This document shows, one piece after another, positions 1 through 64,000 of a stretch of DNA of 64,000 nucleotides. The stretch spans positions 76,463-140,462 of the forward strand of contig CAYVYK010000001.1 in the NCBI GenBank assembly GCA_964455675.1. The letters are read 5' to 3'. Source of the DNA: an uncultured Methanosarcinales archaeon. GTDB taxonomy: Archaea; Nanobdellota; Nanobdellia; Woesearchaeales; CAYVYK01. The number at the start of each line of letters is the position of its first letter. Positions within the stretch are counted from its first letter, which is position 1. The position numbers and the translations under genes were made by a program. The notes under the pieces are model-generated. The model saw only the letters and a program-made list of their open reading frames with translations. It did not search any database and was not told the origin of the DNA.

Positions 1-207
1 AGCCCTCTTGATATTGGTGCACGGATCGATATTGAGGGCTTTGGAACCTATTGGTATCAGTATGATCGGTATAACGAACTAAAGCCGATCGCGGGTATTA
101 GTAGGTATGAGACGTATAGTCTTCATCAGAACGCGGTGTTCGAGAACGGGACGCGAACGCGCACCCATATCGAGCTTATTGCCGAGAGCAAGGTGCTTCC
201 ACGATGA
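1..207 (+). CDS. 3' end of a CDS running in from the window edge; hypothetical protein, probably part of the pilin-like operon
   Basis: Frame 1 is open from base 1 (SPLDIGARIDIEGFGTYWYQY...ESKVLPR) to TGA at 205-207, which overlaps the next ATG (ATGA coupling). Confidence 0.65.
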   Translation, partial: SPLDIGARIDIEGFGTYWYQYDRYNELKPIAGISRYETYSLHQNAVFENGTRTRTHIELIAESKVLPR

Positions 208-683
208 GACGGATTGGTAAGAGGGGGATTTTGTGGCCGATGGTGATGGCAGGTGCCTTGCTCGGCATCAGTCTTGTGCTCGTGATTAGCTATGCGTATT
301 TTGGTTTGATCGCAAAGCACGTTATCGAAAAGGCACAAAGTCCTGATATCGATGCGGAAAAGAGCTCGTTTCTTCCGCTACTCCTGCAGAAAAAAGTTGG
401 TAATGGTGTCCTTGCGGACGTTATTGCAGACGGGGAATTTGATGTGGTGAAGCGTGAGATAAATGAGTGGCTTTTCGTGAGGTTTGACAAGAATATTGAC
501 TGGAACTTATATGTTGGCGGAACAGAAGTTGCGGATAACCAGCTTGTCGGATTCATCAAGGGTAGAGAGTTTGTTGCGTATATTCCAAGCGATAAAGGTC
601 CGATAAAAGTTGAGCTTGAGGTGAGCATGGATGCGTGGGATGGTGAGGTAAAACGGCCTTTTTTTGATGGGGTGATACGGTGA
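204..683 (+). CDS. Prepilin-like protein with class III signal peptide, 159 aa
   Basis: N-terminus MRRIGKRG|ILWPMVMAGALLGISLVLVISYAYFG: basic leader, Gly, then a hydrophobic helix. Translationally coupled to both neighbours. Confidence 0.75.
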   Translation: MRRIGKRGILWPMVMAGALLGISLVLVISYAYFGLIAKHVIEKAQSPDIDAEKSSFLPLLLQKKVGNGVLADVIADGEFDVVKREINEWLFVRFDKNIDWNLYVGGTEVADNQLVGFIKGREFVAYIPSDKGPIKVELEVSMDAWDGEVKRPFFDGVIR

Positions 684-1795
684 ATCGTAAAGGCATTGTT
701 GGTTGGATGATCAGCGTGTTCTGGGTATTCCTCTTGCTCATTATCTTATACGGGGTATGGGCGATAGATCTTGCTCTCCTGAAGAAGACGAATTCAGTGA
801 CTGATGTTACAGGCACGAACGTGATTTCGTTGTACAGCGCAGATGAGGAGCGTGAGCGCGCGCTGCTGTATGTGGACCTTGCGGCAAGGAAGAGCATACC
901 GCTCGCGATTGAGGATCTTGCTTCGTCAGGCGGCCTATCACACCACCGTTGTGGCAAGATTCTGCTCAATGATAAGGAGTATGCGGTCTGGAAAAATGAT
1001 GAGAAGTCTTGTATTCCGGGAAACGGTGATCTTCGTGTTGCGTTCGGAAAATTTCTGAATGATCGTCTTAATCCTTTCCTTCAAGGGTATCCAGAGAATC
1101 CCTTGCCGACGAACAATTATGATGTCACGCTCGACGGAAGTCTATCCGTGCATGGTATTGCGCAAAAGATCGTGACGCGCAAACTGTATAATGATGCAAA
1201 AGAAGTTATCGGCCAGTATAGTTTCTATCCTTCGTTTACGATTGCGTATGAGTATGATTTGAGTGGAAAGTATGCTCTCTATAGGTCTCAGGTTGACGCG
1301 ACAGTAAAAATTTGGCGTGAGTGCATGGAGAGAGGTAGTTCCACGAGCGTTGACGCCGATGATGCAATCACGTGTCGAAACGAGGCTGGAAAAGTGCGCA
1401 AGGCTCTCGAGCAGTCATTCATGGACGCTCACCGTGACCAGTATGTGCTTGTGTTCGAGATCTCGGATGACGATTCGAAAAGTGTGACGCTGCGGTGCGC
1501 CGAGGCGCTGCGTGATGATATTCCTCCTCCCCTGGTGGAGGATATGAAGGTGGAGATGAGAGACGGCGCTCAAATCATTTCGTGGTCAAAGAATGCTGCA
1601 AGTGATGTGGATAAGTATGAAATATTCGCAAGTGAGAGCGATTTCACTACGACTGATCAAGCGTCAATTCATGGAGTGACCCGCGAGACGAGTTTGGAGC
1701 TTGGGTTAACTGGCGAATGGTATGTTGCGATCGTTGCCGTGGACGGTCATGGTAACAGAAGAAAAGATGTGAAGACAGTCCACATCGATGTCTAG
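680..1795 (+). CDS. Prepilin-like protein with C-terminal fibronectin type III-like domain, 371 aa
   Basis: MNRKG|IVGWMISVFWVFLLLIILYGVW leader. The C-terminus PPLVEDMKV...IISWSKN...DVDKYEIF...WYVAIVAVDGHGN fits the FN3 W/Y/AVD..GN pattern. Confidence 0.75.
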   Translation: MNRKGIVGWMISVFWVFLLLIILYGVWAIDLALLKKTNSVTDVTGTNVISLYSADEERERALLYVDLAARKSIPLAIEDLASSGGLSHHRCGKILLNDKEYAVWKNDEKSCIPGNGDLRVAFGKFLNDRLNPFLQGYPENPLPTNNYDVTLDGSLSVHGIAQKIVTRKLYNDAKEVIGQYSFYPSFTIAYEYDLSGKYALYRSQVDATVKIWRECMERGSSTSVDADDAITCRNEAGKVRKALEQSFMDAHRDQYVLVFEISDDDSKSVTLRCAEALRDDIPPPLVEDMKVEMRDGAQIISWSKNAASDVDKYEIFASESDFTTTDQASIHGVTRETSLELGLTGEWYVAIVAVDGHGNRRKDVKTVHIDV

Positions 1796-1822
1796 CAGGA
1801 ATTATTTTGGAATTTCTTAAGC

Positions 1823-2509
1823 CTAACCAAAGTGGATGACAAGTTTGTCCAGGAGAGCATTGCTAAACCATTCTGCCCGGGTGATATTTCCGACGAGTAC
1901 CCCTCCCTTCTGCTGCCATACTCCCCCGTCCGCTGGAGGTATAAATCTATCTGTTTGGTCTTCAATTTTGAAGTAGAAGATGCCGTCCTTGAGAGGAATG
2001 AATCGTGCGGTAAGTTCCTGCTCATAATTGGGTCCCCATACGATCTGGGTTTCTGGCATTGCGGTGACCCATTCCTGATCAACGAAGATGTAGATCCATG
2101 GTGTTTCTCCTTCGAATTTTTCCATGATGAATATTTCCATGATGCCGTTCGTTGGATCCATGTTGGGACCGATTTCAACGATTGCCACTCCTTCATCCAC
2201 AGCGTAGGTGCCAAAGAATATTCCTTTGTAAAGTCCGTAGCTCTGGAATGCGGTGAATACTCTTCCATCATGGTAACTGATGATGCCCCGTTCGTTATCA
2301 TACGTCGCGCGCTGGCCGCTTGCTGCAGGGACGTCCACTCGGGAGTATGTTGGTTCCTCAACAATCCAGTTCTTGGGGTTTGAAAAGTATGAGGGATCAT
2401 TGCGCTCGTGGGTAATGATCAGTCGTATTCCCCATCCTAGGAGGAAGATGATAATCCCTACGATGATGACATACTTAGCGATGTTGACAAGTTTTTGTTC
2501 AAGGTTCAT
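1823..2509 (-). CDS. Membrane-anchored hypothetical protein, 228 aa, last gene of the minus-strand pilin operon
   Basis: Single N-terminal hydrophobic helix (YVIIVGIIIFLLGWGIRLII) followed by a beta-rich domain; starts 4 nt after the stop of the 1000-aa gene. Confidence 0.75.
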   Translation of the reverse strand: MNLEQKLVNIAKYVIIVGIIIFLLGWGIRLIITHERNDPSYFSNPKNWIVEEPTYSRVDVPAASGQRATYDNERGIISYHDGRVFTAFQSYGLYKGIFFGTYAVDEGVAIVEIGPNMDPTNGIMEIFIMEKFEGETPWIYIFVDQEWVTAMPETQIVWGPNYEQELTARFIPLKDGIFYFKIEDQTDRFIPPADGGVWQQKGGVLVGNITRAEWFSNALLDKLVIHFG

Positions 2510-2513
2510 GGAA

Positions 2514-5500
2514 TCATCCGTTCAATTTGTTCGCATTTGAGATTTGTTCGACTGGATCCGAAACGTCGGTGTTTGGCCACTTCTGCCAGAATTCCGTGAT
2601 GGCCCCGCGGATCCCTGCATCCGCGGCAGCGACGGGTACAAGCGTGGGGAGAAGTGCCGCTCCGATCGGTGCTGTGATTGGTATGACTGTTAGGACAGGA
2701 ACCGTGATAGAATATGCGATCTGCAGTCCCGAGAGCGCGCTTTGCACATTTTCACTTGCGGGGAATCGGCCGTAGCAGTAGTTGATTTCTCCCTCAGCGA
2801 GTACGTACGGTTTTGGTTTGATGAGGAGGCATTCCGTGCTGTATTCTTCCCAGTCGCTTGGGCTTCCGGTCACAAGGCTGCTCCAGTAGTGCTGGACTCC
2901 TTCCCATGTGCTTCGATCAACACATTCTTTTACAGCCATGCTGTAATCCACGTTCTGTGCGATCAGTTGATCACTCTTCATGCTGTTCGTGAGCTTGTTT
3001 TCCGAGGGCCGTGAATGAAGCATTGCGCTGACCTTTCGCGCGTCTTCTTCGCTGATATCCGGATTCTTGAAGGCGAGCGTTGTGGGCATGACGTCAATGA
3101 AACCTCCACCAAAATTGAAGTGCAGATTTTCCTTTTGCGTGAAGCATTTGCACATCGCTTTTTCGACCTTAAGGTCGGTCCTGCAGGGGCTCACGAGATA
3201 GAACCGTTTTGTTGGAACGTCGTCGTCATTGTACCGCTCATGCAGCGCGATATAGAATTTTTCCGCGGCAGGTGAGAGCGGGTAGTCTCTGCTTGTGCCT
3301 AGGGCCATGGGTGTGCTCACGGAAAGGGTATTCATTCCTGATGGCGTGAAGTGGCTGTACATATCATCGAGTTTTTGGCTGACTACTCCGGCCATGAGGA
3401 GGAATGTCCATCGCTTTCCATACATCCACTGGAATGCGTGCGCTCCCTGCGCGAGAGGATTAAGAGTTGAAGGGGAGAGTTTGAGCATGATGGGCAGTAC
3501 CGGTCCATCGATCCATCCCCCGGTGGGAACAGGCATCCTGCTCACGGTATGCGCCCCCCATTCGGAGAAGAGCTTTGCCATGGACTCGTGCGGCACTCCG
3601 GAAAGCGCTGCTTCCGCAGCTGTTTCATCAATGACCCATGCGCGCTTGAATATTCCTTCCTTCGTAAAGAGGCTTGATGCGCGCTGTTCGTACGCTTTCA
3701 TCGCTGCGGTCTGATAACTTTTCGGGAGCTGTGAGAGTCCTTTCGTTGCCTGTTCGAACGCTTCTTTTGTCATCTCATCGACTGCTTCTTTGGAGAGTTT
3801 CTCTCCTGATTCATCAAGCATTCTGTTGAGGAGGTTGTAATAGGATAGTTCTACTGCCGCTTCCTTGAGGACCGCTCGAGATAGCGGTTTAGTCATTCCA
3901 TCCGCTGCTTCTTTGATGATTGTTTTAGAGAGCGCTTCGACCTCTTCTGCCGTCATTTTTTGCACTCCTTCCTCCCCATACTCTTTGAGGATGAGTGGCA
4001 CGACTGATTCGAAGTGTTGCGCCGCTGCTGTTTCGATTTCAGAGATCGTGACTTTCGTTGTTCCTCGTTGTGCGGCTCTGACGGCGTCCTCCATCGCCAT
4101 GACAAGCGCGGTGTCAAGCTCGCTTGCGGCTGCACTTCCAATTTTTCCGCCGTAGAGTGACGCAATCCGAGCTTGGGTTGCGGACAGTTTGATGAATGCT
4201 TCAGTTCCCTCTTTTGTGTATGTTGTGCTGAGTTCTTTGAAGACCGTTTCCGTGGCGCCCTCCATGAGGTTCTTGCTGATTTGCTTGCCTGCTCCTGGCG
4301 CGAACTTGAGGCCTATGAATTCTATGCTCGCCGCAACGACCATGTCTCGCCCGATATTCCAGAGTGAGTCGGTGACATCAAACGTCCAGTGGGCTTCAGG
4401 CCCTTTGGGAAACTGTTCGTAGTATACGAGATACTGGGGTTTCCCAAATGAGGTGATAAAGGCGCTGTCTGCCGTCTGTTGTGGCATCCCAAATCCGCAC
4501 ACCATGCATGAGTAGTCTGTTTTGTCGCACGCAACTTGGATTCCTTCGCGTATAGTGACGCCGCCCATGCATCCGCCTGCAGGTAACGTGTAATAGTCTC
4601 CCGCGAACGGATTGATGGTGTCAAGTGTGTCTCCTACGCCCGTCCAGAACCCGTCCCGATTCACACTTCCTTCTCCCGCCGCGTCCTTTGCTGTCGGCTG
4701 GAGGAGGAATCTCGCCCATGCTGTGCTGTGGCCGTCTTGGTAATAAATTGGAATTCCTCGCCCGCTTGCTTCTTCCGTAATGTGTCCTTGTTTTCCGCAA
4801 TAGTAGACTTTGAGGTATGGACATTCAAGAACTGATGGGCTGCTCTGGCATTTAAGGGGATTTGCGGGATCATACGTTGCAAGGTCGCTTCCGTCGAATT
4901 TGTCTCCATTTGTCGTCTGCTTGTCACATGCTGGTGTTCCGTCTGTATATTCGACATGGATGCCAAAATTGTACATCGTTTCAAATCCATCAACGCGTTT
5001 CTCTTCATAATACTGGGGATGCGACGTAAGGACATCTTTATCATAGATGTATATGTAGGGATTGAGGTTGGAAAACATATCCTCACCGGAGAACGTGCGC
5101 TGCACGTACATGTCCGTGTTGAAGAATTCACTGACGAAATCGATGTCCGCCCAGTATTCGACGCGGACCCATCCGATTTTTTTCTGAGTATCAGTGAATG
5201 GATTATCTTCTGGTGTTTGTGTTACAACAGATACGTCTTGCCCTGATGATACGCTGTTGATCGCCATGACAAGCGCCTTCATGGAATCATCAACGATTTT
5301 CTCTTCCAATGAGAGCTGGGTTTCATATGGCGTGAATCCGCTCCCATTTGTTATTCGCCCGATTTGTCTCCCGGGGCTTTCCTTGCCAAAGAATCCAGCA
5401 TAACCGACATCAGTGATGATGCGTACGCCCCAGTTGACAAGCACGATAATGACAAGGAGCCCGAGAAGTATCGTGAGTATTCCTGAAAATGTGAATCCGA

Positions 5501-5516
5501 TTTCTCCTCGTCGCAT
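2514..5516 (-). CDS. Giant prepilin-like protein, 1000 aa, with a central Ala/Glu/Lys-rich helical region and a hydrophobic C-terminal segment
   Basis: MRRG|EIGFTFSGILTILLGLLVIIVLVNWG leader; Cys-containing domains flank a Cys-free helical block of about 280 aa; C-terminal IAYSITVPVLTVIPITAPIGAALLPTLVPVAAA. Confidence 0.8.
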   Translation of the reverse strand: MRRGEIGFTFSGILTILLGLLVIIVLVNWGVRIITDVGYAGFFGKESPGRQIGRITNGSGFTPYETQLSLEEKIVDDSMKALVMAINSVSSGQDVSVVTQTPEDNPFTDTQKKIGWVRVEYWADIDFVSEFFNTDMYVQRTFSGEDMFSNLNPYIYIYDKDVLTSHPQYYEEKRVDGFETMYNFGIHVEYTDGTPACDKQTTNGDKFDGSDLATYDPANPLKCQSSPSVLECPYLKVYYCGKQGHITEEASGRGIPIYYQDGHSTAWARFLLQPTAKDAAGEGSVNRDGFWTGVGDTLDTINPFAGDYYTLPAGGCMGGVTIREGIQVACDKTDYSCMVCGFGMPQQTADSAFITSFGKPQYLVYYEQFPKGPEAHWTFDVTDSLWNIGRDMVVAASIEFIGLKFAPGAGKQISKNLMEGATETVFKELSTTYTKEGTEAFIKLSATQARIASLYGGKIGSAAASELDTALVMAMEDAVRAAQRGTTKVTISEIETAAAQHFESVVPLILKEYGEEGVQKMTAEEVEALSKTIIKEAADGMTKPLSRAVLKEAAVELSYYNLLNRMLDESGEKLSKEAVDEMTKEAFEQATKGLSQLPKSYQTAAMKAYEQRASSLFTKEGIFKRAWVIDETAAEAALSGVPHESMAKLFSEWGAHTVSRMPVPTGGWIDGPVLPIMLKLSPSTLNPLAQGAHAFQWMYGKRWTFLLMAGVVSQKLDDMYSHFTPSGMNTLSVSTPMALGTSRDYPLSPAAEKFYIALHERYNDDDVPTKRFYLVSPCRTDLKVEKAMCKCFTQKENLHFNFGGGFIDVMPTTLAFKNPDISEEDARKVSAMLHSRPSENKLTNSMKSDQLIAQNVDYSMAVKECVDRSTWEGVQHYWSSLVTGSPSDWEEYSTECLLIKPKPYVLAEGEINYCYGRFPASENVQSALSGLQIAYSITVPVLTVIPITAPIGAALLPTLVPVAAADAGIRGAITEFWQKWPNTDVSDPVEQISNANKLNG

Positions 5517-5678
5517 TTATCCACCAAATATCTGCCGTAAAAATCCGATTTTTTCAAGGAACACGACGCGTGTTTTTCCAATGACTAAAAGGATGACAAC
5601 GATGACGACAAGTACGAGGACGAGGGCTACGACATAGTTCCATCCAACCATTCCTTTTAGCTTATGACGAAGTTGCAT
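5517..5678 (-). CDS. Mini prepilin, 53 aa (absent from the ORF track)
   Basis: Manual translation: MQLRHKLKG|MVGWNYVVALVLVLVVIVVILLVIGKTRVVFLEKIGFLRQIFGG*. Its stop abuts the ATG of the 1000-aa gene (TAAATG). Confidence 0.75.
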   Translation of the reverse strand: MQLRHKLKGMVGWNYVVALVLVLVVIVVILLVIGKTRVVFLEKIGFLRQIFGG

Positions 5679-6682
5679 CGCGCACTCACCTCTCGATAGG
5701 GTATCACGTGGATTCTGTCGACTTTCTTGGGAAGTCCATCACGCGCTAGACTATATATTTGTATCCCGCTCCACACAACAAAGTCATCAATGATCTCTGT
5801 TGGCTGCTCGATGATGTTGAATACATTCACGTCCCAGAGTGGTATGCGTGTGTAGATGACTGCTTGCGGCTCCGACATCTGGTAGGAGTATTTTGGCTCG
5901 AAGAATCCTAGCTGTGGTGTGACATATTCGTAGTAGCTGGCGATGCGGTTGCTTCCGGCAAGGACGTCTTCTGGAAGTGGAGAATTTCGCATCCATTCGT
6001 CAAGTGAGATGATGTCTCTGCTCCCGAACATCTGCTGGAGATCATTGTCAAACTTGATCTGATCACAGATGATACAAAGGACTGGTGGTTTTTTGATGTT
6101 CATAAACCATGTTTCCCATGCTTCTTGTTCGTTGCCCCACACCGGTTTTGGTTTCGCGTCCTCGCCATAACCAAAGATGTGCCAGTCGATGACATCGTAC
6201 CAGTTATCGAAGAGCTGTACGTTTCCTTGATCGACCTTGTCCCAGCAGTATCGCATCCGCTCCGCAACAATTTTGTCTGCTGCCCATTCGTAGAGGATGG
6301 GCTCGTCAGGGAGATAGGTGTCTTTGTATGACCCTCGGAAGTATGGCGCACTTTCCCCGAACCGATTATCGTCCCACCAAAGCTTCATTCCGCGCTCTGC
6401 TTCCTGTACTGGTGTGTAGAGCTTGTCCGCTCTTCGTCGTGTGAGATTTTCCTTGGTGATTGTGTGAATTTGCATTCTGCAACTTTGAGGTATGCTACGT
6501 TCGCCCGTGATTCTCGAGAACGTGGTGAGGAATAGTTCCCACTTGCATGCTCCAGCGCCGGCAGTATCTTCAAAGAGCAGCTTGAGTGCAGGGAACATGA
6601 TCGCGATGAAGAATGCGAGGATGACAAGCGAGAGGATTGCCTTCCCTATCTCTGATGTAGTGATTTCACCTCTCTTCTTCAT
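5657..6682 (-). CDS. Prepilin-like protein, 341 aa
   Basis: MKKRG|EITTSEIGKAILSLVILAFFIAIMFPALK leader; Cys pairs including CIICDQIKFD. Confidence 0.8.
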   Translation of the reverse strand: MKKRGEITTSEIGKAILSLVILAFFIAIMFPALKLLFEDTAGAGACKWELFLTTFSRITGERSIPQSCRMQIHTITKENLTRRRADKLYTPVQEAERGMKLWWDDNRFGESAPYFRGSYKDTYLPDEPILYEWAADKIVAERMRYCWDKVDQGNVQLFDNWYDVIDWHIFGYGEDAKPKPVWGNEQEAWETWFMNIKKPPVLCIICDQIKFDNDLQQMFGSRDIISLDEWMRNSPLPEDVLAGSNRIASYYEYVTPQLGFFEPKYSYQMSEPQAVIYTRIPLWDVNVFNIIEQPTEIIDDFVVWSGIQIYSLARDGLPKKVDRIHVIPYREVSARCNFVIS

Positions 6683-6685
6683 GTG

Positions 6686-6808
6686 CTACCCCATGAATCC
6701 TATACGCTTTGCCGCCGTGTAAACGGCCCACAGGAGGAACGCAAAGAGGACGACGATGACAATGATTTTTACCACGGTTCCCCAGAGCATGCCGCGTTTC
6801 GTCTGCAT
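6686..6808 (-). CDS. Mini prepilin, 40 aa (true start inside ORF-track entry 6686..6907)
   Basis: MQTKRG|MLWGTVVKIIVIVVLFAFLLWAVYTAAKRIGFMG*, preceded by GAGG and a TTATATA box; first gene of the operon. Confidence 0.75.
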   Translation of the reverse strand: MQTKRGMLWGTVVKIIVIVVLFAFLLWAVYTAAKRIGFMG

Positions 6809-6828
6809 CTTCCTAACCTCGTTACTGG

Positions 6829-6843
6829 CGTATATAAGTTTTA
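6829..6843 (-). promoter_or_regulatory. Archaeal TATA box of the minus-strand pilin operon (6808 to 1823)
   Basis: The minus strand reads AAAACTTATATAC about 25 nt upstream of the ATG at 6808. Confidence 0.55.
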
Positions 6844-6903
6844 TTGTGGGAGTCATTGATATTTTCGGTAAAGAACCTAGTGGAGATGATGTTGTGGTAA
6901 TGA

Positions 6904-7818
6904 TCATCGTAACTTCTTTTTAGGTGTACTTTTCTTTTTGAGAAAAAGGAAAAGCAGGAATGGAATGTACACTCGTAGCTCGCTTGCCTGCGCCGTAAAG
7001 AAATAGACCAGAAGAAACCCGAGAAACGCAATATACGATGCTTGGACAAAACTACGCATGGGTGGGAATATGAGGGCATACGCGAGAATGAGCACTCCAA
7101 CCATAATAAGGAGCCATGCATTTCCTCCTAGCGACATATTGATTGGCCTTGTGAATGCGTCAGTGCTGAACCCATAGAGAAGGCGCAACGCAATAAAAAT
7201 GACTGCATAGATAATGCTCATCCATAACCATACTCTTTTCTTGGCTTCCTTCCACCAGATCATGACAGGAATAAAGAAGAGGAATGATTCTTTGCATAGA
7301 CAACAGATCCCATAGAGTGTGATTGCCCACCATGTCTCCCCTTTGAAAATCAAGTTCCAGAACGCAACGGACAGCAAGAGTACTACCGCATCGATCCATG
7401 TCCAGTACTGCCCGAATCTGGCGAAAAACAAGCTTGCAAATATGGCAAGGATGACACTCCACTCAGTGAACCATTCTCGAAAAGACAAGTAGAACCAGAC
7501 TAATGCGAAGATGCTTAGCACGAGTGTGCATACCGTGCTCAGATACCAAAAGGTAAGTGCACCTCCGGCAGGATCTACCCACCCTTGTACTGTTTGTGAA
7601 CTGAAGAACCAGAGATAGTACAATGGAACATAGGCAACATAGCGGTACTGGTAAGGTGGTGTTGATGCGTGATTGATGATCGCTTCGGTAGATTTCAGCT
7701 GTTCAAAGATGGATTCTGACTTCCACACATACCCCATTTTGTGAGTTGGGTAAAACGCTATTAATCCTACTCCGATGATTAAAAGGACGATTAAGAGCTG
7801 TCTTGATGGACCATCCAT
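6904..7818 (-). CDS. Polytopic membrane protein, probable GT-C fold glycosyltransferase, 304 aa
   Basis: About 9 hydrophobic segments, a long first loop, and a CKESFLFFIP K-E motif at a helix end as seen in GT-C (PMT/ArnT-like) enzymes. Confidence 0.5.
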   Translation of the reverse strand: MDGPSRQLLIVLLIIGVGLIAFYPTHKMGYVWKSESIFEQLKSTEAIINHASTPPYQYRYVAYVPLYYLWFFSSQTVQGWVDPAGGALTFWYLSTVCTLVLSIFALVWFYLSFREWFTEWSVILAIFASLFFARFGQYWTWIDAVVLLLSVAFWNLIFKGETWWAITLYGICCLCKESFLFFIPVMIWWKEAKKRVWLWMSIIYAVIFIALRLLYGFSTDAFTRPINMSLGGNAWLLIMVGVLILAYALIFPPMRSFVQASYIAFLGFLLVYFFTAQASELRVYIPFLLFLFLKKKSTPKKKLR

Positions 7819-8060
7819 ACAATCGATCTCATGTTGCTTACTGAAAGATGATAGGATTGCATAATATTAACTATAATAAAGTAATGGTTATAGTTGTCCG
7901 CGAGCCTCTCGAGCCAAATTCCCATCCAAAGAGTATTCACCTGATGCTCACAGTAATACCAGAATCTGTACCAGAACCCCGCCCCAACGCAACCTTTATA
8001 TATTAGAATACGGAATAATGTACCACTATACATTTAGGTATAAATCGGAGAGGTGTCGCA

Positions 8061-8309
8061 ATGAAGAAAGCGCAGGGTATCTCTATTAATGTGATTATCA
8101 TTGCTGCGATTGCAATTCTTGTACTCGTGATCTTGGCAGTGATTTTCCTAGGCTACGTAAAGAACTGGACTGGTGACGTAAGCGCTTGTGAGAACAAGGG
8201 CGGTCAATGCTTCAGTGAAGGAACATGCCCGGAAGGCTGGGCTCCATTGAGCAACAAGTGTGATACAGAAGGAGCGGTCTGCTGTTCTGACACGGGTCTA
8301 GGGCAGTAG
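8061..8309 (+). CDS. Small prepilin with a 6-Cys C-terminal head, 82 aa
   Basis: MKKA|QGISINVIIIAAIAILVLVILAVIF leader; head CENKGGQC...C...C...CC; RBS GAGGTG upstream. Confidence 0.85.
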   Translation: MKKAQGISINVIIIAAIAILVLVILAVIFLGYVKNWTGDVSACENKGGQCFSEGTCPEGWAPLSNKCDTEGAVCCSDTGLGQ

Positions 8310-8317
8310 GTGTGCGC

Positions 8318-8566
8318 ATGGCAAAGGGAGAGAATCTCTCTTTGAGTACGATCGTGATAGCAGCGATTGTCGTGATCGTCCTCATCGTATTGGTCATTAT
8401 TTTTTCAGCGCGCATTGGGTTATTTGGTAAAGGTATTGAGGACTGCAAATCAAAAGGTGGCGTCGTAAAGAGCCCAAATGATGATACTCCGGGTCTTGCA
8501 TGCTATCCTATTCAGTACGATAAAACCACAGGACAGCCGACGAACTACTGCTGTCTGACCCCGTGA
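8318..8566 (+). CDS. Small prepilin with a 4-Cys head, paralog of 8061..8309, 82 aa
   Basis: MAKG|ENLSLSTIVIAAIVVIVLIVLVIIFS leader; CKSKGG...C...CC head; AGGTG upstream of the ATG at 8318. Confidence 0.8.
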   Translation: MAKGENLSLSTIVIAAIVVIVLIVLVIIFSARIGLFGKGIEDCKSKGGVVKSPNDDTPGLACYPIQYDKTTGQPTNYCCLTP

Positions 8567-10380
8567 GCATGGAAAAATACTACCTTGTCGGACTGTGTCT
8601 GATATCCTTACTTGTGCTTCCTGCATGTGATCTTGAATCCACAGGAAGGGCGATTTTTCTGACATCTCCAGTGTCGACAACGAAAGGAACATCACTGGAA
8701 TCAAAGCCCGCAGCTGCGATAACTCCATCACCAGATATTCTTCTTGTCCCGCTGGAAATTGGAGGTGCTGGTACATCACTTATGGATAATGGAGTAGTTG
8801 ATGCCCCTACACTCACAGATATTGGGCTTAGTTTAGACAAGTCACCAAACCAGGACTATTCGGCTGATGATGATATGGAGCCCGTGTGCATTTCAGACAG
8901 TGTGTGTTATGATAGCAATCCGGCGACGCTTGATCGCTGCATTGGAGGCGAATGTGTGCATACGCTCCGCGCGTGTGAGCAGTTCGGGTTTGTCTGCGGT
9001 GAGCACCAGGTGTGCCCCGCGGGAATGGAGTACATCGCTGCCGATACCATGCACTGCTGCCTGCAGTGTGACACTCTGCCATACTGTGGAGATCTGGTGT
9101 GCCAGGAAACGGAATCATATAGTTCCTGCCCAGCGGACTGCGATCCTGAGGATGTTACCTGTCCGAATGGAGTTTGTGACGCTGGTGAGACAAGCACGTC
9201 ATGCCCAGCGGATTGCCCCATGACTGGATGCGTTGATTCTGATAATGGTGTATACCCTGACAATCCTGGTGGCGTTGACTACCTTGGTGATACATTCCCC
9301 GACATCTGCGCGATGTGCGAAGGTGAAGAATGCAGTTATTTGCAGCCCGGCCAGACGGGAAACACCCTGTCTGAGAAGTATTGCACTCCTCAAGGTTTTG
9401 ATCATCAGATTATTGACTGCCCGTGTTATTATGATCCAAGGTATGTGGAGTATGATGAGGAGGGTAGTCCTTTTGTTGGATATTTTGGGTACTGTATGGA
9501 CGACTCACCTCCTGATGAGCCGGATGATTCATGTGGTGATGGGATGTGTGTGTATCCAGAGACTCCGTTCTCATGCGCATCCGACTGTCAGCAGGCGACT
9601 GCTCACTGCCCGAACGGTATGTGTGAAGTGTCAGAGTCTCCATCATCCTGCCCAGAGGACTGTATTGTCCAGCAGGCGCCTCCCCCTCCAACAGACACTG
9701 TTGCCGATCAATCACCCCAAAATCAGCAGGTGCAAGATCAGCCGTGTGTGAATTGTATGCAGCGAATCCCTGAACAGTTGTTGTGTACGTCCTACACCTT
9801 ATCGCTCGAGAACTCCCTAAGCTATGAGGGATTGAGGATATACATTCTTGGAGCAACAGCAAGGTCCGCAACGCTCATGACAAGCAAGGAGCAGGTGCTG
9901 AATGTTGAAGAGTTCAATTGGTATAAAGTGAATGATGCGTTCAACTTCTATGTGAAGCAGATCACTGTGCAAGAGGTGCCTTACGTCAAGGTTGAGGTCG
10001 TCATCCAGATTTGTGGTTGTGGTGATGGACTTGATAATGATGAGGATGAATTGATCGATTACCCGGCTGATGCTGACTGTTCATCAGAGAGGGATCCTGA
10101 AGAGTCCGCAAAGTGCGTGGGTTCCGGGCTTCCAATTGATGGTAGACTGTCTCAGCTTGAGTGCTGTGAGACCCTGGAGATGCTCTCTCCGATGAGGAAG
10201 GACCTTCCGAGCCGAATGGGATATTGCTGGCCTAGCGGAATGTGCGGCGACCAGAAATGCGATACTCCTGAGGATTCCCGCAATTGCCCAAGTGACTGCC
10301 ATCCTCCTGAGGATCGTGGTACGTTCCTCGATAGGGTGTTAAAGCAGATATTTCACATCGACGGTCTTGTTGTGCACTAG
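8563..10380 (+). CDS. Secreted or lipid-anchored Cys-rich repeat protein, 605 aa
   Basis: Signal peptide ending LVLPA|C; five CG[DN]xxC...E...CPxDC repeats; a CGDGLDNDEDELIDYPADADC acidic motif. Confidence 0.8.
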   Translation: MSMEKYYLVGLCLISLLVLPACDLESTGRAIFLTSPVSTTKGTSLESKPAAAITPSPDILLVPLEIGGAGTSLMDNGVVDAPTLTDIGLSLDKSPNQDYSADDDMEPVCISDSVCYDSNPATLDRCIGGECVHTLRACEQFGFVCGEHQVCPAGMEYIAADTMHCCLQCDTLPYCGDLVCQETESYSSCPADCDPEDVTCPNGVCDAGETSTSCPADCPMTGCVDSDNGVYPDNPGGVDYLGDTFPDICAMCEGEECSYLQPGQTGNTLSEKYCTPQGFDHQIIDCPCYYDPRYVEYDEEGSPFVGYFGYCMDDSPPDEPDDSCGDGMCVYPETPFSCASDCQQATAHCPNGMCEVSESPSSCPEDCIVQQAPPPPTDTVADQSPQNQQVQDQPCVNCMQRIPEQLLCTSYTLSLENSLSYEGLRIYILGATARSATLMTSKEQVLNVEEFNWYKVNDAFNFYVKQITVQEVPYVKVEVVIQICGCGDGLDNDEDELIDYPADADCSSERDPEESAKCVGSGLPIDGRLSQLECCETLEMLSPMRKDLPSRMGYCWPSGMCGDQKCDTPEDSRNCPSDCHPPEDRGTFLDRVLKQIFHIDGLVVH

Positions 10381-10843
10381 GGTCCCAGATAAGGTCGAGG
10401 AGTTCCGGATCTGACAGGAATGCTTCTTTCTTGATTTCGTCAATGAGGTAGTGCACTTGTCTCTCTTTGATGTCGAATGATTCGTCGAGTCTTTCGAGGA
10501 ATTCCTCAAGTTCCTTGATGTTGCGGTAGACACACTCGCAGAGAAAGTCATAGCCGTTGTTTATCTTATAGAAGGTATTGACGTGCGGGTGCTTTGTCAT
10601 GTACTCCCTGAATCTGTCGCGGTCAGATTTGCTGATGCGAAATGCGACGTGCGCCATTGTAAGAAAACCAAGCGCGGAAAAATCTATGAGGAGTGTGGAC
10701 CGTCGAACAAGCCCGCCATACTGCATATGCAGTTTTTCAAAGATTGTGGATATGGGAACTTTTGTCTTTTTGCTGATATTGGTCAGGCTTTCCCTGCCGC
10801 TCTGTCGCAGGCAGCTGATGATGAGCAAATCCTTTTTTTTCAT
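10232..10843 (-). CDS. Lrp/AsnC family transcriptional regulator
   Basis: N-terminal HTH (DLLIISCLRQSGRESLTNISKKTKVPISTIFEKL), linker IDFSALGF, and RAM domain (HPHVNTFYKINNGYDFLCECVYRNIKELEEFL); RBS AGGTGA. Confidence 0.9.
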   Translation of the reverse strand: MKKKDLLIISCLRQSGRESLTNISKKTKVPISTIFEKLHMQYGGLVRRSTLLIDFSALGFLTMAHVAFRISKSDRDRFREYMTKHPHVNTFYKINNGYDFLCECVYRNIKELEEFLERLDESFDIKERQVHYLIDEIKKEAFLSDPELLDLIWDPSAQQDRRCEISALTPYRGTYHDPQEDGSHLGNCGNPQEYRISGRRTFR

Positions 10844-10912
10844 TCGGTATCACCTGTCGGATTGATGATATCCTCATGGTCCGGGCGGTATTTATCGTTT
10901 GGTCTTGTACTG

Positions 10913-10928
10913 TATAAGGCGCCTTATA
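10913..10928. promoter_or_regulatory. Perfect 16-bp palindrome TATAAGGCGCCTTATA upstream of the lrp gene
   Basis: Self-complementary 16-mer in the intergenic region, about 70 nt upstream of the lrp ATG. Confidence 0.45.
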
Positions 10929-10962
10929 ACGTATAAGAACGTGATGCTATCGACGGAGAATC

Positions 10963-11544
10963 CTAAGGTAGTGACTTTCGCTCACACAGCCATAGCGCGA
11001 GGCTTAGTACGCCCCGGTCCGTGGGGATTGGTTGCACTTTTAGAGTATACGTGGTGCATTGCTGCATACCAACGACATTGCTTTTGCGAAGGAGCAGCTC
11101 CCCATTGTTTGGTGAGCAAGTCTTCTGCGAAGTATCCCAGCCAGGGCACGCGCATCCTTGCTTGTTTGAGTCCCAGTCGCAGAATACGAGAAAGTAATCC
11201 CTGTCAGGATACTTCTTCTCGATGGATTCTTGGAGCATTGTCGTGACAGGGCTATCGTCAGCCGCAAGATACTGTAGTGAAGTATAGCCGCTCACATCGC
11301 AGATGATAGGCTGGTTGTACGAAGCGATATCTTTAAGGAGTGTCTCAACAGTAGCCCCATTGCATTCCGTCGTCGTGCGAAGCATAACGGTGATAAAATT
11401 TGTCGCGTATTCTGTGAGGTCAACGCGTTCCTTGAGGTCAGATGGTGGTTTCATGGAAAGGCTGAGGAAGATGAGAAGACCAATGCTGAAGAGTACCATG
11501 ATGATCGCAATGCCCATGATTTCCATTTGGCTACGCTTATTCAT
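10963..11544 (-). CDS. Prepilin-like (minor pilin) protein, 193 aa
   Basis: MNKRS|QMEIMGIAIIMVLFSIGLLIFLSL leader; Cys-containing globular domain. Confidence 0.8.
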   Translation of the reverse strand: MNKRSQMEIMGIAIIMVLFSIGLLIFLSLSMKPPSDLKERVDLTEYATNFITVMLRTTTECNGATVETLLKDIASYNQPIICDVSGYTSLQYLAADDSPVTTMLQESIEKKYPDRDYFLVFCDWDSNKQGCACPGWDTSQKTCSPNNGELLLRKSNVVGMQQCTTYTLKVQPIPTDRGVLSLALWLCERKSLP

Positions 11545-12019
11545 TTTGGTACACCGTGACGTTCAGGAGTCCAAATCCGCTCGTTTTCGTAGTGGGGTCA
11601 TACACAGTTACTGGAACTATGGTAGTGGACCTACCGATTTCCCGTCCTGGATTAAGCATAAGCGAGTATATCCGAAAGTTCCGGCCAGGCGGTGGATAGA
11701 TTTGCTGGAGCGTAATCTCGCTGTCTCCAAAGAGTTCCGCGTAGCTTTGCTGAAATGCCGAATGATCCGTAACAAGCTTGTTGAACTGCTCGATCTTGAG
11801 ACTGTCAAAGCAGAGGAGTTGTTCTTCCACGCACTTAAGTTCGGGAAGAAAGAGCGCTTTTTGTGCTGTCTGGATAGAGAGCAGTTTGTTTGCGCGTTCA
11901 AGATCTTGGAAATACTGGCGTTCTTGGTATCTGCTGTACATTGTTGTTCCAATCATGAGGAGAAAGAAGAAGACGACCATGACGGCGAAAGTTTCCATCA
12001 TCTTCATCTGTGCTTTCAT
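11537..12019 (-). CDS. Prepilin-like (minor pilin) protein, 160 aa
   Basis: Start at 12019 (TAATG overlap with the upstream stop): MKA|QMKMMETFAVMVVFFFLLMIGTTMY. Confidence 0.8.
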   Translation of the reverse strand: MKAQMKMMETFAVMVVFFFLLMIGTTMYSRYQERQYFQDLERANKLLSIQTAQKALFLPELKCVEEQLLCFDSLKIEQFNKLVTDHSAFQQSYAELFGDSEITLQQIYPPPGRNFRIYSLMLNPGREIGRSTTIVPVTVYDPTTKTSGFGLLNVTVYQNE

Positions 12020-13203
12020 TAGTAGACCTCGATACATGAGTTGAGATTGAGTTCGAAATTGAGTTGGCTGAATTCTCCAAGTTTTGGCACCCATGTGGCG
12101 TGCGCGGTGTTAAAGTCCTCGTAATATTGTGGTGTGATGATGGCGCCCGCTGGGAGCTGTGGAGGAAGGCTCTGGATGACTCCCGTGCCAACAGGAGTGC
12201 CTTGGAAGTTTACTCCCTTGATCGTCTGGTACATGAGCCTGTGGAGTGACTCGCATCGTGCGGCGCCGGTTCCTAGCCCTTCCCAGTAGTGGCTCAGCCG
12301 TTGGCTTCTGTTCGCGAGTACTTCAAGGCTCTGGTTCACGCGTGTGATTCCTTTGATGATGTTGCAGTAGTACATGTTTGGATTCTCAGTGAACACGGCA
12401 CCGAGGAGTCCTGCGGTTCCGACGTACTGCATGTCCTGTATTTGCATGTGTTCCTGTGGGTCAAGCCACTGGAATCGCACGAGTCCTTCGTCAAAGCTTG
12501 ATCCAAAGACGGTGAGTATGGAGATTTCCTCGTTCTCGAAGCTTTCATCAAAGAGTATGACAACATCTGTCGGAGCGTTTGGCATGAGGAGTACGACGCG
12601 TGTTTCATCATAGTGCTCGTTCTCGTATTCCGTGCTGCTTCCCTCAGGGTATAGCCGATAATTGCTGCCTCCGGCATTCTGTATTTCCACAGCCTTGTAG
12701 AGGATGAGATTGGGCCATAGCTGCTCGAGTTTTTGCATCATCTTTACGGAATCTTGGTTTGCTGGGTCATATCCGAAAACGTATCTTATGCTTGGGCTCG
12801 TGATGTACACAAAGTTTGCGACGGTGTACGGAATGCTCCATGGTTTGCTCCACACGACAAGATCTGGTCCTGGTACGATCTGGGGGCCGAAGATGTACTT
12901 GTCTTTGAATGGTTTTGTTACCGTGCTTCCCCTGATGCCGAATGTGCACTCGCATAGTCTTGTGCATCCGAGCAGTAGTGTTGTTTTTGGTACCCTGATC
13001 CTGATTGCGGTGTCTTGCGCGCTCTGTACTCCTGTTGCGATGCTTTCAAGTTCCGTGTTGATCGTAAGCGCGGTTTTTTCCATGGCGAGCGCTTGCTGTT
13101 TCATAAGGAAGTTGAAGAAAAAGAAGATGATAGTTGCTCCGGCCACAAGGACAAATATCCAGTTGAACTGCTCCTGGAACACACCTCTTTTTCCCGTCCG
13201 CAT
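12019..13203 (-). CDS. Prepilin-like protein, 394 aa
   Basis: Start at 13203: MRTGKRG|VFQEQFNWIFVLVAGATIIFFFFNFL; AAAGATATTTAA promoter-like box just upstream. Confidence 0.8.
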   Translation of the reverse strand: MRTGKRGVFQEQFNWIFVLVAGATIIFFFFNFLMKQQALAMEKTALTINTELESIATGVQSAQDTAIRIRVPKTTLLLGCTRLCECTFGIRGSTVTKPFKDKYIFGPQIVPGPDLVVWSKPWSIPYTVANFVYITSPSIRYVFGYDPANQDSVKMMQKLEQLWPNLILYKAVEIQNAGGSNYRLYPEGSSTEYENEHYDETRVVLLMPNAPTDVVILFDESFENEEISILTVFGSSFDEGLVRFQWLDPQEHMQIQDMQYVGTAGLLGAVFTENPNMYYCNIIKGITRVNQSLEVLANRSQRLSHYWEGLGTGAARCESLHRLMYQTIKGVNFQGTPVGTGVIQSLPPQLPAGAIITPQYYEDFNTAHATWVPKLGEFSQLNFELNLNSCIEVY

Positions 13204-13630
13204 ACATTCATCCGAGCAGAGGAAGGTTAAATATCTTTGGGATGGGTAATGAAAACATGAGAGAGTCAACCTCTTCTAAAAGACGATCCATAAAGGTAAG
13301 CAAAAAGGACTCGGCCAATCACGCCCAGCAGACAGCAAATGTACAACCATGCGTAGCAGAGCCATCATTCAAGTGCACGCTTGAACCGAAAATGTGAAGC
13401 AGTTTCTGGGATAAAAAATCTTAGATTTTTAATAGATGGCGTCCGCTGCCAGCCGACCGAAGGGAGGCTGACCGTCCTGCGATAGTATCATGAGAATCCC
13501 TCATTATTGTTCTGCCAACGGGAGGTGGACCGTCCTTCTCTCCTAGTATGCTCATGAAGTTCCTACAGTGCGTGCACCAATGCAAGTGAATGAATTATCT
13601 TGCAGAAGAAAAATGAGCACACAGAAACAG

Positions 13631-14260
13631 TTATGACTCGTGTGGATTCTCATACCGCCCAGGATAGTCTGAGATGATGACGGCTTCGCTCCCCTTTCCT
13701 TGGATACGCAGGTACACATTCCCGCGCGGCGCGTAGAAGCAGTTGAAGATGTACGGGCTCGGCACGGTTCCAGGTGTCATCTGCTCGCGGATGGATGTTC
13801 CAACCCGCGCCTTCCCGATATTGTATAATTGTACGTCGATGCTTCCGCTTCGATATACGGCCATGTTATTCTCGGTACATGACATTATTTGTCGTCTCAC
13901 CGTTTCCGGAGGCTTTGATCCTGAGTCAAGGAGTCCCGGCGCTTGAACCGTGTCAAAGTAAGGGGCAAGGACTGTTGCCCAGTCCATTGATGAGCATGCG
14001 GGTCCTGAAAGTTCATAGTTCCAAATGCATACCCTGTTCCACTCGCCGCAAGTCTTGAGCCTGTAGATGTTCACATCAAATGTCTGACCGATTTCTTCGA
14101 CCTTTGCCTTGAGGTCAAGCCCCATCTGGTCGATACAGAGCTGCTGCTGCCTGTCAAGGAGCTCGCTGATCTTTGCGTACCCGTAGATGACGATGACGAT
14201 GAAGATGATCGCCCCCATTAAGTACACGAATGTTTGGCCGATGATTTGTGACTTCCTCAT
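13631..14260 (-). CDS. Prepilin-like protein, 209 aa
   Basis: Start at 14260, 7 nt after the stop of the 1480-aa gene: MRKS|QIIGQTFVYLMGAIIFIVIVIYGYAKI. Confidence 0.8.
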   Translation of the reverse strand: MRKSQIIGQTFVYLMGAIIFIVIVIYGYAKISELLDRQQQLCIDQMGLDLKAKVEEIGQTFDVNIYRLKTCGEWNRVCIWNYELSGPACSSMDWATVLAPYFDTVQAPGLLDSGSKPPETVRRQIMSCTENNMAVYRSGSIDVQLYNIGKARVGTSIREQMTPGTVPSPYIFNCFYAPRGNVYLRIQGKGSEAVIISDYPGRYENPHES

Positions 14261-14267
14261 GAGAAAC

Positions 14268-17200
14268 CTACTTTTTGCGTCGTTTGGCTTTTGACATCTT
14301 GGCGAGCTTGCTGAACACTTCTTCGTGTGTTCCGCTTCGTCTGGCCATTTTCGCGAGCCTGTCGACGGCATCTTCTGTCCTGCCTTTGATGTTCTTTCGC
14401 TTGTCTTCGTTCGGGAGTATTGCCATCCTGACGTTTGTCGCTTTGCGTTCCTTTTCTCCCTTGTCAACAACGTACTCGTCCTTCACTTTAGGTGTTGAGA
14501 GGTTTTGTACGATAATCTTGATTTGTTCGGCATTCTTATTCGCAAGAATCGTTTGCAGCTGCCGTCGTGTCATTCCTTTGAATTTGTCTAGTTCTGCTGG
14601 AGCGAATTTGCTAAAGTCGCCATACTTGGAGAGCTCTGTTCGGAGTGTTGTCATCTCGTTGATTGGTGCCCCGTCGGCGACCGCTGTGTCGCCGAGTTTC
14701 GGTGTAAAGCCTGCTGATGGACTGCTTGTTTTTCCAGCTCCAAAGGCGTCCATCGCCGATTGTCTCATTTTTGATCGGAGCTCGTACTGGTGTTTTCTTC
14801 TATCAAGGCTCATGCCACTTGTGCCAGGTGTGAATGGCACCTGTGGATGCGGCCGCAATAGTCCGGGCCCTGGTCTTTTGGTGTCAAACTTGATGTCCAT
14901 GCCGAATTTTTTCTTTCCGGCTGGTCCGTACCGCTGGTACGTGAAGTACCCACCAACGCCGATAATCGCGACCGCAAGGAGTATGAGGAGCACAAGCCAT
15001 ATCCAGGATAGGCCAGATCCTGGATCGTCAGGGTCAGTTGGATCCCATCCGTTTGCGACTTCATCGCCGTCAAGGTATCCGTCGCCGTCAGTATCGGGAT
15101 TCTTTGGATCAGTCTGCCTTGTGTATTCATCCTTATTTGGAAGTCCGTCGCTGTCTGAGTCTCTGCTGGCGTCTGTTGGGTCGGTTGGATCAAATCCTTT
15201 TGTTTGTTCCCATGCGTCAGGCATGCCGTCTCCATCGCAGTCTCCTGAGCGTATGCATCCTGATCCCATGCAGTGCCCCGTCGTCTCATCGCACTGCTGT
15301 CCTTGCGCGCAATCAGCGTCAGATGTGCATCCTGGCCCTTCAACGATGGAGCACTCTCCATTGTCGCATTCAAGGCCGCTCTGGCAGTCGCTGTCGCTGT
15401 CGCAGTCATCCCCCGCTCCGCACAGGTCTGGGCACACTCCTCCGCAGTCCACGTCCGCCTCACCGATGTCAAGGCGACCGTTGCTACAGGAGTCTTCTTC
15501 GGCGCATTCCTCTTCTTCGGGATCACAAATGCCTGATTCACAGTCGCCATCATCGATGCAGTCATCTCCTTCCCCGCACGCATCGCAGTCATCGCCGCCG
15601 CAGTCAACATCGGTCTCGTCGCCATTCAGGAATCCGTCGTTGCACGTCGCTTCCTTACACTTGTGGAGTACGGGGTTGCAGAACGCGCTTCTGCAGTCCG
15701 GGTGGGCTCTGCATGTTTTGTTGATTTCGCATGATGAACAGGTCCTTCCTCCGCAGTCCACGTCTGATTCGTTTCCGTTCTTGACGAGGTCGCGGCAGTA
15801 GTCTGGCTCAAGGTCAATGTCAACGGTGATGCCGTCGCTTGTTTCGACGCCGCTCACAAGGCCTGCGAGATTGTATGCCTTTCCTTTGAAGAAGTATCGT
15901 TTTTGGTCTGCGAGATCTAGGTTAGTGATGAATTCTTTGTATTCGCAGATATAGTTGCCGTCATCTTCGTCGCAATCACCTGAGGAGATTGTCTTGTTCT
16001 GGTTGTAGATGCGTGTATCACTGCTCACTCCGTCCTCATAAATCTCCAGATTGAGTTTTGTGACTCTGGTTCCATTATCTTCTGCTATGACCCAGATGGG
16101 GAGTTTGTCATCATCAAAGGTGTACTGGGGATCAACTCCAGGATAGCTTGACGAATCGTTGAATTTGGTGATGTCGGGTGCCGATGAATCAACATAGATG
16201 GTTTTTTCTGCGCGTACATCCTCTTCCTCTCTAACACAGCGGAAGGGGAAGGTGTAATCACCGTCGGACGGCACAGGTATTGTGACAGTCTTTTGGAATA
16301 CATAATGTTGCTGAGAGTCTTGGAAGAGATTGACGGGTGTCGCGTTTCCTTCATAGCCCCAGAAGCAGAGCGCGAGCTTGTTCGTGAAGATCTTGAGTGG
16401 CACCTGCACGTTTCCTCCGGTTGTCTGTGAATAGTATGTTGGTGTTAGTGATGTGTCAATGGTAAGGGGGACTGTGAGGTCAACAGTGACTTGCGTATGC
16501 GCTACTCCTGTCTCAAGTCCTCCAAGGTCGACGCATTCTGCGTAGTAGTCAAATGTCCCAGAGACCGCGATCCTGCTCACTTCGACCTGGAACTTTTTCT
16601 TGAAGTTTGCAGGGACTTCTGGTCCATCGAATGGCAACCTGTCCTCGTATTCGTCTCCTTCAACTTCTGAATACCTGCAGTATGTGTTCTCATTCGTGGA
16701 TATGTTGAGGTCAAAGTACACCATCTGTCCTTCGTCTTCCACGATAAGTGACGGTATCGCGACGAATGAATTGATGACCGGTGGAACAGTGTCGTAGGTG
16801 AGGTCATAGGAGGCGTTTGGCATGTGCGCTCCGTCATTGCACTTGATGAAGAGCTTGTTCGTTACCCCTTGGATGAACGCGTCAGATCCGTTGAGATATG
16901 TTTCATGGATGAGGTGTGATGCGTCTCCCTTGTCTGACTCAAAGTATCTCATAGTGGCCCAGTCTTTGGGTCCTGGGATCACGGGCCTGTTGCTGAACTT
17001 ACACACGGATGTTTGCAGAGTCTCTATACGGACGGTGTAGTTGGTATCAGTGAATACTCCATTGATTGGACGCACGAGATGGATAAAGCCGCTCGTGACA
17101 TCAACAAGAACGCCGTCGCTCTGCATGGCCGCGCTTCGCTGTCCTGCTTGGTTCTCCGCCCATACTTCGAACAGGTACCATGTCTGGTCGTCCAAGTCAA

Positions 17201-18710
17201 GCCCAGTAACGTCGAACGTGTTTTTCCAGCATTCGATATGGTCTCCAACTGTTTGGCATCCGTCTGGAGTGTATGTTCTGGAAAGGACTGGTACGGATGT
17301 TCCGCTCTTATAGAGTGATACATTGAACTTCACGATGTTGGACTGGTCGTCACGCGCGCGCATTGATAAGGGCAGTCGATCAGTGAGGTATGTTCGGTCA
17401 TCGTCGATGTCTGGCAGATTTGTTGAATCGTTTACGATGAGCATGGTTGGTCCGGAAAGGATCATCATTACTGCATGATCTGCATGCGCTTTCTCGTCAT
17501 TTTTTGTGCAACGGAAGTGGAACGTGTGTGATCCTTCCTGTCCTGCAGGTATCATTGCAGTTGCCTCGTGGTCCGTGGCGTATCCAGTATCAAATGAGGT
17601 GTACGCAGTGGTGACTCCTCCGTGTGTTCTGTTGTAGCTGCAGAGCGCTTGCTTATTCGTGAGGATGTTGAGAAGAACGGGTACTTGCCCGCCTTGCTGT
17701 GGGCCCGTGATGTAGTAATCGGGCGAGAGCACTTCCAGTATTTCGAGCGGTGCATTGAGTGCAACAGTGACTTCCACATACTCTTGTCCTGTTAATTGCT
17801 GTGCTTGGTCCTCGCACTGTCCGTAGTAGCGGTATACTCCTTCCTGTAGTGGAACGGTAATCTGCTTCGTTGCTGTTGTCTGGTATTGTGTCTGTCCAAA
17901 TGATAGCATGCTCGTGTATGATGGCGGTGTGGAGCTTTGGAGATACTTGCACTTCGTGGGCTCGTTTGTATCGATGATGAGTGTTGTTGACGGTGACTCG
18001 GTGACGAGTGATGGTACTGCGCGGAAGTCCACGATTTGTGGTGGCTGCATGTCTATTGAGAAGATGTACGTGATCGTATGCTCGTGGTTATGGTCGATGA
18101 CGTCCTCGCACTGGATTTTGACCTTGTTGACTGCTGCAGGATCAGGATTGAATGGAGGAGTGAAGAATCGCTTTTCGTGCACGGTGATATAGCTGCTTCC
18201 ATAGCTCATGTAATATTCCATTTCTTCCCATTCTTCATCAGGGATTGTCTCCCCATCCGTGCTGAACTTGCATTGCGCTGGAATGCTTGTCTCAAATCTC
18301 ACGGTAAAATCTTGGTTTCCTGCAAAGACTCCATGTGTTTCATCGATGGGGTTTGGAACAAGGAGTGTGAAATCAATGCCGGTAATTACAACGGTAAATG
18401 TGGTGGAGAGCTCATCGCCCCATACTCCTCGGATGTCCCGCCCCTTGATAGTAAATCGATACTGTCCTGAGGGGAGATAGTCGTTTGGTGCTATATCAAA
18501 CCGAAAAGAGGTGGAATTGACGCGCGTCGTGACGAGCTTGCTCGTGTAATCTTGGTTAAGAGTATTGTTGAGCTTCATCTCGATGGGGTTGCTGCCTGTC
18601 CAGATTGGCTCATTAAAGGTAACGCGGATCACTGGTCGTGGGCCAACAGCCAGAGCACAAGGTAGGAGGAAAAGAGCAACAATCAGCATGACATACAGAT
18701 GTCGCTTCAT
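14268..18710 (-). CDS. Large single-pass membrane surface protein, 1480 aa: duplicated Ig-like block, Cys-rich repeats, TSP3-like Ca-binding repeats, TM helix, cytoplasmic tail
   Basis: Sec signal; two aligned blocks of about 430 aa (e.g. IDMQPPQIVDFRAVPSL vs YDTVPPVINSFVAIPSL; QSDGVLVD vs TSDGITVD); three NGxExDVDCGG-type repeats; DCDGDGMPD/DSDSDGLP/DTDGDGYLDGDE; TM WIWLVLLILLAVAIIGVGGYFTY; basic tail of about 215 aa. Confidence 0.85.
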   Translation of the reverse strand: MKRHLYVMLIVALFLLPCALAVGPRPVIRVTFNEPIWTGSNPIEMKLNNTLNQDYTSKLVTTRVNSTSFRFDIAPNDYLPSGQYRFTIKGRDIRGVWGDELSTTFTVVITGIDFTLLVPNPIDETHGVFAGNQDFTVRFETSIPAQCKFSTDGETIPDEEWEEMEYYMSYGSSYITVHEKRFFTPPFNPDPAAVNKVKIQCEDVIDHNHEHTITYIFSIDMQPPQIVDFRAVPSLVTESPSTTLIIDTNEPTKCKYLQSSTPPSYTSMLSFGQTQYQTTATKQITVPLQEGVYRYYGQCEDQAQQLTGQEYVEVTVALNAPLEILEVLSPDYYITGPQQGGQVPVLLNILTNKQALCSYNRTHGGVTTAYTSFDTGYATDHEATAMIPAGQEGSHTFHFRCTKNDEKAHADHAVMMILSGPTMLIVNDSTNLPDIDDDRTYLTDRLPLSMRARDDQSNIVKFNVSLYKSGTSVPVLSRTYTPDGCQTVGDHIECWKNTFDVTGLDLDDQTWYLFEVWAENQAGQRSAAMQSDGVLVDVTSGFIHLVRPINGVFTDTNYTVRIETLQTSVCKFSNRPVIPGPKDWATMRYFESDKGDASHLIHETYLNGSDAFIQGVTNKLFIKCNDGAHMPNASYDLTYDTVPPVINSFVAIPSLIVEDEGQMVYFDLNISTNENTYCRYSEVEGDEYEDRLPFDGPEVPANFKKKFQVEVSRIAVSGTFDYYAECVDLGGLETGVAHTQVTVDLTVPLTIDTSLTPTYYSQTTGGNVQVPLKIFTNKLALCFWGYEGNATPVNLFQDSQQHYVFQKTVTIPVPSDGDYTFPFRCVREEEDVRAEKTIYVDSSAPDITKFNDSSSYPGVDPQYTFDDDKLPIWVIAEDNGTRVTKLNLEIYEDGVSSDTRIYNQNKTISSGDCDEDDGNYICEYKEFITNLDLADQKRYFFKGKAYNLAGLVSGVETSDGITVDIDLEPDYCRDLVKNGNESDVDCGGRTCSSCEINKTCRAHPDCRSAFCNPVLHKCKEATCNDGFLNGDETDVDCGGDDCDACGEGDDCIDDGDCESGICDPEEEECAEEDSCSNGRLDIGEADVDCGGVCPDLCGAGDDCDSDSDCQSGLECDNGECSIVEGPGCTSDADCAQGQQCDETTGHCMGSGCIRSGDCDGDGMPDAWEQTKGFDPTDPTDASRDSDSDGLPNKDEYTRQTDPKNPDTDGDGYLDGDEVANGWDPTDPDDPGSGLSWIWLVLLILLAVAIIGVGGYFTYQRYGPAGKKKFGMDIKFDTKRPGPGLLRPHPQVPFTPGTSGMSLDRRKHQYELRSKMRQSAMDAFGAGKTSSPSAGFTPKLGDTAVADGAPINEMTTLRTELSKYGDFSKFAPAELDKFKGMTRRQLQTILANKNAEQIKIIVQNLSTPKVKDEYVVDKGEKERKATNVRMAILPNEDKRKNIKGRTEDAVDRLAKMARRSGTHEEVFSKLAKMSKAKRRKK

Positions 18711-21700
18711 GAGTCACCGACCTCGATCGTCCCAAGTCCTGGTCCTCTATTGTCGATCTGGACGTAATAAGTTGAGTAGTTGTCCCACCAGTTTCCTGCG
18801 ATATCTTTTGGTCTGACACGGAACTGGATGGTGCGTGCGTATGATACTGAGTTTGGTGCGTATTCGATGCTGGCATCCGCGCTCGTTCCCCAAAGTCCCG
18901 AGCTTGAGCTGTTGGTCTCATCCTGATCTGGGATGGCGCTTGACGCTCCGCTTGGTACGTCTCCTAGGTAGCTGTACCCATTCATGCCGTAGCGGTCATG
19001 CATCTGCCAGATGTAATGGACGGTGCTAGCTGAGTAGATCTCGCTTGGATCTGGATGGGTGTCTGATGATACCGATGGTGGGTATGCAGATACCTCAAAA
19101 GGATCAACAGCGCTCTTGCAGTCGCTATCCCCCATATCAGTAAGGCCGTCGACATCATTGTCAATTCCGTCGCTGCATTGTGGTGGTCGCATAATGCATG
19201 CTCCCGTATTGAGGAATCCGATTGCGCTACAACTGATTGTACCTCCTGGTTTGAAGTCAAAGAGCGTGCAAGGAACGACTGGCGCTGATCCTGCGGAACA
19301 TTCTTGGCCGGGTAGTGTTCCGTCGTACTGCCCTCCGCATGTGAACGTGTTGAACGTACATCCTGGACTGCATGATAGTGCGCCAGGTCCCGATATTCCA
19401 AGACTTGCGCATGTAACCCCTCGTAGATCAAAGGTGTCGCACTGCTCTCCGGGATCCGCGTTGCCGTTTCCGCAGGAGTACTGTCCGCCTTGGATGATGC
19501 ATTGTGATGTCTCAAGGTGGCATCCTGCGCACCCAAGCACGCCTTGACTGAATCCGTTGATGTCTGAGCATGATGTTATGCCTGGTGCGAATTGTGTTCC
19601 GTCGCATATTTCACCTGGTTGCTGCAGCGTTCCATCTCCGCACACTCCTTCAAGTACGCAGTATGAGGTATCAACGGTGCACTGTCCGGGCAGTCCTTCC
19701 TCAATACAGTGCATGCTTCCGCTCGAGAATCCATAATCACTGCATGTCTTTCCGCCAAATACGGCAACCGAGTTGTCCCATTCGCATGTTTCTCCTGGCT
19801 CAATGACTCCATTCCCGCAGACGGATGTTGCGCAGTCGCAGGCATTTGTATCTATGGTGCATGCCGCCGTGCAGGCTAGGACAGCTCCTCCTCCGAGGTT
19901 GAAATCCTCGCACGTGTTTGCATCATTTGCAAAGACTGGTGGTGGACCTTTGTCGCATTGCTCTCCTGGTTCGATGACGCCATTCCCGCAGGTTGATGTG
20001 AGGAGGCAGTTCTCTGTTCGTATGATTCCGAATTGGCAGAGCAGGCTTCCTCCACTGAATCCAAAGTCCTGGCAATTGACGCCCGGTTGGAATATGGGCG
20101 CACCTGTCGCGCCGTCGATGTCGCATACTTCTCCTGGGTCTATGGCACCATTCCCGAGGTGCGTGAAATCAGTCGTGCATGTGGATATATCCAGTTTTGC
20201 TTGCGCGTTGCAGGAAAGTGCTCCAGATCCTCCCTGGTAGACGTAGTCGCTGCAGATGCTAAATCCTGGCGGCATCACTGTGCCGTCGCAGTGTTCGCTT
20301 GGCTCGATGAGATCGTTTCCATGAGTCACGATGCGTAGACAGTCGGCAGTATCAGTGACGCCGTTGAGACAGTCAAGCGGGTAGATTCCGATGCCAAGGT
20401 CGTATGATTCGCAGTTCATTCCGGCAAAGTATGGTACTCCTTGATCATCATCGCATGTTTCTCCTGGCTGGATCATGCCGTCGTGCAATGATGTTGAGCA
20501 TTCACATGCTCCTGAGGTTACATCGCATCCATTGCAGGTAAGTGCTCCTCCCGCCCATCCAAAGTCCGCGCACTGATCAACGCTGCCAAATTGTGTGCCA
20601 TCGCAGCTCTCGCCGATATCGATTTGGCTGTCGCCGCAGTCTGTTGGGTCCGGTGAATAAGTACAAGATGAGATATCGATTGCGCCGATGGTTGAGCATG
20701 CGGGTGCTCCGGTGTAGCATGTAAGGTACCCGCCACTGTACCCAAAGTCATCGCACGTGAGCCCTCCAAAGTTCTCTCCGCCTCCAGGGAGGTCGTCGCA
20801 TTCCTCTCCTGGCTGCAGGATGCCATCGCATGCAAGTTCTCCAGCGTCGCATCCTCCGATGTCAATTTTGCACTGCTGATCGCACACCCATGTCCCTGCG
20901 GGGAATCCCATGTCTTGGCACGCGCCGGTTCGTCCTGGCGGCTCGCATTGCTCTCCTGGCTCAAGTATTCCGTTTCCGCACGTGCTGTCCTGTGTGCATG
21001 CGTTAGTATTGAAATGGCATTGGTTTGGCTGTCCTGCTGCGATGCAGCTGATTGATTGGCCAGTAGGTCCATCAAACCCAAGGTCAGTGCACACACGGAC
21101 AAGTCCAAGGTCTGCTGGTATTCCGCTTGCGCCGGGGTCGCATGTTTCTCCAAGGTCAATGACTCCGTTTCCGCACACAGCGCTTGGTGCTGGGCATCCT
21201 CCCGCTCCATAGGTATCCGTACAGTAGCGTTCGCTGTCCGAGTATTCGTCACGGCAGCCAACATCACATGGTCCTCCTATGATGTTGAGGCTTCCGCTCG
21301 TGCAGTAGTCTACTTTGCCGTCATGATCATTATCCCACCCATCCATGCATTCGGGGATGATGGTCTTGTCGATGATAACACTGTCTGCCTTGATCGTTTG
21401 GTGGCCGACGTAATCTCTGACGCGCACAGCGACGGTATAGTTACCGTCCCTGTCCGTGATATAATTAATGTTGATGTCACCGAGCGGCTGTGCTTTGAGT
21501 TCCGTTCCTTGAGTGTAGAGCACGCCATTTTGCGCTGTCATGACATCTCCGTAGAACGTGACGAACCCAAGGTCTTGAGCTTCCCAGATGCTTGCGTCGC
21601 TCACGGTTGCTTCAAGGGGAATGTCAAGGTGATCTCGTCGGAGTCTATCTGAGAGTGTAAGAGTAACCACGGGCGCTGAGAGATCAAGTCTGAAGTTTCG

Positions 21701-24700
21701 TGTCCATTCAACGGTTGGTCCCCATCCTGCGCCGATCATGCGGTGTGCTCGGAGAATGAATGTGTATTGTTGTTCAATGCTCATATCCGCTGGGAACTGG
21801 CAGTGATATATTCCCCCTCCGCGGTTTTCGCACGTGAGGTCTCGTGTCCAGCTTCCTCCGTCAGTGACTCGTGCGAGAACTATCTCTACAGTCTGAGCTG
21901 GATTGAACGCCACTCGGAAAAGGCCCGTTGTTGTTGGCACGTACCACCTGTTTGTTGATGCGCGGAAGCGTGATGGTGGCGTTGTGACGATGTTTGCTGA
22001 AACGAGTGTTGGCGCGTCGGTGTTGTATTCAAAGATCCAAGTCTTCGTTACTTGGTGTCCACCCTCGCTTGCGAAGCTGAGTTGTACGTTGTAGATATTG
22101 TTTTGCAGTGTGTCGATGGGACCTGTAAGATTCCATGTGAGGAATGGTATTGAGGTTTTTTTGGTGCATGTGAAGTCTGGATCGTCGCATGTGAATGTCT
22201 TGGAGTATCCTGGTCCGGTGATTGCTAGGTTCACGCTGTCCGTGTCGAGGTCAAACTCAGGCATGCTTGTTGCCATAGTGACATACGCTCCGACGTGTAC
22301 TGGTACTTCGGTGAGGATGTCCCCGGGCATGGGGTAGTACATGAGTACGTCAGGGATGAATGGAGCGTATAGGAGTTCGAATGAGATCTCATCACTTGGA
22401 TTTAGCACATCGTCGACTCCCCAGATAACATATGTGTTCTCCCCGATTTCGATTCCAGGGGAGGGGAAGTTGTAGGGATCGATCATGAACCATCCTGTGG
22501 GTACAGATTCGTAGTAGAGTGTTGCAGATCCTGATGGTGTTGTTTCAAAGTCAGGCGTGACCGTGACGGTAACGCTTCCTCCGGACGGTGTTGCGCTCGT
22601 GATTCGGTAGCGTTCTTTCGTACCGCGGAGTTGCGCTGGGAATTCTATATACCTTCCTATCTGGAACTCATTGATGGTACTTGAGGAGATACGTACCGTG
22701 TGTGTGTCCACCACTTGTGATACTGTTCCTGTCGCATGCTGGATCGATACTGGAGCGGTGAGTACATACTGTGTGAATCCTCCAGTAATGCTTTCGATGT
22801 ACACGCGTGAGCTTGCCGCTTGCGAGATTCCGTAGATCTTGTAGTTGATGATTGATAGTACAATATCTGACATGTCAGCTGCTAGCCCTTGCGGGTAATG
22901 GATTGTTGGAGGATTTGGCCCAAAGATATCTATCTCAAACAGTCGCCCCTCGTCCACTTGGTCATCGTCTGATATAATATAGTACGGGTCCTGCAGTGAG
23001 ATGTGGAACTGTCCTTGGATGTTGTTTGGCGGGGGAACCGTATCGTAAATGGCATGCTCGATGAGGTCAAGGTCATAGTAGAATTGTGTGCACGCTCCGG
23101 TTGGTTCGCATGTTCCAGTCACAGGTCCTAGGTATGTGAGGTAGTAGTGTTCTCCGTTCTCAAATTCTCCAGGATCGAATGCGTCAAGTTCGAAGCTAAA
23201 ATCCGTTTCTGGATCGACGAGGAATACTGGCTTGCTTGTGTTAATGATGATTCGATAGCGGTTGTTCTTTGCGATTTTTGTCTTTCCCGGATTGTAGACA
23301 ATTGGGCTGCCGTAGAATGGAAGGATGGAGATATTGATGTCAGCTGGCCTTGAGTCAAGGTGCACGGTGATACATTTTGTTGCTTCTATGTTTGGTGTGT
23401 ACTGCCCCTCTGCATCATCGGGTGTGGCATAGCAGATCTTGTAGTCGCCGGTAGTTCCTGGGTTTGCCAGGCTGATCACCGTTTCAGATGTATATGTAGT
23501 TGTAGGACTACAGGGAACAGTGCCTTGCACGGCGCAGTACTTGGTGACGCCACATCCCCACTGCTCATCGACGGTTGAAGGTGAATGCATGATGTCGGGG
23601 AGTGATGGATCAAGGCACGTGAACTTGTAGAAGAATAGTGTTTCGTAGAGTTCCGCTCCGCTTGGTACCGGTGTGGAAGTTGCTCCCCATACATTATAGA
23701 TGGTTGTTGTTGGCGCGCTTCGGTCATTTGCGAAAGTGTATGATGTGGTCTTGTCCCATCCTCCGCCCGCTGTTTCTCTGCACTGGATGTTGACGGTGTG
23801 GTATCCGTTCTCTGTTCCTGCCGCTGTTCCAGTAAGTTCGTGCCTCCAGAGCCAGTATCCGCTGCCTGTTTCTGGGCAGGGCGCTGCGCCGCAGCCGTAG
23901 TATCCGGCAAATGGTGCGTTATCGACGCTGAATTCGCAGCGGTTGTATTGGAATTCGGTCTTGATAGAGAGTTCTGGGCTTGAGTCGGTGATTGTTCCTG
24001 TTGGTTGCTCGTCATAAATCTCCGTGTTGAGCTTCACAAGCACAGGCTGCTGGATGACAATCACTTCATTGCCGTGCTCATCCTTGCACGTCAGTTCGAA
24101 ATAATAATTGCCATCCTGGAGATTTGTGTATGTGATGAGTTTTGGATCGGCGCTGCTCGTCTCGAGGAGTTCGAGGTAGCTGAGTTGTGCAGAATCATAC
24201 CCTCCAGGTCCTCTAAGCCTGTCCTGGCAGAACATGTCTTTTCCGGAGTTCTCAAAGAATGACGCCTGGATGCTCGATACTTGGATGCCGGGGTCGCTTG
24301 GGTACACGGGTGTTGGTCCGCTGATAGTCACTTGCGGAGGTATTGTATCGATGAAGATGCTATCCTCCTGGAGGATTCCTGAGTTGTTATGGATATCAAG
24401 TCCGAAGTATCGTATGACATACCACTTTTCCGTCGGCGTGGCAAGGAATCCGTAGGTGCTGATGATATCGACCTGATGGTTTTGTGCTGCGCTTGAAATG
24501 TATGTCGGTTTGCAGTCTGCATCCTCGATATCGTGCTCTCCTTGGGGGTCGTCCTCGATAATGCACCACTGCACGGCGAAGTTTGGTGCCAACTCTCCAG
24601 TGGAACTCTTGAATGGCACGAGCGGCCCGTCCTTGTTGAGGTATTTTGCCGCAGGGATAGTGGTGTAATCAATGATGATTGATGGTGGAGTGTTATCCTG

Positions 24701-27700
24701 CCTGCATGCGGGCACCGGACTGCTCATGCAGTCGTCGCGATTGTCATCATTTCCGTCCTTGATGCAGCTGCTTCCTGTCCACCTGCAAGTTTCTCGATGG
24801 CATGCATCGTTGCTCGGGATAATATTGTCGGGTGTTCCGCTTTGGAGCCACAGCCATCCTGTTTCTCCCCATGGAGGCGTGATGTCAAACTCTCTGCCTC
24901 CTTCGCATGCTGCTTCGGTAGTGTAATCATAACAGCTGACTGTTGGCGTGCACGCAATGCATTGGGTTTGCGCTGCGTTTGCGTAGCAGTCTCCGAGGAG
25001 GTCACATACGGTTTGGTTGCATCCAATGTTTTTGAAGAGCCCGGCGGAAGGTCCGCACATGCTGCACTTGTCATCATCGCTGTATCCTTCGGCGTAGCAT
25101 ATTCCTTTCCCGAATTCTGCAAATTCAGTTTCGTACCACATGCATGGGTGTTGTTCTCCAGGGACTGTCCGCCCTCCTGCACCGCAATGGTCTCCAGTTG
25201 TTGGATAGAGCGCAGCGTCGCACGCGCTGGGGCTATCATAATCATAGCAGCTCGTGACGCCCGTGCAGCTGTAGCACGCATCGACCGTCGTCGGGCTGTA
25301 ATCCATGTAGCAGTATCGGTTCGTCCATTGGCCTTGTCCTGCTGGTGATTTCTTGAGGCATGTGTAATCGAATCCTTGCGCCGTGTATACTTTGTCGTAA
25401 TAAAGTCCGAAGATATTGAATGCATTCCAGTCGCCCGGCACGGTTCCGGGTATTCCAAGGTTCTCGCATTGCTCAGGATCTGCGCAGTATGGCGCGCCGC
25501 TTGGTGGTTCTCCTGGCGGATCGACGCATACCCCGGTTCCTCCGGTGATTCTACAATCATCATACTTGAGTGCTTGATTATCTGCCGAGCAGTATGCGCG
25601 CACCGTCGGTAATGCATCTGGGGCTGGCTGGTCAGGTGTTGCATGCTGTCCTCCTCCGTCATAGAGGCAGAATCTGTTCATCGTGTCCTCGATGCCCATG
25701 CAGATGCAGTCACCGGGATAGTATGGCGGCGCAAATCCTTCTGATGCGGCAAGCCCGAGGGTTGGTTTTGGCACGGCTACAATCTTGTAGGTAAGGAGTT
25801 GATCGCATACGCCGTTCGGATCATCTCCGATAGGTGGGTAGTCGCCAAGTGGGTAATCAAGGGGAATGGTGTAGCTTGCTTGCGCGTCCGCTCCCATAAC
25901 TTCTTCCCGAGGCTGCCAGATTCCAGTTCCGAGTTGCTCATAGATGATGTAACGCTCAACTTTTTCAGGGCATTGCATGTGCCAGTGGAGAATACCGTCG
26001 GGCTCACCTTGCGTGGCTGTGTGTTGCACGTTCGCGCCGTCAGGCTCAGGCATGTATTCGGGATTTGCGCATACTTCCGCTCCTTCGGGGATGAGTTCCG
26101 CGTCCTGCCGTACCTCTTGGTTTGCAGTAATGACGATATCGTTGATCGTCTCGGTGATGAATCCTGATTTTGATACAGTCATTGTGTATGTTCCGACTGG
26201 AACGTCATTGCGAAGGTAGAGTCCGTCCGATGCAACGCCGTGGTATACTCCAAATGCAGTGGTTGTTGTAATTCCTGATCCTCCCGCTGTTGGTTGGAGG
26301 TTGATGGTTGCGCCAGTGATCGCCGTTCCGGAAACCTGGTTGGTGACGACTCCCCAAATGGTTCCAAATACGCATCCTCCGGATTGCACGTATCCGCCAC
26401 AGCAGTACAGGCTTGCTTGGGCTGTCGTGGAAAGGTATGTGGTGCCGCATCTGCAGTACCCATAGATATCTGGTGAAATGTCACCGACACGTTGCTCATT
26501 GAGGCATGCGGGGATGCTGTCGACGGGAACGGAGCAGCATACGCCACTGCTTCGTGGATAGGGAACTGCTTGGTTCAATTGCGGACAGCTTGTGTTGTAT
26601 ATTCCCCCAGGCCCTTTGTCGACACTTCCTCCTGGGACTGTGCATTGACTGACGAAGAATCCGCAAAACTGCTGACCAATGACAGGGTCGCTCTCTCCTT
26701 GCGCTTCCCAGCAATTATTCGGGCATGTGCAGTCTACCTGGCAGTCTCCCGGGCAGAGCGCGGATGATGTGCCGTCACATTCCTCTCCGGTGTCGACGAA
26801 GTCGTTCCCGCAGAGTGTTGAGGTTCCTTCCAAAAGCTCGAAGTAGAATGTGCGGTCGTCCTGGTCGGACGGAGCAAAGTATTCTTCAAAGTATGATTGG
26901 TATCCTGGTGCTGTCACATCAAAATTGATGGTGTCTCCCTTAGGGAGGCCGTCAAACACAACCGGGTGATCATGCGTCGGTGGTTGTCCGTACGTTTTTG
27001 TTTCCCCGGAGATTGTATTGGTACTCCAAGAGATCGTGACGGGTAAATCCTCGTCAGCGAGGTCGTTTGCTTCCGTATCAGTGACATAGACAGTTGCCGT
27101 CCAGTACTGTGCTCCTGGTATGGGCACAAGATCAAAATTGAGTGTTGTTGTTCCTTGGTCGGTGATTGTTGCGGATTGTACTCTGACTTGGTATCCGGTC
27201 AGGGATGCCTCAACGCTGACAACGCCTGCTGCGACGTTCGAGATTGTGTACGTTCCTCCTGATCCTGCAGTCGTGCTAAGGCCTTGGCTCGGTATGGTGA
27301 CGATTGCTCCAGGGAGTGGATCGTCGGTATCTTGGTCTCGAACAGTCCCGGTAATGGTGCCATAGCCTGGAGCTCCTCCGCAAAGAGCCTGGCATGATGT
27401 GCCAACAACTCCAGGTGAGAACGCTCCTCCTTCGTCGTCACAATACTCTTTGTAGACACCTTGACCCGCTGCTGGCCCATGCTGGGTTCCTCCATATTGG
27501 TTGTAGTCGCAGAAGAAGACTCCCCCGCTTTCCACCCTGCAGCATCCAGCAGGCTCACAATTGGGTACAACATCGTCACAAAAGGTATCTGTGTATTGGT
27601 CGTATTCAAAGTATCCAGAGAGGCACTCCGTGCTTGCTTCTCCTTCCGTTTGCTCTTGGCAGTATGCGTATACTGTTCCTTGGGCATTGATGGCGCGAAG

Positions 27701-27832
27701 GCAGCATCCAAGCGTGTCACTTGCAGCTTCTGCTGGGGTAATCGATGATCCAGGCGATAAGAAACAGAGCACCAGCAGGAATATAACCGTGATTATCTCT
27801 AAACGTGGAGTTTTTCCAAGTTTATACTTCAT
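18707..27832 (-). CDS. Giant secreted adhesin-like protein, 3041 aa
   Basis: Signal peptide; two carboxypeptidase-regulatory-like beta domains (GTITGTVRDQDTDDPLPGAIVTI; GTIWGVVTNQVSGTAITGATINL); Cys-rich segments; Ig-like DxxPP repeats; about 12 CG[ND]GxxxxGExCD myxococcal-type Cys repeats near the C-terminus. Confidence 0.85.
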   Translation of the reverse strand: MKYKLGKTPRLEIITVIFLLVLCFLSPGSSITPAEAASDTLGCCLRAINAQGTVYAYCQEQTEGEASTECLSGYFEYDQYTDTFCDDVVPNCEPAGCCRVESGGVFFCDYNQYGGTQHGPAAGQGVYKEYCDDEGGAFSPGVVGTSCQALCGGAPGYGTITGTVRDQDTDDPLPGAIVTIPSQGLSTTAGSGGTYTISNVAAGVVSVEASLTGYQVRVQSATITDQGTTTLNFDLVPIPGAQYWTATVYVTDTEANDLADEDLPVTISWSTNTISGETKTYGQPPTHDHPVVFDGLPKGDTINFDVTAPGYQSYFEEYFAPSDQDDRTFYFELLEGTSTLCGNDFVDTGEECDGTSSALCPGDCQVDCTCPNNCWEAQGESDPVIGQQFCGFFVSQCTVPGGSVDKGPGGIYNTSCPQLNQAVPYPRSSGVCCSVPVDSIPACLNEQRVGDISPDIYGYCRCGTTYLSTTAQASLYCCGGYVQSGGCVFGTIWGVVTNQVSGTAITGATINLQPTAGGSGITTTTAFGVYHGVASDGLYLRNDVPVGTYTMTVSKSGFITETINDIVITANQEVRQDAELIPEGAEVCANPEYMPEPDGANVQHTATQGEPDGILHWHMQCPEKVERYIIYEQLGTGIWQPREEVMGADAQASYTIPLDYPLGDYPPIGDDPNGVCDQLLTYKIVAVPKPTLGLAASEGFAPPYYPGDCICMGIEDTMNRFCLYDGGGQHATPDQPAPDALPTVRAYCSADNQALKYDDCRITGGTGVCVDPPGEPPSGAPYCADPEQCENLGIPGTVPGDWNAFNIFGLYYDKVYTAQGFDYTCLKKSPAGQGQWTNRYCYMDYSPTTVDACYSCTGVTSCYDYDSPSACDAALYPTTGDHCGAGGRTVPGEQHPCMWYETEFAEFGKGICYAEGYSDDDKCSMCGPSAGLFKNIGCNQTVCDLLGDCYANAAQTQCIACTPTVSCYDYTTEAACEGGREFDITPPWGETGWLWLQSGTPDNIIPSNDACHRETCRWTGSSCIKDGNDDNRDDCMSSPVPACRQDNTPPSIIIDYTTIPAAKYLNKDGPLVPFKSSTGELAPNFAVQWCIIEDDPQGEHDIEDADCKPTYISSAAQNHQVDIISTYGFLATPTEKWYVIRYFGLDIHNNSGILQEDSIFIDTIPPQVTISGPTPVYPSDPGIQVSSIQASFFENSGKDMFCQDRLRGPGGYDSAQLSYLELLETSSADPKLITYTNLQDGNYYFELTCKDEHGNEVIVIQQPVLVKLNTEIYDEQPTGTITDSSPELSIKTEFQYNRCEFSVDNAPFAGYYGCGAAPCPETGSGYWLWRHELTGTAAGTENGYHTVNIQCRETAGGGWDKTTSYTFANDRSAPTTTIYNVWGATSTPVPSGAELYETLFFYKFTCLDPSLPDIMHSPSTVDEQWGCGVTKYCAVQGTVPCSPTTTYTSETVISLANPGTTGDYKICYATPDDAEGQYTPNIEATKCITVHLDSRPADINISILPFYGSPIVYNPGKTKIAKNNRYRIIINTSKPVFLVDPETDFSFELDAFDPGEFENGEHYYLTYLGPVTGTCEPTGACTQFYYDLDLIEHAIYDTVPPPNNIQGQFHISLQDPYYIISDDDQVDEGRLFEIDIFGPNPPTIHYPQGLAADMSDIVLSIINYKIYGISQAASSRVYIESITGGFTQYVLTAPVSIQHATGTVSQVVDTHTVRISSSTINEFQIGRYIEFPAQLRGTKERYRITSATPSGGSVTVTVTPDFETTPSGSATLYYESVPTGWFMIDPYNFPSPGIEIGENTYVIWGVDDVLNPSDEISFELLYAPFIPDVLMYYPMPGDILTEVPVHVGAYVTMATSMPEFDLDTDSVNLAITGPGYSKTFTCDDPDFTCTKKTSIPFLTWNLTGPIDTLQNNIYNVQLSFASEGGHQVTKTWIFEYNTDAPTLVSANIVTTPPSRFRASTNRWYVPTTTGLFRVAFNPAQTVEIVLARVTDGGSWTRDLTCENRGGGIYHCQFPADMSIEQQYTFILRAHRMIGAGWGPTVEWTRNFRLDLSAPVVTLTLSDRLRRDHLDIPLEATVSDASIWEAQDLGFVTFYGDVMTAQNGVLYTQGTELKAQPLGDININYITDRDGNYTVAVRVRDYVGHQTIKADSVIIDKTIIPECMDGWDNDHDGKVDYCTSGSLNIIGGPCDVGCRDEYSDSERYCTDTYGAGGCPAPSAVCGNGVIDLGETCDPGASGIPADLGLVRVCTDLGFDGPTGQSISCIAAGQPNQCHFNTNACTQDSTCGNGILEPGEQCEPPGRTGACQDMGFPAGTWVCDQQCKIDIGGCDAGELACDGILQPGEECDDLPGGGENFGGLTCDDFGYSGGYLTCYTGAPACSTIGAIDISSCTYSPDPTDCGDSQIDIGESCDGTQFGSVDQCADFGWAGGALTCNGCDVTSGACECSTSLHDGMIQPGETCDDDQGVPYFAGMNCESYDLGIGIYPLDCLNGVTDTADCLRIVTHGNDLIEPSEHCDGTVMPPGFSICSDYVYQGGSGALSCNAQAKLDISTCTTDFTHLGNGAIDPGEVCDIDGATGAPIFQPGVNCQDFGFSGGSLLCQFGIIRTENCLLTSTCGNGVIEPGEQCDKGPPPVFANDANTCEDFNLGGGAVLACTAACTIDTNACDCATSVCGNGVIEPGETCEWDNSVAVFGGKTCSDYGFSSGSMHCIEEGLPGQCTVDTSYCVLEGVCGDGTLQQPGEICDGTQFAPGITSCSDINGFSQGVLGCAGCHLETSQCIIQGGQYSCGNGNADPGEQCDTFDLRGVTCASLGISGPGALSCSPGCTFNTFTCGGQYDGTLPGQECSAGSAPVVPCTLFDFKPGGTISCSAIGFLNTGACIMRPPQCSDGIDNDVDGLTDMGDSDCKSAVDPFEVSAYPPSVSSDTHPDPSEIYSASTVHYIWQMHDRYGMNGYSYLGDVPSGASSAIPDQDETNSSSSGLWGTSADASIEYAPNSVSYARTIQFRVRPKDIAGNWWDNYSTYYVQIDNRGPGLGTIEVGDS

Positions 27833-27877
27833 GCAATGCCTCGCGTAAACCCCGATATCCTCTATCCCAGAGGGTTT

Positions 27878-27894
27878 TATTTAAAAATGTTTTG
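27878..27894 (-). promoter_or_regulatory. BRE/TATA promoter of the 3041-aa gene
   Basis: The minus strand reads CAAAACATTTTTAAATA about 45 nt upstream of the ATG at 27832. Confidence 0.5.
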
Positions 27895-27932
27895 GTCCCT
27901 GTTTGTGCCGTTTAAGGCAGGGGTTTCGATGG

Positions 27933-30644
27933 CTATGGGCAATAATCGTTCTGAGAATCAGAAGCATAATGATAGCAGCTTCCTGGGCATGGCGTGCAGT
28001 CTGTCGCGTACGTGCATACGCTTTGCTGGGTCGTGGTAAAGGATCCTCCGGATGCTCCTGAGCACGCAGCTTTGCAGACATAGAGCGTGCCTCCTGGTGG
28101 TGGTGGAATAGCTCCTGTAGGACTGCCCGGGGCGTAGAAGTTGTACGACCCTGCTTGTTCGGTAAAGCTTGTGCATTTGAGTACCTCGTTGCAGTACACT
28201 CCTGGTCCCCCGCTATCTGACGGAGTATCGGGATTCCATGCCTCCCCAGCTCGTTCGTTGTAGAGTCCCTCTGCTGGATCCTGTCCAAAATAGCAGTGCC
28301 AGCATCGCTGGTCGTTTGGATCTGTTGGTCCTGGTACTTCTTCTACAAGATTATTTGCGCCAAAACCTCCATTGCAGATGTTGCCTCGGCCTCCTGAGCA
28401 CTTGCGTTCGAACTCGCGATAGACAAGGTCTGCTTTGTCTACATAGGCTGGTGGTAATGGGAATAGTGACGCTGGAAATCGTGCAGTATCCCGGAAATCA
28501 CTTGGGCATCCGACGATCTTGTTTGTTGCGTCAAGCCTGTAGCATATGGTTCCTGATCCCGCGTGCGTGTAACCGCTCGTGCAGCACGTATGGTCTGATT
28601 GGTAGGGATCATTGTCTTTCGGTGGAGGATAGAAGTCATCATCGTGCGTGAAGTCATGGTAGGGGTACTGTGCCGCATTGCGGAGGGGATCATTGTGAGG
28701 CAGGCATTCTTTGACGTCGATTTCAAAATCTTGCGCGGCGTAGTTCAGGGCGTTCGCATCATCTTCTACTTCGACATGGATGACATGGAGTCCAGTATTC
28801 GTTGGATACGCGCTAGTAATACCATTCAAAATGTCTGGTTTAGGGTCCCATGGCTGAGTACTGAGTATTCCATCCGGCCCTTCATAGAAGAACGCCGGAT
28901 CTTGGAGATCCCTGATGATATAGTTGAGTGTGCCCATGACGACAACATCAATTGTTGCTGTCGCATTGATGAGGAAAGGGTCCTCGACGGATGCAAAGTA
29001 ATCATTCACATACCCAGGTTCTCCTGGGCTGATCGGGGGATTTGCCTCTTCGCTTCCATGATCGATGGATCCGTACGTGTTGTTTGTCCAGAGCCGAATG
29101 AAGGGTTTATCATCCACAAGAATCCTGATAAGTTGATAGTCGAGAGCGCCTCCAGGGTCGATGGTAGTGAGTGTGATATTGTGGATACCAACATCGTTGC
29201 ACGCAAGTGTTGGTGAGAGAGCGCACCGGTAGCGTGCGAAATCTCCATCAAAGTCACATCCATCCTGGTAGGGTTCTGAATCCTCCCATATATTTGTCCC
29301 TCGGGGAGTACCGTACGTCCATTCGATGTCTGCGAGAGGATCGTCTCCACACGTTGGTCCAGAGAATGCATCATCCCACGTTGCCTTCCATCCTTCATAA
29401 GTATATGTAATGTTATCATAATCAAAATCATGCGCGGTTGGTGTGAAGTTAAGCTTGCTTCCTTCAAGGATATAGACATCGATCTTTTGGTCGTTATACT
29501 CAAGTGGCCGGAATGTGTAGTAATCGAGGGCAGGGTTTCTGTTTTCAATGATGAACTGGAAATAGTAAGGCTGTCCACCGACGGCATTGCGCTGCGAGAT
29601 GTCTGTGATTCTTACGATATGCTTGTCCTTGATTGATGATGGAGCCTGTTCTACCCGGAACGTGCCGCCGTAATATTCCTCCGAGATGCGTTCTCCTTCG
29701 CTGACGAGATTAAATGTGATATTTGTGATGTCTGCATCGATGAGGTCTCGCGCGAGTGCATACATAGGTAGGAGACGTGCGGGAACCGTAGACGTGTAGT
29801 TGTAGAACTTCACGGTTGTCGCAAGCGATCCGTTTTGCGAAAGCGTCACGGGGTATGTCATTTCGATTTGTGTGTCGTCCCAGGAGAACATTACATTTGC
29901 CGTCGATGCATTATGGAGTGCATTGACACCAAACGCAGTGTAGAAGCTGAAGTTCATGCAAGTTTGGACGTACTCAATGGTATAATTCTGGAGTTGCTCT
30001 TGAATGCTATAGGATAGGTTTCCGTACGTTGGGCAATTGATGCCGGTGTATGCTGATGATACTGCTGCGCTGCACATGCTCGGATAGAATATTTTTGCAT
30101 CGCTGTGCGCACGCAGTCCCGAGTGGACATACCTGAGTGCCTGGCTCCCCCATCGACGGTAAAATTTTGACCAATCATGAGTATAGTTATAGTAACAGTC
30201 TGCTCCGTAGAATGAGCTCGGCTGGTCTCCGGCAAGGCATGGATAGAATGGCGGCTGCTCGATTTCTCCATAGTTGGGAATGACATCCTCTGAGAGAGGA
30301 TTATAGATTTGGTACGCGGTATAGCTCGCATTTCCGCGAAGCATCGTTTTCACTCGGGGAATTGGAAAATCAATCATGTATGGCTCTCCGGTATCATTGA
30401 ATAGTATGCCCCCTCCATGTCCTACGAGGATTATTCCCTGCATAAAGCCCTCATCAAGGCAGGTTTGGAATTGTTTCCTATACTGGACGACGAGCTGCTG
30501 CTGATCTGAGAATACGGGGCGCTGTCTCTCGAATGCTTCTTTTGAGGCAGAACTCGCAAGATGCATAATGAACACAAAGCTTCCAGCTAGGACTGCCATG
30601 AGAAGGAAAAATATTGCGATCTGTGATGTTCTCACGAGTTGCAC
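27933..30644 (-). CDS. Large prepilin-like protein with Ig/PKD-like and Cys-rich C-terminal domains, about 903 aa
   Basis: Likely GTG start at 30644 or 30635, just after the upstream stop: (VQL)VRTS|QIAIFFLLMAVLAGSFVFIMHL; Ig-like NRNPAL...FTPTAHDFDYDNITYTY...HNITLTTID; Cys-rich tail. Confidence 0.75.
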   Translation of the reverse strand: MQLVRTSQIAIFFLLMAVLAGSFVFIMHLASSASKEAFERQRPVFSDQQQLVVQYRKQFQTCLDEGFMQGIILVGHGGGILFNDTGEPYMIDFPIPRVKTMLRGNASYTAYQIYNPLSEDVIPNYGEIEQPPFYPCLAGDQPSSFYGADCYYNYTHDWSKFYRRWGSQALRYVHSGLRAHSDAKIFYPSMCSAAVSSAYTGINCPTYGNLSYSIQEQLQNYTIEYVQTCMNFSFYTAFGVNALHNASTANVMFSWDDTQIEMTYPVTLSQNGSLATTVKFYNYTSTVPARLLPMYALARDLIDADITNITFNLVSEGERISEEYYGGTFRVEQAPSSIKDKHIVRITDISQRNAVGGQPYYFQFIIENRNPALDYYTFRPLEYNDQKIDVYILEGSKLNFTPTAHDFDYDNITYTYEGWKATWDDAFSGPTCGDDPLADIEWTYGTPRGTNIWEDSEPYQDGCDFDGDFARYRCALSPTLACNDVGIHNITLTTIDPGGALDYQLIRILVDDKPFIRLWTNNTYGSIDHGSEEANPPISPGEPGYVNDYFASVEDPFLINATATIDVVVMGTLNYIIRDLQDPAFFYEGPDGILSTQPWDPKPDILNGITSAYPTNTGLHVIHVEVEDDANALNYAAQDFEIDVKECLPHNDPLRNAAQYPYHDFTHDDDFYPPPKDNDPYQSDHTCCTSGYTHAGSGTICYRLDATNKIVGCPSDFRDTARFPASLFPLPPAYVDKADLVYREFERKCSGGRGNICNGGFGANNLVEEVPGPTDPNDQRCWHCYFGQDPAEGLYNERAGEAWNPDTPSDSGGPGVYCNEVLKCTSFTEQAGSYNFYAPGSPTGAIPPPPGGTLYVCKAACSGASGGSFTTTQQSVCTYATDCTPCPGSCYHYASDSQNDYCP

Positions 30645-30645
30645 C

Positions 30646-33600
30646 TTAGCGTAGTCCTGCCGTGAATTGTCTCCAGTATGGGAGGAAACCTCCGCCCTCC
30701 GACTCCGCATCCTGGATGGAGATGATATGGGTGCTCGGTGCGCCTCCGGTGCTGGATTGTTCGCAGACCGATGTGGTGTCCGTTCCTCGTATGATTTCCA
30801 GTGACGGACAGGGGTCTGCGTAAAAGTTAACATAATTAACGAAGAGGTAGCTCACGGGTAGTCCTCCCTCATTCATTGGCGCGCTCCAGAGATTATCTTC
30901 ATGTATTCCATATACGCGCCGGGTATCATGCGATGCGATGTAGAGCCTGCTGAAATCCTGTGTGTTCTCCACAAACGCGCTGTCGAGTCCTTCGAACTGC
31001 ATGAAATTGAGGTCAATGAATGTCATGACGATGGTGAGGAAGTCCTGGAGCGTCTGCTGGAGTGTAGAGATAGTATCTCCGGAATATCCGACATGGACCC
31101 TTTCGCGTGATGCGATGATCATCTGCTTCTCGGGATGTACCCACACGGTTCCATCGGAGCCGCATGGCAAGAATGCGTCGACATCATCGCTTATCGCAGC
31201 CTCGCACTGGTATCTGTTCTTTCCGACGAGCTTGAGCGGATTAAGTCCAACGGAGTTGAATGCTGCATTTGTCGATATTCCGACAACAACTTTTGTTCCA
31301 GTGGTGAGAACACACACTTTGTTTGCGCACGGTGCCTGGTTGCCAAGATTATCGCTGCAGATGGGATCATCATCAGTATCATCTATCCCGCCGAGCGGAG
31401 CGTATGTGATTGATTCTTCTCCTGCAAAGTAATCCGCGACCGTTCCTCCTTGCACAACGTACTCAACGAAGTTGAACGCGTTTTCATACGTGTCGCAGTA
31501 GAGTACATAGTCGTTGAGTCGTGACATGCTGCTGAGGAGTGCTCCGGCAACCTGCTTGGTTCGCGTGGTCCATTTTCCTTCATCGCAGTAATGATCCATG
31601 GTGTAGAATCCTGATTCCACGCAATTCGGGTCCTCGGTGGTTCCTTCTCCCTCAGGGTTAAGGAGGCAGTCTGTTTCTCTCTTGCAGAATCCGCTGAATT
31701 GTCCATTGTGTGTGTATTTTCTCTTTGAAAGCACCCATTCTCCATCGTAGCATCGGTAGTTCTCTTCTGGTGTTCCGCCATATCCTACGGCAGTGGGTGT
31801 TGAGGAAAAGTCTTCAAGGCAAGCAGTGCCATTCCAGCATTGAAGTTCTTGGCAGCATTCTGCGCGTTTGGTTTCCTCTTCCCCAGGTTCCCACGCAATA
31901 TAGCTGAGGTGGGTTCTTCCTTCTTCTGACTCATCAAACACCCATGTTTCGTTATAGCTGCAGAAAAGTTTGTGGTCATCGTCGGGGCCAAGACGGTCGC
32001 AGTAGGGATGGTCATGAATGACAAACGGATACATTGGAGCTCCGTTTGGCGCGTCAGGGTGCAGCATGAGCCAATCGTTTGACGCGCGAAGCCCTTCATC
32101 GTATGGCTTGTTGTGTTGCTCCTCCGGCTGGTATCGGGGATTGTCGCCCATATTGACGCCGTCGTTGTATGCGTCCTGATCATCCACTGCACACCCATGA
32201 ATACTACCATTGTATATAACTGATCCGGGGTGTGTCCGTGCCCGCCCAGTATAGTATTCGACAAGGTACTGGTTGTTTGGCTGGAAGACTCCTCGGAAAC
32301 ACGCGCCAATTGACTCTTCCTGGCCGATGTTTGCAGGGATTTGCCCCATATTGACGGCACCTGTTGTAGTAACGAGAGGTCCCTGTCCTGAGAATACATC
32401 ATACGGGGATTGCGCACCTCCAGTCGTGGTTGTTACGCCTCCTGTGGTTGTCACAGTAGTAACCATGTCTGGTGGATCGTTGTAACTTTCAAGATAATCG
32501 TCTGGTTCGCCGCAGCAGTAACTGCCTGTCCAAGTGAATCCGGCTGTAGTACCATCAGCGTTCTTTGCTGCTTCGCAGGTCTCTTCTCCAAAGGATTCGT
32601 CATCGAGGTCGCGCGTGAAATTATTGTTGGATGTGCAGTAGAATGTGTAATCATTTCCATCGATTGTTTGGACAACTGCATCGCCCGTTCGGTAGTGCTC
32701 TCCTCCTTTGCTGACAGAAGGGCATGTTCCAACACTGCAGCACGCTCCAATGATAAAGTTCCCGCCTGCTTCGTGGCAGAGGTATTGCATCTTGTTGAAT
32801 TCAAAGGGATTGTCTTTGTCTTTTCCCATGATCTTGCCTGTAAATGTTTTGACGGGTTTGCCGCTTGGTAAAGTTTTCTTCTCGGTTGAGCTTACTCTGA
32901 TGCGTGATTCAGAATTGCATCCAAGGACATATTCTCCTGCAAGCAGCACAGGATATCCAAGACAGCTCACGTTGAGGATGGCGCCATTATCCGCATATTC
33001 TGGTTCGTCTCCGAACTCCTCGATGTTTTCCCAGTTCTCGATGCCTCCTTCCCAGGAGAATTGTACTTTTCGTGCTCTTCCTCCTCCTTGTGCGACAACT
33101 TCTCTGCTTGCGCAGATTTTCCCTTCGCTCTCGATCACAAGTCCGCAGTCAGAGGTGTCATCACCGCAGCATTGGTTGGGCTGGTCATCCTCAGTAAGGA
33201 CGTCTTCATCACTCCAATCTCGTCGTGATTCTGTTCGAGGTTTAATGCGGTCGTTGTCATCGTCCCACTCGGGCGAGAACTTTCCGTTTGGACATCCAAG
33301 GCATGCGTTTTTTCCCATGTCAGGATCATCGTCCTCATCATCCCCGCAACAATCTCCGCCCATGGCATTGTCGCCGTCCTCATCCCATGTTGATGGAATC
33401 CCTTCATCCTCATCCGGGCTTCCGCATCCTTGCATCGTGCAATAGTATTCGCTGGTATCATATTCCACATCGAAGCTGAATGTTGTCTGGTCATCCTCAC
33501 GTGGTATGTCGCTGATCTGTAACGCCGTATCCACCCATGATGAGACACTGTGTTCTCCTTCGCACTTACAGAAATCTTGCTCGAGAAGATTGTATGTTGC

Positions 33601-34299
33601 TGAGTTGATGCCTTGGCTTGCTTCGATATCTGCTTCTTTTTCAATGACTTCGCGAACGGGAATATCGGTTGTTCCTCGTGTACTCTCGTCGTCAGATGCG
33701 CATCCGTAGCTGATATGGATCGTGTTCGGTCGTACATAATCGTTGTCAAGCCCCTCATTGCACATGGGTTCGAGTCCTTCTCCCATGAGTCCAATCATTT
33801 GTCCCTGCTGCATGGCCCCCTGCTGAAGGATGGGAAGAACCATTTGTGCGATTTGCGCGTATTTACCCCCTCCTCCGCCTCCCATTCCCCCGAGCATGCC
33901 AGTGAGCTGACTTGCTCCTTGCTGCATGCATGATGAGAGCATAGAGGCCATTGTCCCGATGAATTGGCAGGTTCTTCGCGTTGATGTCGCGTGTTCATCG
34001 TCGTATGGTACAAAGAGTGCTTGTATTCCTGCAGGTTCAGCATCGTCAGGCATGTCTTCCTGGTCTGCAGTGTCAGGGTCAGAGAGATCGACAAGTGTTG
34101 CGCCTGACGCGTCAGTGATGAGCAGTGTGAATCCGAGATTTGCCTGCGTCTCGAGCGCGGTTGACGTACCGTCCGAGGATGCGAGTGTGATGGGGAGTGG
34201 TGTGCTCGTAACCGCAAATGCACTGAAACTGGAGAGTAAGATAATGAGTGCCCAAAGAGAGATGCACACGTCCAGTTTTTTTATTGCGATTGATCTCAT
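30646..34299 (-). CDS. Large secreted Cys-patterned protein, paralog 1 of 3, 1217 aa
   Basis: Sec signal ending SAFA; motifs GGDCCG..DDPDMGxxAC, CCGDD, YCCGE, FCSYNETW, AECC, WTTRTK shared with 35751..39704 and 39751..43968. Confidence 0.85.
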   Translation of the reverse strand: MRSIAIKKLDVCISLWALIILLSSFSAFAVTSTPLPITLASSDGTSTALETQANLGFTLLITDASGATLVDLSDPDTADQEDMPDDAEPAGIQALFVPYDDEHATSTRRTCQFIGTMASMLSSCMQQGASQLTGMLGGMGGGGGGKYAQIAQMVLPILQQGAMQQGQMIGLMGEGLEPMCNEGLDNDYVRPNTIHISYGCASDDESTRGTTDIPVREVIEKEADIEASQGINSATYNLLEQDFCKCEGEHSVSSWVDTALQISDIPREDDQTTFSFDVEYDTSEYYCTMQGCGSPDEDEGIPSTWDEDGDNAMGGDCCGDDEDDDPDMGKNACLGCPNGKFSPEWDDDNDRIKPRTESRRDWSDEDVLTEDDQPNQCCGDDTSDCGLVIESEGKICASREVVAQGGGRARKVQFSWEGGIENWENIEEFGDEPEYADNGAILNVSCLGYPVLLAGEYVLGCNSESRIRVSSTEKKTLPSGKPVKTFTGKIMGKDKDNPFEFNKMQYLCHEAGGNFIIGACCSVGTCPSVSKGGEHYRTGDAVVQTIDGNDYTFYCTSNNNFTRDLDDESFGEETCEAAKNADGTTAGFTWTGSYCCGEPDDYLESYNDPPDMVTTVTTTGGVTTTTGGAQSPYDVFSGQGPLVTTTGAVNMGQIPANIGQEESIGACFRGVFQPNNQYLVEYYTGRARTHPGSVIYNGSIHGCAVDDQDAYNDGVNMGDNPRYQPEEQHNKPYDEGLRASNDWLMLHPDAPNGAPMYPFVIHDHPYCDRLGPDDDHKLFCSYNETWVFDESEEGRTHLSYIAWEPGEEETKRAECCQELQCWNGTACLEDFSSTPTAVGYGGTPEENYRCYDGEWVLSKRKYTHNGQFSGFCKRETDCLLNPEGEGTTEDPNCVESGFYTMDHYCDEGKWTTRTKQVAGALLSSMSRLNDYVLYCDTYENAFNFVEYVVQGGTVADYFAGEESITYAPLGGIDDTDDDPICSDNLGNQAPCANKVCVLTTGTKVVVGISTNAAFNSVGLNPLKLVGKNRYQCEAAISDDVDAFLPCGSDGTVWVHPEKQMIIASRERVHVGYSGDTISTLQQTLQDFLTIVMTFIDLNFMQFEGLDSAFVENTQDFSRLYIASHDTRRVYGIHEDNLWSAPMNEGGLPVSYLFVNYVNFYADPCPSLEIIRGTDTTSVCEQSSTGGAPSTHIISIQDAESEGGGFLPYWRQFTAGLR

Positions 34300-35748
34300 T
34301 TAGGAATTCTCCTCCGCGGATACTTCTGCGCCGTTCCATGCGACATCAGCGCGCATCGCTTTGACTTCCCATGTGAATCTCTGAGTGCTTCGAGGATTAT
34401 CAGAGTATACAATGAAGCTTCCGTCCTTGACTTGGATTCCAGTTTGACTTTGGATAGCGAGCCGGTCAAATCCGTCAATATTTGTGAGGATGACAGTTCT
34501 TCCTTCTTTCTGGGTAAGTGCTTCAAAATAATCTGGTAGTTTAATTTCTGTTCGACCGTTCAGGAGTTGTCCTTCACCGCGATAGTACACGCCAGCTTCA
34601 GGTCCTTCGAGCGATGAGTGTAAAAGCCTCATGTTCGGATCAAGCGGATGTGGTATGTCAAAGTTCTTTACAGTTGCAGAGAGTGTTCCTCGGATGATTG
34701 CATTACCGTGGATGTCAACCTTCTCTGTAGGGGCGTTTGTGCCTATACCCACGTTTCCATTATCAAGTAGATGGACACCCTCGCTAACACCAGCATCAAC
34801 ATCGCCATAAAGCGAGAGCCTTCCAAGGCTTTGTGGACCCATCAGGTACCCTTGCAATTCAACGTTGTGAGCGTAGATATCTTCGACTCGTATATTGCCG
34901 GCGACGTCAAGCGGAGCTGCTGGATCTAATCTACCAATGCCGATTCGGCCATTTTTGATGACAAGTCTATGCGCGTTCCCGTCGTATACACTAAACACGC
35001 CGGCTCCAAGTGGATCGCCTGACCCTGTTGAGTAAAGGGAATACTCTTTTCCACCGGTTCCCTGCTGCCATAAGTGTATCATGGCATTCCCAGTTCCTGG
35101 TGCTGTTGCTCGTATTCGCCCGGCAACATCAAGATTGACCGAAGGAGTTGATGTTCCAATTCCTACCATACCTGTAGGAGTTATCGTAAGGTATTCATCC
35201 CCCGACCCAAAGTAGGAACCCTTTCCTATCTTGAACGCGTCGCCAGCAGCATCCATACCAATGAACCATCGTACAGCCCCATCTGAAAATCGCAAAACGG
35301 TGCTCTGCCCCACGCTGTTATCGATATCAACAAGAGTGCCGGGCGCTCCGCTTGAGCTCTTGAATCGTCCAGTGGACGATGCAGTGGTAAGTACATCCAT
35401 GCGATAGTCCGGGCTTGCTGTCCCAATACCAACATCACCGGTGTCTTCAACGGAAAGTCGCGCATTCACCCCGCCCTGTTTGACGGCGAGCACTCCAGCA
35501 TCATCGGCAGTAATATCCCAAGTCATTGGTTTAGCGGGATTCTCAAGCCGAACGGTCGGGTTACCGAATGCCCCGCTGCTTCGTACATGGACGTGCTGCA
35601 ATGGATCATTTGTTCCAATGCCAACTTTTCCCTCGGGAGAAACCCAGTAGTTGTTCACATTCAGTTTGATGCCAAATACGAGTGGTACGTATACAAGCAT
35701 CACCAAAATCACCAATATGCTAAGGATATTATGTTTCATTATGGTCAC
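34300..35748 (-). CDS. Secreted fibre-like protein with G[NKD]VGIGT repeats and a KNFDIPHP...EGPEAGVYYRG C-terminal domain, 482 aa
   Basis: Signal peptide; five VGIGTxxP/IGIG repeats typical of trimeric tail-fibre-like shafts; C-terminal domain of the type that caps such fibres. Confidence 0.75.
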   Translation of the reverse strand: MTIMKHNILSILVILVMLVYVPLVFGIKLNVNNYWVSPEGKVGIGTNDPLQHVHVRSSGAFGNPTVRLENPAKPMTWDITADDAGVLAVKQGGVNARLSVEDTGDVGIGTASPDYRMDVLTTASSTGRFKSSSGAPGTLVDIDNSVGQSTVLRFSDGAVRWFIGMDAAGDAFKIGKGSYFGSGDEYLTITPTGMVGIGTSTPSVNLDVAGRIRATAPGTGNAMIHLWQQGTGGKEYSLYSTGSGDPLGAGVFSVYDGNAHRLVIKNGRIGIGRLDPAAPLDVAGNIRVEDIYAHNVELQGYLMGPQSLGRLSLYGDVDAGVSEGVHLLDNGNVGIGTNAPTEKVDIHGNAIIRGTLSATVKNFDIPHPLDPNMRLLHSSLEGPEAGVYYRGEGQLLNGRTEIKLPDYFEALTQKEGRTVILTNIDGFDRLAIQSQTGIQVKDGSFIVYSDNPRSTQRFTWEVKAMRADVAWNGAEVSAEENS

Positions 35749-35750
35749 CT

Positions 35751-38700
35751 CTAGGGGTTGATCTCTCCGATGAAGCAGAGTACGCCATCATTATTTATCG
35801 AGATGGCTGCATCAGTATCACTATAAACAATCAGGGCGGAATCAGCAGTGTCACACGTCGTTTCATGCCCTTCACATGATCCTTCTTCTGCACAGATGCT
35901 GCCGTCCGGTGCGATGTATGCGATAACTCGTGTTCCTGCATCATTGTATATCGTTAGTGAGTTGGCTGGAGCACTAGAGCAGCCTCCAATTCCTTCGATC
36001 ATGCATGCGGACGTGATAACGTTTCCGCTGTCGTAAAGCGCCACAATGTTGGTGTCAGCGTCGTCTTTGATGAGAACTGCTGTTTCATCAGGTGGCGCGT
36101 CAGGCCTCGGAACCGTGCTATCATCAAGTCGCAGCGAGCCTGTGAGCTGTTGCCAGAGCCCCGCAAGTCCATGGATGCTTCCGGATATTTCATTTCGGGA
36201 GACAATGTGATAATTTCCAGTGACGACATCGCGTGCGCAGTACGCTCCTCCTTGCATAGTCCCGAGTGTTTCATAGATGGTGTCGCAGATAGTGCTTCCT
36301 TCTTCTGGAAATCCAGAGAGTTCCATCATGGTGAATTCTAGGTCTGTTCCTCCTTCAATTTTTGTGGGCTCGTACCGTCGTTCCAGGCTTGCGTACATAT
36401 GGAGTGGTCCTTTGCTTGCCATGTAGTACATATCTCCTCCACGGCTTTGCTCGATGAATGCAATATCTTGCTCCCATGATGAGGGAAGCTCGCTCTCAAT
36501 GATGGATATGATCTTTTCAACAATTTGGTAGATGAAGTTAATAAGCCATTCTATCATGAGGCTGATGAGGTTTTGGTCCGTGACTTCTGGTATTGGCTCG
36601 TCATTTTCCCATGCAAAAATGATCGTATTCATGCGTGGATTGAGCCATACGCCTCGTTCGCTCTGCTCAGGCCAGGAGCATTCATGATAGCCCTCCTCAT
36701 TTTGCTCGATAACATCCTTGCATGCCATGAGGCTTTTGTAGTGGTTGACAGGATCAAGGAAGAGTCCGAGCGATCGTAGTATTCCAACATCGTCGCTTTC
36801 AGGGACGGTTTGGTTTCCCAGATTGGGACGGCTATTGAGAGCGATACCCACGTAGACCTCTTTTGGATTTGATCCTCGCCGAATAACGCATACTTTCTCG
36901 ACAGCTCGTAAGCCAGCGATGTGGGTATCATCTTCCAGATCATGCGCAGGTCTTAGGTATGAGTCTACCGTCGTGGACCACATGGGTAGTCCTCCGACGA
37001 CATAGTTGTACATGTTAACGGCATCTGAAAGATCGCTGCAGTACAGTGTATAATCGTGCGAGAAGAGTCCTCCTGCTTCTGTTTCTCCGATCACGCGCAG
37101 CATTGCCATGCCGAGGTCTCTGTTTCGACTTGCCCAGTCGCCGACACCGCTCGCGTTTACGCTGCAGATATAGTCCCCCCAAAAGAATCCGGGTTCCACA
37201 CACGTGAGCGGCGGTGATGGAAGCAGTGGATTTCCAAACAGGCACTGATCTTTCTGGGGGCAATACCCCCATGCGATATGGCGCGGAGCGTATTTTGGTT
37301 CTGCCTGCACCCATTCTGCGACTCCACCGCTCCCGATTCTGCATCGATATCCTGGTGCGGATCCTCGTGATGGTTCATTGGGATCATCAAAGTCTGAGGC
37401 AGGCACACATTCCCCGCTGCTGCCGGCCCCTCCGTCCCAGCACGCCTCAGCTGGGCAGCATTCTGCCTGAAGTCTTCCAGGTGGCATATCCCATTCTGTG
37501 TAACCAAGATGAAGTTGGTCTGTTGCATCTGCTCCAACGTCAGCAAGCGGTCTCCATACTTCAGCGTAGGAGCAGAACCGGTCCGTATGTTTTTCGCAGT
37601 ATGCGTTGTCATCGATGACCCAGGATGAGAGGAAGGACATGGTGTTTTTTCCGCCATGGGCGTCGGGATTGTCAGGGAATCCATAAGGGAATAACGGTGA
37701 TGGAGCGAGGAGGAAGTCGTTTGATGCTGGATGGTTGGGATCGACAGTCATGATCGATGATGGTGGGTTGCCGTTGTATGGTTTTCCTCGAAGTTCCGAG
37801 CTCCTCCATCCTGGTGTATATTCGACGCCGCTATTGTCAGGAACGAGAGTTCCGGTGGTGTCGATGGCGCATCCTTCAAACGTTCCTGTGGGCGAGATGA
37901 TTACTTCATAAAACAATGTCTGGATGCCGCTTCCGTCGTGATCAAACCGAAGGAACTGTGGTGTTCCCGTGCTTCGTTGCTGGTACGTACTCTTGAAGCA
38001 CGCTCCTGATGTATCGCCGTTGTAGCTCTCGTATCCTATGTTGCGTGAATCTTCTTGTTCGCCGCAGCACTGCCCGCCTGCGTAATGGAGTCCTGCGAGT
38101 TGACAGTCTGATTGGCTAGTGTCAAGATCCGTGCTGAATTGGTGGTTGCCCTTGCAGTAGTACCAGAGTGGCTCTGCCGCGCCATCATTTGCTATCGCGT
38201 GCCCTCCCGAAGTAAGATGATCTGCATGTGCGCCAGGAGTTTTGCAGAACGCAGGGGAGTCGCCGCAGCATTCTGCGATATGAGTTTTATCGCTGGCCGC
38301 GCGATTGGTATCATACGAGCAGAGCATACCATTGCCGCCGACGATGTTAGGATTCGGTGTGTCAACACCATACTTCTTGAACGCTCTGGTTTCAGCGCCG
38401 CTGTTGATCGTAAATAGCGGAATCGGGGGCGCTGGAGTAAATAAGGATCCTGTTCCGCAATAGACCGCTTGAGGATAGCTGTCCGCGACGGTGATGCTCG
38501 TTCCGGCATTCGCGAGGCAGTTTGGCTTCCATACGTCGCCAATGCCGGTGGTGGTTTTCCATCCCCATGCTGGCGTGTCTGCACAAATTTTTGTCCCGTC
38601 TTGAAATACGTTGCCGCAGTCAAGGAATGCGCTGTCAATGGGTGTGGTGACATCGTCGCCGCAGCACGCTCCGCCCGCGGAGTCCATGACAGGGGAGTAT

Positions 38701-39704
38701 GACCAATATCTTTTTTGGACAAGGTTTGGTGGCGCTCCTGTTGGTTGATTGTCTTCTTTGAAGCAGTACGCGCATGCGTTCTCTCCCATGTCAGGATCAT
38801 CGTTGGCGTCCGGGCCGCAGCAGTTTCCTCCTCGGGATGCGACTCCCCAGTTGTCCCAGGTGTTGGGTTTTGATGGATCAATGCCTGAACAACCGAGTGC
38901 GTTGCAGATGAGTTTGCTGTGATCCCAGTTCATGTCAAGGACAAAGTGGATGGACCTTGGTTCTCCTGCTGGATAGATTCCTGGAGCGCCGGCAACAGTG
39001 ACCGTGATGTCATGGACGCCTTTATTTTGGCAGATCGCGCTCGGGATGAGTCGGTAGAGCATCGTGCTTTCTGCTCGTGAATGAGTGTCTTCTCCAGGTG
39101 GAGGACTTGCTTGCGAGAGATATCGTTCAGTTCCAAAGCATGCGGGATTTGTGGGAGGCATTGTGGATACCCTGCTGAAGAGATTGCTTCTGACGTGGTC
39201 ACGGTTCGCGCATATGACGCCGAGGGCAAGATTGCAGTTGTCATAGAAGAGTGTTGGGTTGCCCGCATGAAAATAGGAACACATGTCCGTCCATCCTGCA
39301 GGGGTACTTGCGGGTAGTGAGTCAATTGTTCCCGAGAAGAGGTTTGGAACAATGCTACCATCCGGAAGCGTTGTTTGGGATGTAATCGTAAGTGTGTGGT
39401 CTTGGGGCGCCGGGTCCTGTCCGCTGACGAGATCTTCAGACCTGAAATAAATGTAGAGGTATGGTGAAACGCCTGATGATGAGTCTCCAAACTCAGTGTA
39501 CACCCCAGCCCATCCCGCTGCGTCTGCTGCACCGCCAATATCTGCGTATGTGTTCCCAGCGGATGGATTTAGGCCGTATTGGTAATTGACAACTTTTACT
39601 TCATACTGTGAACCAGGAGCGCATCCTTGGAGAAACATGAGAAAGAAGACTAGTAGTACACCTATGAGACTTACAAGTACCCTAATCCCTCTTCTATTTC
39701 GCAT
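35751..39704 (-). CDS. Large lipoprotein, Cys-patterned protein, paralog 2 of 3, 1317 aa, with an extra C-terminal domain
   Basis: Lipobox-like MFLQG|C; GGNCCGPDANDDPDMGENAC, CCGDD, CCGE, FCSYAEVW, AECC; extra tail of about 110 aa with repeated (I/V)xND.G..(V/I)A.I..DG..C units. Confidence 0.85.
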   Translation of the reverse strand: MRNRRGIRVLVSLIGVLLVFFLMFLQGCAPGSQYEVKVVNYQYGLNPSAGNTYADIGGAADAAGWAGVYTEFGDSSSGVSPYLYIYFRSEDLVSGQDPAPQDHTLTITSQTTLPDGSIVPNLFSGTIDSLPASTPAGWTDMCSYFHAGNPTLFYDNCNLALGVICANRDHVRSNLFSRVSTMPPTNPACFGTERYLSQASPPPGEDTHSRAESTMLYRLIPSAICQNKGVHDITVTVAGAPGIYPAGEPRSIHFVLDMNWDHSKLICNALGCSGIDPSKPNTWDNWGVASRGGNCCGPDANDDPDMGENACAYCFKEDNQPTGAPPNLVQKRYWSYSPVMDSAGGACCGDDVTTPIDSAFLDCGNVFQDGTKICADTPAWGWKTTTGIGDVWKPNCLANAGTSITVADSYPQAVYCGTGSLFTPAPPIPLFTINSGAETRAFKKYGVDTPNPNIVGGNGMLCSYDTNRAASDKTHIAECCGDSPAFCKTPGAHADHLTSGGHAIANDGAAEPLWYYCKGNHQFSTDLDTSQSDCQLAGLHYAGGQCCGEQEDSRNIGYESYNGDTSGACFKSTYQQRSTGTPQFLRFDHDGSGIQTLFYEVIISPTGTFEGCAIDTTGTLVPDNSGVEYTPGWRSSELRGKPYNGNPPSSIMTVDPNHPASNDFLLAPSPLFPYGFPDNPDAHGGKNTMSFLSSWVIDDNAYCEKHTDRFCSYAEVWRPLADVGADATDQLHLGYTEWDMPPGRLQAECCPAEACWDGGAGSSGECVPASDFDDPNEPSRGSAPGYRCRIGSGGVAEWVQAEPKYAPRHIAWGYCPQKDQCLFGNPLLPSPPLTCVEPGFFWGDYICSVNASGVGDWASRNRDLGMAMLRVIGETEAGGLFSHDYTLYCSDLSDAVNMYNYVVGGLPMWSTTVDSYLRPAHDLEDDTHIAGLRAVEKVCVIRRGSNPKEVYVGIALNSRPNLGNQTVPESDDVGILRSLGLFLDPVNHYKSLMACKDVIEQNEEGYHECSWPEQSERGVWLNPRMNTIIFAWENDEPIPEVTDQNLISLMIEWLINFIYQIVEKIISIIESELPSSWEQDIAFIEQSRGGDMYYMASKGPLHMYASLERRYEPTKIEGGTDLEFTMMELSGFPEEGSTICDTIYETLGTMQGGAYCARDVVTGNYHIVSRNEISGSIHGLAGLWQQLTGSLRLDDSTVPRPDAPPDETAVLIKDDADTNIVALYDSGNVITSACMIEGIGGCSSAPANSLTIYNDAGTRVIAYIAPDGSICAEEGSCEGHETTCDTADSALIVYSDTDAAISINNDGVLCFIGEINP

Positions 39705-39730
39705 GTATGCATAAACCCCAGGTTTCGAGG

Positions 39731-39745
39731 TTTATAAAGGTTTTG
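39731..39745 (-). promoter_or_regulatory. BRE/TATA promoter of the 1317-aa gene
   Basis: The minus strand reads CAAAACCTTTATAAA, ending 27 nt upstream of the ATG at 39704. Confidence 0.6.
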
Positions 39746-39750
39746 AGAAT

Positions 39751-42700
39751 TTACTGTACGCGTAGCTCCTGAGTGAGTTGCTTCCAGTCCGAGAAGATTC
39801 CTACATCCGGATTTGTCTCGGCTCCACTATTTTCTTCTGAGTAAATGAGATAGTAATCGCCAAATGATGTGCAATCGTAGTTTGCACCGCTGCTGGCTAG
39901 CCACTTGTCTGTTGTTCCGCACACATCACTCACGCGAGAATCTGCTTTGTTTGAGTAGTTGAGGTAGAGGTAGTGTTTGCGCTGCCCTGGTGCTCCTTCG
40001 CCGAGATGTTGTGCAGGCTCGGGGTAATAGGTTTGTATCATTCCTTCGATAGTGCGCATATCCTCTCGGATGAGATACACCGTATCGAACACTTTGTTCT
40101 GTTCGATCATTTGGAGGGAGTCCGCGATAAATGGTGTTGATGTTCCCATCACGAGCTGGAATATTCTTGCGAAGAACTTGAGGATATGGCTGATGACGGT
40201 TTGGTACCATGATCCTTGGAATGAGAATGAGCCTGTACTGTAGACGATCGCCCGCTGGTCAACATTGAGTGAAAGATATGCCTGATTGTTGCTTCTGCAG
40301 TCGAGGAATTGCTGATCTCCTGGTGCTTCTCCTGCTGCGACTTGGTTCTGGCAGTCGGTACTGCGTCCATTAAAGAGACCGAGCATCTTGAGTGATCCTG
40401 GTGTTCCGCTTTCAAAATTCTTGTTGATTGTTGTTCCAATGATTGGCGCGTGGTTTCCGTATTCAAGCACGCAGAACTTGTTCGTGCATGGCACTTTTGG
40501 CGTCGGTGTTCCTGCTCCGTCCACGAACCGATAGCTTCCGCTCGTTTCTTTGTATCCAAACTGGAGTGGACAGATTGTGCTTGTATATCCAGGAACAAGT
40601 CCATCGCCTCCAACGGGGATACTGAGGATTTCGTAATCATAATAGGTCATGATGTCGCTGTAGGAATCACAGATCAAGCTAAATTCAGTCTGCGCGGTGC
40701 TGTGATCATTCACATACGTAAGCATGGAATCCGCAAGGACTTTGGTTCGTGTTGTCCAGTTTGCAAATGGCGCTCCTGTTTTGTACTGGCAGTAATAGTC
40801 TCCGACATATGTGCCAGCTGGCACGCAAATAGGATTGGCTTCATTTCCTGCTTCGCCGCTCGGATTCCAAAGGCACATCGTGTTGTCATGGCAGTATCCT
40901 GTTTTTCTCCTGTCAGGAGTGTATCGCACCTTAGCTTGGAGCCACTGTCCGTCGTAACAGCGCCATCCATCATCATCGCCTCCGGCTGCAGAATCCGTCT
41001 CAAGGTTATAGAAGAATTGGTTTTCACAGATGGTTCCATTCCAGCATTGTGTAGGCTTGCAGCATTCCGCACGCTGCACCCATGATCCTGTTGGTTGTGG
41101 TGTCCATCGAATATAGCTTAAGTGGCTTCGCTCATCAGAGTGTGGATCAACTGCCCACGTTTCGTTGTAGCTGCAAAAGACGTCTCTGTCAGGAAGTTCG
41201 AGGTACCTGCAGTACACAGAATCGTTAATCGCAACGGTATCGAGCACAACTTTGTTTGGCGCATCCGGATATCCCATGAGCCAATCGTTTGAGTAGCTTG
41301 GGATTGTCTTTCGCATTCCTTCCTCATACGGCCTGTGTGGATCTGCATAGGTTGGCTCAAATTCTGGATTGTCAGCCATATCAACGCCATCGTTAACATC
41401 ATCATCTTGATCTACTGCACATCCTTGCATTACTCCGTTGTGAACGACGACTCCTTTGTGGTAAACCCATGATCCTGAGGTGGATTCAACGAGAAGCCTT
41501 CCGTTCAACTGCCGGTATCCTCCAAAGCACGCGCCAAGTGTTGGTGTAGTACTTCCGCCTCCGCCAGGTGGCGTGCCTCCGCCGCTTCCACCACCCTCAG
41601 GTGGTTCGCCGTCACCCGGTGAATAGTCGGGTGGTGGGCCGCTAGGTCCTCCGCCTGATGGAGGCTCTCCTGGAGTCTGGCCTCCGCTTGCCTGTGGAGG
41701 ATCATTGTATACTTCAAATGGATCGTCATGTTCTCCGCAGCAATAGTTGCCTGTCCACACAATCCAGTCGCCATTCCATGATCCTGCGACGAGTTTCTGC
41801 GCCGCGTCACAGTCTGTTTGGAGTTTGTTATCAAGGTCCATGCTGAATTCTGTTTCTGCTCCTTCCCCTGTGCAGTAGAAGTAGTGGCCGTCTGTTCCAG
41901 TCTTTCCCATTTGCACAGCCACTTGCCCTTGGGATAACCGTTCGCCTGCGGCGTCATCTCCATCATCGGATCGTGGAGTTCCGGTTCCCGTGCATTCTGA
42001 GATAATCATCCGTTCGGGTGACTCCTCTTCTCCATCATCTCCGATCACAGCGGCTCGTCGATAGCAGAGGTATCCATGATAAGGTGTGTTGTAGGTGATC
42101 TGGAATGGATTTGGAACTGGATCATCATAGAGTGATATTCCGCTTCCTGGTGGCCATACGGGATTTCCAATGTCAGCCACGACGTTTGTTCCGAAGAACG
42201 ATCCGCGGAATGTGTGCGACCTATTGCCTCCTCTCTTGTACCAGAGCGGATCATTTGAGCTTGCTGGTGGCTTGCCGAGTGTGTCTATCTGGAAGTTGCT
42301 GCCCATGTAGCAGCCTATGACACGATCTCCCGCAAGCAGGACTTCGTTGTCCTGGCATCCGAGATTCTTTATTGCGCCGACAAGCATGGGCTCATCATTT
42401 TCATCATCATAACCTACCCAGGCGTAGTTTGTCGCTGTTGTCTTCATGCACACGCTGCTGTTGTCAGTGCTCACTGCTCCGCAGTCGTACGAGTCGTCTC
42501 CGCAGCACCGGTTCGACGTTCGAATCATGAGCGGTGTGTCGGCTGGTGTTTCTCTGCAGAGGAATTTCCACTGATCTCCGAACCTGCTGATATAGGCGGC
42601 ATCGTTGCAGATTGTGTACATAGGATTGTCAAAGACGTGCTCAACGCCGGTGTCACTCCACATGCGTTTGGTGCCTTCAAATTGATATCCATCATATGTA

Positions 42701-43968
42701 GGTTGGTGTTCTCCTGATAGGCAGTGCGTGCACGCGAGTGGTCCCATGTCTGGATCGTCCCAGAAGTTATTGATCGTGCTGACGATTTGCGCGTTGTCAT
42801 CGTTCGTCTGAAGCTCATTGATGAATTGGATGAAGGACTCCGCAATTTCTGATTTATCGACGGTGATATATTCCTCATACTGATCCATGCTTTCGTCAAT
42901 CTGGTCGAGGAGTTCTTGAAGCCCTGATCCGCCGATGCCTCCCTTTATTCTGTCGACACCGCAGCATTTTCCTCCTAGAGCATAGTCTGCGTTCTCGTCC
43001 CACACAGGGATTATTGTTCCAATGTCCTCTGCAGCATCCTCGCCGATTTGCTGGGCGATGACGTCCGTTCTTCCCGCTCTGCAGAAATACTCGTTGTGGT
43101 CCCGGTTGATGTAGAGTTCTCGAGTAATGGCGCTCTCCTGGCTAGTGTGTTGATCGCCCGTTTCCGTGTCACCATCATAGTTGACCGCTGTCTTGATCCC
43201 AGAATCCCATGTGCTCATGATGTGTTTGCCTTTCGTCCCAAGCACGGCTGGGTGGAGGAGGTTCAGAAGGTACATGTTTGTGTTGTACTTTCCTGGCGCC
43301 CCGCTCTGCAGTATTGCGATGATGCTGCACATCAGATTTGCGGAGAACTCATTCTGGATTGGTCCTTCCCTTGAGAGCATTGTGGTCCCGCCCTCAGAGA
43401 AATCGCTTCCTTCATAGGCGAACCCACAGTTATTCTTGAATGCAAAATTCCCGTCGGTAATTTCAAGGATGTTGTGGTCAAAATTAAGTTCCGCCGGGAG
43501 CTGTATCTCTCCTGTGGGCATGTAGGAGATAGAAGCATAAAACACAGGGTATGCGATGTCAAGGTAATAGCGGAATGGGTAATTGGTCAGGTTTGGCTCA
43601 TAATGGCTTCCGATGTAGAGGAGATTGACGTCTGATTCGGCTCCCTCGTTTGCGGGGATGTACCATGATCGGTAGAACAGACGGTAGCTTTCGGGATTAT
43701 CCGGATCGGCCACTGCCCAATCCCGAAAGTCAGTTCCTTCGCTGAATGTGCTTCCGGTTCGGAAGTCTTCAACAGGATTCATCTGGTTGTCAATGATATC
43801 AACGACAAATCCTCCGTTGTCGATATACCCAGGGAGCTCAGTGACTGTGAGGAGTGATTCCCATTCTTCTCCGCATCCACTCGCGAATAGGACCAAGAGA
43901 ATAAGTGCACAAGAGATCTCTTTGTGCTGATTGATGCGTCTTACTACTTCACCTATCCTGTTGTACAT
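39751..43968 (-). CDS. Large lipoprotein, Cys-patterned protein, paralog 3 of 3, 1405 aa
   Basis: Lipobox-like LFASG|C; GGKCCG...DDPDMGPLAC, CCGDD, YCCGE, FCSYNETW, AECC, WTTRTK; Pro/Gly low-complexity insert. Confidence 0.85.
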   Translation of the reverse strand: MYNRIGEVVRRINQHKEISCALILLVLFASGCGEEWESLLTVTELPGYIDNGGFVVDIIDNQMNPVEDFRTGSTFSEGTDFRDWAVADPDNPESYRLFYRSWYIPANEGAESDVNLLYIGSHYEPNLTNYPFRYYLDIAYPVFYASISYMPTGEIQLPAELNFDHNILEITDGNFAFKNNCGFAYEGSDFSEGGTTMLSREGPIQNEFSANLMCSIIAILQSGAPGKYNTNMYLLNLLHPAVLGTKGKHIMSTWDSGIKTAVNYDGDTETGDQHTSQESAITRELYINRDHNEYFCRAGRTDVIAQQIGEDAAEDIGTIIPVWDENADYALGGKCCGVDRIKGGIGGSGLQELLDQIDESMDQYEEYITVDKSEIAESFIQFINELQTNDDNAQIVSTINNFWDDPDMGPLACTHCLSGEHQPTYDGYQFEGTKRMWSDTGVEHVFDNPMYTICNDAAYISRFGDQWKFLCRETPADTPLMIRTSNRCCGDDSYDCGAVSTDNSSVCMKTTATNYAWVGYDDENDEPMLVGAIKNLGCQDNEVLLAGDRVIGCYMGSNFQIDTLGKPPASSNDPLWYKRGGNRSHTFRGSFFGTNVVADIGNPVWPPGSGISLYDDPVPNPFQITYNTPYHGYLCYRRAAVIGDDGEEESPERMIISECTGTGTPRSDDGDDAAGERLSQGQVAVQMGKTGTDGHYFYCTGEGAETEFSMDLDNKLQTDCDAAQKLVAGSWNGDWIVWTGNYCCGEHDDPFEVYNDPPQASGGQTPGEPPSGGGPSGPPPDYSPGDGEPPEGGGSGGGTPPGGGGSTTPTLGACFGGYRQLNGRLLVESTSGSWVYHKGVVVHNGVMQGCAVDQDDDVNDGVDMADNPEFEPTYADPHRPYEEGMRKTIPSYSNDWLMGYPDAPNKVVLDTVAINDSVYCRYLELPDRDVFCSYNETWAVDPHSDERSHLSYIRWTPQPTGSWVQRAECCKPTQCWNGTICENQFFYNLETDSAAGGDDDGWRCYDGQWLQAKVRYTPDRRKTGYCHDNTMCLWNPSGEAGNEANPICVPAGTYVGDYYCQYKTGAPFANWTTRTKVLADSMLTYVNDHSTAQTEFSLICDSYSDIMTYYDYEILSIPVGGDGLVPGYTSTICPLQFGYKETSGSYRFVDGAGTPTPKVPCTNKFCVLEYGNHAPIIGTTINKNFESGTPGSLKMLGLFNGRSTDCQNQVAAGEAPGDQQFLDCRSNNQAYLSLNVDQRAIVYSTGSFSFQGSWYQTVISHILKFFARIFQLVMGTSTPFIADSLQMIEQNKVFDTVYLIREDMRTIEGMIQTYYPEPAQHLGEGAPGQRKHYLYLNYSNKADSRVSDVCGTTDKWLASSGANYDCTSFGDYYLIYSEENSGAETNPDVGIFSDWKQLTQELRVQ

Positions 43969-44020
43969 TACGCTTCCTCGATAAGTCTTCCTAACAGGTC
44001 ACGCTCTTTTTTGGAAACCG

Positions 44021-44032
44021 GATTTATAAATC
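44021..44032 (-). promoter_or_regulatory. TATA box (palindromic GATTTATAAATC) upstream of the 1405-aa gene
   Basis: TTTATAAA at 44023-44030, about 55 nt upstream of the ATG. Confidence 0.5.
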
Positions 44033-44051
44033 TTGCTAAATACTTTCGTCG

Positions 44052-44273
44052 CTACGAGAAACGAGGAGTGGGGGTATATGTCTTCGCGTCAATCGTGATA
44101 GTACTGTCAGGTGGCGGCGTCGGTGTTGCCTCGCATCCGCATTCGGCTGGTGGTTCTCCTCCAAAAGACATGGTGAACGTTGCGGCTAGGAGTATCATCC
44201 CAAGAACTGCAACCGCGATGATGACTGCTATGATCCACGACGCGATAGCTCGCTTGCCAAGATGCATATGCAC
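44052..44273 (-). CDS. Small prepilin-like protein with a Pro/Thr-rich tail, about 71-73 aa
   Basis: MHLGKRA|IASWIIAVIIAVAVLGMILLAATF followed by CGC and PTPPP. Confidence 0.6.
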   Translation of the reverse strand: MHMHLGKRAIASWIIAVIIAVAVLGMILLAATFTMSFGGEPPAECGCEATPTPPPDSTITIDAKTYTPTPRFS

Positions 44274-44292
44274 CCTCCAAGCCTTCTAGTAT

Positions 44293-44859
44293 TTATCGTT
44301 TGTGCAGAAATGTACTGAATGACGCGATGTCGTGTGGGCTTCGCATTCCATACGGCGTCTGCGCGAATGTCACAACAGAATAGTCCACTCTGAAGCGTCT
44401 GCAGAGAAGGAGGTTTTGTTTCATGCGGCCAAGGATGAGCGCTCGGTGCTGCTCCTTGGCTTCGATAATGTGCGAGAGATTTAGTAGGTAAGAGTGATGG
44501 TGCTGCTGCATGAGGGCGCAGAGGACGGGGTCAAGCCCGCTGTATCGATGATGAAATCCGTCTTTGGGAAAGATTTTTTCGGCGCCGTAGAAATGGACAT
44601 GCTCATGCTGCTCGAGCATCGTTCGTAAGTTCTGGTCCGCTTGGGTGATGCGAACTGCTCCGGGTGGTAGTTGTTTTCCTAGGTCAACTGCCTTGCAGAG
44701 GAATCCGAGCGTGAGCTTGAGCGTACCTGTGGGCAGGATATGCTCTCGTGCTTCTTTCGCTCCCTGGTAGGGATACACGAGGGTAAGTTCGTGCAATCCA
44801 AGGTGTTCTGCCATATGGATGAATTGTTGCTCATTCTTGTTCGGAAATACGTAATCCAT
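44293..44859 (-). CDS. rnp3: Ribonuclease P protein component 3 (Rpp30-like)
   Basis: FIHMAEHLG...SGLDPVLCALM...LILGRMKQNLLLCRRFRVDYSVVTFAQTPYGMRSPHDI matches the Rpp30 C-terminal pattern. Confidence 0.75.
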   Translation of the reverse strand: MDYVFPNKNEQQFIHMAEHLGLHELTLVYPYQGAKEAREHILPTGTLKLTLGFLCKAVDLGKQLPPGAVRITQADQNLRTMLEQHEHVHFYGAEKIFPKDGFHHRYSGLDPVLCALMQQHHHSYLLNLSHIIEAKEQHRALILGRMKQNLLLCRRFRVDYSVVTFAQTPYGMRSPHDIASFSTFLHKR

Positions 44860-45146
44860 AGTCGCTGTGGGATATTTTCGTGTTTAATAATGTATGCATC
44901 ACTCAATGGAAAAGATGGTGGTACTGATTTCGTACAGAAATAATAATTTATATAGAAACGTATTTAAGTATGATCGACGTAATAGTGAGTAGGATGAAAT
45001 TAGCATTGCAAAGTCGGCATGTGAACCTTAAGCGTATGCTAATTGATCATCCAATTCGCATCTGAGGCCTTTTCGGGCTTGAGTGTGCGGATAAGGATTC
45101 TTTCGCAAATTCAAGCCTGGAAGTTCTCAGAAAGGAGGTGATAAAT

Positions 45147-45485
45147 ATGCACACGTGTGGAGTATGCGGTGAGGCAATCACGAATCCCATGTGTTGTGGC
45201 TGCCTCAAGGAGGAGGTCAAAGCGTGGGCAATGGAGAGGGCGCCTAAGCTCGTTCGTGAGCTTGATGATTTTGATAGTATCTTCTCTGCTATGGCTGTTG
45301 ATGGGAGTTGGTGCATCCGCTGCAGGTCCCCGCTGCAGGTGTGCGCGCATTGTTTTATCACCGAGATCAAGGCATGGCTGGACGATCGCCACCCGCTCCT
45401 AGGGGAAGAGCTTGTTGAGAGATTCAATTACGAGATTCGTAGTCCATATAACGAACTCCGAATAATGAGAGATGGAAAAGTGTAG
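45147..45485 (+). CDS. Small Cys-rich (double Zn-finger-like) protein, 112 aa
   Basis: Strong RBS AGGAGGTGA then ATG at 45147; CxxC-x7-CCxC and CxxC-x6-CxxC motifs. Confidence 0.75.
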   Translation: MHTCGVCGEAITNPMCCGCLKEEVKAWAMERAPKLVRELDDFDSIFSAMAVDGSWCIRCRSPLQVCAHCFITEIKAWLDDRHPLLGEELVERFNYEIRSPYNELRIMRDGKV

Positions 45486-45493
45486 AAAAAAAG

Positions 45494-45604
45494 AGCGGGG
45501 AGAGGGACTCGAACCCCCGAATAAACGCTCTCAGCTAGTCATCGCTTGGTAGCTCCTCAGAGCCGTTCTGCAGGCGCTCGCCTTAGCCGCTTGGCTATCC
45601 CCGC
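45494..45604 (-). tRNA. tRNA-Cys(GCA) with a 38-nt intron at about 37/38 (45530..45567)
   Basis: Acceptor stem GCGGGGA/TCCCCGC, discriminator U73, anticodon stem AGCGC/GCGTT, loop CT-GCA-G..A, T-loop TTCGAGT; 73 nt after intron removal. Confidence 0.85.
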
Positions 45605-45703
45605 ATGGCGTGAATGAATCCACGTTGGTTTAAAAACGTTGTGGGATCGGATATTATTTTTGCCGCAGTAACCTATTTATTGTGGTCCTTACTCACGTAT
45701 GGG

Positions 45704-46693
45704 ATGTTTGGCATTCCATATGAGGACTTGATCGCAAAGATCGAGGAGGGGGCGGGGATTTCTCGTGAGGAGATTGAGCAAAAGATCGCGGAGAAGCTGA
45801 ATCAGTTCTCTGGATTAATTTCCAAGGAGGGCGCAGCTCATATCATCGCAAATGAGCTTGGTGTTCGCCTTGCAGCTCCGTCGCAAGGCCGCCTGATCAT
45901 CAAGAACATTGTGTCAGGAATGCGAAGTGTCGACGTTCTAGGTAAGGTTATGCGTCTTGACCCTGTGAGGACGTTTCAGAAGGCTGAACGTTCAGGTTCG
46001 CTCGCATCTATGATGATTGCTGACGAATCCGGATCGATAAGGGTTGTTGCGTGGGGTGACCAGACGCAGATTTGGAGTAACCTCAAGGAAGGTGACATCG
46101 TAAAAATCTCCGGTGCGTACGTGAAGGATAACAATGAACAAAAGGAGTTGCATGTGGGGGAACGTTCGCGTATTATTATTAATCCTCCAGGAGAAACCAT
46201 CAAGGACGTGCAGGTTCCATCGCACAACACGGCGAGAAAGTCCATTGCAGAGCTGAAGGATGATGATGGTAATGTGGAGATTCATGGTGTTGTTGTGCAG
46301 GCGTTTGAACCTAGGTTCTTTGAGGTCTGCGGATCGTGTGGGAAGAGATCGCGTGCTGAGAGTGGGTCGTTTATCTGCCCGACGCACGGCCCAATCGTTC
46401 CTGAGTTCTCATACGTGGCTAGCCTTGTTCTTGATGATGGTACGGAAACCATTAGGATTAGCTGTTTCCGGCAGCAGGTAGAGCAGCTTTTTGGGAAAAC
46501 TCCTATGGAGATGCTCGCGTACAAGGACACACCAGAAGCAGCGATCGAGCTGCGTCAGAGCGTCATTGGGAAAATCATGACGTTTGTCGGACGTGTGAAG
46601 AAGAATGAGATGTTTGACCGCCGCGAAGTTGTTGCTCAGACGGTGAATCCTTCTCCAAATCCTGGGGATGAGCTACGTAGGCTCATGAACTGA
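45704..46693 (+). CDS. rpa: Replication protein A-like ssDNA-binding protein (N-terminal helical domain, two OB folds, Zn finger), 329 aa
   Basis: YEDLIAKIEE...GLISKEGAAHIIANELGV; OB fold IADESGSIRVVAWG...GDIVKISGAYVK; CGSCGKR...CPTHG; LDDGTETIR. Confidence 0.85.
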   Translation: MFGIPYEDLIAKIEEGAGISREEIEQKIAEKLNQFSGLISKEGAAHIIANELGVRLAAPSQGRLIIKNIVSGMRSVDVLGKVMRLDPVRTFQKAERSGSLASMMIADESGSIRVVAWGDQTQIWSNLKEGDIVKISGAYVKDNNEQKELHVGERSRIIINPPGETIKDVQVPSHNTARKSIAELKDDDGNVEIHGVVVQAFEPRFFEVCGSCGKRSRAESGSFICPTHGPIVPEFSYVASLVLDDGTETIRISCFRQQVEQLFGKTPMEMLAYKDTPEAAIELRQSVIGKIMTFVGRVKKNEMFDRREVVAQTVNPSPNPGDELRRLMN

Positions 46694-46760
46694 AAATCTT
46701 CCGATTTTTTTATGCATACGAATTTTAATGATGCTGGTGAGAGCTCGTTAAGGTGATAGT

Positions 46761-46928
46761 ATGGTATTGACGCCAAAACGAGAGGATATGGTTAAAAGGA
46801 TGCCGCACATCGAGACTCGACTGGAATTAAGCGAGGACGAGCGGTTTGTCATCCATCGGACCATTATTACTGACATCAAGCCAGTGAATTATTACAGGAA
46901 GGCTTTGATGCTCGAGCAGGAATTGTAG
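46761..46928 (+). CDS. Small hypothetical protein, 55 aa (absent from the ORF track)
   Basis: RBS AAGGTGA then ATG at 46761: MVLTPKREDMVKRMPHIETRLELSEDERFVIHRTIITDIKPVNYYRKALMLEQEL*. Confidence 0.6.
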   Translation: MVLTPKREDMVKRMPHIETRLELSEDERFVIHRTIITDIKPVNYYRKALMLEQEL

Positions 46929-46962
46929 TCCTGCTCGTATTTTTTCTTATTGAAAAAGAAGG

Positions 46963-47076
46963 TGGACAGCTTTCTCGGGTTCCCGTTCACAAGAACAGTA
47001 CCACCGAGAACGTAGACCTGCTTGACTTCCGTGTTCGAAATGGGAACGGGTATGACCAGGCCGCTATGACCGTCCA
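46963..47076 (-). rRNA. rrf: 5S rRNA (stand-alone, not linked to 16S/23S)
   Basis: Minus strand TGGACGGTCATAGCGG...ACCCGTTCCCATTTCGAACACGGAAGTCAAGC...GCTGTCCA with paired ends and the loop C signature, followed by a T-rich tract. Confidence 0.92.
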
Positions 47077-47097
47077 GGACGAAGGAGTTATACTCCA

Positions 47098-47112
47098 TTT
47101 ATAAAGCTTTCG
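47098..47112 (-). promoter_or_regulatory. BRE/TATA promoter of the 5S rRNA
   Basis: The minus strand reads CGAAAGCTTTATAAA about 22 nt upstream of the 5S start. Confidence 0.7.
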
Positions 47113-47159
47113 TCTCACCAGCGAGGATAAGACAGAGGGGCTTCACCAAGAATAAGGTC

Positions 47160-48107
47160 TTAAAGGGCAGTATCATGCACGAGATGCTTCTTTCGCAGCC
47201 ACAGGAATGCGGGCACGGCCATGACGACTGTCGTAATAATGATGATTGCACGGTCAATGAGCGCAACGATGAGACCTTGGCTGAGTTCCGTGCCTCCTAG
47301 CGTGGAAAGGACTGTGATGACAGTTTCTCGTATTCCGATCCCTGCGGGGAGGATATTGATGAGACTCGCAAGGCCCACGAATGACCCGATTACCATCGAG
47401 TTCAGGAGGGTTATTGGTGCTCCGAGCATACGGAACTCAATGTAGTACCTGATCACGAACTGCGCCCATATCAGGAATTCGATAAAGATGAGTCGGGCTA
47501 GCAGCCAGTAATTCTTCCGAAGATGATACCACTCATTCGCGACTTCGACGATATAGTTGTAGATTCGTGACGTTCGTGGAGTGAGTGTTGGAGTCAGGAA
47601 AGCAGCTGCGATGATAAGAATTGCTGCTGCGCTGACGATAATGAGATGCCAAATTCCAAAGAGGTTGTGCTTTAGCCCGATGATGAGCGCAAAGAGGAGC
47701 GTTAGTGCCCCATAGAGGAGCAATGATATGACGCCCGAGGATACATGGATGGTTAGTGATGACGCAATCTTGAGCTGCTTGAATTTTTTCATGTACGCAG
47801 CCCGTAGTGCGGCTCCCCCTCTGATGGGTATCACGAGGTTATACAGCCTAGTAAGTGATGTGATGTGGAGCCACTCATCCCACGTGAGGTGGAGGTTGTA
47901 GTGCTTTGTATAGATCTTGAGTTTATATCCGATGAGTACGACGGCAAAGATCGTAATGATGAAGAGTAATGCGACGCCCCAAGGATTTACTTCAAGGAGC
48001 GGTCTGATTTCTTCTGGTTTCCTCACTACAAGAGCGATGCTGATGATGATAACCGCAAGAAAGACTATTGTTCCGATAATGTTCTTGACGGATTCCTTCA
48101 TATGCAA
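47160..48107 (-). CDS. Lysylphosphatidylglycerol synthase TM-domain / UPF0104 flippase-like membrane protein
   Basis: Eight or nine TM helices with LYNLVIPIRGGAALRAAYMK and ILPAGIGIRE...ALIDR motifs. Confidence 0.8.
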   Translation of the reverse strand: MHMKESVKNIIGTIVFLAVIIISIALVVRKPEEIRPLLEVNPWGVALLFIITIFAVVLIGYKLKIYTKHYNLHLTWDEWLHITSLTRLYNLVIPIRGGAALRAAYMKKFKQLKIASSLTIHVSSGVISLLLYGALTLLFALIIGLKHNLFGIWHLIIVSAAAILIIAAAFLTPTLTPRTSRIYNYIVEVANEWYHLRKNYWLLARLIFIEFLIWAQFVIRYYIEFRMLGAPITLLNSMVIGSFVGLASLINILPAGIGIRETVITVLSTLGGTELSQGLIVALIDRAIIIITTVVMAVPAFLWLRKKHLVHDTAL

Positions 48108-48168
48108 GAAAGGGACAGACGGTGTTTTAAATGTTATGATTGTTTGTATCAGAAGTTAGGCATAGGTT

Positions 48169-48960
48169 CTACTCGATATCGCGTACGTCTTTCATGCTGT
48201 GAATGTGCGCTTCGCGCTCGCTGCTGACATGTCCAAACAGCACTCCCGCTTTGGCAAGTTGCGGAAACACGTCTTGCTCAATGCTTTTTCCTGAGTATTC
48301 AAGGACCTCGGGCTCCGCAACGAATATGCTCGAGAATCCGAGGTATTCCTGTGATTTTTCTGTGTGCTGAATGAACTCAAGTATCTTGCTTCCCTCCATT
48401 TTGACGGTTCCTTTTTTTGCTGGTGACGTCGTAAGGAGGAGCGTTGCTGCACCATTATGCACAAGGTGATCATTCCAGAGTGCATTGACATTAACCTTCG
48501 CAAAGTAAATGTCCCCATAGACGATGAGGCAGCGGGTCGTGATTTTTCCTCGAACTGCTTTAAGTGATTCCATTGAGCCCTTGGCTTGTCGATCTTCCAC
48601 ATAAGTGAGATGGACTCCAAACTTTGTCCCCTCTTGCACGAGTGTAAAGACCGCTGTGAGAATCTGCTGCTCACCGATGAGGTAGACGTTCGTGAATCCT
48701 GCTTCCTTGAGTTTTCGCAGGTTTCTGCTGATGAGTGGAACCCCCTTGATGGGTATGGTTGTGCGGTAATAACCTCCCTCGATGGATTGTCCCCTCGCAG
48801 GCCCTCCCGCAAGGATGACCGCTGTCTTTTGCTGCCCAAGCGCCTTTCCAACAAGGTGCTCGACTGCTTGGCTTCGGTTCCTGATGTAGAGGCCATCAAC
48901 GATAGAGTCAACTGCCGTGAGCGTCTTTGCATTCAGTGTGATACTGACCTTGTTTTTCAT
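48169..48960 (-). CDS. Ribbon-helix-helix (CopG-like) domain fused to a degenerate sugar-phosphate nucleotidyltransferase domain, 263 aa
   Basis: N-terminal KVSITLNAKTLTAVDSIV...RNRSQAVEHLV (RHH); then AVILAGG lacking the GTR and PK residues, plus YGDIYF. Confidence 0.75.
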   Translation of the reverse strand: MKNKVSITLNAKTLTAVDSIVDGLYIRNRSQAVEHLVGKALGQQKTAVILAGGPARGQSIEGGYYRTTIPIKGVPLISRNLRKLKEAGFTNVYLIGEQQILTAVFTLVQEGTKFGVHLTYVEDRQAKGSMESLKAVRGKITTRCLIVYGDIYFAKVNVNALWNDHLVHNGAATLLLTTSPAKKGTVKMEGSKILEFIQHTEKSQEYLGFSSIFVAEPEVLEYSGKSIEQDVFPQLAKAGVLFGHVSSEREAHIHSMKDVRDIE

Positions 48961-48998
48961 TGGTGCGAAATAGTCGAGTATTACGAGGTATATAAATA

Positions 48999-49018
48999 TG
49001 TCGGATTTTTATCCGACA
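48999..49018. promoter_or_regulatory. Perfect 8-4-8 inverted repeat TGTCGGAT-TTTT-ATCCGACA between divergent promoters; candidate operator
   Basis: Lies between a minus-strand ATATTTATATA box (about 48987-48998) and a plus-strand AAGATATTTATA box (about 49034-49045). Confidence 0.55.
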
Positions 49019-49068
49019 AAGTAGGATATCGGTAAGATATTTATAGGACCAGATGCCTCCGAATTGAT

Positions 49069-51753
49069 ATGAAAATCACAATGATAGGCACAGGCTACGT
49101 TGGGCTTGTCACAGGAACATGCCTTGCAAACTTGGGCAACAACGTTATCTGTTTGGACATAGACGAGCACAAGATTGAGCAGCTCAAGCGAGGCATTATG
49201 CCTATCTATGAGCCAGGCTTGGGCGATCTGGTTATTCGTAATATGAAGGAAGGAAGGTTATCTTTCACAACGGATAAGCAGCGCGCTATCCAGGAAAGTG
49301 ATATTATTTTCATCGCAGTGGGAACGCCTCCGCGCGACGACGGTTACCCGGACGTTACGTTTGTCGATCAAGCTGCCGCTGATATTCTGAAGTTCATGAA
49401 CGCTGAAAAGATTGTTGTCGTGAAAAGTACTGTTCCTGTGGGTACGAATAGTCGTGTCAAAGAGTTCCTTTCTTCAAGGCAGGATTTTCCGATTCATGTA
49501 GTCTCAAATCCTGAGTTCTTGAGGGAGGGAAAGGCAGTGCGTGATTTTAACATCCCTGATAGAATCGTGATCGGTACAGATTCCACGTATGCAAAGAAGG
49601 TTATGGTTGATCTCTACAAACCGCTTGAGCGTGCGGATAAGCCGATCATTGTGACGGATGTTGCTTCGGCAGAGATTATCAAGTATGGCTCGAATGCGAT
49701 GCTTGCGGCAAGGATCAGTTTCATCAATCTTCTCTCAGAGCTCTGTGAGAAGGTTGGCGCTGATATTAGGGCAGTGGCGAAAGGTATAGGTCTTGATAGC
49801 AGGATTGGTCCGAGGTTTCTTCAGGCGGGCGCAGGCTATGGTGGGAGCTGTTTTCCAAAGGATGTGAAAGCATTGATATCTACTCTTGAGCATAATGCGA
49901 TTCCCTCTGATTTTTTCCAAAGTGTTGAGAACGTGAACGCCCGGCAGAAGGAAAAGGCCGTGGAAAAGCTTCAGTTACTCCTCGGTAATCTGCGAGGTAA
50001 GAAGGTTGGTCTGCTTGGCCTTAGCTTTAAGCCCGAGACTGATGACATGCGTGATGCCCCGTCAGTTGTAGCGGTTCGTCAACTGCAGAGCTACGGAGTG
50101 CATGTTGTAGTATTTGATCCTGTTGCAATGGATAATGCAAAAAGGATTCTACCGCAAGTCCATTTTGCGAATAGTCCCTATGAGGTCTGTGACGGTGCTG
50201 ACGGAGTGATTCTCATGACCGAGTGGGATGAGTTCCGGTCGCTCGATAAATCTCGTATGTTACAGTTGATGAGATCGCCAAATTTTGTTGATGCAAGGAA
50301 CCTGTATGATCCAGCAGAGATGGTACGGCTGGGCTTTAGGTATGATTCGATCGGCAGATTGACGCCAGAAAAGGCAGCAGAGGGAACAGAGGGGATCCTG
50401 CGTCTTCTGCAAAAGTACGGCCAAGAGCATTTGCTCTCATATTGGGACGCGATATCTCCAGAGGAGCGGCAGATACTCATTCAGCAGATATCGTCAGTTG
50501 ATCTCGAGCGTCTGAGAGAGCTTCATATAAATGGTGATGTTGCGGTTCCATCTCAAATCGATCCGTGGGAGGATATTGTTGTTCCAGAAAGCGATCCTGA
50601 ATTGTCTCTGCAGGCAAAGAAGCTTGGAATTCAAGCGATCAAGCAGGGAGAGGTTGGGCTCTTTGTGGTGGCAGGTGGCCAAGGAACAAGGCTTGGTTTC
50701 AAGGGACCGAAGGGGGCGTTTGTCATTTCCCCGATTTTGCAGAAGAGCATCTTTCAGCTTCATGCGGAGAAGATTCGTGCTCTCGAGAAGAGGTATGGTG
50801 TAAGTCTTCCTTGGTTTATCATGACTTCGCCCGACAATCATAAGGAGACATGTGAATTCTTCGCGCTCCATGGTAATTTTGGTCTTTCCGATGTCTTCAT
50901 CTTTCCGCAGGAGATGCTTCCCTCATTGGATATGGATGGCAGGATGGTGCTGAAGTCACCCTACGAGATCATGATGAATCCCGACGGCCATGGGGGCTCT
51001 GTCCGTGCGCTTGCAAAGACCGGGGCTCTTGACACGATGAAACGGCTGGGCATCAAGTACTTGTTCTATTTCCAAGTGGATAACATCCTCATCAACATCG
51101 CAGACCCACTATTTATTGGGTATCACATCCAAAAGAATGCTGAGATGTCCGCAAAGTGCGTCGAGAAAACTGGTCCAGAAGAGAAGCTTGGTGTGTTTGG
51201 AAAGGTGAACGGTAGGCCAGGAGTGATTGAGTATCATGAGCTCTCCGACGAATTGAGGCACGCAAAGGACGCCCACCAAAACGCATTGTTTGGTAAGGGA
51301 AGTATCGCAATCCATGTGCTGAGTACAGATTTTCTTGAGAGGCTGAGCACTCATCCGTCGGATTTGCCATTCCATCGCGCAGTTAAGAAGGCACACACCG
51401 TGCATGGGGAAATTGAGGTAGTAAAATTTGAGAAATTCATTTTTGATGCGCTACCGCATGCAAAGACGATTATGATAATGTGCGTTGACCGCAGCACGGA
51501 GTTTGCTCCGGTAAAGAACGTGACGGGTGTGGATAGCGCCGAATCTGCAATTGAGATGCAGACTGCTCTCTTTGCTGGATGGCTAAAGGATCTTGGTGTC
51601 GTGATCCCTCGTGATAAAAGTGGGAATTTGGAGGGTCACATAGAGATCAGTCCGCTATTCGCTCTTGATAGGGAGGAACTTGCAGAAAAACTTGATCCCG
51701 CAAAGGTTAGGTTTAAACCAGGGATTGGTCTTGCGCTTGATGCCCAAGGGTAG
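49069..51753 (+). CDS. ugd: Fusion of UDP-glucose/GDP-mannose dehydrogenase family domain (about aa 1-432) and UDPGP-family (UAP1-like) UDP-sugar pyrophosphorylase (about aa 440-894)
   Basis: GTGYVGL, SNPEFLREG, catalytic GGSCFPKD, FKPETDDMR; then AGGQGTRLG, PKG, PDGHGG, VDN, KFEKFIFD, FAPVKN. No stop at the junction. Confidence 0.9.
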   Translation: MKITMIGTGYVGLVTGTCLANLGNNVICLDIDEHKIEQLKRGIMPIYEPGLGDLVIRNMKEGRLSFTTDKQRAIQESDIIFIAVGTPPRDDGYPDVTFVDQAAADILKFMNAEKIVVVKSTVPVGTNSRVKEFLSSRQDFPIHVVSNPEFLREGKAVRDFNIPDRIVIGTDSTYAKKVMVDLYKPLERADKPIIVTDVASAEIIKYGSNAMLAARISFINLLSELCEKVGADIRAVAKGIGLDSRIGPRFLQAGAGYGGSCFPKDVKALISTLEHNAIPSDFFQSVENVNARQKEKAVEKLQLLLGNLRGKKVGLLGLSFKPETDDMRDAPSVVAVRQLQSYGVHVVVFDPVAMDNAKRILPQVHFANSPYEVCDGADGVILMTEWDEFRSLDKSRMLQLMRSPNFVDARNLYDPAEMVRLGFRYDSIGRLTPEKAAEGTEGILRLLQKYGQEHLLSYWDAISPEERQILIQQISSVDLERLRELHINGDVAVPSQIDPWEDIVVPESDPELSLQAKKLGIQAIKQGEVGLFVVAGGQGTRLGFKGPKGAFVISPILQKSIFQLHAEKIRALEKRYGVSLPWFIMTSPDNHKETCEFFALHGNFGLSDVFIFPQEMLPSLDMDGRMVLKSPYEIMMNPDGHGGSVRALAKTGALDTMKRLGIKYLFYFQVDNILINIADPLFIGYHIQKNAEMSAKCVEKTGPEEKLGVFGKVNGRPGVIEYHELSDELRHAKDAHQNALFGKGSIAIHVLSTDFLERLSTHPSDLPFHRAVKKAHTVHGEIEVVKFEKFIFDALPHAKTIMIMCVDRSTEFAPVKNVTGVDSAESAIEMQTALFAGWLKDLGVVIPRDKSGNLEGHIEISPLFALDREELAEKLDPAKVRFKPGIGLALDAQG

Positions 51754-51755
51754 TG

Positions 51756-52838
51756 CTACAGATTCGCTGTTTCCACGACAATTGTTTTTTTGCTTGGGTG
51801 GATTTCTTGGATAACAGACTTTTTTGTTATCTTTTCTTGTAGTTTCGAGAGGGGAATCTCTTTTCGTATGCGTAAAAATTCGGCGAGGACATGTTGTATC
51901 TCTTGGTACCGTTCATAGATGAGATTTCCCTTTGCCTGGTTTTGAGCTATCTCTTCGTTCCACGTTGTGATATTGTCCTCCTGTTTCTCGATGATCTTGA
52001 GGAACCGTTGAGTTTCTTTTTCTTTTCGCGTTGGGGGTAATATCACTTTTTCGTGGAGATGATACTGTTCCAGCGCTTCGCTAAAGCTAGCGTGTTCCGT
52101 TGCAGTATAGGATTCATATTTGTGTAAAGGTAGACACGTTGCATCGATAATGTCCGAAGGGTTTGAATAGGTGTAACCTCTCTTGGGCGAATGGAGGAGG
52201 GTTTGATGCGTCGTAATGATGACGTTCAATTGCTCCGAGGTAATGTTCTTGGTATGCTTGTCAATTCCGCTGATGAGGCAAAGTTCTTCGGCGTAGTTTC
52301 CTCCAAGGCCTGCATGCCGCGCAAGATATGCAACAAGACCAAGTGCTGAGAGTGATTCGTTGATTGCTGCCAGGTTCTTTTGTTCAAGCGGTTCTCCGCT
52401 CGTCGGCAAGTGGTATGTTTCTTTTGGCTGGCGTTCCAGCGCGTTCTGGACCATACGCTGCTGGTCGATGACAAGAAGGTTTCCCTTGCGGAAGAACTCA
52501 AGGATGATTGACTTGGTCTCTTCCCCGCATGCTGTGGTAATTTCGATAATGCGCTCTCCTGGTGCTTGGCTTACCTTCATGATTCGTGCATTTTCAAAGT
52601 GTTTCCGAAGGTACTGGCAGAAACCGTAGGGCGTTTGTGGCGCGGGCGGCCGTTCCTGTGCGATATAGATGAGCCGCGGAAGTACAATGCGCAACGTGGT
52701 CTTTCCTTTTCCCGAAGTGAAGAATTGGAAGAGGAAGTCTCGCTCTGCGAGCTGGTAGATGTTGTCAATTCTTGCTCCAACAAGGGTTTGGAGTTCCTCT
52801 ACGACATAATGGATTTCGATGCCTGAGAGCGCTTTCAT
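51756..52838 (-). CDS. NFACT/Rqc2 family protein, N-terminal part only (NFACT-N, HhH, first coil), 360 aa
   Basis: GARIDNIYQ, FCQYLRKHFENARI..VSQ..GERI, IILEFFRKGNLLV, GLGGNYAEELCLISGIDK; ends without an NFACT-R domain. Confidence 0.8.
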   Translation of the reverse strand: MKALSGIEIHYVVEELQTLVGARIDNIYQLAERDFLFQFFTSGKGKTTLRIVLPRLIYIAQERPPAPQTPYGFCQYLRKHFENARIMKVSQAPGERIIEITTACGEETKSIILEFFRKGNLLVIDQQRMVQNALERQPKETYHLPTSGEPLEQKNLAAINESLSALGLVAYLARHAGLGGNYAEELCLISGIDKHTKNITSEQLNVIITTHQTLLHSPKRGYTYSNPSDIIDATCLPLHKYESYTATEHASFSEALEQYHLHEKVILPPTRKEKETQRFLKIIEKQEDNITTWNEEIAQNQAKGNLIYERYQEIQHVLAEFLRIRKEIPLSKLQEKITKKSVIQEIHPSKKTIVVETANL

Positions 52839-52863
52839 AATGAGAATGATGCGTTGCGGATTA

Positions 52864-53562
52864 TTAAACTTGATGGAAATGGTGCTCGGCGCGGGCGATA
52901 TCAGCAGGGCATCCGAGATCGATCCATGAGTCCTGAAGGATCATCACGTGTACGTTCTGTTCTTTGGCGAGGATGTTGATGGCATCTGTGATATAATATT
53001 CTCCGCTGATGCTTGGTTTAATGTGTTTGAGCGCAGGAAAGATGAGCGATGTGAACTTGTAGAGTCCTGCGTTGATAATGTTTGATGGGGGATGAACTGG
53101 CTTTTCGATGATGCGTCGTAGCTTCGTTCCTTGATACTCGAGAACGCCATATTTTTCCGGGCATTCACTGCGCGTTCCGCACACAGTGCAGTCTTCCTTT
53201 GCCTGGATGAGTTGTTGTATGTCTCGTAGAGAGTAGTAGTTGTCGCCGCTGATGACGATGAACGGACTTCCGTCGGTAAACGATTCGGCTGCTGCGATGG
53301 CGTCTCCCGTGCCGAGCATGGATCGCTGCTCGATGTATGTTACATCAAATGCTCCTTTGTAGGTTGTATCAACATAGGTGATGATCTGGTCTTTGAGATA
53401 GTGAACGATAATTCCAATTTCTCGTATGTGTGCTTCTTTGAGTGCGTCAAGGATGTATCCGAGGAATGGTTTGCCGTGGATCGGGATGAGTGGCTTTGGT
53501 CGGTTGTTGGTAAGTTCTCCCATCCGCATTCCTTTTCCTGCCGCAAGGATGACTGCTTTCAT
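52864..53562 (-). CDS. Sugar-phosphate nucleotidyltransferase (GlmU-N/RmlA-like), 232 aa
   Basis: MKAVILAAGKGMRM..LT..RPKPLIPI, LGTGDA, GDN, IIEKP, INAGLY, WIDLG.P.DI. Confidence 0.9.
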   Translation of the reverse strand: MKAVILAAGKGMRMGELTNNRPKPLIPIHGKPFLGYILDALKEAHIREIGIIVHYLKDQIITYVDTTYKGAFDVTYIEQRSMLGTGDAIAAAESFTDGSPFIVISGDNYYSLRDIQQLIQAKEDCTVCGTRSECPEKYGVLEYQGTKLRRIIEKPVHPPSNIINAGLYKFTSLIFPALKHIKPSISGEYYITDAINILAKEQNVHVMILQDSWIDLGCPADIARAEHHFHQV

Positions 53563-55283
53563 TCGTGTTTCTCCACATTTCCATTATTGATAAAGGTTGT
53601 GTCCACAAGACTGATGATCTGTCCTGCGAGCTTTTGTGGATCGTGGCGCAGCAGGTCGCGCTTGTGCCAGAATCGTGTGACCGCTGTTCCTGTCGGGATA
53701 TCGCCAAGAAGGTCCGCAAGTATTGGCGATGTGCCAAGCCGTTCTATCTCCTCAAGGTCAACTTTAACGAGGAAGGATTTTTGCTGTTCGTACTGGTGGA
53801 GAACGTGCAAATCTGGGCTTCGAACGTTGAGCAGGCAGTAATCAATCTTTGCTCCGCATGCACTCTGTACTGATTTGAGATGGTCTGATGCGGTGAAGAT
53901 GTCCGTTTGATATGGTTGTGTCACAATGTTGCAGACATACAGTTTCACGGCTTTGGTTGTTCGAAGCGCTTCTGCAATTCCTGGGATGAGAAGGTTCGTG
54001 ATGATACTGGTATAGAGGCTTCCGGGACCGATGATGATGAAGTCTGCGTCAAGAATCGCTTGTACTGCAGGAGCGTACGCTTCTGGGTGTGTTGGTTGCA
54101 GGTACGCATCAGTGATTCTTGATGGTTTCTTGTCGTGTTCAAACCTCTGCACGACCTGGTCCTCAGATTCGCTCACGGTTCCATCTTCACGCCGAACGCA
54201 GATGTTGATGTCATCAAGGGTTGCGGGGTACACTTTTCCCGAGACATTCAGGATCTTGCTCGCTTCGATAATGGCTTGCTCAAAGCTTCCGGTCATTTTG
54301 GTAAGTCCGGCAATGAGGAGGTTCCCGAGGCTCTGTCCTTCCAGGTTTCCTTCGGTAAATCGATAGTTAAAGAGCTTAAGGAGCAGGTCTTCCGCATCCG
54401 ATAGGGCCACAAGATTGTTTCTGATGTCTCCCGGAGGAAGCATGCCAAGCTCTTTGCGGAGTGTCCCGCTGCTTCGTCCGCTGTCCGTCATCGTCACGAT
54501 TGCAGTGATGTTCTTGCTGTAGTGCTTGATGCCTTGGAGGAGCATGGGCATTCCTGTTCCTCCTCCGATGGCGACGATTTTTGGTCCTTTCTTCAGGTAG
54601 ATTTCTCTATCCGTATGCTCGAGGAGTGTTGCGACGTCACCTAGCGTTTTAATTTCGTAGTCTGGAATCTCGAGTTGGTTTTTCGGGGTGAGAACAGAGT
54701 ATTTTCCATGGAGTAGCCTTGCGGTAATCATGCCAAGCTTGTTCGCTGACTTTATTTCGTTGTCGATTCTGTCCCCGACGCATAAGACCTGTCGTGGTTT
54801 GAGATTGAGCGATCGTAGTATCTTGAGGAATTTTTCTTCTTTTGAAGGATTGGTATCAATGATGATGATGTCAAAGTAGTCGGCAAGGCCGAGGAGCTCG
54901 ACTTTTTTTCCTTGGAACGAGGGATCTCCCGTAGTGACAAGGCAGAGCTTGACATGGTTCTTGAGCTCAGCAAGGAGGTCTGCTGTTTCGGGGAATGGAA
55001 CAATGCCGTGGAGGTGTTCTTCTTGGAGGTATGCTCCTCGTCCAATGGTTCGTAATTCTGCTTTTTTTATTGCAGCAAGCTCGTAGGATTCAAGAAGCTC
55101 ATCGAGGAGCACCGCAAAGTGTGGAGTAGTTATTGCTCGCATCTTTTCGCGAAGATTGTTCGGAGTATCTAGTCTCTGCCTGCCAAGCGCTTCCGCGACC
55201 GCTGCAAGGGCCGCAGGAGTTACCTGTGTAGTTTGGTCAAAAAGCGTGTCGTCAAGGTCAAAGATCACGGCTTGGATTTTCAT
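53559..55283 (-). CDS. Fusion of a HAD-superfamily hydrolase and a YvcK/GlmR (UPF0052/CofD-like) domain, 574 aa
   Basis: HAD motifs FDLDDTL, LVTTG, K, VGDRIDNEI; then KIVAIGGGTG, DSGRSSGTLR...PPGDIRN, GPGSLYTSII.NL, RHDPQKLA. Confidence 0.88.
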   Translation of the reverse strand: MKIQAVIFDLDDTLFDQTTQVTPAALAAVAEALGRQRLDTPNNLREKMRAITTPHFAVLLDELLESYELAAIKKAELRTIGRGAYLQEEHLHGIVPFPETADLLAELKNHVKLCLVTTGDPSFQGKKVELLGLADYFDIIIIDTNPSKEEKFLKILRSLNLKPRQVLCVGDRIDNEIKSANKLGMITARLLHGKYSVLTPKNQLEIPDYEIKTLGDVATLLEHTDREIYLKKGPKIVAIGGGTGMPMLLQGIKHYSKNITAIVTMTDSGRSSGTLRKELGMLPPGDIRNNLVALSDAEDLLLKLFNYRFTEGNLEGQSLGNLLIAGLTKMTGSFEQAIIEASKILNVSGKVYPATLDDINICVRREDGTVSESEDQVVQRFEHDKKPSRITDAYLQPTHPEAYAPAVQAILDADFIIIGPGSLYTSIITNLLIPGIAEALRTTKAVKLYVCNIVTQPYQTDIFTASDHLKSVQSACGAKIDYCLLNVRSPDLHVLHQYEQQKSFLVKVDLEEIERLGTSPILADLLGDIPTGTAVTRFWHKRDLLRHDPQKLAGQIISLVDTTFINNGNVEKHE

Positions 55284-55407
55284 AGGGTTCTGTGATTGCT
55301 TTCAGCTTTTTAAGGGTTGTGAAAAAGAAAAAAGGTTATATCCGCATGGCATCTTCCGTAGTATTTCCGGTTTTTTGGTGATGACACTTATATTGAGGGT
55401 GTGTGTA

Positions 55408-56115
55408 ATGGATGACATGGCTCGCAATCGTATTGCATCGGGTTCTGAGATACTTGACCGCCTGCTGGAAGGTGGGTATGAGCGTGATGTCATCACAACG
55501 ATTTACGGGCCCGCGGGCTCAGGAAAGACGCTCCTCTGTATGCTTGCTGCTCTAAATGAGATTAAGCAAGGGAGAAAGGTGGTGTATGTTGATACCGAAG
55601 GTGGTTTTTCCGTTGAGCGTTTAAAGCAGCTGACGCCTAATGCGGCGCAGGTGCTTGACAAGATGGTGTTCTTGAAGCCGACGACGTTTGAGGATCAGCG
55701 TAAAGCTTTTGAGCGCTTGAAGTCCGCGATTACGGATCGTACAGGTCTTGTTGTTGTTGACACTATCGCGATGCTCTACCGTATTGAGATTGGCAAGCGT
55801 GACGATGTGTACGAAACAAATAAGGATCTTGGCATTCAGCTTTCGTACCTCAACGAAATCGTCCGCAAGAAGAAGATTCCCGTGCTCATCACGAATCAGG
55901 TTTATGCTGATTTTGAGAATCCGCAGAGCGTAAAGATGGTCGGCGGTGATATTCTCAAGTACACAAGTAAGTGCCTTCTTGAGCTTCTCAAGCTTCATGG
56001 CTCAAGGAGAAAGGTTGTTATGAGAAAGCACCGCTCGATTCCTGACGGGAAGTTCGAACTCTTTGATATCGTCGAGAAAGGAATCCAAGAACCGGAGAAA
56101 GGTGCGGTGCTGTAA
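55408..56115 (+). CDS. radB: DNA repair and recombination protein RadB
   Basis: SGSEILDRLLEGG, Walker A GPAGSGKT, DTEGGFSVERL, Walker B VVVDT, ITNQVY, RKHRS basic motif; start 55408 or 55417. Confidence 0.92.
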   Translation: MDDMARNRIASGSEILDRLLEGGYERDVITTIYGPAGSGKTLLCMLAALNEIKQGRKVVYVDTEGGFSVERLKQLTPNAAQVLDKMVFLKPTTFEDQRKAFERLKSAITDRTGLVVVDTIAMLYRIEIGKRDDVYETNKDLGIQLSYLNEIVRKKKIPVLITNQVYADFENPQSVKMVGGDILKYTSKCLLELLKLHGSRRKVVMRKHRSIPDGKFELFDIVEKGIQEPEKGAVL

Positions 56116-56117
56116 TC

Positions 56118-56690
56118 TCAGACGCGAAAGATACTACCATGCCCAGGAATAATGTAGTCCGCTTTGCTGAGAATAAGTTTTCTACTTTTGAGAAGGATGG
56201 CACGATCGGTTGCCAGCGGATCTGCAAGGCTCATGAGTGACTTCTGATCAGTTTTCTGCTCTCCTTCCCACCACCAGAGATCTCCCGCGATGGCAATGAT
56301 TCCTTGTTCTGTTCGTACAAGTGGTGTTGCATGATCTGCCGTATGGCCCGGTGTTGGGATTATATGTATTGTCGTTCCAGGTAGAATTCCGCGGTAAGCA
56401 ACCTCCTTACCTCCTCGGTAAATTGTGGTTCCATCCGCAACATCCACGTGAGGAAAAAGTCGAACGTTGAGAATGTGATCAAGGTGGGTATGCGTGACAA
56501 AGATCAGATCAATGCTTTTGAGTGATATCCCGCGCTTGCGAAGTGCTTGAATGAGTATCCCTTCATTGCATCCGGGGTCGACGAGGATTCTCTTTCCTGA
56601 ATCTTCAAGGAGAATCGTACTGCACGTTGCCTCATAGTATTTGCCATTCTTTCGCGCGTACCCTTCAATTAATACCGTGACCTTTGTCGT
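56118..56690 (-). CDS. Metallo-beta-lactamase fold hydrolase, about 190 aa; start codon atypical (ACG after GGAGG)
   Basis: LVDPG, THTHLDH, PTPGHT, AIAGDL, IIPGHG motifs. The ORF-track ATG (56747) lies inside tRNA-Leu. Confidence 0.8.
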   Translation of the reverse strand, partial: TTKVTVLIEGYARKNGKYYEATCSTILLEDSGKRILVDPGCNEGILIQALRKRGISLKSIDLIFVTHTHLDHILNVRLFPHVDVADGTTIYRGGKEVAYRGILPGTTIHIIPTPGHTADHATPLVRTEQGIIAIAGDLWWWEGEQKTDQKSLMSLADPLATDRAILLKSRKLILSKADYIIPGHGSIFRV

Positions 56691-56714
56691 GAGAATGCCT
56701 CCAAGGTTGATAAA

Positions 56715-56836
56715 TGCGGAGAGGAGGATTCGAACCCCCGTAGGCACTAAGCCACTTGGCGTTTCCGACAGGAAACCTCAGAAACGAGGTTCTCGTCACC
56801 TGAACCAAGCCCGTTTGGCCGCTCCGGCATCTCCGC
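56715..56836 (-). tRNA. tRNA-Leu(CAG) with a 38-nt intron at about 37/38 (56761..56798)
   Basis: Acceptor stem GCGGAGA/TCTCCGC plus A73, anticodon stem CTTGG/CCAAG, loop TT-CAG-G, long variable arm GGC-TTAGT-GCC; 84 nt after intron removal. Confidence 0.85.
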
Positions 56837-56928
56837 GCAGTGAGCGATAGCGAACGTAGCGGAGTACGGACCTAAAAATCTGCTGATTTTTATGTGCCGG
56901 CATCTCCGCGAGGTGAGCGTTAGCGAAC
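56824..56928. repeat. 32-bp direct repeat (29/32 identical) duplicating the first 13 nt of tRNA-Leu plus upstream leader
   Basis: 56824-56855 CCGGCATCTCCGCGCAGTGAGCGATAGCGAAC vs 56897-56928 CCGGCATCTCCGCGAGGTGAGCGTTAGCGAAC. Confidence 0.8.
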
Positions 56929-56946
56929 CGAGAGGCACCAAAAACA

Positions 56947-56997
56947 AAGAAATTCCCCTTGGGAATTTCTTGTTCAAGAAATGCATACGCATTTCTT
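56947..56997. repeat. Two adjacent perfect inverted repeats (11-bp and 9-bp stems), possible terminator
   Basis: AAGAAATTCCC-CTT-GGGAATTTCTT and AAGAAATGC-ATAC-GCATTTCTT, downstream of the Nudix gene. Confidence 0.6.
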
Positions 56998-57062
56998 TGA
57001 ATCCGATGGGATTTTTGTGTGCCGCAATGATCGCTGCACTGCTGGGAAAGCTCTCTCTCGTA

Positions 57063-57485
57063 TTAAAAACCTTTCCCTACCTTAAACGGATTAAATCCCT
57101 GATCGACCATGTGCTGCATGCAGAGAAAGAGCGGCTTAGGCAACTTGTCCCATGCAAACCATTCCCATCGCTCGCACTTGTCAGGCTCCATGAGTGTTAA
57201 AGTACCGCTTGCATAGTCCGCAACCATATAGATCGTGATGTAATGCTTACCTTCTTTCTCGAAGATATCGTTGGTGAGTGTCCCAAATCGAACGTTCTTG
57301 ATCTGGACTCCGGTTTCCTCTTCTGTTTCACGCTTTGCACAATCCTCAAAGCTTTCTCCATACTCAAGATGTCCGCCGGGAAAGCTCCACGATCCTGGGC
57401 CGTGGCTTCCCTTCCTAAGTCCAAGCAGTACTTTTCCGTCATTAATGACAGCGACTCCCATTCCAACTTTTGGTCGTTCATGCAT
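57063..57485 (-). CDS. Nudix hydrolase (NUDT15/MutT-like)
   Basis: RPKVGMGV, WSFPGGHLEYGESFEDCAKRETEEETG Nudix box, EPDKCERWEWF; start 57485 or 57527. Confidence 0.9.
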   Translation of the reverse strand: MHERPKVGMGVAVINDGKVLLGLRKGSHGPGSWSFPGGHLEYGESFEDCAKRETEEETGVQIKNVRFGTLTNDIFEKEGKHYITIYMVADYASGTLTLMEPDKCERWEWFAWDKLPKPLFLCMQHMVDQGFNPFKVGKGF

Positions 57486-57556
57486 GGAAAGAAAGAGTTG
57501 CTGTCGATTAATAAAATCTCCGTTCATGATAAATCCTACACATAATTTTTATACTA

Positions 57557-59476
57557 ATGAAAGAGTGGCAGTGTATGCGTATCGGAATAATTCTCCTCGT
57601 GTTCCTCGCCCTGATTGCAGTCATGCTTACTCCTCAGTTTACAGGGATGTTCTTCAAAAAGCTCCCATCTCCAGTGCCTGTTGGAAATCCATCTTTTGAC
57701 TCGCCTATCAAGGTTGCGGGTTTTATCAATCGTATGAATCCTGTTGGGACCATAACTGATCAGGAGATGTTGGTGCTCGCCACAAAGTACGATATTGTGA
57801 CAGGGCTTGACGGTCATGGATATGACTTTCCCGGCGCGATATCTGAGCTGCGCAGCGTAAATCCTGCGAGTGTGGTGTATTGTTTTGCTTCTTCCATGGA
57901 TATTATCCCCTCAAACGATGACTCTCGTACGATGGCGATTAACCTTCATGAGGAAGCATTTTTCCATTCTGCAGACCCAGCTTCCCTACGCGTGATTCGG
58001 CATGATGGATTGACACAGCTCTGGTTCCGTCAGGATGCTCGGGCTAGGCAAGCGATGCCTCACTACACTCCGCCAGGTGTGGAGTATTATGCGATCGAGT
58101 ACAATGACGGAAGTGGGTGGAGCACGCTCGCATCGATCGATGAGGATGGCGTGGGTAATATCCCCTACATTGGCTTGCCTCATTATACCTATACTGATAC
58201 GTCATGGGTTTCTGGTCGTGCGTACCGCGTGAAAAGCAAGATCGGTGCGGAGCTTGTTGAATACTCTTGGGAAGAAGAAGTAGAGTTTGCTGAGGAGAGC
58301 ATCCCAGTTTCGCTCTTGCGCCATGATGGATACTTTTTTGTTTTCTATCTCGGCGATAATCCTCCATCGCTCGAAAATGTCTGGTTGCTGCGTGATTCCG
58401 ACCACGACCGCATGTTTGAGTTGTCTGAAGGTGCGCATCCCCAAGCACAGACAGCTAGTGGGGATTATGTAGTGTACTATGGGTATGTTGCGCCGCAGGA
58501 TCGAACAAGCTATGTAGTGCAGCTGACAAGCGGAGTGCGCAGTCCCGAGGGTAGCGACTCGTACATTGTTCAGAACACGTACAACAACCGTCTCCAAAAC
58601 AGTTTTGGATCGCACCTCATTAAGCCCGACAATCCTTTATGGATCGCGGCGATGACACAAAGGATGCAGGATTGTGCAGCGCAGGGATATGATGGTATCC
58701 GATTGGACTTTGTATACGATGATCTTGAGCTGCAATGGATCTCTGGTGCGCCGGTCTCGGAAAGGGATCAAGCCTATCATGAGAGTCTTCCAGCTCATGC
58801 AAGTGCGTACCTTGCGGCATTGCGTGAAGCTATGCCATCCATGAAAATCCTTATCAACGGGTATTTCGTTCTCGCGAGTTATCCGCATTTTGGTGAATAC
58901 CTCGCCCATGTGGACGGTGGTGACTTTGAGTTCTTCGCGTACATGGATCCATATGCGACCATACCAAGGGAAGAGACTGATGACGCAATGCTTGGTATCC
59001 TCGCGACCCAGCAGATGGGAAAATTCTCAAACGCGGTAGTGAACACGCATCCAAGTAATGTTGAGGCGCGGCTGACAGGTCTTGTGTTGTATCTTATCGT
59101 GATGAATTCCGAGACGTATTTTGTGTCCGAGGCAGGGGACGGTGTCTGTAGCGAAATCCCGTACTTTCCCGAGTGGGACGTGCCGCTCGGTAGCCCGATC
59201 ATCCCTGAAATAACAAGTCTTGCGCAGATAGCGCAGGGAAACGGGCTTATCTATCGAGCATTCGCGAACGGACTCGTCTACTATAATCCGACAGAGAGTG
59301 ATATCACAGTTCCGCTGAGCGGAACGTATTATAAGCTCCAAGTGAGCCCGGGGTATTCGCCAATTCTTGGTGGGAGCAGCACGGCAACCTACATTCCTCT
59401 GTCAACTCTGACCTTGCAGCCCAAGAAAAGTGCCATTCTCATTCGCAAAGTATACTCTGACGCCATCGCCCGATAG
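57557..59476 (+). CDS. Membrane-anchored or secreted putative glycoside hydrolase (GHL15-like TIM barrel with inserted domain), 639 aa
   Basis: N-terminal TM; NPLWIAAM...AQGYDGIRLD, ILING, E.F motif, and C-terminal W...LG.P...IYRAFANGLVYYNP. Confidence 0.55.
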   Translation: MKEWQCMRIGIILLVFLALIAVMLTPQFTGMFFKKLPSPVPVGNPSFDSPIKVAGFINRMNPVGTITDQEMLVLATKYDIVTGLDGHGYDFPGAISELRSVNPASVVYCFASSMDIIPSNDDSRTMAINLHEEAFFHSADPASLRVIRHDGLTQLWFRQDARARQAMPHYTPPGVEYYAIEYNDGSGWSTLASIDEDGVGNIPYIGLPHYTYTDTSWVSGRAYRVKSKIGAELVEYSWEEEVEFAEESIPVSLLRHDGYFFVFYLGDNPPSLENVWLLRDSDHDRMFELSEGAHPQAQTASGDYVVYYGYVAPQDRTSYVVQLTSGVRSPEGSDSYIVQNTYNNRLQNSFGSHLIKPDNPLWIAAMTQRMQDCAAQGYDGIRLDFVYDDLELQWISGAPVSERDQAYHESLPAHASAYLAALREAMPSMKILINGYFVLASYPHFGEYLAHVDGGDFEFFAYMDPYATIPREETDDAMLGILATQQMGKFSNAVVNTHPSNVEARLTGLVLYLIVMNSETYFVSEAGDGVCSEIPYFPEWDVPLGSPIIPEITSLAQIAQGNGLIYRAFANGLVYYNPTESDITVPLSGTYYKLQVSPGYSPILGGSSTATYIPLSTLTLQPKKSAILIRKVYSDAIAR

Positions 59477-59510
59477 CTTTTAATAGCCTCGGAGAAATCT
59501 GCCATGCATC

Positions 59511-59585
<75 letters not shown>

Positions 59586-59586
59586 G

Positions 59587-60297
59587 ATGTTAATCTTAGC
59601 GCAGCGTGCTGTTAAAGAGATTCTTAAAGTCTCCCGAACGGGAATCTTATCGATATATCTCGCAGGACACCCACATCCAAAAGATGTCACGAATAGAAGC
59701 GATGTGGATTTGTTCATTATTGTTGACAAATCTTTTCCGCTTTCAGGTGAGAAGAGTATCAAGACCCATCTTGCGAGTTTGGGATTCCCGAAAAGGATTG
59801 GTGTGAGGATATTCAACATTTCTGACTTCCAGTGTAGGGTACAAGGGAAAATCGTTTTTGACGACGTCCGACTCTATATCAAGCTTTTCAGATTGAATAA
59901 GTTCAAGCTACTGTATGGAACACGATTTGATTTTTCCAGGTTTCCTCTCCAGAGTATATCAAATATTGACGAGCTGCGCATGGATATCGGAGTACTGAAG
60001 GAAAGTGTAACACATTATCTTCAGAGTGATTATAAGGAGATGGACCCATATCCAAATATGTATAACACTGCAAAATGGGTCTTGCATGTCGCGCAGTTGG
60101 AAAGAGTTTTCGAGGGAAAGATGTACATCTATGAGTACTACTTGTTACCCGATGCATTTCCAAAGGAGCATATTGTACAAATCGCTCATAAGATCCGTCA
60201 TTCGAAAACAAAGATGAGCTTGGCCGAAAAAAAGATGTTCGTTGAGCAAGTACAGCGGTATATCAAATTCATCGAGAATTCCTACCTACAGAAGTGA
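59587..60297 (+). CDS. Pol-beta superfamily nucleotidyltransferase domain plus C-terminal helical domain, about 236 aa
   Basis: SIYLAGH-x8-RSDVDLFIIV resembles the MNT hG[GS]...DxD motif; starts immediately after tRNA-Ala. Confidence 0.6.
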   Translation: MLILAQRAVKEILKVSRTGILSIYLAGHPHPKDVTNRSDVDLFIIVDKSFPLSGEKSIKTHLASLGFPKRIGVRIFNISDFQCRVQGKIVFDDVRLYIKLFRLNKFKLLYGTRFDFSRFPLQSISNIDELRMDIGVLKESVTHYLQSDYKEMDPYPNMYNTAKWVLHVAQLERVFEGKMYIYEYYLLPDAFPKEHIVQIAHKIRHSKTKMSLAEKKMFVEQVQRYIKFIENSYLQK

Positions 60298-60352
60298 GTT
60301 TTCCGGCAAGTATATTCTTCAAATTTAAAATGCGTATGAATCTGTAGAATAG

Positions 60353-61075
60353 TTACTCATTCCTTCCTAAGCAGGAATTTCTGAGCACATCGTACGTAAT
60401 CTCTTTGCAGATGTTTCTATTATTCAGTTTTTGTGCTAAGTAATCCAGACAGTAATCTCTGCTTTCAATAGTTGATCGTTCGCATAATGCGGGATCCCTC
60501 ATAACGAAGGCTACATCCTTGACACACGAGTTTTTCTCTGCGACAACTTTCAATCCGTCACACAACAGAATATTCTTCTGAGCGATAGCGAGCACAATTC
60601 GGCAGTACCCATCACCAGGAAGAGGCTCACAATATTTTGGATCGCCAGTTTCTTGCACTAGCCCGATATAACAATCTCGCTGGGACAATCCTTTTTGGAT
60701 TTCACACATGAATGCGGGCCTCATTGTATAGCCAAAATTGACACCAAGAAGGATTGCCAAGAGGAGTATATGGAATATTACCTCACCGTATCGGAATGTG
60801 ATTCTCAGGGATAGTCGTGCCCATATGAGATCACCCACTTTCTTCAAGGCGAAGAGAAGGATAAGGACCCATAGAATACCAAAAAAGTAGATAAAAATGC
60901 CTAGGCCCCATGCCTCAGGTGACAGATGTAACAGCCACCAGGGCCAGGCAACACCTGACCTTAATGGTCTCAGCGGGCTCCATTCGGAAAACCACACTAA
61001 ACACATTGCTAAGAAGATGAGTATATAGGGTATAAGAACACCCCGATTCTTATCAGTTTCCTGCATACCGATCAA
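60353..61075 (-). CDS. Membrane protein with C-terminal Cys-containing helical repeats, 240 aa
   Basis: Three TM helices then repeats of D..[YL]C..[LI]......C...[LV]A. Confidence 0.7.
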   Translation of the reverse strand: MIGMQETDKNRGVLIPYILIFLAMCLVWFSEWSPLRPLRSGVAWPWWLLHLSPEAWGLGIFIYFFGILWVLILLFALKKVGDLIWARLSLRITFRYGEVIFHILLLAILLGVNFGYTMRPAFMCEIQKGLSQRDCYIGLVQETGDPKYCEPLPGDGYCRIVLAIAQKNILLCDGLKVVAEKNSCVKDVAFVMRDPALCERSTIESRDYCLDYLAQKLNNRNICKEITYDVLRNSCLGRNE

Positions 61076-61267
61076 ATCAAATATAAATCAACTTTAACTT
61101 AAATAGATTTCTGCAATAATGGGAGAGAGGAATAAACACAAATCCCGGCATGTCCATGATGCTAGCATAGTAATTCTTTTGTGAGTCTATTCACGCTGTT
61201 TGGAGTGGGCACAAAAAACAAATTTTTTAATATCCAGGTAAACTTATGGTAATTGCAGAGTGCAATA

Positions 61268-61498
61268 ATGAAAAAATCACGTGACGTTCGCATATGCCCA
61301 AAATGCGGCAGCATAAAAGCCATTCCCGCAGAGCTTGATTTCAGCGGACTTGCCGTAGGTCTTGCGGGGGGCGTATCGCCAAAAGGTATTTTCCAGTGCG
61401 GTGATTGTGGCAACAAAGGGATATTCCCTGTTGTTGACGAGAATGAGGTGGCTTCAATTCAGAAGGAGTTTAAAAAGCAGAAGCCCAAAAGGGATTAA
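61268..61498 (+). CDS. Small Zn-ribbon protein, 76 aa
   Basis: RICPKCGS...FQCGDCGNKGIFP. Confidence 0.7.
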   Translation: MKKSRDVRICPKCGSIKAIPAELDFSGLAVGLAGGVSPKGIFQCGDCGNKGIFPVVDENEVASIQKEFKKQKPKRD

Positions 61499-61512
61499 GT
61501 GAGCAGGAAAAC

Positions 61513-62586
61513 CTACGAATTGCACCGCATCCTTTTTCTCGTCTGTGTTCTGCAGATGTCCATGCCAGCATATTCTAGTTCTGTTTCTCCTCGAAGTTTT
61601 GCAAAAGTGTACGCGAACGCCCTGCATCCGCCGTAGCATACTCCTTGGTATTCACATGCGTCCTTCGCGCAGATTCCGCGAAGTTTTTCTGCAAGAGTTG
61701 CGCGGCTGAAATCTGGTTGCCTTGTAACCTGGATTTTTCCATTCCCCGCGAGAGTTCCGATCGCCGCTTCTGGTTCTGACTGTAGCATGAAGCACCAGTA
61801 TGCTCGATGAGTATTGAGTGATACACCTTGATACTGATTGTCTACCGTCGGGCAGAGAGTGTCTGTTACGGCCCAGCTTTTTCCTTCTCCTCGCAAGTAC
61901 TCCCAAGCTTTCCTTCCGGTAAAGTCTGGTCCAAAGCGCATGCTCATGGAAATGTATGGCTTGCCAGGTTGCTTGAGTGCGTCAGTCATGGTAAGCAGTT
62001 CCTCAAGTTCCGTTTCTCCGATGTAGTGCTTGCGATCAACTGTTTTTCCGTTTCCGACGGGTAGGAGTCGCAGAAGCCCCATTCGCGCGACGCCAAGCGC
62101 GTTCGCTTGTTCGTAGAATGCGGGGAAAAGCATCATGTTCTGCGGCGTGATCATCGTATAGGTTTGTACTCGCATGCCAACATCCCTATAGAGCGTGATG
62201 TTCTTTTTGATGCGTTCGTATTCCTCTTCCGTGTTTTTGTTCCAGTAATGCTGCTCTTCTGCTGTTGGAAAGAGTGTCACGCGTACTTCTTCTATGCCAG
62301 CGTTTCGGAGCTGGTCGACGGTACCAGGATCATACGTTGTCCCGGTGCTGAGAACAAATGTCTGTCCCGCTCGCTGCATGAGTCCAATGCTTTCTGGCGC
62401 GGTCATGGCTTCTTGCGGATAGACAAAGAACGCGCTTTCTGGATTGACATCCATGACGCGCTGTGCAAGTGCGGCAGTCTCTTCGCTCGTTCGTTCAGTT
62501 CGTCCGTGTTCTTTCGCAAAGCACTGCCTGCAGTTTTGCGCGCAGGGTTTTCCGACGTTCAGGAGATCGATGTTTTGGCAGCTCAT
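61513..62586 (-). CDS. Radical SAM protein with SPASM-like C-terminal Cys cluster, 357 aa
   Basis: CAQNCRQC (CxxxCxxC); C-terminal C..C..Cx3Cx5Cx3CRAFA..C. Confidence 0.85.
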   Translation of the reverse strand: MSCQNIDLLNVGKPCAQNCRQCFAKEHGRTERTSEETAALAQRVMDVNPESAFFVYPQEAMTAPESIGLMQRAGQTFVLSTGTTYDPGTVDQLRNAGIEEVRVTLFPTAEEQHYWNKNTEEEYERIKKNITLYRDVGMRVQTYTMITPQNMMLFPAFYEQANALGVARMGLLRLLPVGNGKTVDRKHYIGETELEELLTMTDALKQPGKPYISMSMRFGPDFTGRKAWEYLRGEGKSWAVTDTLCPTVDNQYQGVSLNTHRAYWCFMLQSEPEAAIGTLAGNGKIQVTRQPDFSRATLAEKLRGICAKDACEYQGVCYGGCRAFAYTFAKLRGETELEYAGMDICRTQTRKRMRCNS

Positions 62587-62752
62587 GACAACCCTCGGGA
62601 TTGAGAAGTATGTGAAGCGTAATCAAAAGATCCTGGGATGAAGATAACCAGCTCGTTGCATGAGTGATGCGAATGCTTCGGTGAATTTAAACATATCTGC
62701 GGTAGGACGCATCACCCCCAATCCTTAAAAACACCTGTGTGTTTTCAGTGGT

Positions 62753-63157
62753 ATGAGAGTCGTTCACGGCGTTGGCGCGTTGATCGAGTGCAACGGAAAA
62801 ATCCTGATTCTCCGCCGCGCGCTTCATGATACGCAAGGCAACTTGTGGGGTCTTCCCGCTGGCGGCAAGGAGCAAAATGAATTGAGCGATCATGCAATTA
62901 TCCGGGAGGTTTTTGAGGAGACGGGTCTACGATTGCGAAAAGGTCAGTTCGTTCCTCTCGGAAATCATGATTGGAAGGATGATACTGTGCATATTGTGTT
63001 TGAGGTCTTTCGCGTTTCATTAAAGGCGCCATTTCAGATTAGGCTCGACCCTAAGGAGCATTCAGAGTTCGCTTGGGTTTCCCCGGCTGAATGTTTTAAG
63101 AAGAAGGACCTTGTCCTTGGTTTTCACGGTTTGCTGAAGAAGGTGTATGCGCTCTGA
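62753..63157 (+). CDS. Nudix hydrolase, 134 aa
   Basis: KILILRR, WGLPAGGKEQNELSDHAIIREVFEETG, EHSEFAWV. Confidence 0.88.
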   Translation: MRVVHGVGALIECNGKILILRRALHDTQGNLWGLPAGGKEQNELSDHAIIREVFEETGLRLRKGQFVPLGNHDWKDDTVHIVFEVFRVSLKAPFQIRLDPKEHSEFAWVSPAECFKKKDLVLGFHGLLKKVYAL

Positions 63158-63620
63158 TCCACCCAAGTTCTTGATACATCTGCTTTGATGGCGGTGTGAG
63201 CGAAAGTTTTCCAAGTTTTGATCTCTCCACCCATTCCACGTGCGCGATATCGTCTCCGGGTGTAATCGCAGGTGTTACAGCGTCGCATAAGTACTCAAGA
63301 AAGATGTAATGAGTGAGCACTCCATGTTTGTTCTTCGCGATGTCCTCTCTTGGCATCGGCCGGAAAGCCGGGCAGATGTTCCGTATTCTGATGATGTCAA
63401 TCCCTGCTTCCTCTTTGATCTCCCGCCTGAGTTCTTGGTGAAAGTAGTCGTCGTCAAACTTTTTCTGCCGGAGAAGTGCTGCTCCCTTCGCTTGGTCAGT
63501 GACTCCGCCTCCAGGAGTGTTCCACAAATCAGGATATGGTGGTCTTCCGGCTGCCTTCCTCCCAAGGAGAACATGCCCGTTCATGCATACAATGCCGCAA
63601 ACGATGATGCGAGTCTCCAT
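63096..63620 (-). CDS. Nudix hydrolase with an insertion in the Nudix box, 174 aa
   Basis: WNTPGGGV-(about 17-aa insert)-ELRREIKEEAG, PGDDIAHVEWV. Confidence 0.8.
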   Translation of the reverse strand: METRIIVCGIVCMNGHVLLGRKAAGRPPYPDLWNTPGGGVTDQAKGAALLRQKKFDDDYFHQELRREIKEEAGIDIIRIRNICPAFRPMPREDIAKNKHGVLTHYIFLEYLCDAVTPAITPGDDIAHVEWVERSKLGKLSLTPPSKQMYQELGWIRAHTPSSANRENQGQGPSS

Positions 63621-63674
63621 AGCTTATGGAAAACGGAGAAGAGTATAAAAAAATAAAGGAAAAAAGAACAGCGA

Positions 63675-64000
63675 CTAACAGCCTACGCCTTCACGGCACT
63701 GTGCTCGTGCTTCTTCTGTTGGCGCGTTGTCGCAGAGGTCGCACATGTTCTGTCTTGCAGCCTGCGCATCTTCTGCGGTGTATGCTGGCATATCTGCTAT
63801 ATCATCTGTTAAATCCCCAAAGGATATGTCCGTCGGTGGCTCGAAGAGTGATCGGTCGACTGCCCAGGGAACGCACGTGTACTGGTAGTTTGGATCCATT
63901 CCTTGGACATTGGTATCGGGTTTTTGCATGTCTTCTGGTGTGAGCTTGAATTTCCTGCCTCCCGGGACCCGATCGTTCCAGGTATACACCCATTCTCCGT
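63675..64000 (-). CDS. C-terminal part of a secreted-type protein with a CxxC...C...C tail; start lies outside the window
   Basis: Frame open to the window edge (GEWVYTW...); CVPWAVDRSLFEPPTDISFGD...MCDLCDNAP...QCREGVGC. Confidence 0.65.
   Translation of the reverse strand, partial: GEWVYTWNDRVPGGRKFKLTPEDMQKPDTNVQGMDPNYQYTCVPWAVDRSLFEPPTDISFGDLTDDIADMPAYTAEDAQAARQNMCDLCDNAPTEEARAQCREGVGC

Follow-up and report, generated by a model that had tools for sequence, protein, structure and literature searches.

NikR represents the closest RHH sequence relative (E 7e-8) of the archaeal protein described here, and both hold an RHH domain followed by a C-terminal ligand-binding oligomerisation domain, presumed in the case of the latter. 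The NikR half-site is GTATGA/TCATAC (PMC7055735), and the box found at this locus, TCNTAC, is comparable to its TCATAC form. However, the C-terminus of NikR is an ACT-like, nickel-binding domain, whereas here it has a nucleotidyltransferase (NT) fold; the NikR operator comprises two half-sites 16 bp apart, in contrast to three to four boxes at 10-11 bp; and the likely ligand here is a sugar nucleotide rather than a metal. Short boxes in direct and inverted orientation, arranged in arrays, are known targets of RHH proteins (PMC3413123). The operators of Arc, MetJ, ParG, and CopG resemble the present one in holding short direct or inverted boxes approximately one helical turn apart, presumably bound cooperatively, although they differ in the box sequence, in belonging to bacterial promoters instead of archaeal BRE/TATA elements, and in the sensor domain that is fused to the putative regulator here.

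PutA holds an RHH domain fused to proline-catabolic enzyme domains, and autoregulates the divergent putA-putP region. It is an active enzyme, whose DNA binding is controlled by redox and membrane state. Its likeness to the present locus lies in the RHH-enzyme fusion, the presence of several operator sites between divergent genes, and the regulation of its own pathway. However, the enzyme fold of the family studied here appears to be catalytically dead, and only its signature-intact relatives might resemble PutA. A further likeness is found in the pairs GMPPA/GMPPB, KONJAC/VTC1, and GalF/GalU, where an NT paralogue with an altered loop is reused to regulate nucleotide-sugar supply. GMPPA/GMPPB and KONJAC/VTC1 are among the closest structural matches of the protein (7d72/7d74 and 8yre), a similarity of structure only. 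GMPPA, KONJAC, and GalF serve as regulators or product sensors and act post-translationally, through binding to the active enzyme, whereas this protein has its own DNA-binding domain together with a conserved operator.

DPANN archaea have hardly been cultured, if at all; few transcription factors can be recognised in them, and they need their cell surface for host attachment. In the 64-kb stretch of Woesearchaeales DNA that was analysed (the window), one gene very probably encodes a regulator, not described so far, that governs the supply of cell-surface sugars, as approximately 170 related genomes pair this gene with near-invariant DNA boxes and UDP-sugar genes. The literature searched held nothing relevant on RHH-nucleotidyltransferase/NTP_transferase fusions or on Woesearchaeota transcription factors. 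With regulator, operator, and target all readable from sequence, the locus may provide an entry point to DPANN gene regulation.

An RHH Domain Fused to a Degenerate Nucleotidyltransferase Domain

The coding features of the locus are the following:

ORF 48169-48960, (-) strand: RHH-NT regulator gene, 263 aa
48826..48960, (-) strand: RHH DNA-binding domain, residues 1-45, with a beta-strand K-V-S-I-T and an RNRS turn before helix 2
48169..48825, (-) strand: degenerate sugar-1-phosphate NT domain, presumed ligand sensor, residues 46-263 plus stop
49069..51753, (+) strand: Ugd-UAP fusion, the putative target gene, UDP-glucose 6-dehydrogenase plus UDPGP/UAP-type UDP-sugar pyrophosphorylase, 894 aa (Pfam, NCBIfam)

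Judged by sequence profiles, the N-terminus is an RHH domain with NikR as its closest relative. As a lone query, the window protein matches NikR weakly (E~0.07), and the NikR models of NCBIfam cover its residues 3-46 only. The N-terminal profile of the family, compared with the PDB, matches NikR from E. coli (1q5v, E 7e-8) and P. horikoshii (2bj1, 3.5e-6), as well as CopG (E 4e-3), and Pfam RHH_1 is found in 35 of 36 family members. The nearest homologue, P0002, shares 58% identity, and residues K4, S6, T8, N28, R29, and S30 are invariant across 118 homologues that are only ~50% identical overall. The first three align with the NikR beta-strand and the other three with its NRSEAI, N28-R29-S30 being the conserved turn (G/N-x-S/T) that opens helix 2 and anchors to the DNA backbone in the RHH superfamily. 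The AF2 model shows an extended N-terminus followed by helices 11-21 and 29-41; this part has a low-confidence pLDDT of 50-60, which is expected for an obligate intertwined dimer modelled as a monomer and gives no positive support to the assignment.

Residues 47-223 match PF00483/PF12804 (E~1e-8; Pfam E 5e-8), and the AF2 model, with a pLDDT of 83 overall and >90 in the NT domain, can be superposed on GDP-Man pyrophosphorylase, RmlA, and MurU (TM 0.71-0.73 and Foldseek E 1e-17 for 7x8k, 4ecm, and 4y7u; 7d74 is also matched). Both Pfam and the Foldseek matches to 7x8k, 4ecm, and 4y7u assign a GT-A-like alpha/beta fold. RHH profile, Pfam, and fold agree with the fusion of an RHH N-terminus to an NTP_transferase-like domain proposed in the first-pass annotation. 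Membership in the NikR family proper was rejected, as the C-terminus has this PF00483/PF12804 fold and lacks the ACT-like nickel-binding tetramerisation domain.

The canonical catalytic motifs have been lost from the NT domain. The window protein reads LAGGPARG...YYRTTIP versus the canonical GGxGTRLxP...PK. In the family, this loop (GGPEExL...YRxT) is variable among the 118 members, so that Arg56 of the window protein is not a conserved residue, and the Micrarchaeota member L205 has lost it altogether. The earlier claim that the GxGTR and PK residues are replaced stands for the loop, but only partly for PK, as the position of the catalytic Lys is occupied by a conserved Arg, R66. Of the two metal-binding Asp (RmlA D111 and D226), D150 is retained, whereas the second, the Asp of WxDxG, is lost and aligns with a His, H252. 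The EKP motif has become QKP in the family and QHT in the window protein, which here departs from its own family. Besides D150, the domain keeps K183-G184, E189-G190, Q198, and E228. For the window protein, no NCBIfam NT model comes near its cut-off score, and intact NT genes are found elsewhere, at 52864-53562 in the window and beside UGD in orthologues.

These features suggest an enzyme-derived domain that no longer catalyses, although the persistence of R66, D150, and, in the family, K199 would be compatible with residual or altered enzyme activity. The view of a DNA-binding regulator with a decayed enzyme domain, already held in the first reading of the sequence, fits both the RHH profile and the missing catalytic residues. 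Since databases label such proteins 'NDP-sugar pyrophosphorylase' or 'hypothetical', the enzymatic repertoire of these small genomes is probably overstated.

A Phased Array of Boxes between Two Divergent Promoters

The regulator gene is divergent from ugd-uap, as had been noted before, and the same layout, with the RHH-NT gene divergent from UGD, is found in ~72 of 80 species-representative loci. The gene is single-copy and keeps a fixed synteny with UGD in 80 species. In relatives, the operon continues after UGD with an AglF/GlmU-like nucleotidyltransferase and an SDR similar to UXS or a sugar epimerase. The intergenic region of the window holds these elements:

48989..48996, (-) strand: regulator TATA box, TTTATATA in gene orientation (TATATAAA forward), 28 nt upstream of the ATG
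48999..49007, (-) strand: box 4, AATCCGACA in regulator orientation, left arm of the palindrome
49011..49018, (-) strand: box 3, TGTCGGAT in regulator orientation, inverted-type, right arm of the palindrome
49021..49028, (-) strand: box 2, TATCCTAC, near-invariant in 76 species-representative loci
49032..49039, (-) strand: box 1, TATCTTAC, invariant in 76 loci, abutting or overlapping the BRE position of the ugd promoter
49038..49045, (+) strand: ugd-UAP TATA box, TATTTATA, 23 nt upstream of the ATG

The short distance of 23 nt between the ugd TATA box and the ATG implies a leaderless mRNA. Both TATA elements lie within a perfect 9-nt mirror pair, TATAAATAT/ATATTTATA; TTTATATA is found at the same position in most orthologues with the two-TATA layout, and a conserved TTTAAATA/TATAAATA at the ugd TATA position in all orthologues. 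Between these mirror-image TATA boxes, at 48999-49018, the palindrome TGTCGGATTTTTATCCGACA can indeed be read, with perfect 8+8 arms (TGTCGGAT-TTTT-ATCCGACA). However, its proposed role as a conserved operator failed the check on orthologues that the earlier note itself had named: the 20-bp palindrome occurs in 0 of 166 distinct orthologous contexts. Counting loops of 0-10 nt, the window contains 21 inverted repeats whose 8-nt arms match perfectly, so that the palindrome alone is not beyond chance, and it was rejected as the operator. Its significance lies in its position and in the homology of its arms to conserved boxes.

The conserved element is a ~35-bp near-invariant array of three 8-bp boxes adjoining the ugd TATA box, TATCTTAC / TATCCTAC / TATCCGAT (or TATACTAC), with spacings of 11 and 10 bp. 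The boxes are direct or inverted and follow a helical-turn spacing. Intergenic positions -5 to +29 are near-invariant in 76 loci, while the flanks hold ~0 bits. Part of the conservation of box 1 could reflect core-promoter constraint, since this box overlaps the BRE/TATA region. The counterparts of box 3 in orthologues are TGTAGGATA and TATCCGATA. Box 4 keeps the phase of the array, its start lying 11 bp beyond box 3, and appears to be specific to the window, as none of the other 165 distinct contexts compared has it. The palindrome is made up of the conserved box 3 and this window-specific, in-phase box 4.

Approximately 56 of 166 operator contexts hold a single palindromic TATA (ATTTAAAT), where the array lies downstream of the TATA for the regulator gene and upstream of it for UGD. 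The operator is kept almost base for base in two DPANN phyla, and in a Micrarchaeota genome it accompanies a different nucleotide-sugar target operon. The intergenic region between the regulator gene and ugd has no match in Rfam, and the array is also found upstream of, or between, TATA boxes, which makes an RNA element unlikely.

Reciprocal Association of the Array and the Regulator Gene

The core motif of the array has one match in the window, against 0.02 expected. No further operator copies were found in the 64-kb window at <=3 mismatches; outside the array, two weak 4-mismatch matches in ~650 kb (80 loci) look like chance, and no wider regulon was seen within the window and the 80 loci.

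Metagenomes were also scanned by DNA alone with the array motif, which provided 93 usable cases for the downstream gene and 94 for the upstream one. The extended motif had the RHH-NT gene directly downstream in 84/93 and a UDP-glucose dehydrogenase upstream in 76/94. Neither gene was nearby for 13 matches without the extended motif, nor for a few 'extended' matches with one mismatch (L090, L091, L164, L132, and L181), and all of these, in which the third box and the TATA flank are missing, were dismissed as chance. Where the regulator gene is elsewhere, the motif remains with UGD (L102, L115, and L165), and where UGD is displaced, it remains with the regulator (L105, L121, and L124). Motif and gene associate reciprocally and almost one-to-one across phyla. 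The link through conserved DNA to the divergent UDP-sugar gene, anticipated in the first-pass annotation, is borne out by the near-invariant element between the genes and by a scan that recovers the pair from DNA.

Proposed Regulatory Mechanism and Alternative Explanations

The best explanation as a whole, considered probable, is that of an autoregulated, probably nucleotide-sugar-sensing repressor of UDP-sugar synthesis. The 263-aa protein would be a one-component transcription regulator, whose NikR-type RHH dimers are predicted to bind the phased array of 8-bp boxes (TATCYTAC and its inverted or palindromic variants). As the box starts are 10-11 bp apart, successive dimers would lie on one face of the DNA. 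The array fills the gap between two back-to-back leaderless archaeal promoters and, because its end boxes lie on the BRE positions beside both TATA boxes, its occupancy should block TFB/TBP; the regulator would then repress its own gene along with the divergent UDP-sugar operon (Ugd-UAP in the window). The C-terminal NT paralogue, which has lost the triphosphate loop and one metal-binding Asp but still has the pocket for sugar and nucleoside, is most likely to bind a nucleotide sugar or a sugar-1-phosphate from the pathway (UDP-Glc, UDP-GlcA, or a downstream product). Binding of this ligand may be coupled to oligomerisation or DNA affinity, resulting in feedback control of glycan-precursor supply. 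Both the identity of the ligand and the choice of repression over activation are predictions from sequence.

The same protein and operator could also act with the opposite sign on the target, so that the UDP-sugar promoter would be activated by recruitment of TBP/TFB from a position immediately upstream of BRE/TATA and only the regulator's own gene repressed. In archaea, a site upstream of BRE/TATA can activate, and an array placed upstream of one gene's TATA and downstream of the other's is typical of autorepression combined with activation, which is the geometry of the ~56/166 single-TATA contexts. However, box 1 abuts the TATA box and takes up the BRE position, an arrangement more often linked to occlusion, and the two-TATA layout is mirror-symmetric for both promoters, making activation unlikely. 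Less probable still is a bifunctional 'trigger enzyme' comparable to PutA or BirA: nucleotidyl transfer, perhaps of an unusual kind, would still take place in the NT domain, and substrate turnover would be signalled through DNA binding. The abundance of relatives holding the full NT signature with the same RHH domain, and the conservation of R66, D150, and K199 in the degenerate family, would suit such an enzyme. They are set against a triphosphate-binding loop that is variable in the family and deleted in one lineage, a second metal-binding Asp that has become His, the absence of the EKP Lys from the window protein, and intact NT enzymes encoded nearby.

A further reading, which has little to recommend it, takes the protein as a non-DNA-binding subunit that regulates enzymes of the pathway, like GMPPA, KONJAC, or GalF, with the RHH domain serving dimerisation only and another factor reading the array. 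Inactive NT paralogues do regulate active ones, and the top structural matches include GMPPA/GMPPB and VTC1-KJC2 complexes. Nevertheless, the invariant residues fall on the beta-strand that contacts DNA and on the turn that binds phosphate, motif and gene are paired nearly one-to-one across phyla, and the boxes resemble the NikR half-site. It is hardly conceivable that the locus is an RHH-antitoxin/nucleotidyltransferase module of the toxin-antitoxin type, or that the palindrome is a functionless chance hairpin, even though toxin-antitoxin pairs that join RHH with 'nucleotidyltransferase' are common in the literature and the window holds 21 equally perfect palindromes. The NT domain has the GT-A-like sugar nucleotidyltransferase fold instead of the Pol-beta/MNT fold, which in such modules goes with a HEPN or toxin partner in a mobile two-gene cassette; the gene is single-copy with its synteny to UGD fixed across 80 species; and each arm of the palindrome has homology to boxes that are conserved and phased. 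The toxin-antitoxin module was rejected, since both fold and synteny contradict it. If the regulator reading is true, a sugar nucleotidyltransferase turned ligand sensor would constitute a new sensor fold for transcription factors.

Relatives with an Intact Nucleotidyltransferase Signature

RHH-NT relatives with the complete GGxGxRLRPxT...PK / GD / EKP / WxDxG signature are abundant, and widespread in DPANN archaea, Altiarchaeota, and Patescibacteria. A joint reading can be advanced tentatively, with somewhat less than even confidence in its four parts taken together. RHH-NT fusions would amount to a large class, so far unrecognised, of one-component regulators acting on nucleotide-sugar and glycan-precursor metabolism in these ultra-small prokaryotes; the members with an intact signature would combine enzyme and repressor functions as moonlighting proteins and read NikR-like TCATAC boxes; in the Woesearchaeota/Micrarchaeota branch, only a pure nucleotide-sugar sensor would be left of the enzyme after its decay; and the change of the DNA-reading strand from RVTIT to KISIT would have gone together with that of the operator from TCATAC to TCYTAC. 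The gradation from intact to decayed active sites would then offer a natural example of a pathway enzyme becoming a regulator. Upstream of the signature-intact relatives, TCATAC-type boxes are found in 6/7 loci, which is suggestive only, given so few loci and so short and degenerate a pattern. These boxes match the NikR half-site, and the beta-strand of the signature-intact relatives, RVTITL, is identical to that of NikR.

An RHH Domain Fused to a Nucleotidyltransferase Fold

The putative regulator of the window joins a NikR-type ribbon-helix-helix (RHH) domain to a sugar-1-phosphate nucleotidyltransferase (NT) fold, and is separated by 108 bp from a divergent gene that fuses UDP-glucose 6-dehydrogenase (UGD, gene ugd) to a UDP-sugar pyrophosphorylase (UAP). 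The first-pass annotation had described this fusion, its partner and a spacer with a palindrome and two TATA elements, and the locus agrees with that description:

48169-48960 (-), RHH-NT regulator, 263 aa
48991-48999, regulator side of the spacer, promoter element TATAAATAT
48999-49018, spacer, perfect 8+8 palindrome TGTCGGAT-TTTT-ATCCGACA
49037-49045, ugd side of the spacer, promoter element ATATTTATA, mirror image of the other
49069-51753 (+), ugd-UAP fusion, 894 aa, complete UDP-glucose 6-dehydrogenase and UDPGP/UAP-type pyrophosphorylase
52864-53562 (-), intact GlmU-N/AglF-like NT gene, E 4e-65 to archaeal GlmU-type
53559-55283 (-), fusion of a HAD hydrolase and a CofD/YvcK-type domain, 574 aa

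The distance from TATA to ATG is 23-28 nt on either side, so both mRNAs are expected to be leaderless or near-leaderless. The 3' end of the HAD-CofD/YvcK gene overlaps the start of the intact NT gene by 4 nt, and the two therefore probably form an operon. Two RNA genes lie on the other side of the regulator: a 111-nt Rfam tRNA match at 45494-45604 (-; 46.7 bits, uncalled by ARAGORN), consistent with an intron-containing archaeal tRNA, and a stand-alone 5S rRNA gene at 46961-47077 (-; 71 bits, Rfam), which overlaps mechanically called ORFs.

Residues 47-223 of the regulator match NTP_transferase/NTP_transf_3 in Pfam (E ~1e-8, barely over the gathering score), all scores against the NCBIfam NT models (archaeal GlmU, Man-1-P guanylyltransferase, MurU, and RmlA) lie far under the cut-offs, and the first 46 residues give only faint NCBIfam matches to NikR. 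A homology search returned 328 relatives from Woesearchaeota/Nanoarchaeota MAGs, nearly all of 262-275 aa, full length and ~50% identical, which databases name only 'NDP-sugar pyrophosphorylase family protein', 'sugar phosphate nucleotidyltransferase' or 'hypothetical'. The window protein is the most divergent of the family (no homologue exceeds 59% identity to it, QHT stands for QKP, and there is an additional operator box), and the G+C content of the window is 49.6% versus a mean of ~37% over the 80 orthologous loci.

The N-terminus is the best-conserved region among 118 aligned members, with the consensus MKxKISITINEKTLxDIDSIIDNIYIRNRSQAIEHLV and invariant residues K4, S6, T8, D22, N28, R29, and S30. 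Its family profile matches the RHH domains of NikR from E. coli (E 7e-8) and P. horikoshii (3.5e-6), as well as an RHH antitoxin and CopG, and Pfam RHH_1 is found in 35 of 36 members, all of which points to a NikR-type RHH domain. In RHH proteins, the beta-strand reads the bases and the NRS turn grips the DNA backbone; the invariant residues of the family map onto both elements.

A Degenerate Enzyme Domain

The AF2 model of the window protein (mean pLDDT 83) is mostly above 90 in the NT domain and low in the RHH domain, which is to be expected where an obligate dimer is modelled as a monomer. It superposes on GDP-mannose pyrophosphorylases (VTC1, GMPPB/GMPPA), RmlA, and MurU, with E down to 1e-17 and TM ~0.72. 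The catalytic positions were mapped from HMMER and MAFFT alignments.

Catalytic positions of NT enzymes in the RHH-NT family and in the window protein
GGxGTRLxP loop: family, GGPEExL, variable, wholly deleted in one lineage; window, Arg56 present, unconserved in the family
PK Lys: family, conserved Arg (R66); window, R66
First metal-binding Asp: family, kept (D150, YGD); window, D150
EKP: family, QKP; window, QHT
WxDxG Asp: family, His (xHIH); window, H252

Residues G52-G53, E123, G128, K183-G184, E189-G190, Q198, F209-S210, and E228, at positions lining the sugar/nucleoside pocket of NT enzymes, are invariant or nearly so. From these alignments, we infer that the degenerate family has lost catalysis and retained the pocket. 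Intact NT enzymes are encoded close by, at 52864-53562 in the window and by the gene after UGD in orthologues.

Gene Neighborhood

Within a sample of 80 loci from different species-level genomes, RHH-NT is divergent from UGD in approximately 72, usually at 55-130 bp. In most cases the gene after UGD encodes a 240-aa AglF/GlmU-like NT, unrelated to UAP, and often an SDR resembling UXS or a sugar epimerase comes next. The UAP fusion is absent from all 80 loci, where UGD is a separate gene with no UAP-domain match; the single ORF of the window (49069-51753), with its eukaryote-type UDPGP/UAP pyrophosphorylase domain, looks like a non-orthologous replacement and fusion. A degenerate RHH-NT from 'Ca. 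Tiddalikarchaeum' (Micrarchaeota) is divergent from an SDR and an AglF-like NT, without UGD. Nucleotide-sugar synthesis is the common denominator of the predicted targets.

A Conserved Putative Operator Array

Alignment of the spacers revealed a conserved block, TTTAAATATCTTACCnTTATCCTACTTTATCCGATA(nn)TTTATATA. Its 20-mer core (up to 4 mismatches) is found in 76 of the 80 loci and in the window, always immediately preceding the RHH-NT gene and sharing its orientation, with only two weak matches elsewhere in ~650 kb. Across positions -5 to +29, including some beyond the search core, information content approaches its maximum; in the flanks it is about zero. The block comprises three 8-bp boxes, whose TATC starts lie 11 and 10 bp apart: box 1, nearest the ugd TATA, is TATCTTAC, box 2 is TATCCTAC, and box 3 varies in form.

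Forms of box 3
TATNNTAC (mostly TATACTAC): 66 contexts
Self-symmetric TATCCGAYA: 62 contexts
TRTAAGAT, inverted box 1: 8 contexts
T[GT]TAGGATA, inverted box 2: several contexts

The array is either flanked by two TATA boxes, as in the window, or placed between a single palindromic TATA (ATTTAAAT) and the regulator ATG; box 1 conservation cannot be fully separated from that of the core promoter. Some orthologues (L009, L014, L021, L041, L042, and L049) hold a 150-250-bp insert between operator and regulator start codon, with strong hairpins such as TCGAAAATC-AAA-GATTTTCGA and GAAACTTTTTGTGAAAAAGTTTC, which could be either a structured leader or a small mobile element.

Read in the direction of the regulator gene, the window array is TATAAATATCTTACCGATATCCTACTTTGTCGGATAAAAATCCGACATATTTATATA. 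The first two boxes follow the canonical form, box 3 (TGTCGGAT) is of the inverted type, one base off the TGTAGGAT of other loci, and box 4 (AATCCGACA) follows 11 bp past box 3, in phase and abutting the regulator TATA. The palindrome that the first-pass annotation proposed as an operator consists of boxes 3 and 4 taken together; out of 166 distinct operator contexts (187 loci), none but that of the window contains it. It was therefore rejected as the conserved unit, which is the box array, and is a lineage-specific elaboration of it. Palindromes of boxes 2 and 3, TATCCTAC-TTn-GTAGGATA, recur (e.g., L084, L110, L057, and L205). A perfect 8+8 palindrome is in itself not rare, with 21 in the window at loops of 0-10 nt.

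A reciprocal, DNA-only scan of a metagenome collection with ATATCTTACCNNNATCCTAC yielded at least 120 stretches. Among the matches listed, 107 carry the extended motif; where these have contig room, RHH-NT lies directly downstream in 84 of 93 and UGD directly upstream in 76 of 94, and neither gene lies beside the 13 listed matches without extended flanks. Where the pair is split, the motif remains with UGD (L102, L115, and L165) or with the regulator (L105, L121, L124, and L179), a behaviour that fits an operator serving both promoters. The degenerate member of 'Ca. Tiddalikarchaeum' (256 aa), whose signature loop is deleted, conserves the operator as TATATTACC-TT-TATCCTAC-TTG-GTAGGATA. In one case, on metagenome contig L123, the full operator precedes a signature-intact NT gene (335 aa), and on contig L095 a full operator lies upstream of an uncharacterised 377-aa ORF; both hint that targets differ between lineages.

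Proposed Mechanism and Related Systems

Cooperating dimers of RHH proteins occupy short boxes arrayed in direct or inverted orientation (PMC3413123). The 10-11 bp spacing would place RHH dimers on one DNA face, while the NT-derived domain would mediate oligomerisation and ligand sensing; from the pathway, the ligand could be guessed to be UDP-Glc, UDP-GlcA, a downstream UDP-sugar, or Glc-1-P/UTP. Since the end boxes occupy BRE positions beside both TATAs, the simplest outcome would be joint repression of the regulator and the UDP-sugar operon. In the single-TATA layout, however, the regulator may activate ugd.

RHH-NT would resemble NikR in combining RHH with a ligand-binding oligomerisation domain, although its C-terminal domain places it outside NikR proper. 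It also resembles PutA, where RHH is fused to a pathway enzyme with multiple sites in a divergent spacer, and its putative sensor domain recalls the inactive NT paralogues GMPPA, KONJAC, and GalF. The window family lacks the signature that defines active NT enzymes. No description of the RHH-NT architecture as a regulator was found in the literature. On sequence grounds, we rate it as a probable one-component RHH regulator whose sensor fold is new, accompanied by a candidate operator and target.

Relatives with an Intact Signature

At E <= 1e-30, a profile run against 1.84 billion representatives returned 140 clusters, nearly all of 240-290 aa with RHH at the start. The complete NT signature is present in about 13 of 128 full-length representatives. 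This subfamily, itself large, holds the motifs GGxGxRLRPxTYExPK, NGD, EKP, and WFDxGT, ranges over Altiarchaeota, Nanoarchaeia, Aenigmatarchaeota, Parvarchaeota, Micrarchaeota, Woesearchaeota, and Patescibacteria, and neighbors polysaccharide-synthesis, phosphoglucomutase or gluconeogenesis genes.

Its beta-strand reads RVTITL, as in NikR (QRVTITLD), and at least two TCATAC/TCATAT boxes, direct or inverted, lie ~60 nt upstream in 6 of 7 loci of the signature-intact set (L201-L208). These TCATAC boxes match the NikR half-site, GTATGA-N16-TCATAC (PMC7055735). The degenerate branch has strand KISIT and box TC(T/C)TAC, so that reading strand and box appear to co-vary between the branches, which is suggestive in a small sample. 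In 'Ca. Tiddalikarchaeum anstoanum' (L205, 1906-3852), a signature-intact RHH-NT lies ~300 nt downstream of a degenerate one and is followed by phosphoglucomutase; the two forms thus coexist as paralogues in one genome.

What the first reader, a model, noticed from the sequence alone, without database searches (positions are those of the whole stretch)
49069..51753. Ugd fused to a eukaryote-type (UAP1/UDPGP family) pyrophosphorylase
Seen: a complete dehydrogenase followed in frame by a complete UDPGP-family domain. Established: archaea usually make UDP-sugars with GlmU/RmlA-type enzymes, whereas the UDPGP family is mainly eukaryotic with scattered bacterial members; the two activities are consecutive (sugar-1-P to UDP-sugar to UDP-uronate). 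Inference: a channelled two-step enzyme making UDP-GlcA or UDP-GlcNAcA, probably with a horizontally acquired second half.
Basis: partly seen in the sequence, partly recalled or inferred. Interest (0 to 1): 0.68.

Follow-up and report, generated by a model that had tools for sequence, protein, structure and literature searches.

The report
One-off archaeal Ugd–UDP-sugar pyrophosphorylase fusion
An uncultivated sludge archaeon has two complete sugar-nucleotide enzymes (UDP-glucose dehydrogenase and a UAP1/AGX-type UDP-sugar pyrophosphorylase) joined into one 894-residue protein, apparently by one extra T in an overlapping stop/start codon; the architecture was found nowhere else, but the chemistry is ordinary.

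Summary
Window 49069..51753(+) is one 894-aa ORF with a complete Ugd (aa 1-430) and a complete UAP1/AGX-clade UDPGP enzyme (aa 431-894). Both catalytic sets are intact. No second protein or locus with both domains fused turned up in two very large protein searches or among 167 related loci.

The join has no added linker. The DNA reads AGA-TTG-ACG; removing one T gives AGATGACG, an ATGA stop/start overlap that restores '...SIGR*' and 'MTPEKAAEG...'. A related archaeal contig (L082) has the unfused cluster ugd -> NTP-transferase -> UDPGP, with the same ATGA overlap after ugd. So this is probably a young fusion of translationally coupled operon neighbours.

The host is archaeal (RadB, RPA, an intron-bearing tRNA). 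The UDPGP family is not 'mainly eukaryotic': thousands of bacterial homologues and a small archaeal clade exist. The origin of the C-half is unresolved.

Function is inferred only. The best guess (about 0.45) is Glc-1-P + UTP -> UDP-Glc -> UDP-GlcA. The main rival (about 0.3) is parallel supply of UDP-HexNAc and UDP-GlcA. A flexible linker and pTM 0.62 give no support for a physical channel. Support for the join comes from contigs of two runs in one study; raw reads were not available. Interest is modest.

The parts
49069..51753 (+). Fusion ORF, 894 aa plus stop codon (P0001)
   Evidence: An identical ORF is on Logan contig L001.
49069..50358 (+). N-half, aa 1-430: UDP-glucose 6-dehydrogenase. 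Contains GTGYVG (aa 7-12), K205/N209, catalytic Cys261 in GGSCFPKD (aa 258-265), and ends ...YDSIGR430.
   Evidence: Pfam and NCBIfam, motifs, Foldseek target TM-score 0.90-0.96 to BceC, UgdG and 3gg2. Standalone Ugd proteins end 0-6 residues after GR, with one exception at 14.
50359..50421 (+). Junction: codon 431 TTG (50359-50361) followed by the UDPGP enzyme's own N-terminal tail (aa 431-451), which acts as the linker. Deleting one T at 50359/50360 restores an ATGA stop/start overlap.
   Evidence: Sequence. pLDDT about 63 for aa 431-440. The tail length of 21 residues falls at the mode of standalone homologues.
50422..51750 (+). C-half core, aa 452-894: UAP1/AGX-clade UDP-sugar pyrophosphorylase. 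Contains GGQGTRLG (536-543), K548, M585, Q614, PDGHGG (638-643, H641), FQVDN (668-672, Q669, D671), L707-G708, E721-Y722, S745, H749, F790, F792, K816.
   Evidence: Foldseek target TM-score 0.82-0.89 to 8yp3, 1jv1 and 4bma.
49040..49047 (+). TATA-like TTTATAGG, ending about 21 nt before the ATG; a possible archaeal promoter for a near-leaderless transcript (inference only)
   Evidence: Sequence inspection.
49000..49017 (.). Perfect hairpin GTCGGAT-TTTT-ATCCGAC in the divergent intergenic region; a possible operator (speculative)
48169..48960 (-). Context: divergent 263-aa gene, a ribbon-helix-helix-like N-terminus plus a weak sugar-1-P nucleotidyltransferase domain
52864..53562 (-). Context: 232-aa RmlA/AglF/archaeal-GlmU-N-domain-type sugar-1-P nucleotidyltransferase; an alternative supplier of UDP-Glc or UDP-GlcNAc
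   Evidence: PF00483 E 3.9e-39. Arch_glmU 217 bits, rmlA_long 172, AglF 159, all below their cut-offs.
53559..55283 (-). Context: HAD phosphatase fused to a YvcK-type UDP-GlcNAc-binding domain; overlaps the nucleotidyltransferase gene by 4 nt
   Evidence: TIGR01826 315.8 bits (cut-off 196). Pfam CofD and HAD.
47160..48107 (-). Context: flippase-like / LPG_synthase_TM membrane protein

Best explanation
This is a genuine gene fusion in a DPANN-like archaeon, and so far the only example found.

Origin (inferred from the sequence). ugd and a UDPGP-family gene were adjacent and translationally coupled through an ATGA stop/start overlap. Insertion of one T (AGATGACG -> AGATTGACG, nt 50359/50360) destroyed the TGA stop, turned the ATG into Leu-431 (TTG) and put both ORFs in one frame. 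The pyrophosphorylase's own ~20-residue N-terminal tail now serves as the linker. Nothing else was added or lost.

Function (inferred; no assay). Both halves keep all catalytic residues. The C-half condenses UTP with a sugar-1-phosphate, and I think Glc-1-P is the most likely substrate. Four residues that line the AGX1 substrate pocket are replaced by H641, Q669, L707 and S745, three of them larger side chains, and His is the residue UGPases and USPases carry at the first of these positions. The N-half oxidises UDP-Glc with 2 NAD+ to UDP-GlcA. The product would feed surface or N-glycan synthesis. The fusion provides 1:1 co-expression and proximity. A real substrate tunnel is not indicated.
For: Real ORF. 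The sequence is identical in Logan assemblies of two samples, and no indel allele was seen. Composition is uniform and archaeal genes lie on both sides.

Origin: the junction sequence and the one-T reconstruction give '...SIGR*' and 'MTPEKAAEG...'. The 21-residue tail before the conserved Gln matches standalone homologues (range 12-31, modes 19-21). Standalone Ugd proteins end 0-6 residues after GR. L082, an archaeal contig, has ugd -> NTP_transferase -> UDPGP on one strand, with GGAAGATGAAGG (an ATGA overlap) after ugd. Its Ugd is 51% identical to the N-half and its UDPGP is 47% identical to the C-half.

Competent domains: motifs, AF2 mean pLDDT 91.2, Foldseek.

UDP-Glc-type dehydrogenase.

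Altered pocket: alignment to AGX1 combined with the pocket-residue list in PMC9105790. H and Q are invariant in 44 prokaryotic homologues. UAPs are said to need a larger pocket than UGPases and USPases to fit the N-acetyl group (PMC3888555). One plant UAP isozyme also uses Glc-1-P (PMC6329318).

Precedent: Haloferax AglF + AglM convert Glc-1-P to UDP-GlcA in a coupled assay (PMC2913515).

Complementarity: the nearby RmlA-type transferase resembles the archaeal GlmU N-domain and is in an operon with a UDP-GlcNAc-binding YvcK domain. It may therefore be the UDP-GlcNAc enzyme, which would leave UDP-Glc to the fused UDPGP.
Against: By overall similarity the C-half is a UAP (GlcNAc-1-P enzyme): 252 bits to UAPs against about 50 bits or less to UGPases and USPases. 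F790 and F792, which align with the AGX1 pocket positions F381 and F383, are conserved.

No member of the prokaryotic H/Q clade has a known substrate. I found no paper on one, and NCBIfam has no model for it.

In L082 it is the RmlA-type transferase, not the UDPGP, that is ATGA-coupled to ugd. That suggests the RmlA-type enzyme is the UGPase there.

Other archaeal UDPGP genes are not next to ugd. Only 1 of about 170 bacterial or metagenomic loci has both genes nearby.

A one-off fusion made by a 1-nt insertion may be recent and neutral rather than selected.

The join rests on low-depth contigs (about 9x and 7.5x) from one study. Raw reads could not be inspected, and no X2 contig crosses nt 50376.
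Confidence: 0.45

Rival explanations
1. Parallel rather than sequential supply. The C-half is a true UDP-GlcNAc/UDP-GalNAc pyrophosphorylase. The N-half oxidises UDP-Glc made by a neighbouring RmlA/AglF-type nucleotidyltransferase. The fusion co-delivers two donors (UDP-HexNAc and UDP-GlcA) for one HexNAc + HexA glycan, much as ugd and a UDP-GlcNAc pyrophosphorylase gene co-occur in hyaluronan operons (the operon comparison is my own knowledge).
For: The C-half is far closer to UAPs than to UGPases or USPases. JGI names its homologues UDP-GlcNAc/GalNAc diphosphorylase. F790 and F792, aligned with the AGX1 pocket positions F381 and F383, are conserved. Two RmlA-type transferases flank the gene. 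In L082 ugd is ATGA-coupled to the RmlA-type gene, with the UDPGP as the third gene. A UDP-GlcNAc-binding YvcK domain lies in the neighbourhood.
Against: The pocket residues N223, C251, V289 and N327 are replaced by H, Q, L and S, and the H and Q are invariant across the prokaryotic clade. The automated names are unverified. The nearby RmlA-type enzyme looks at least as much like an archaeal GlmU N-domain as like AglF.
Confidence: 0.3
2. The C-half is a broad UDP-sugar pyrophosphorylase working in salvage (for example GlcA-1-P, Gal-1-P or Xyl-1-P). The two halves would then converge on UDP-GlcA by a de novo route and a salvage route.
For: The His at the N223 position and the FQ-DN-type motif resemble UGPases and USPases (own knowledge of those motifs). 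USPases accept many sugar-1-phosphates, including GlcA-1-P (PMC6329318). A natural kinase-pyrophosphorylase fusion for UDP-GlcA salvage exists in zebrafish (PMC3938481).
Against: Similarity to solved USPs is very low (E about 2e-8). I saw no anomeric sugar kinase in the neighbourhood. The neighbours of the bacterial homologues give no hint of salvage.
Confidence: 0.08
3. UDP-GlcNAc -> UDP-GlcNAcA: the C-half makes UDP-GlcNAc and the N-half oxidises it at C6.
For: The C-half is UAP-like. Archaeal N-glycans often contain N-acetylated uronic acids (own knowledge).
Against: The N-half scores 506 bits (TuaD) and 377 bits (AglM) as a UDP-Glc dehydrogenase. It scores only 51 bits against TviB (UDP-GlcNAc 6-dehydrogenase) and 153-158 bits against UDP-ManNAc dehydrogenases. 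It is 45-48% identical to solved bacterial UDP-Glc dehydrogenases.
Confidence: 0.05
4. Artefact: the extra T is an assembly or sequencing error, or a minority allele. The organism would really have two separate ATGA-overlapped genes.
For: The whole fusion depends on one base in a TT dinucleotide. The architecture is a singleton. Depth is low, only contigs could be checked, and both runs come from one study. Logan contigs drop rare variants.
Against: Two separately assembled samples and the deposited 234-kb contig all carry TT with 0 differences. No indel allele appeared at a 1% share threshold. Indel errors at a 2-base run are rare in short-read consensus (own knowledge).
Confidence: 0.07

Closest known systems
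Haloferax volcanii AglF + AglM (archaeal N-glycosylation)
   Same: An archaeal pair that turns Glc-1-P + UTP + NAD+ into UDP-GlcA in a coupled reaction (PMC2913515). The pathway logic matches the proposed sequential mechanism.
   Different: AglF and AglM are two separate polypeptides. AglF is an RmlA/GalU-type NTP_transferase (PF00483), not a UDPGP (PF01704). The N-half scores 377 bits against the AglM equivalog, below its cut-off of 670.
Unfused archaeal cluster on L082 (JGI 3300009008): ugd -> NTP_transferase -> UDPGP (P0121)
   Same: The same two gene families sit on one strand in an archaeal contig, at 51% and 47% identity to the two halves. There is an ATGA stop/start overlap after ugd and an NFACT gene nearby.
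   Different: The genes are separate, and an RmlA-type transferase lies between them. The genome is AT-rich and only distantly related.
Eukaryotic UAP1/AGX1 UDP-GlcNAc pyrophosphorylases (1jv1, 4bma, 8yp3)
   Same: Same three-part fold (target TM-score 0.82-0.89), 31-33% identity, and the GGQGTRLG loop, K122, M165, Q196, D253, E303, Y304, H331, F381, F383 and K407 equivalents are all conserved.
   Different: Pocket residues N223, C251, V289 and N327 are H, Q, L and S here. The protein is prokaryotic, fused to Ugd, and its substrate is unknown.
Bacterial UDP-glucose 6-dehydrogenases (UgdG 4a7p, BceC 2y0c, P. gingivalis 3gg2, TuaD)
   Same: 45-48% identity, target TM-score 0.90-0.96, and NAD-binding and catalytic Cys/Lys/Asn/Asp motifs all present.
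   Different: The C-terminus continues into a second enzyme. The score is below the TuaD equivalog cut-off (506 against 700).
Natural bifunctional nucleotide-sugar enzymes (GlmU; zebrafish glucuronokinase/pyrophosphorylase; Bacteroides Fkp)
   Same: Two steps of one sugar-nucleotide pathway are carried on one chain (PMC3938481; PMC11267548).
   Different: The domain families and reaction pairs are different. None joins a Ugd to a UDPGP enzyme.

Membership tests
UDP-glucose/GDP-mannose dehydrogenase family (Ugd, EC 1.1.1.22) | All three Pfam domains (N, central, C) above the gathering score; TIGR03026 above its cut-off | tested here: met
   PF03721 214.9, PF00984 114.9 and PF03720 105 bits. TIGR03026 scores 451 against a cut-off of 189.8.
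UDP-glucose/GDP-mannose dehydrogenase family (Ugd, EC 1.1.1.22) | NAD-binding GxGxxG, the catalytic Cys in GGxCxxKD, and the Lys/Asn/Asp triad | tested here: met
   GTGYVG at 7-12; GGSCFPKD at 258-265; KYGSNA at 205-210.
UDP-glucose/GDP-mannose dehydrogenase family (Ugd, EC 1.1.1.22) | Equivalog-level assignment (TuaD or AglM) and UDP-Glc specificity | tested here: inconclusive
   TuaD 506 bits (cut-off 700) and AglM 377 bits (cut-off 670) are both below cut-off, but far above TviB (51) and UDP-ManNAc dehydrogenases (153-158). Activity was not assayed.
UDPGP family (PF01704), UAP1/AGX clade | Pfam gathering score; full-length match to solved UAPs; same fold | tested here: met
   145.4 bits against a cut-off of 22. 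8yp3 residues 9-461 of 482, E 1e-73. Target TM-score 0.82-0.89.
UDPGP family (PF01704), UAP1/AGX clade | Nucleotide-binding loop (GGQGTRLG...PKG) and the catalytic Lys equivalent to AGX1 K407 | tested here: met
   GGQGTRLGFKGPKG at 536-549; K816 in FAPVKN.
UDPGP family (PF01704), UAP1/AGX clade | AGX1-type substrate-pocket residues N223, C251, V289 and N327, as in enzymes shown to use GlcNAc-1-P | tested here: not met
   The residues here are H641, Q669, L707 and S745. H and Q are invariant in 44 prokaryotic homologues. For this reason I do not file the C-half as a GlcNAc-1-P-specific UAP.
Channelled bifunctional enzyme | Two active sites on one polypeptide | tested here: met
   A single ORF with both catalytic sets intact.
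Channelled bifunctional enzyme | The product of one site is the substrate of the other | not testable with these tools
   This depends on the sugar-1-P specificity of the C-half and needs an enzyme assay.
Channelled bifunctional enzyme | A fixed inter-domain interface or tunnel | tested here: inconclusive
   pTM is 0.62 despite a mean pLDDT of 91, and the linker (aa 431-440) has pLDDT about 63. This suggests flexibly tethered domains. No PAE or coordinates were available.

The most novel reading that the evidence does not exclude
The prokaryotic 'H/Q-pocket' branch of the UAP1/AGX clade is an uncharacterised specificity class: a UGPase or broad USPase with a UAP-like fold. This archaeon would then carry a natural single-chain UDP-GlcA synthase, caught just after its birth by a one-base insertion in an ATGA stop/start overlap. 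That would be a clean natural example of how translationally coupled neighbours become a bifunctional enzyme, and a ready-made biocatalyst for UDP-GlcA.
Probability: 0.3. Interest if true: 0.55.

Novelty: new variant of a known kind. Interest (0 to 1): 0.4.

Why it matters
If the fusion is active in sequence, it is a natural one-protein route from Glc-1-P to UDP-GlcA. UDP-GlcA is the donor for hyaluronan, heparosan and chondroitin-type polymers and for many archaeal N-glycans, so such an enzyme would be useful for enzyme cascades.

The junction also shows in unusually clean form how a bifunctional enzyme can arise from an operon: one inserted base in an ATGA overlap, with no linker added.

The finding also flags that a large prokaryotic branch of the 'eukaryote-type' UAP family has an invariant, different sugar pocket and no known substrate. 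Automated names such as 'UDP-GlcNAc diphosphorylase' for thousands of proteins may therefore be wrong.

None of this overturns established knowledge. Both domains and the pathway are well known.

Tried and rejected
- P0241 (1888 aa) and P0254 (1447 aa) looked like possible second fusions in the exhaustive search. They are Aphanomyces gene models with tandem UDPGP domains and no Ugd.
- The X2 contig break right at the domain boundary (50375|50377), with lower depth in the next 297 nt, suggested a strain with unfused genes. No alternative contig, joint or indel appeared at 80% likeness and 1% share. The gap is the third base of Ala436 (GCA). It lies 16 nt downstream of the TT site, which the X2 contig does cover. 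I read it as a low-depth drop-out or a synonymous SNP.
- I scanned the gene neighbours of 58 bacterial UDPGP loci for a substrate clue. They are TPR, ankyrin, FGE-sulfatase, LemA and release-factor genes, which is uninformative (one search failed on the size limit).
- The NJ tree of the C-half is unresolved: best sister group 30/100 (one search timed out).
- A profile search with the block alignment A5, intended as an architecture search, returned only the window's own protein, although single-domain homologues should also have passed. I treat this as a tool quirk and do not rely on it.
- The window's own protein is also missing from the 50%-identity representative library and from the C-half word search. 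Fusions can therefore be hidden in those searches.
- The first block alignment, A4, misaligned the UDPGP set. It was replaced by A5.
- Peneff 2001 (the AGX1 structure paper) is not held, and no paper mentions 8YP3. I found no literature on a natural Ugd-pyrophosphorylase fusion or on bacterial 'UDPGP type 1' enzymes.
- No RNA runs hold the gene.
- I considered a recent foreign origin for the C-half by composition. GC, GC3 and codon use are no different from the neighbours.
Full report
**Observation.** The window has one ORF at 49069..51753 (+): 894 codons with an ATG start. Pfam places the three UDP-glucose/GDP-mannose dehydrogenase domains at aa 1-415 and UDPGP (PF01704) at aa 532-818. A PDB sequence search shows both halves are full length. 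Ugd structures match aa 2-430 (4a7p, E 5.8e-136). UDP-GlcNAc pyrophosphorylases match aa 442-873 (8yp3, E 4e-73; AGX1 1jv1, E 8e-64). UGPases reach only about E 1e-12 and USPs about 2e-8.

**Is the ORF real?** Both halves are in the same frame with no stop, and the other two frames show no hidden gene boundary. GC, GC3 and codon use of both halves match the surrounding genes. Archaeal genes lie on both sides. Upstream are replication factor A, a lone 5S rRNA and a 111-nt intron-bearing tRNA. Downstream are an RqcH/NFACT homologue and RadB.

The identical protein is encoded on a 13.5-kb Logan contig assembled independently from one sludge run, which covers the gene with 0 differences at depth 9. 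A second sample from the same study has identical contigs, but they break at 50375|50377 and 50673|50694. No alternative path, joint or indel was seen, even at 80% likeness and a 1% share threshold. Only these two runs hold the sequence, and no RNA run does. Raw reads were not available, so the join rests on contig-level evidence.

**How rare is the architecture?** Every search for a second example came back empty.
- A search of 5.8 billion protein clusters with the full protein returned only the window's own protein (a one-member cluster) with both domain sets. Other long hits are tandem Ugd-Ugd proteins, intein-bearing Ugd proteins of Woesearchaeota/Nanobdellota, or Ugd-glycosyltransferase fusions.
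- A search with the C-half gave only standalone proteins, mostly about 470 aa.
- An exhaustive HMMER pass over 1.84 billion representatives listed no Ugd+UDPGP protein in the best 150. Two long candidates proved to be oomycete tandem-UDPGP gene models.
- Scans of 185,579 species genomes and of JGI metagenomes gave 160 loci, each matching one half only. tblastn over all 167 fetched loci found both genes together only twice, unfused: L014 (Actinomycetota, 3.9 kb apart) and L082.
- Caveats: the window's own protein is missing from the representative library and from the C-half hit list, so these searches have blind spots. A profile search meant as an architecture query behaved oddly.

**The unfused counterpart.** The top-scoring relative of the C-half, P0121, lies on a 33-kb archaeal contig, L082, which also carries ribosomal L37ae, eRF1, Pcc1, prefoldin and NFACT. 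There it is the third gene of a same-strand cluster: ugd (51% identical to the N-half), then a 249-aa RmlA-type NTP_transferase, then the UDPGP gene (47% identical to the C-half). The ugd stop overlaps the next start as ATGA. P0121-P0126 and P0129 form a coherent clade in a neighbour-joining tree, and two of its members sit on archaeal contigs. The other members I looked up are not next to ugd.

**How the fusion arose.** Standalone Ugd proteins end 0-6 residues after the conserved '...S(I/V)GR', with one exception at 14. Standalone UDPGP proteins carry 12-31 residues (modes 19-21) before the conserved Gln of 'GQEH'. In the fusion, R430 is followed directly by L431 (TTG), and exactly 21 residues lead to Q452. 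No linker was added. The DNA reads ATC GGC AGA TTG ACG CCA. Deleting one T gives AGATGACG. In the ugd frame this reads '...SIGR*'. One base back it reads ATG ACG CCA ... = 'MTPEKAAEG...', which is the frame the C-half uses today. This is the same ATGA overlap seen in L082.

The simplest history is therefore a single T insertion in the stop/start overlap of two translationally coupled genes. That fits the singleton status, meaning a young event. It also means the whole finding depends on one base. Both Logan assemblies carry TT.

**Are the two halves functional?** The N-half has GTGYVG, K205/N209 and the catalytic Cys in GGSCFPKD. It scores as a UDP-glucose dehydrogenase: TuaD 506 bits and AglM 377 bits (both below their equivalog cut-offs), and TIGR03026 451 bits (above its cut-off). 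It scores far lower against UDP-GlcNAc and UDP-ManNAc dehydrogenases, at 51 and 153-158 bits.

The C-half keeps the GGQGTRLG loop and the equivalents of AGX1 K122, M165, Q196, G222, D253, G290, E303, Y304, A329, H331, F381, F383 and K407. Four AGX1 pocket positions differ: N223->H641, C251->Q669, V289->L707 and N327->S745. N223, C251 and V289 are listed as pocket residues in PMC9105790; the role of N327 in sugar binding is my own recollection. H and Q are invariant in 44 prokaryotic homologues, whereas every solved UAP has Asn and Cys there.

An AlphaFold2 model built on a block alignment is confident for both halves (mean pLDDT 91.2). It dips to about 63 at aa 431-440, and pTM is only 0.62, which suggests two well-folded domains on a flexible tether. 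Foldseek matches the N-half to Ugd structures (target TM-score 0.90-0.96) and the C-half to UAP structures (0.82-0.89). No solved chain spans both halves.

**What it most likely does.** Everything here is inference, because nothing was assayed.

The sequential reading is Glc-1-P + UTP -> UDP-Glc -> UDP-GlcA. Five points favour it:
- The fusion and operon logic link the two genes.
- There is a Haloferax precedent: separate AglF and AglM proteins carry out exactly this pair of reactions in a coupled assay (PMC2913515).
- Three of the four pocket substitutions introduce larger side chains. UAPs are reported to need a larger pocket than UGPases and USPases to fit the N-acetyl group (PMC3888555).
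- One plant UAP isozyme also uses Glc-1-P (PMC6329318).
- The neighbouring 232-aa RmlA-type transferase looks like an archaeal GlmU N-domain and is in an operon with a YvcK-type UDP-GlcNAc-binding domain. It may be the UDP-GlcNAc enzyme.

The parallel reading has the C-half making UDP-HexNAc, the N-half making UDP-GlcA, and both products feeding one glycan. Two points favour it. The C-half is much closer to UAPs overall. And in L082 it is the RmlA-type gene, not the UDPGP gene, that is coupled to ugd.

I put the sequential model at about 0.45 and the parallel model at about 0.3. Salvage by a USP-like enzyme, a UDP-GlcNAcA route and an artefact are each below 0.1.

- The family is not mainly eukaryotic. 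Of 8000 scored candidates, 5489 match the C-half at E<=1e-5. The named ones come from KSB1, Calditrichota, Planctomycetota, Verrucomicrobiota, Lentisphaerota, Kiritimatiellia and others, and there is also a small archaeal clade.
- Horizontal origin of the C-half can be neither shown nor excluded. It is 41-50% identical to bacterial and archaeal homologues alike. It sits on a long unsupported branch, and its composition is native.
- 'Channelled' has no support from the model.

**Verdict.** This is a real and so far unique domain architecture built from two ordinary enzymes. It was most likely created recently by a one-base insertion in an ATGA overlap. I classify it as a new variant of a known kind, of modest interest (0.4). 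Its main value is as a clean example of how a fusion is born, as a candidate single-chain UDP-GlcA synthase, and as a pointer to an uncharacterised prokaryotic branch of the UAP family.

Noticed in passing
window 53559-55283 (-): A 574-aa protein fusing a HAD-IA phosphatase (aa 1-220) to a YvcK-type UDP-GlcNAc-binding CofD-related domain (TIGR01826, 315.8 bits against a cut-off of 196). It overlaps the upstream-strand nucleotidyltransferase gene by 4 nt. This is another unusual sugar-nucleotide-related fusion in the same neighbourhood.
   Followed up: partly
window 48169-48960 (-) and intergenic 48961-49068: A 263-aa protein with a ribbon-helix-helix-looking N-terminus (VSITLNAKTLTAVDSIV...RNRSQAVEHLV) joined to a weak sugar-1-P nucleotidyltransferase domain, transcribed divergently from the fusion gene. 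The intergenic region holds a perfect hairpin GTCGGAT-TTTT-ATCCGAC (49000-49017) and two TATA-like boxes. This could be a sugar-nucleotide-sensing regulator and its operator.
   Followed up: no
window 14268-43968 (-): A run of seven very large same-strand ORFs (1480, 3041, 966, 1217, 482, 1317 and 1405 aa), as often seen for giant surface proteins in DPANN-type archaea. Not examined.
   Followed up: no
window 45494-45604 (-) and 46961-47077 (-): A 111-nt tRNA found by Rfam but missed by ARAGORN, so presumably intron-bearing, and a stand-alone 5S rRNA gene with no 16S or 23S rRNA gene in the window.
   Followed up: partly
run X2, window 50375-50377 and 50673-50694: The Logan contigs of the second sample break 1 nt apart, close to the domain boundary, and again 300 nt later. 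The piece in between has lower depth (4.7 against 7.5 and 8.3). No alternative allele was recovered. The cause (a SNP bubble or a coverage drop-out) is unresolved.
   Followed up: partly
proteins P0002-P0011 and P0014-P0118 (hits): Many Woesearchaeota/Nanobdellota Ugd homologues carry inteins (PF14528, PF14890). A separate group of ~945-aa proteins are tandem Ugd-Ugd. P0115 joins Ugd to a phosphoglucomutase domain I (PF02878), and P0056, P0061 and P0275 join Ugd to glycosyltransferases.
   Followed up: no
window 51756-52838 (-); L082 1012-2025: The NFACT/RqcH homologue is only 360 aa and matches only model positions 1-377 of the 645-aa archaeal RqcH model. A similarly short NFACT_N gene lies near the ugd cluster in L082, hinting at conserved synteny.
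   Followed up: no
loci L015-L081 (PVC-group bacteria): In many Verrucomicrobiota, Lentisphaerota and Kiritimatiellia loci the standalone UDPGP gene is preceded on the same strand by a ~1050-aa TPR protein (7 with a TMEM260-like O-mannosyltransferase domain) and followed by a ~170-aa gene. This is a recurrent, unexplained neighbourhood.
   Followed up: partly
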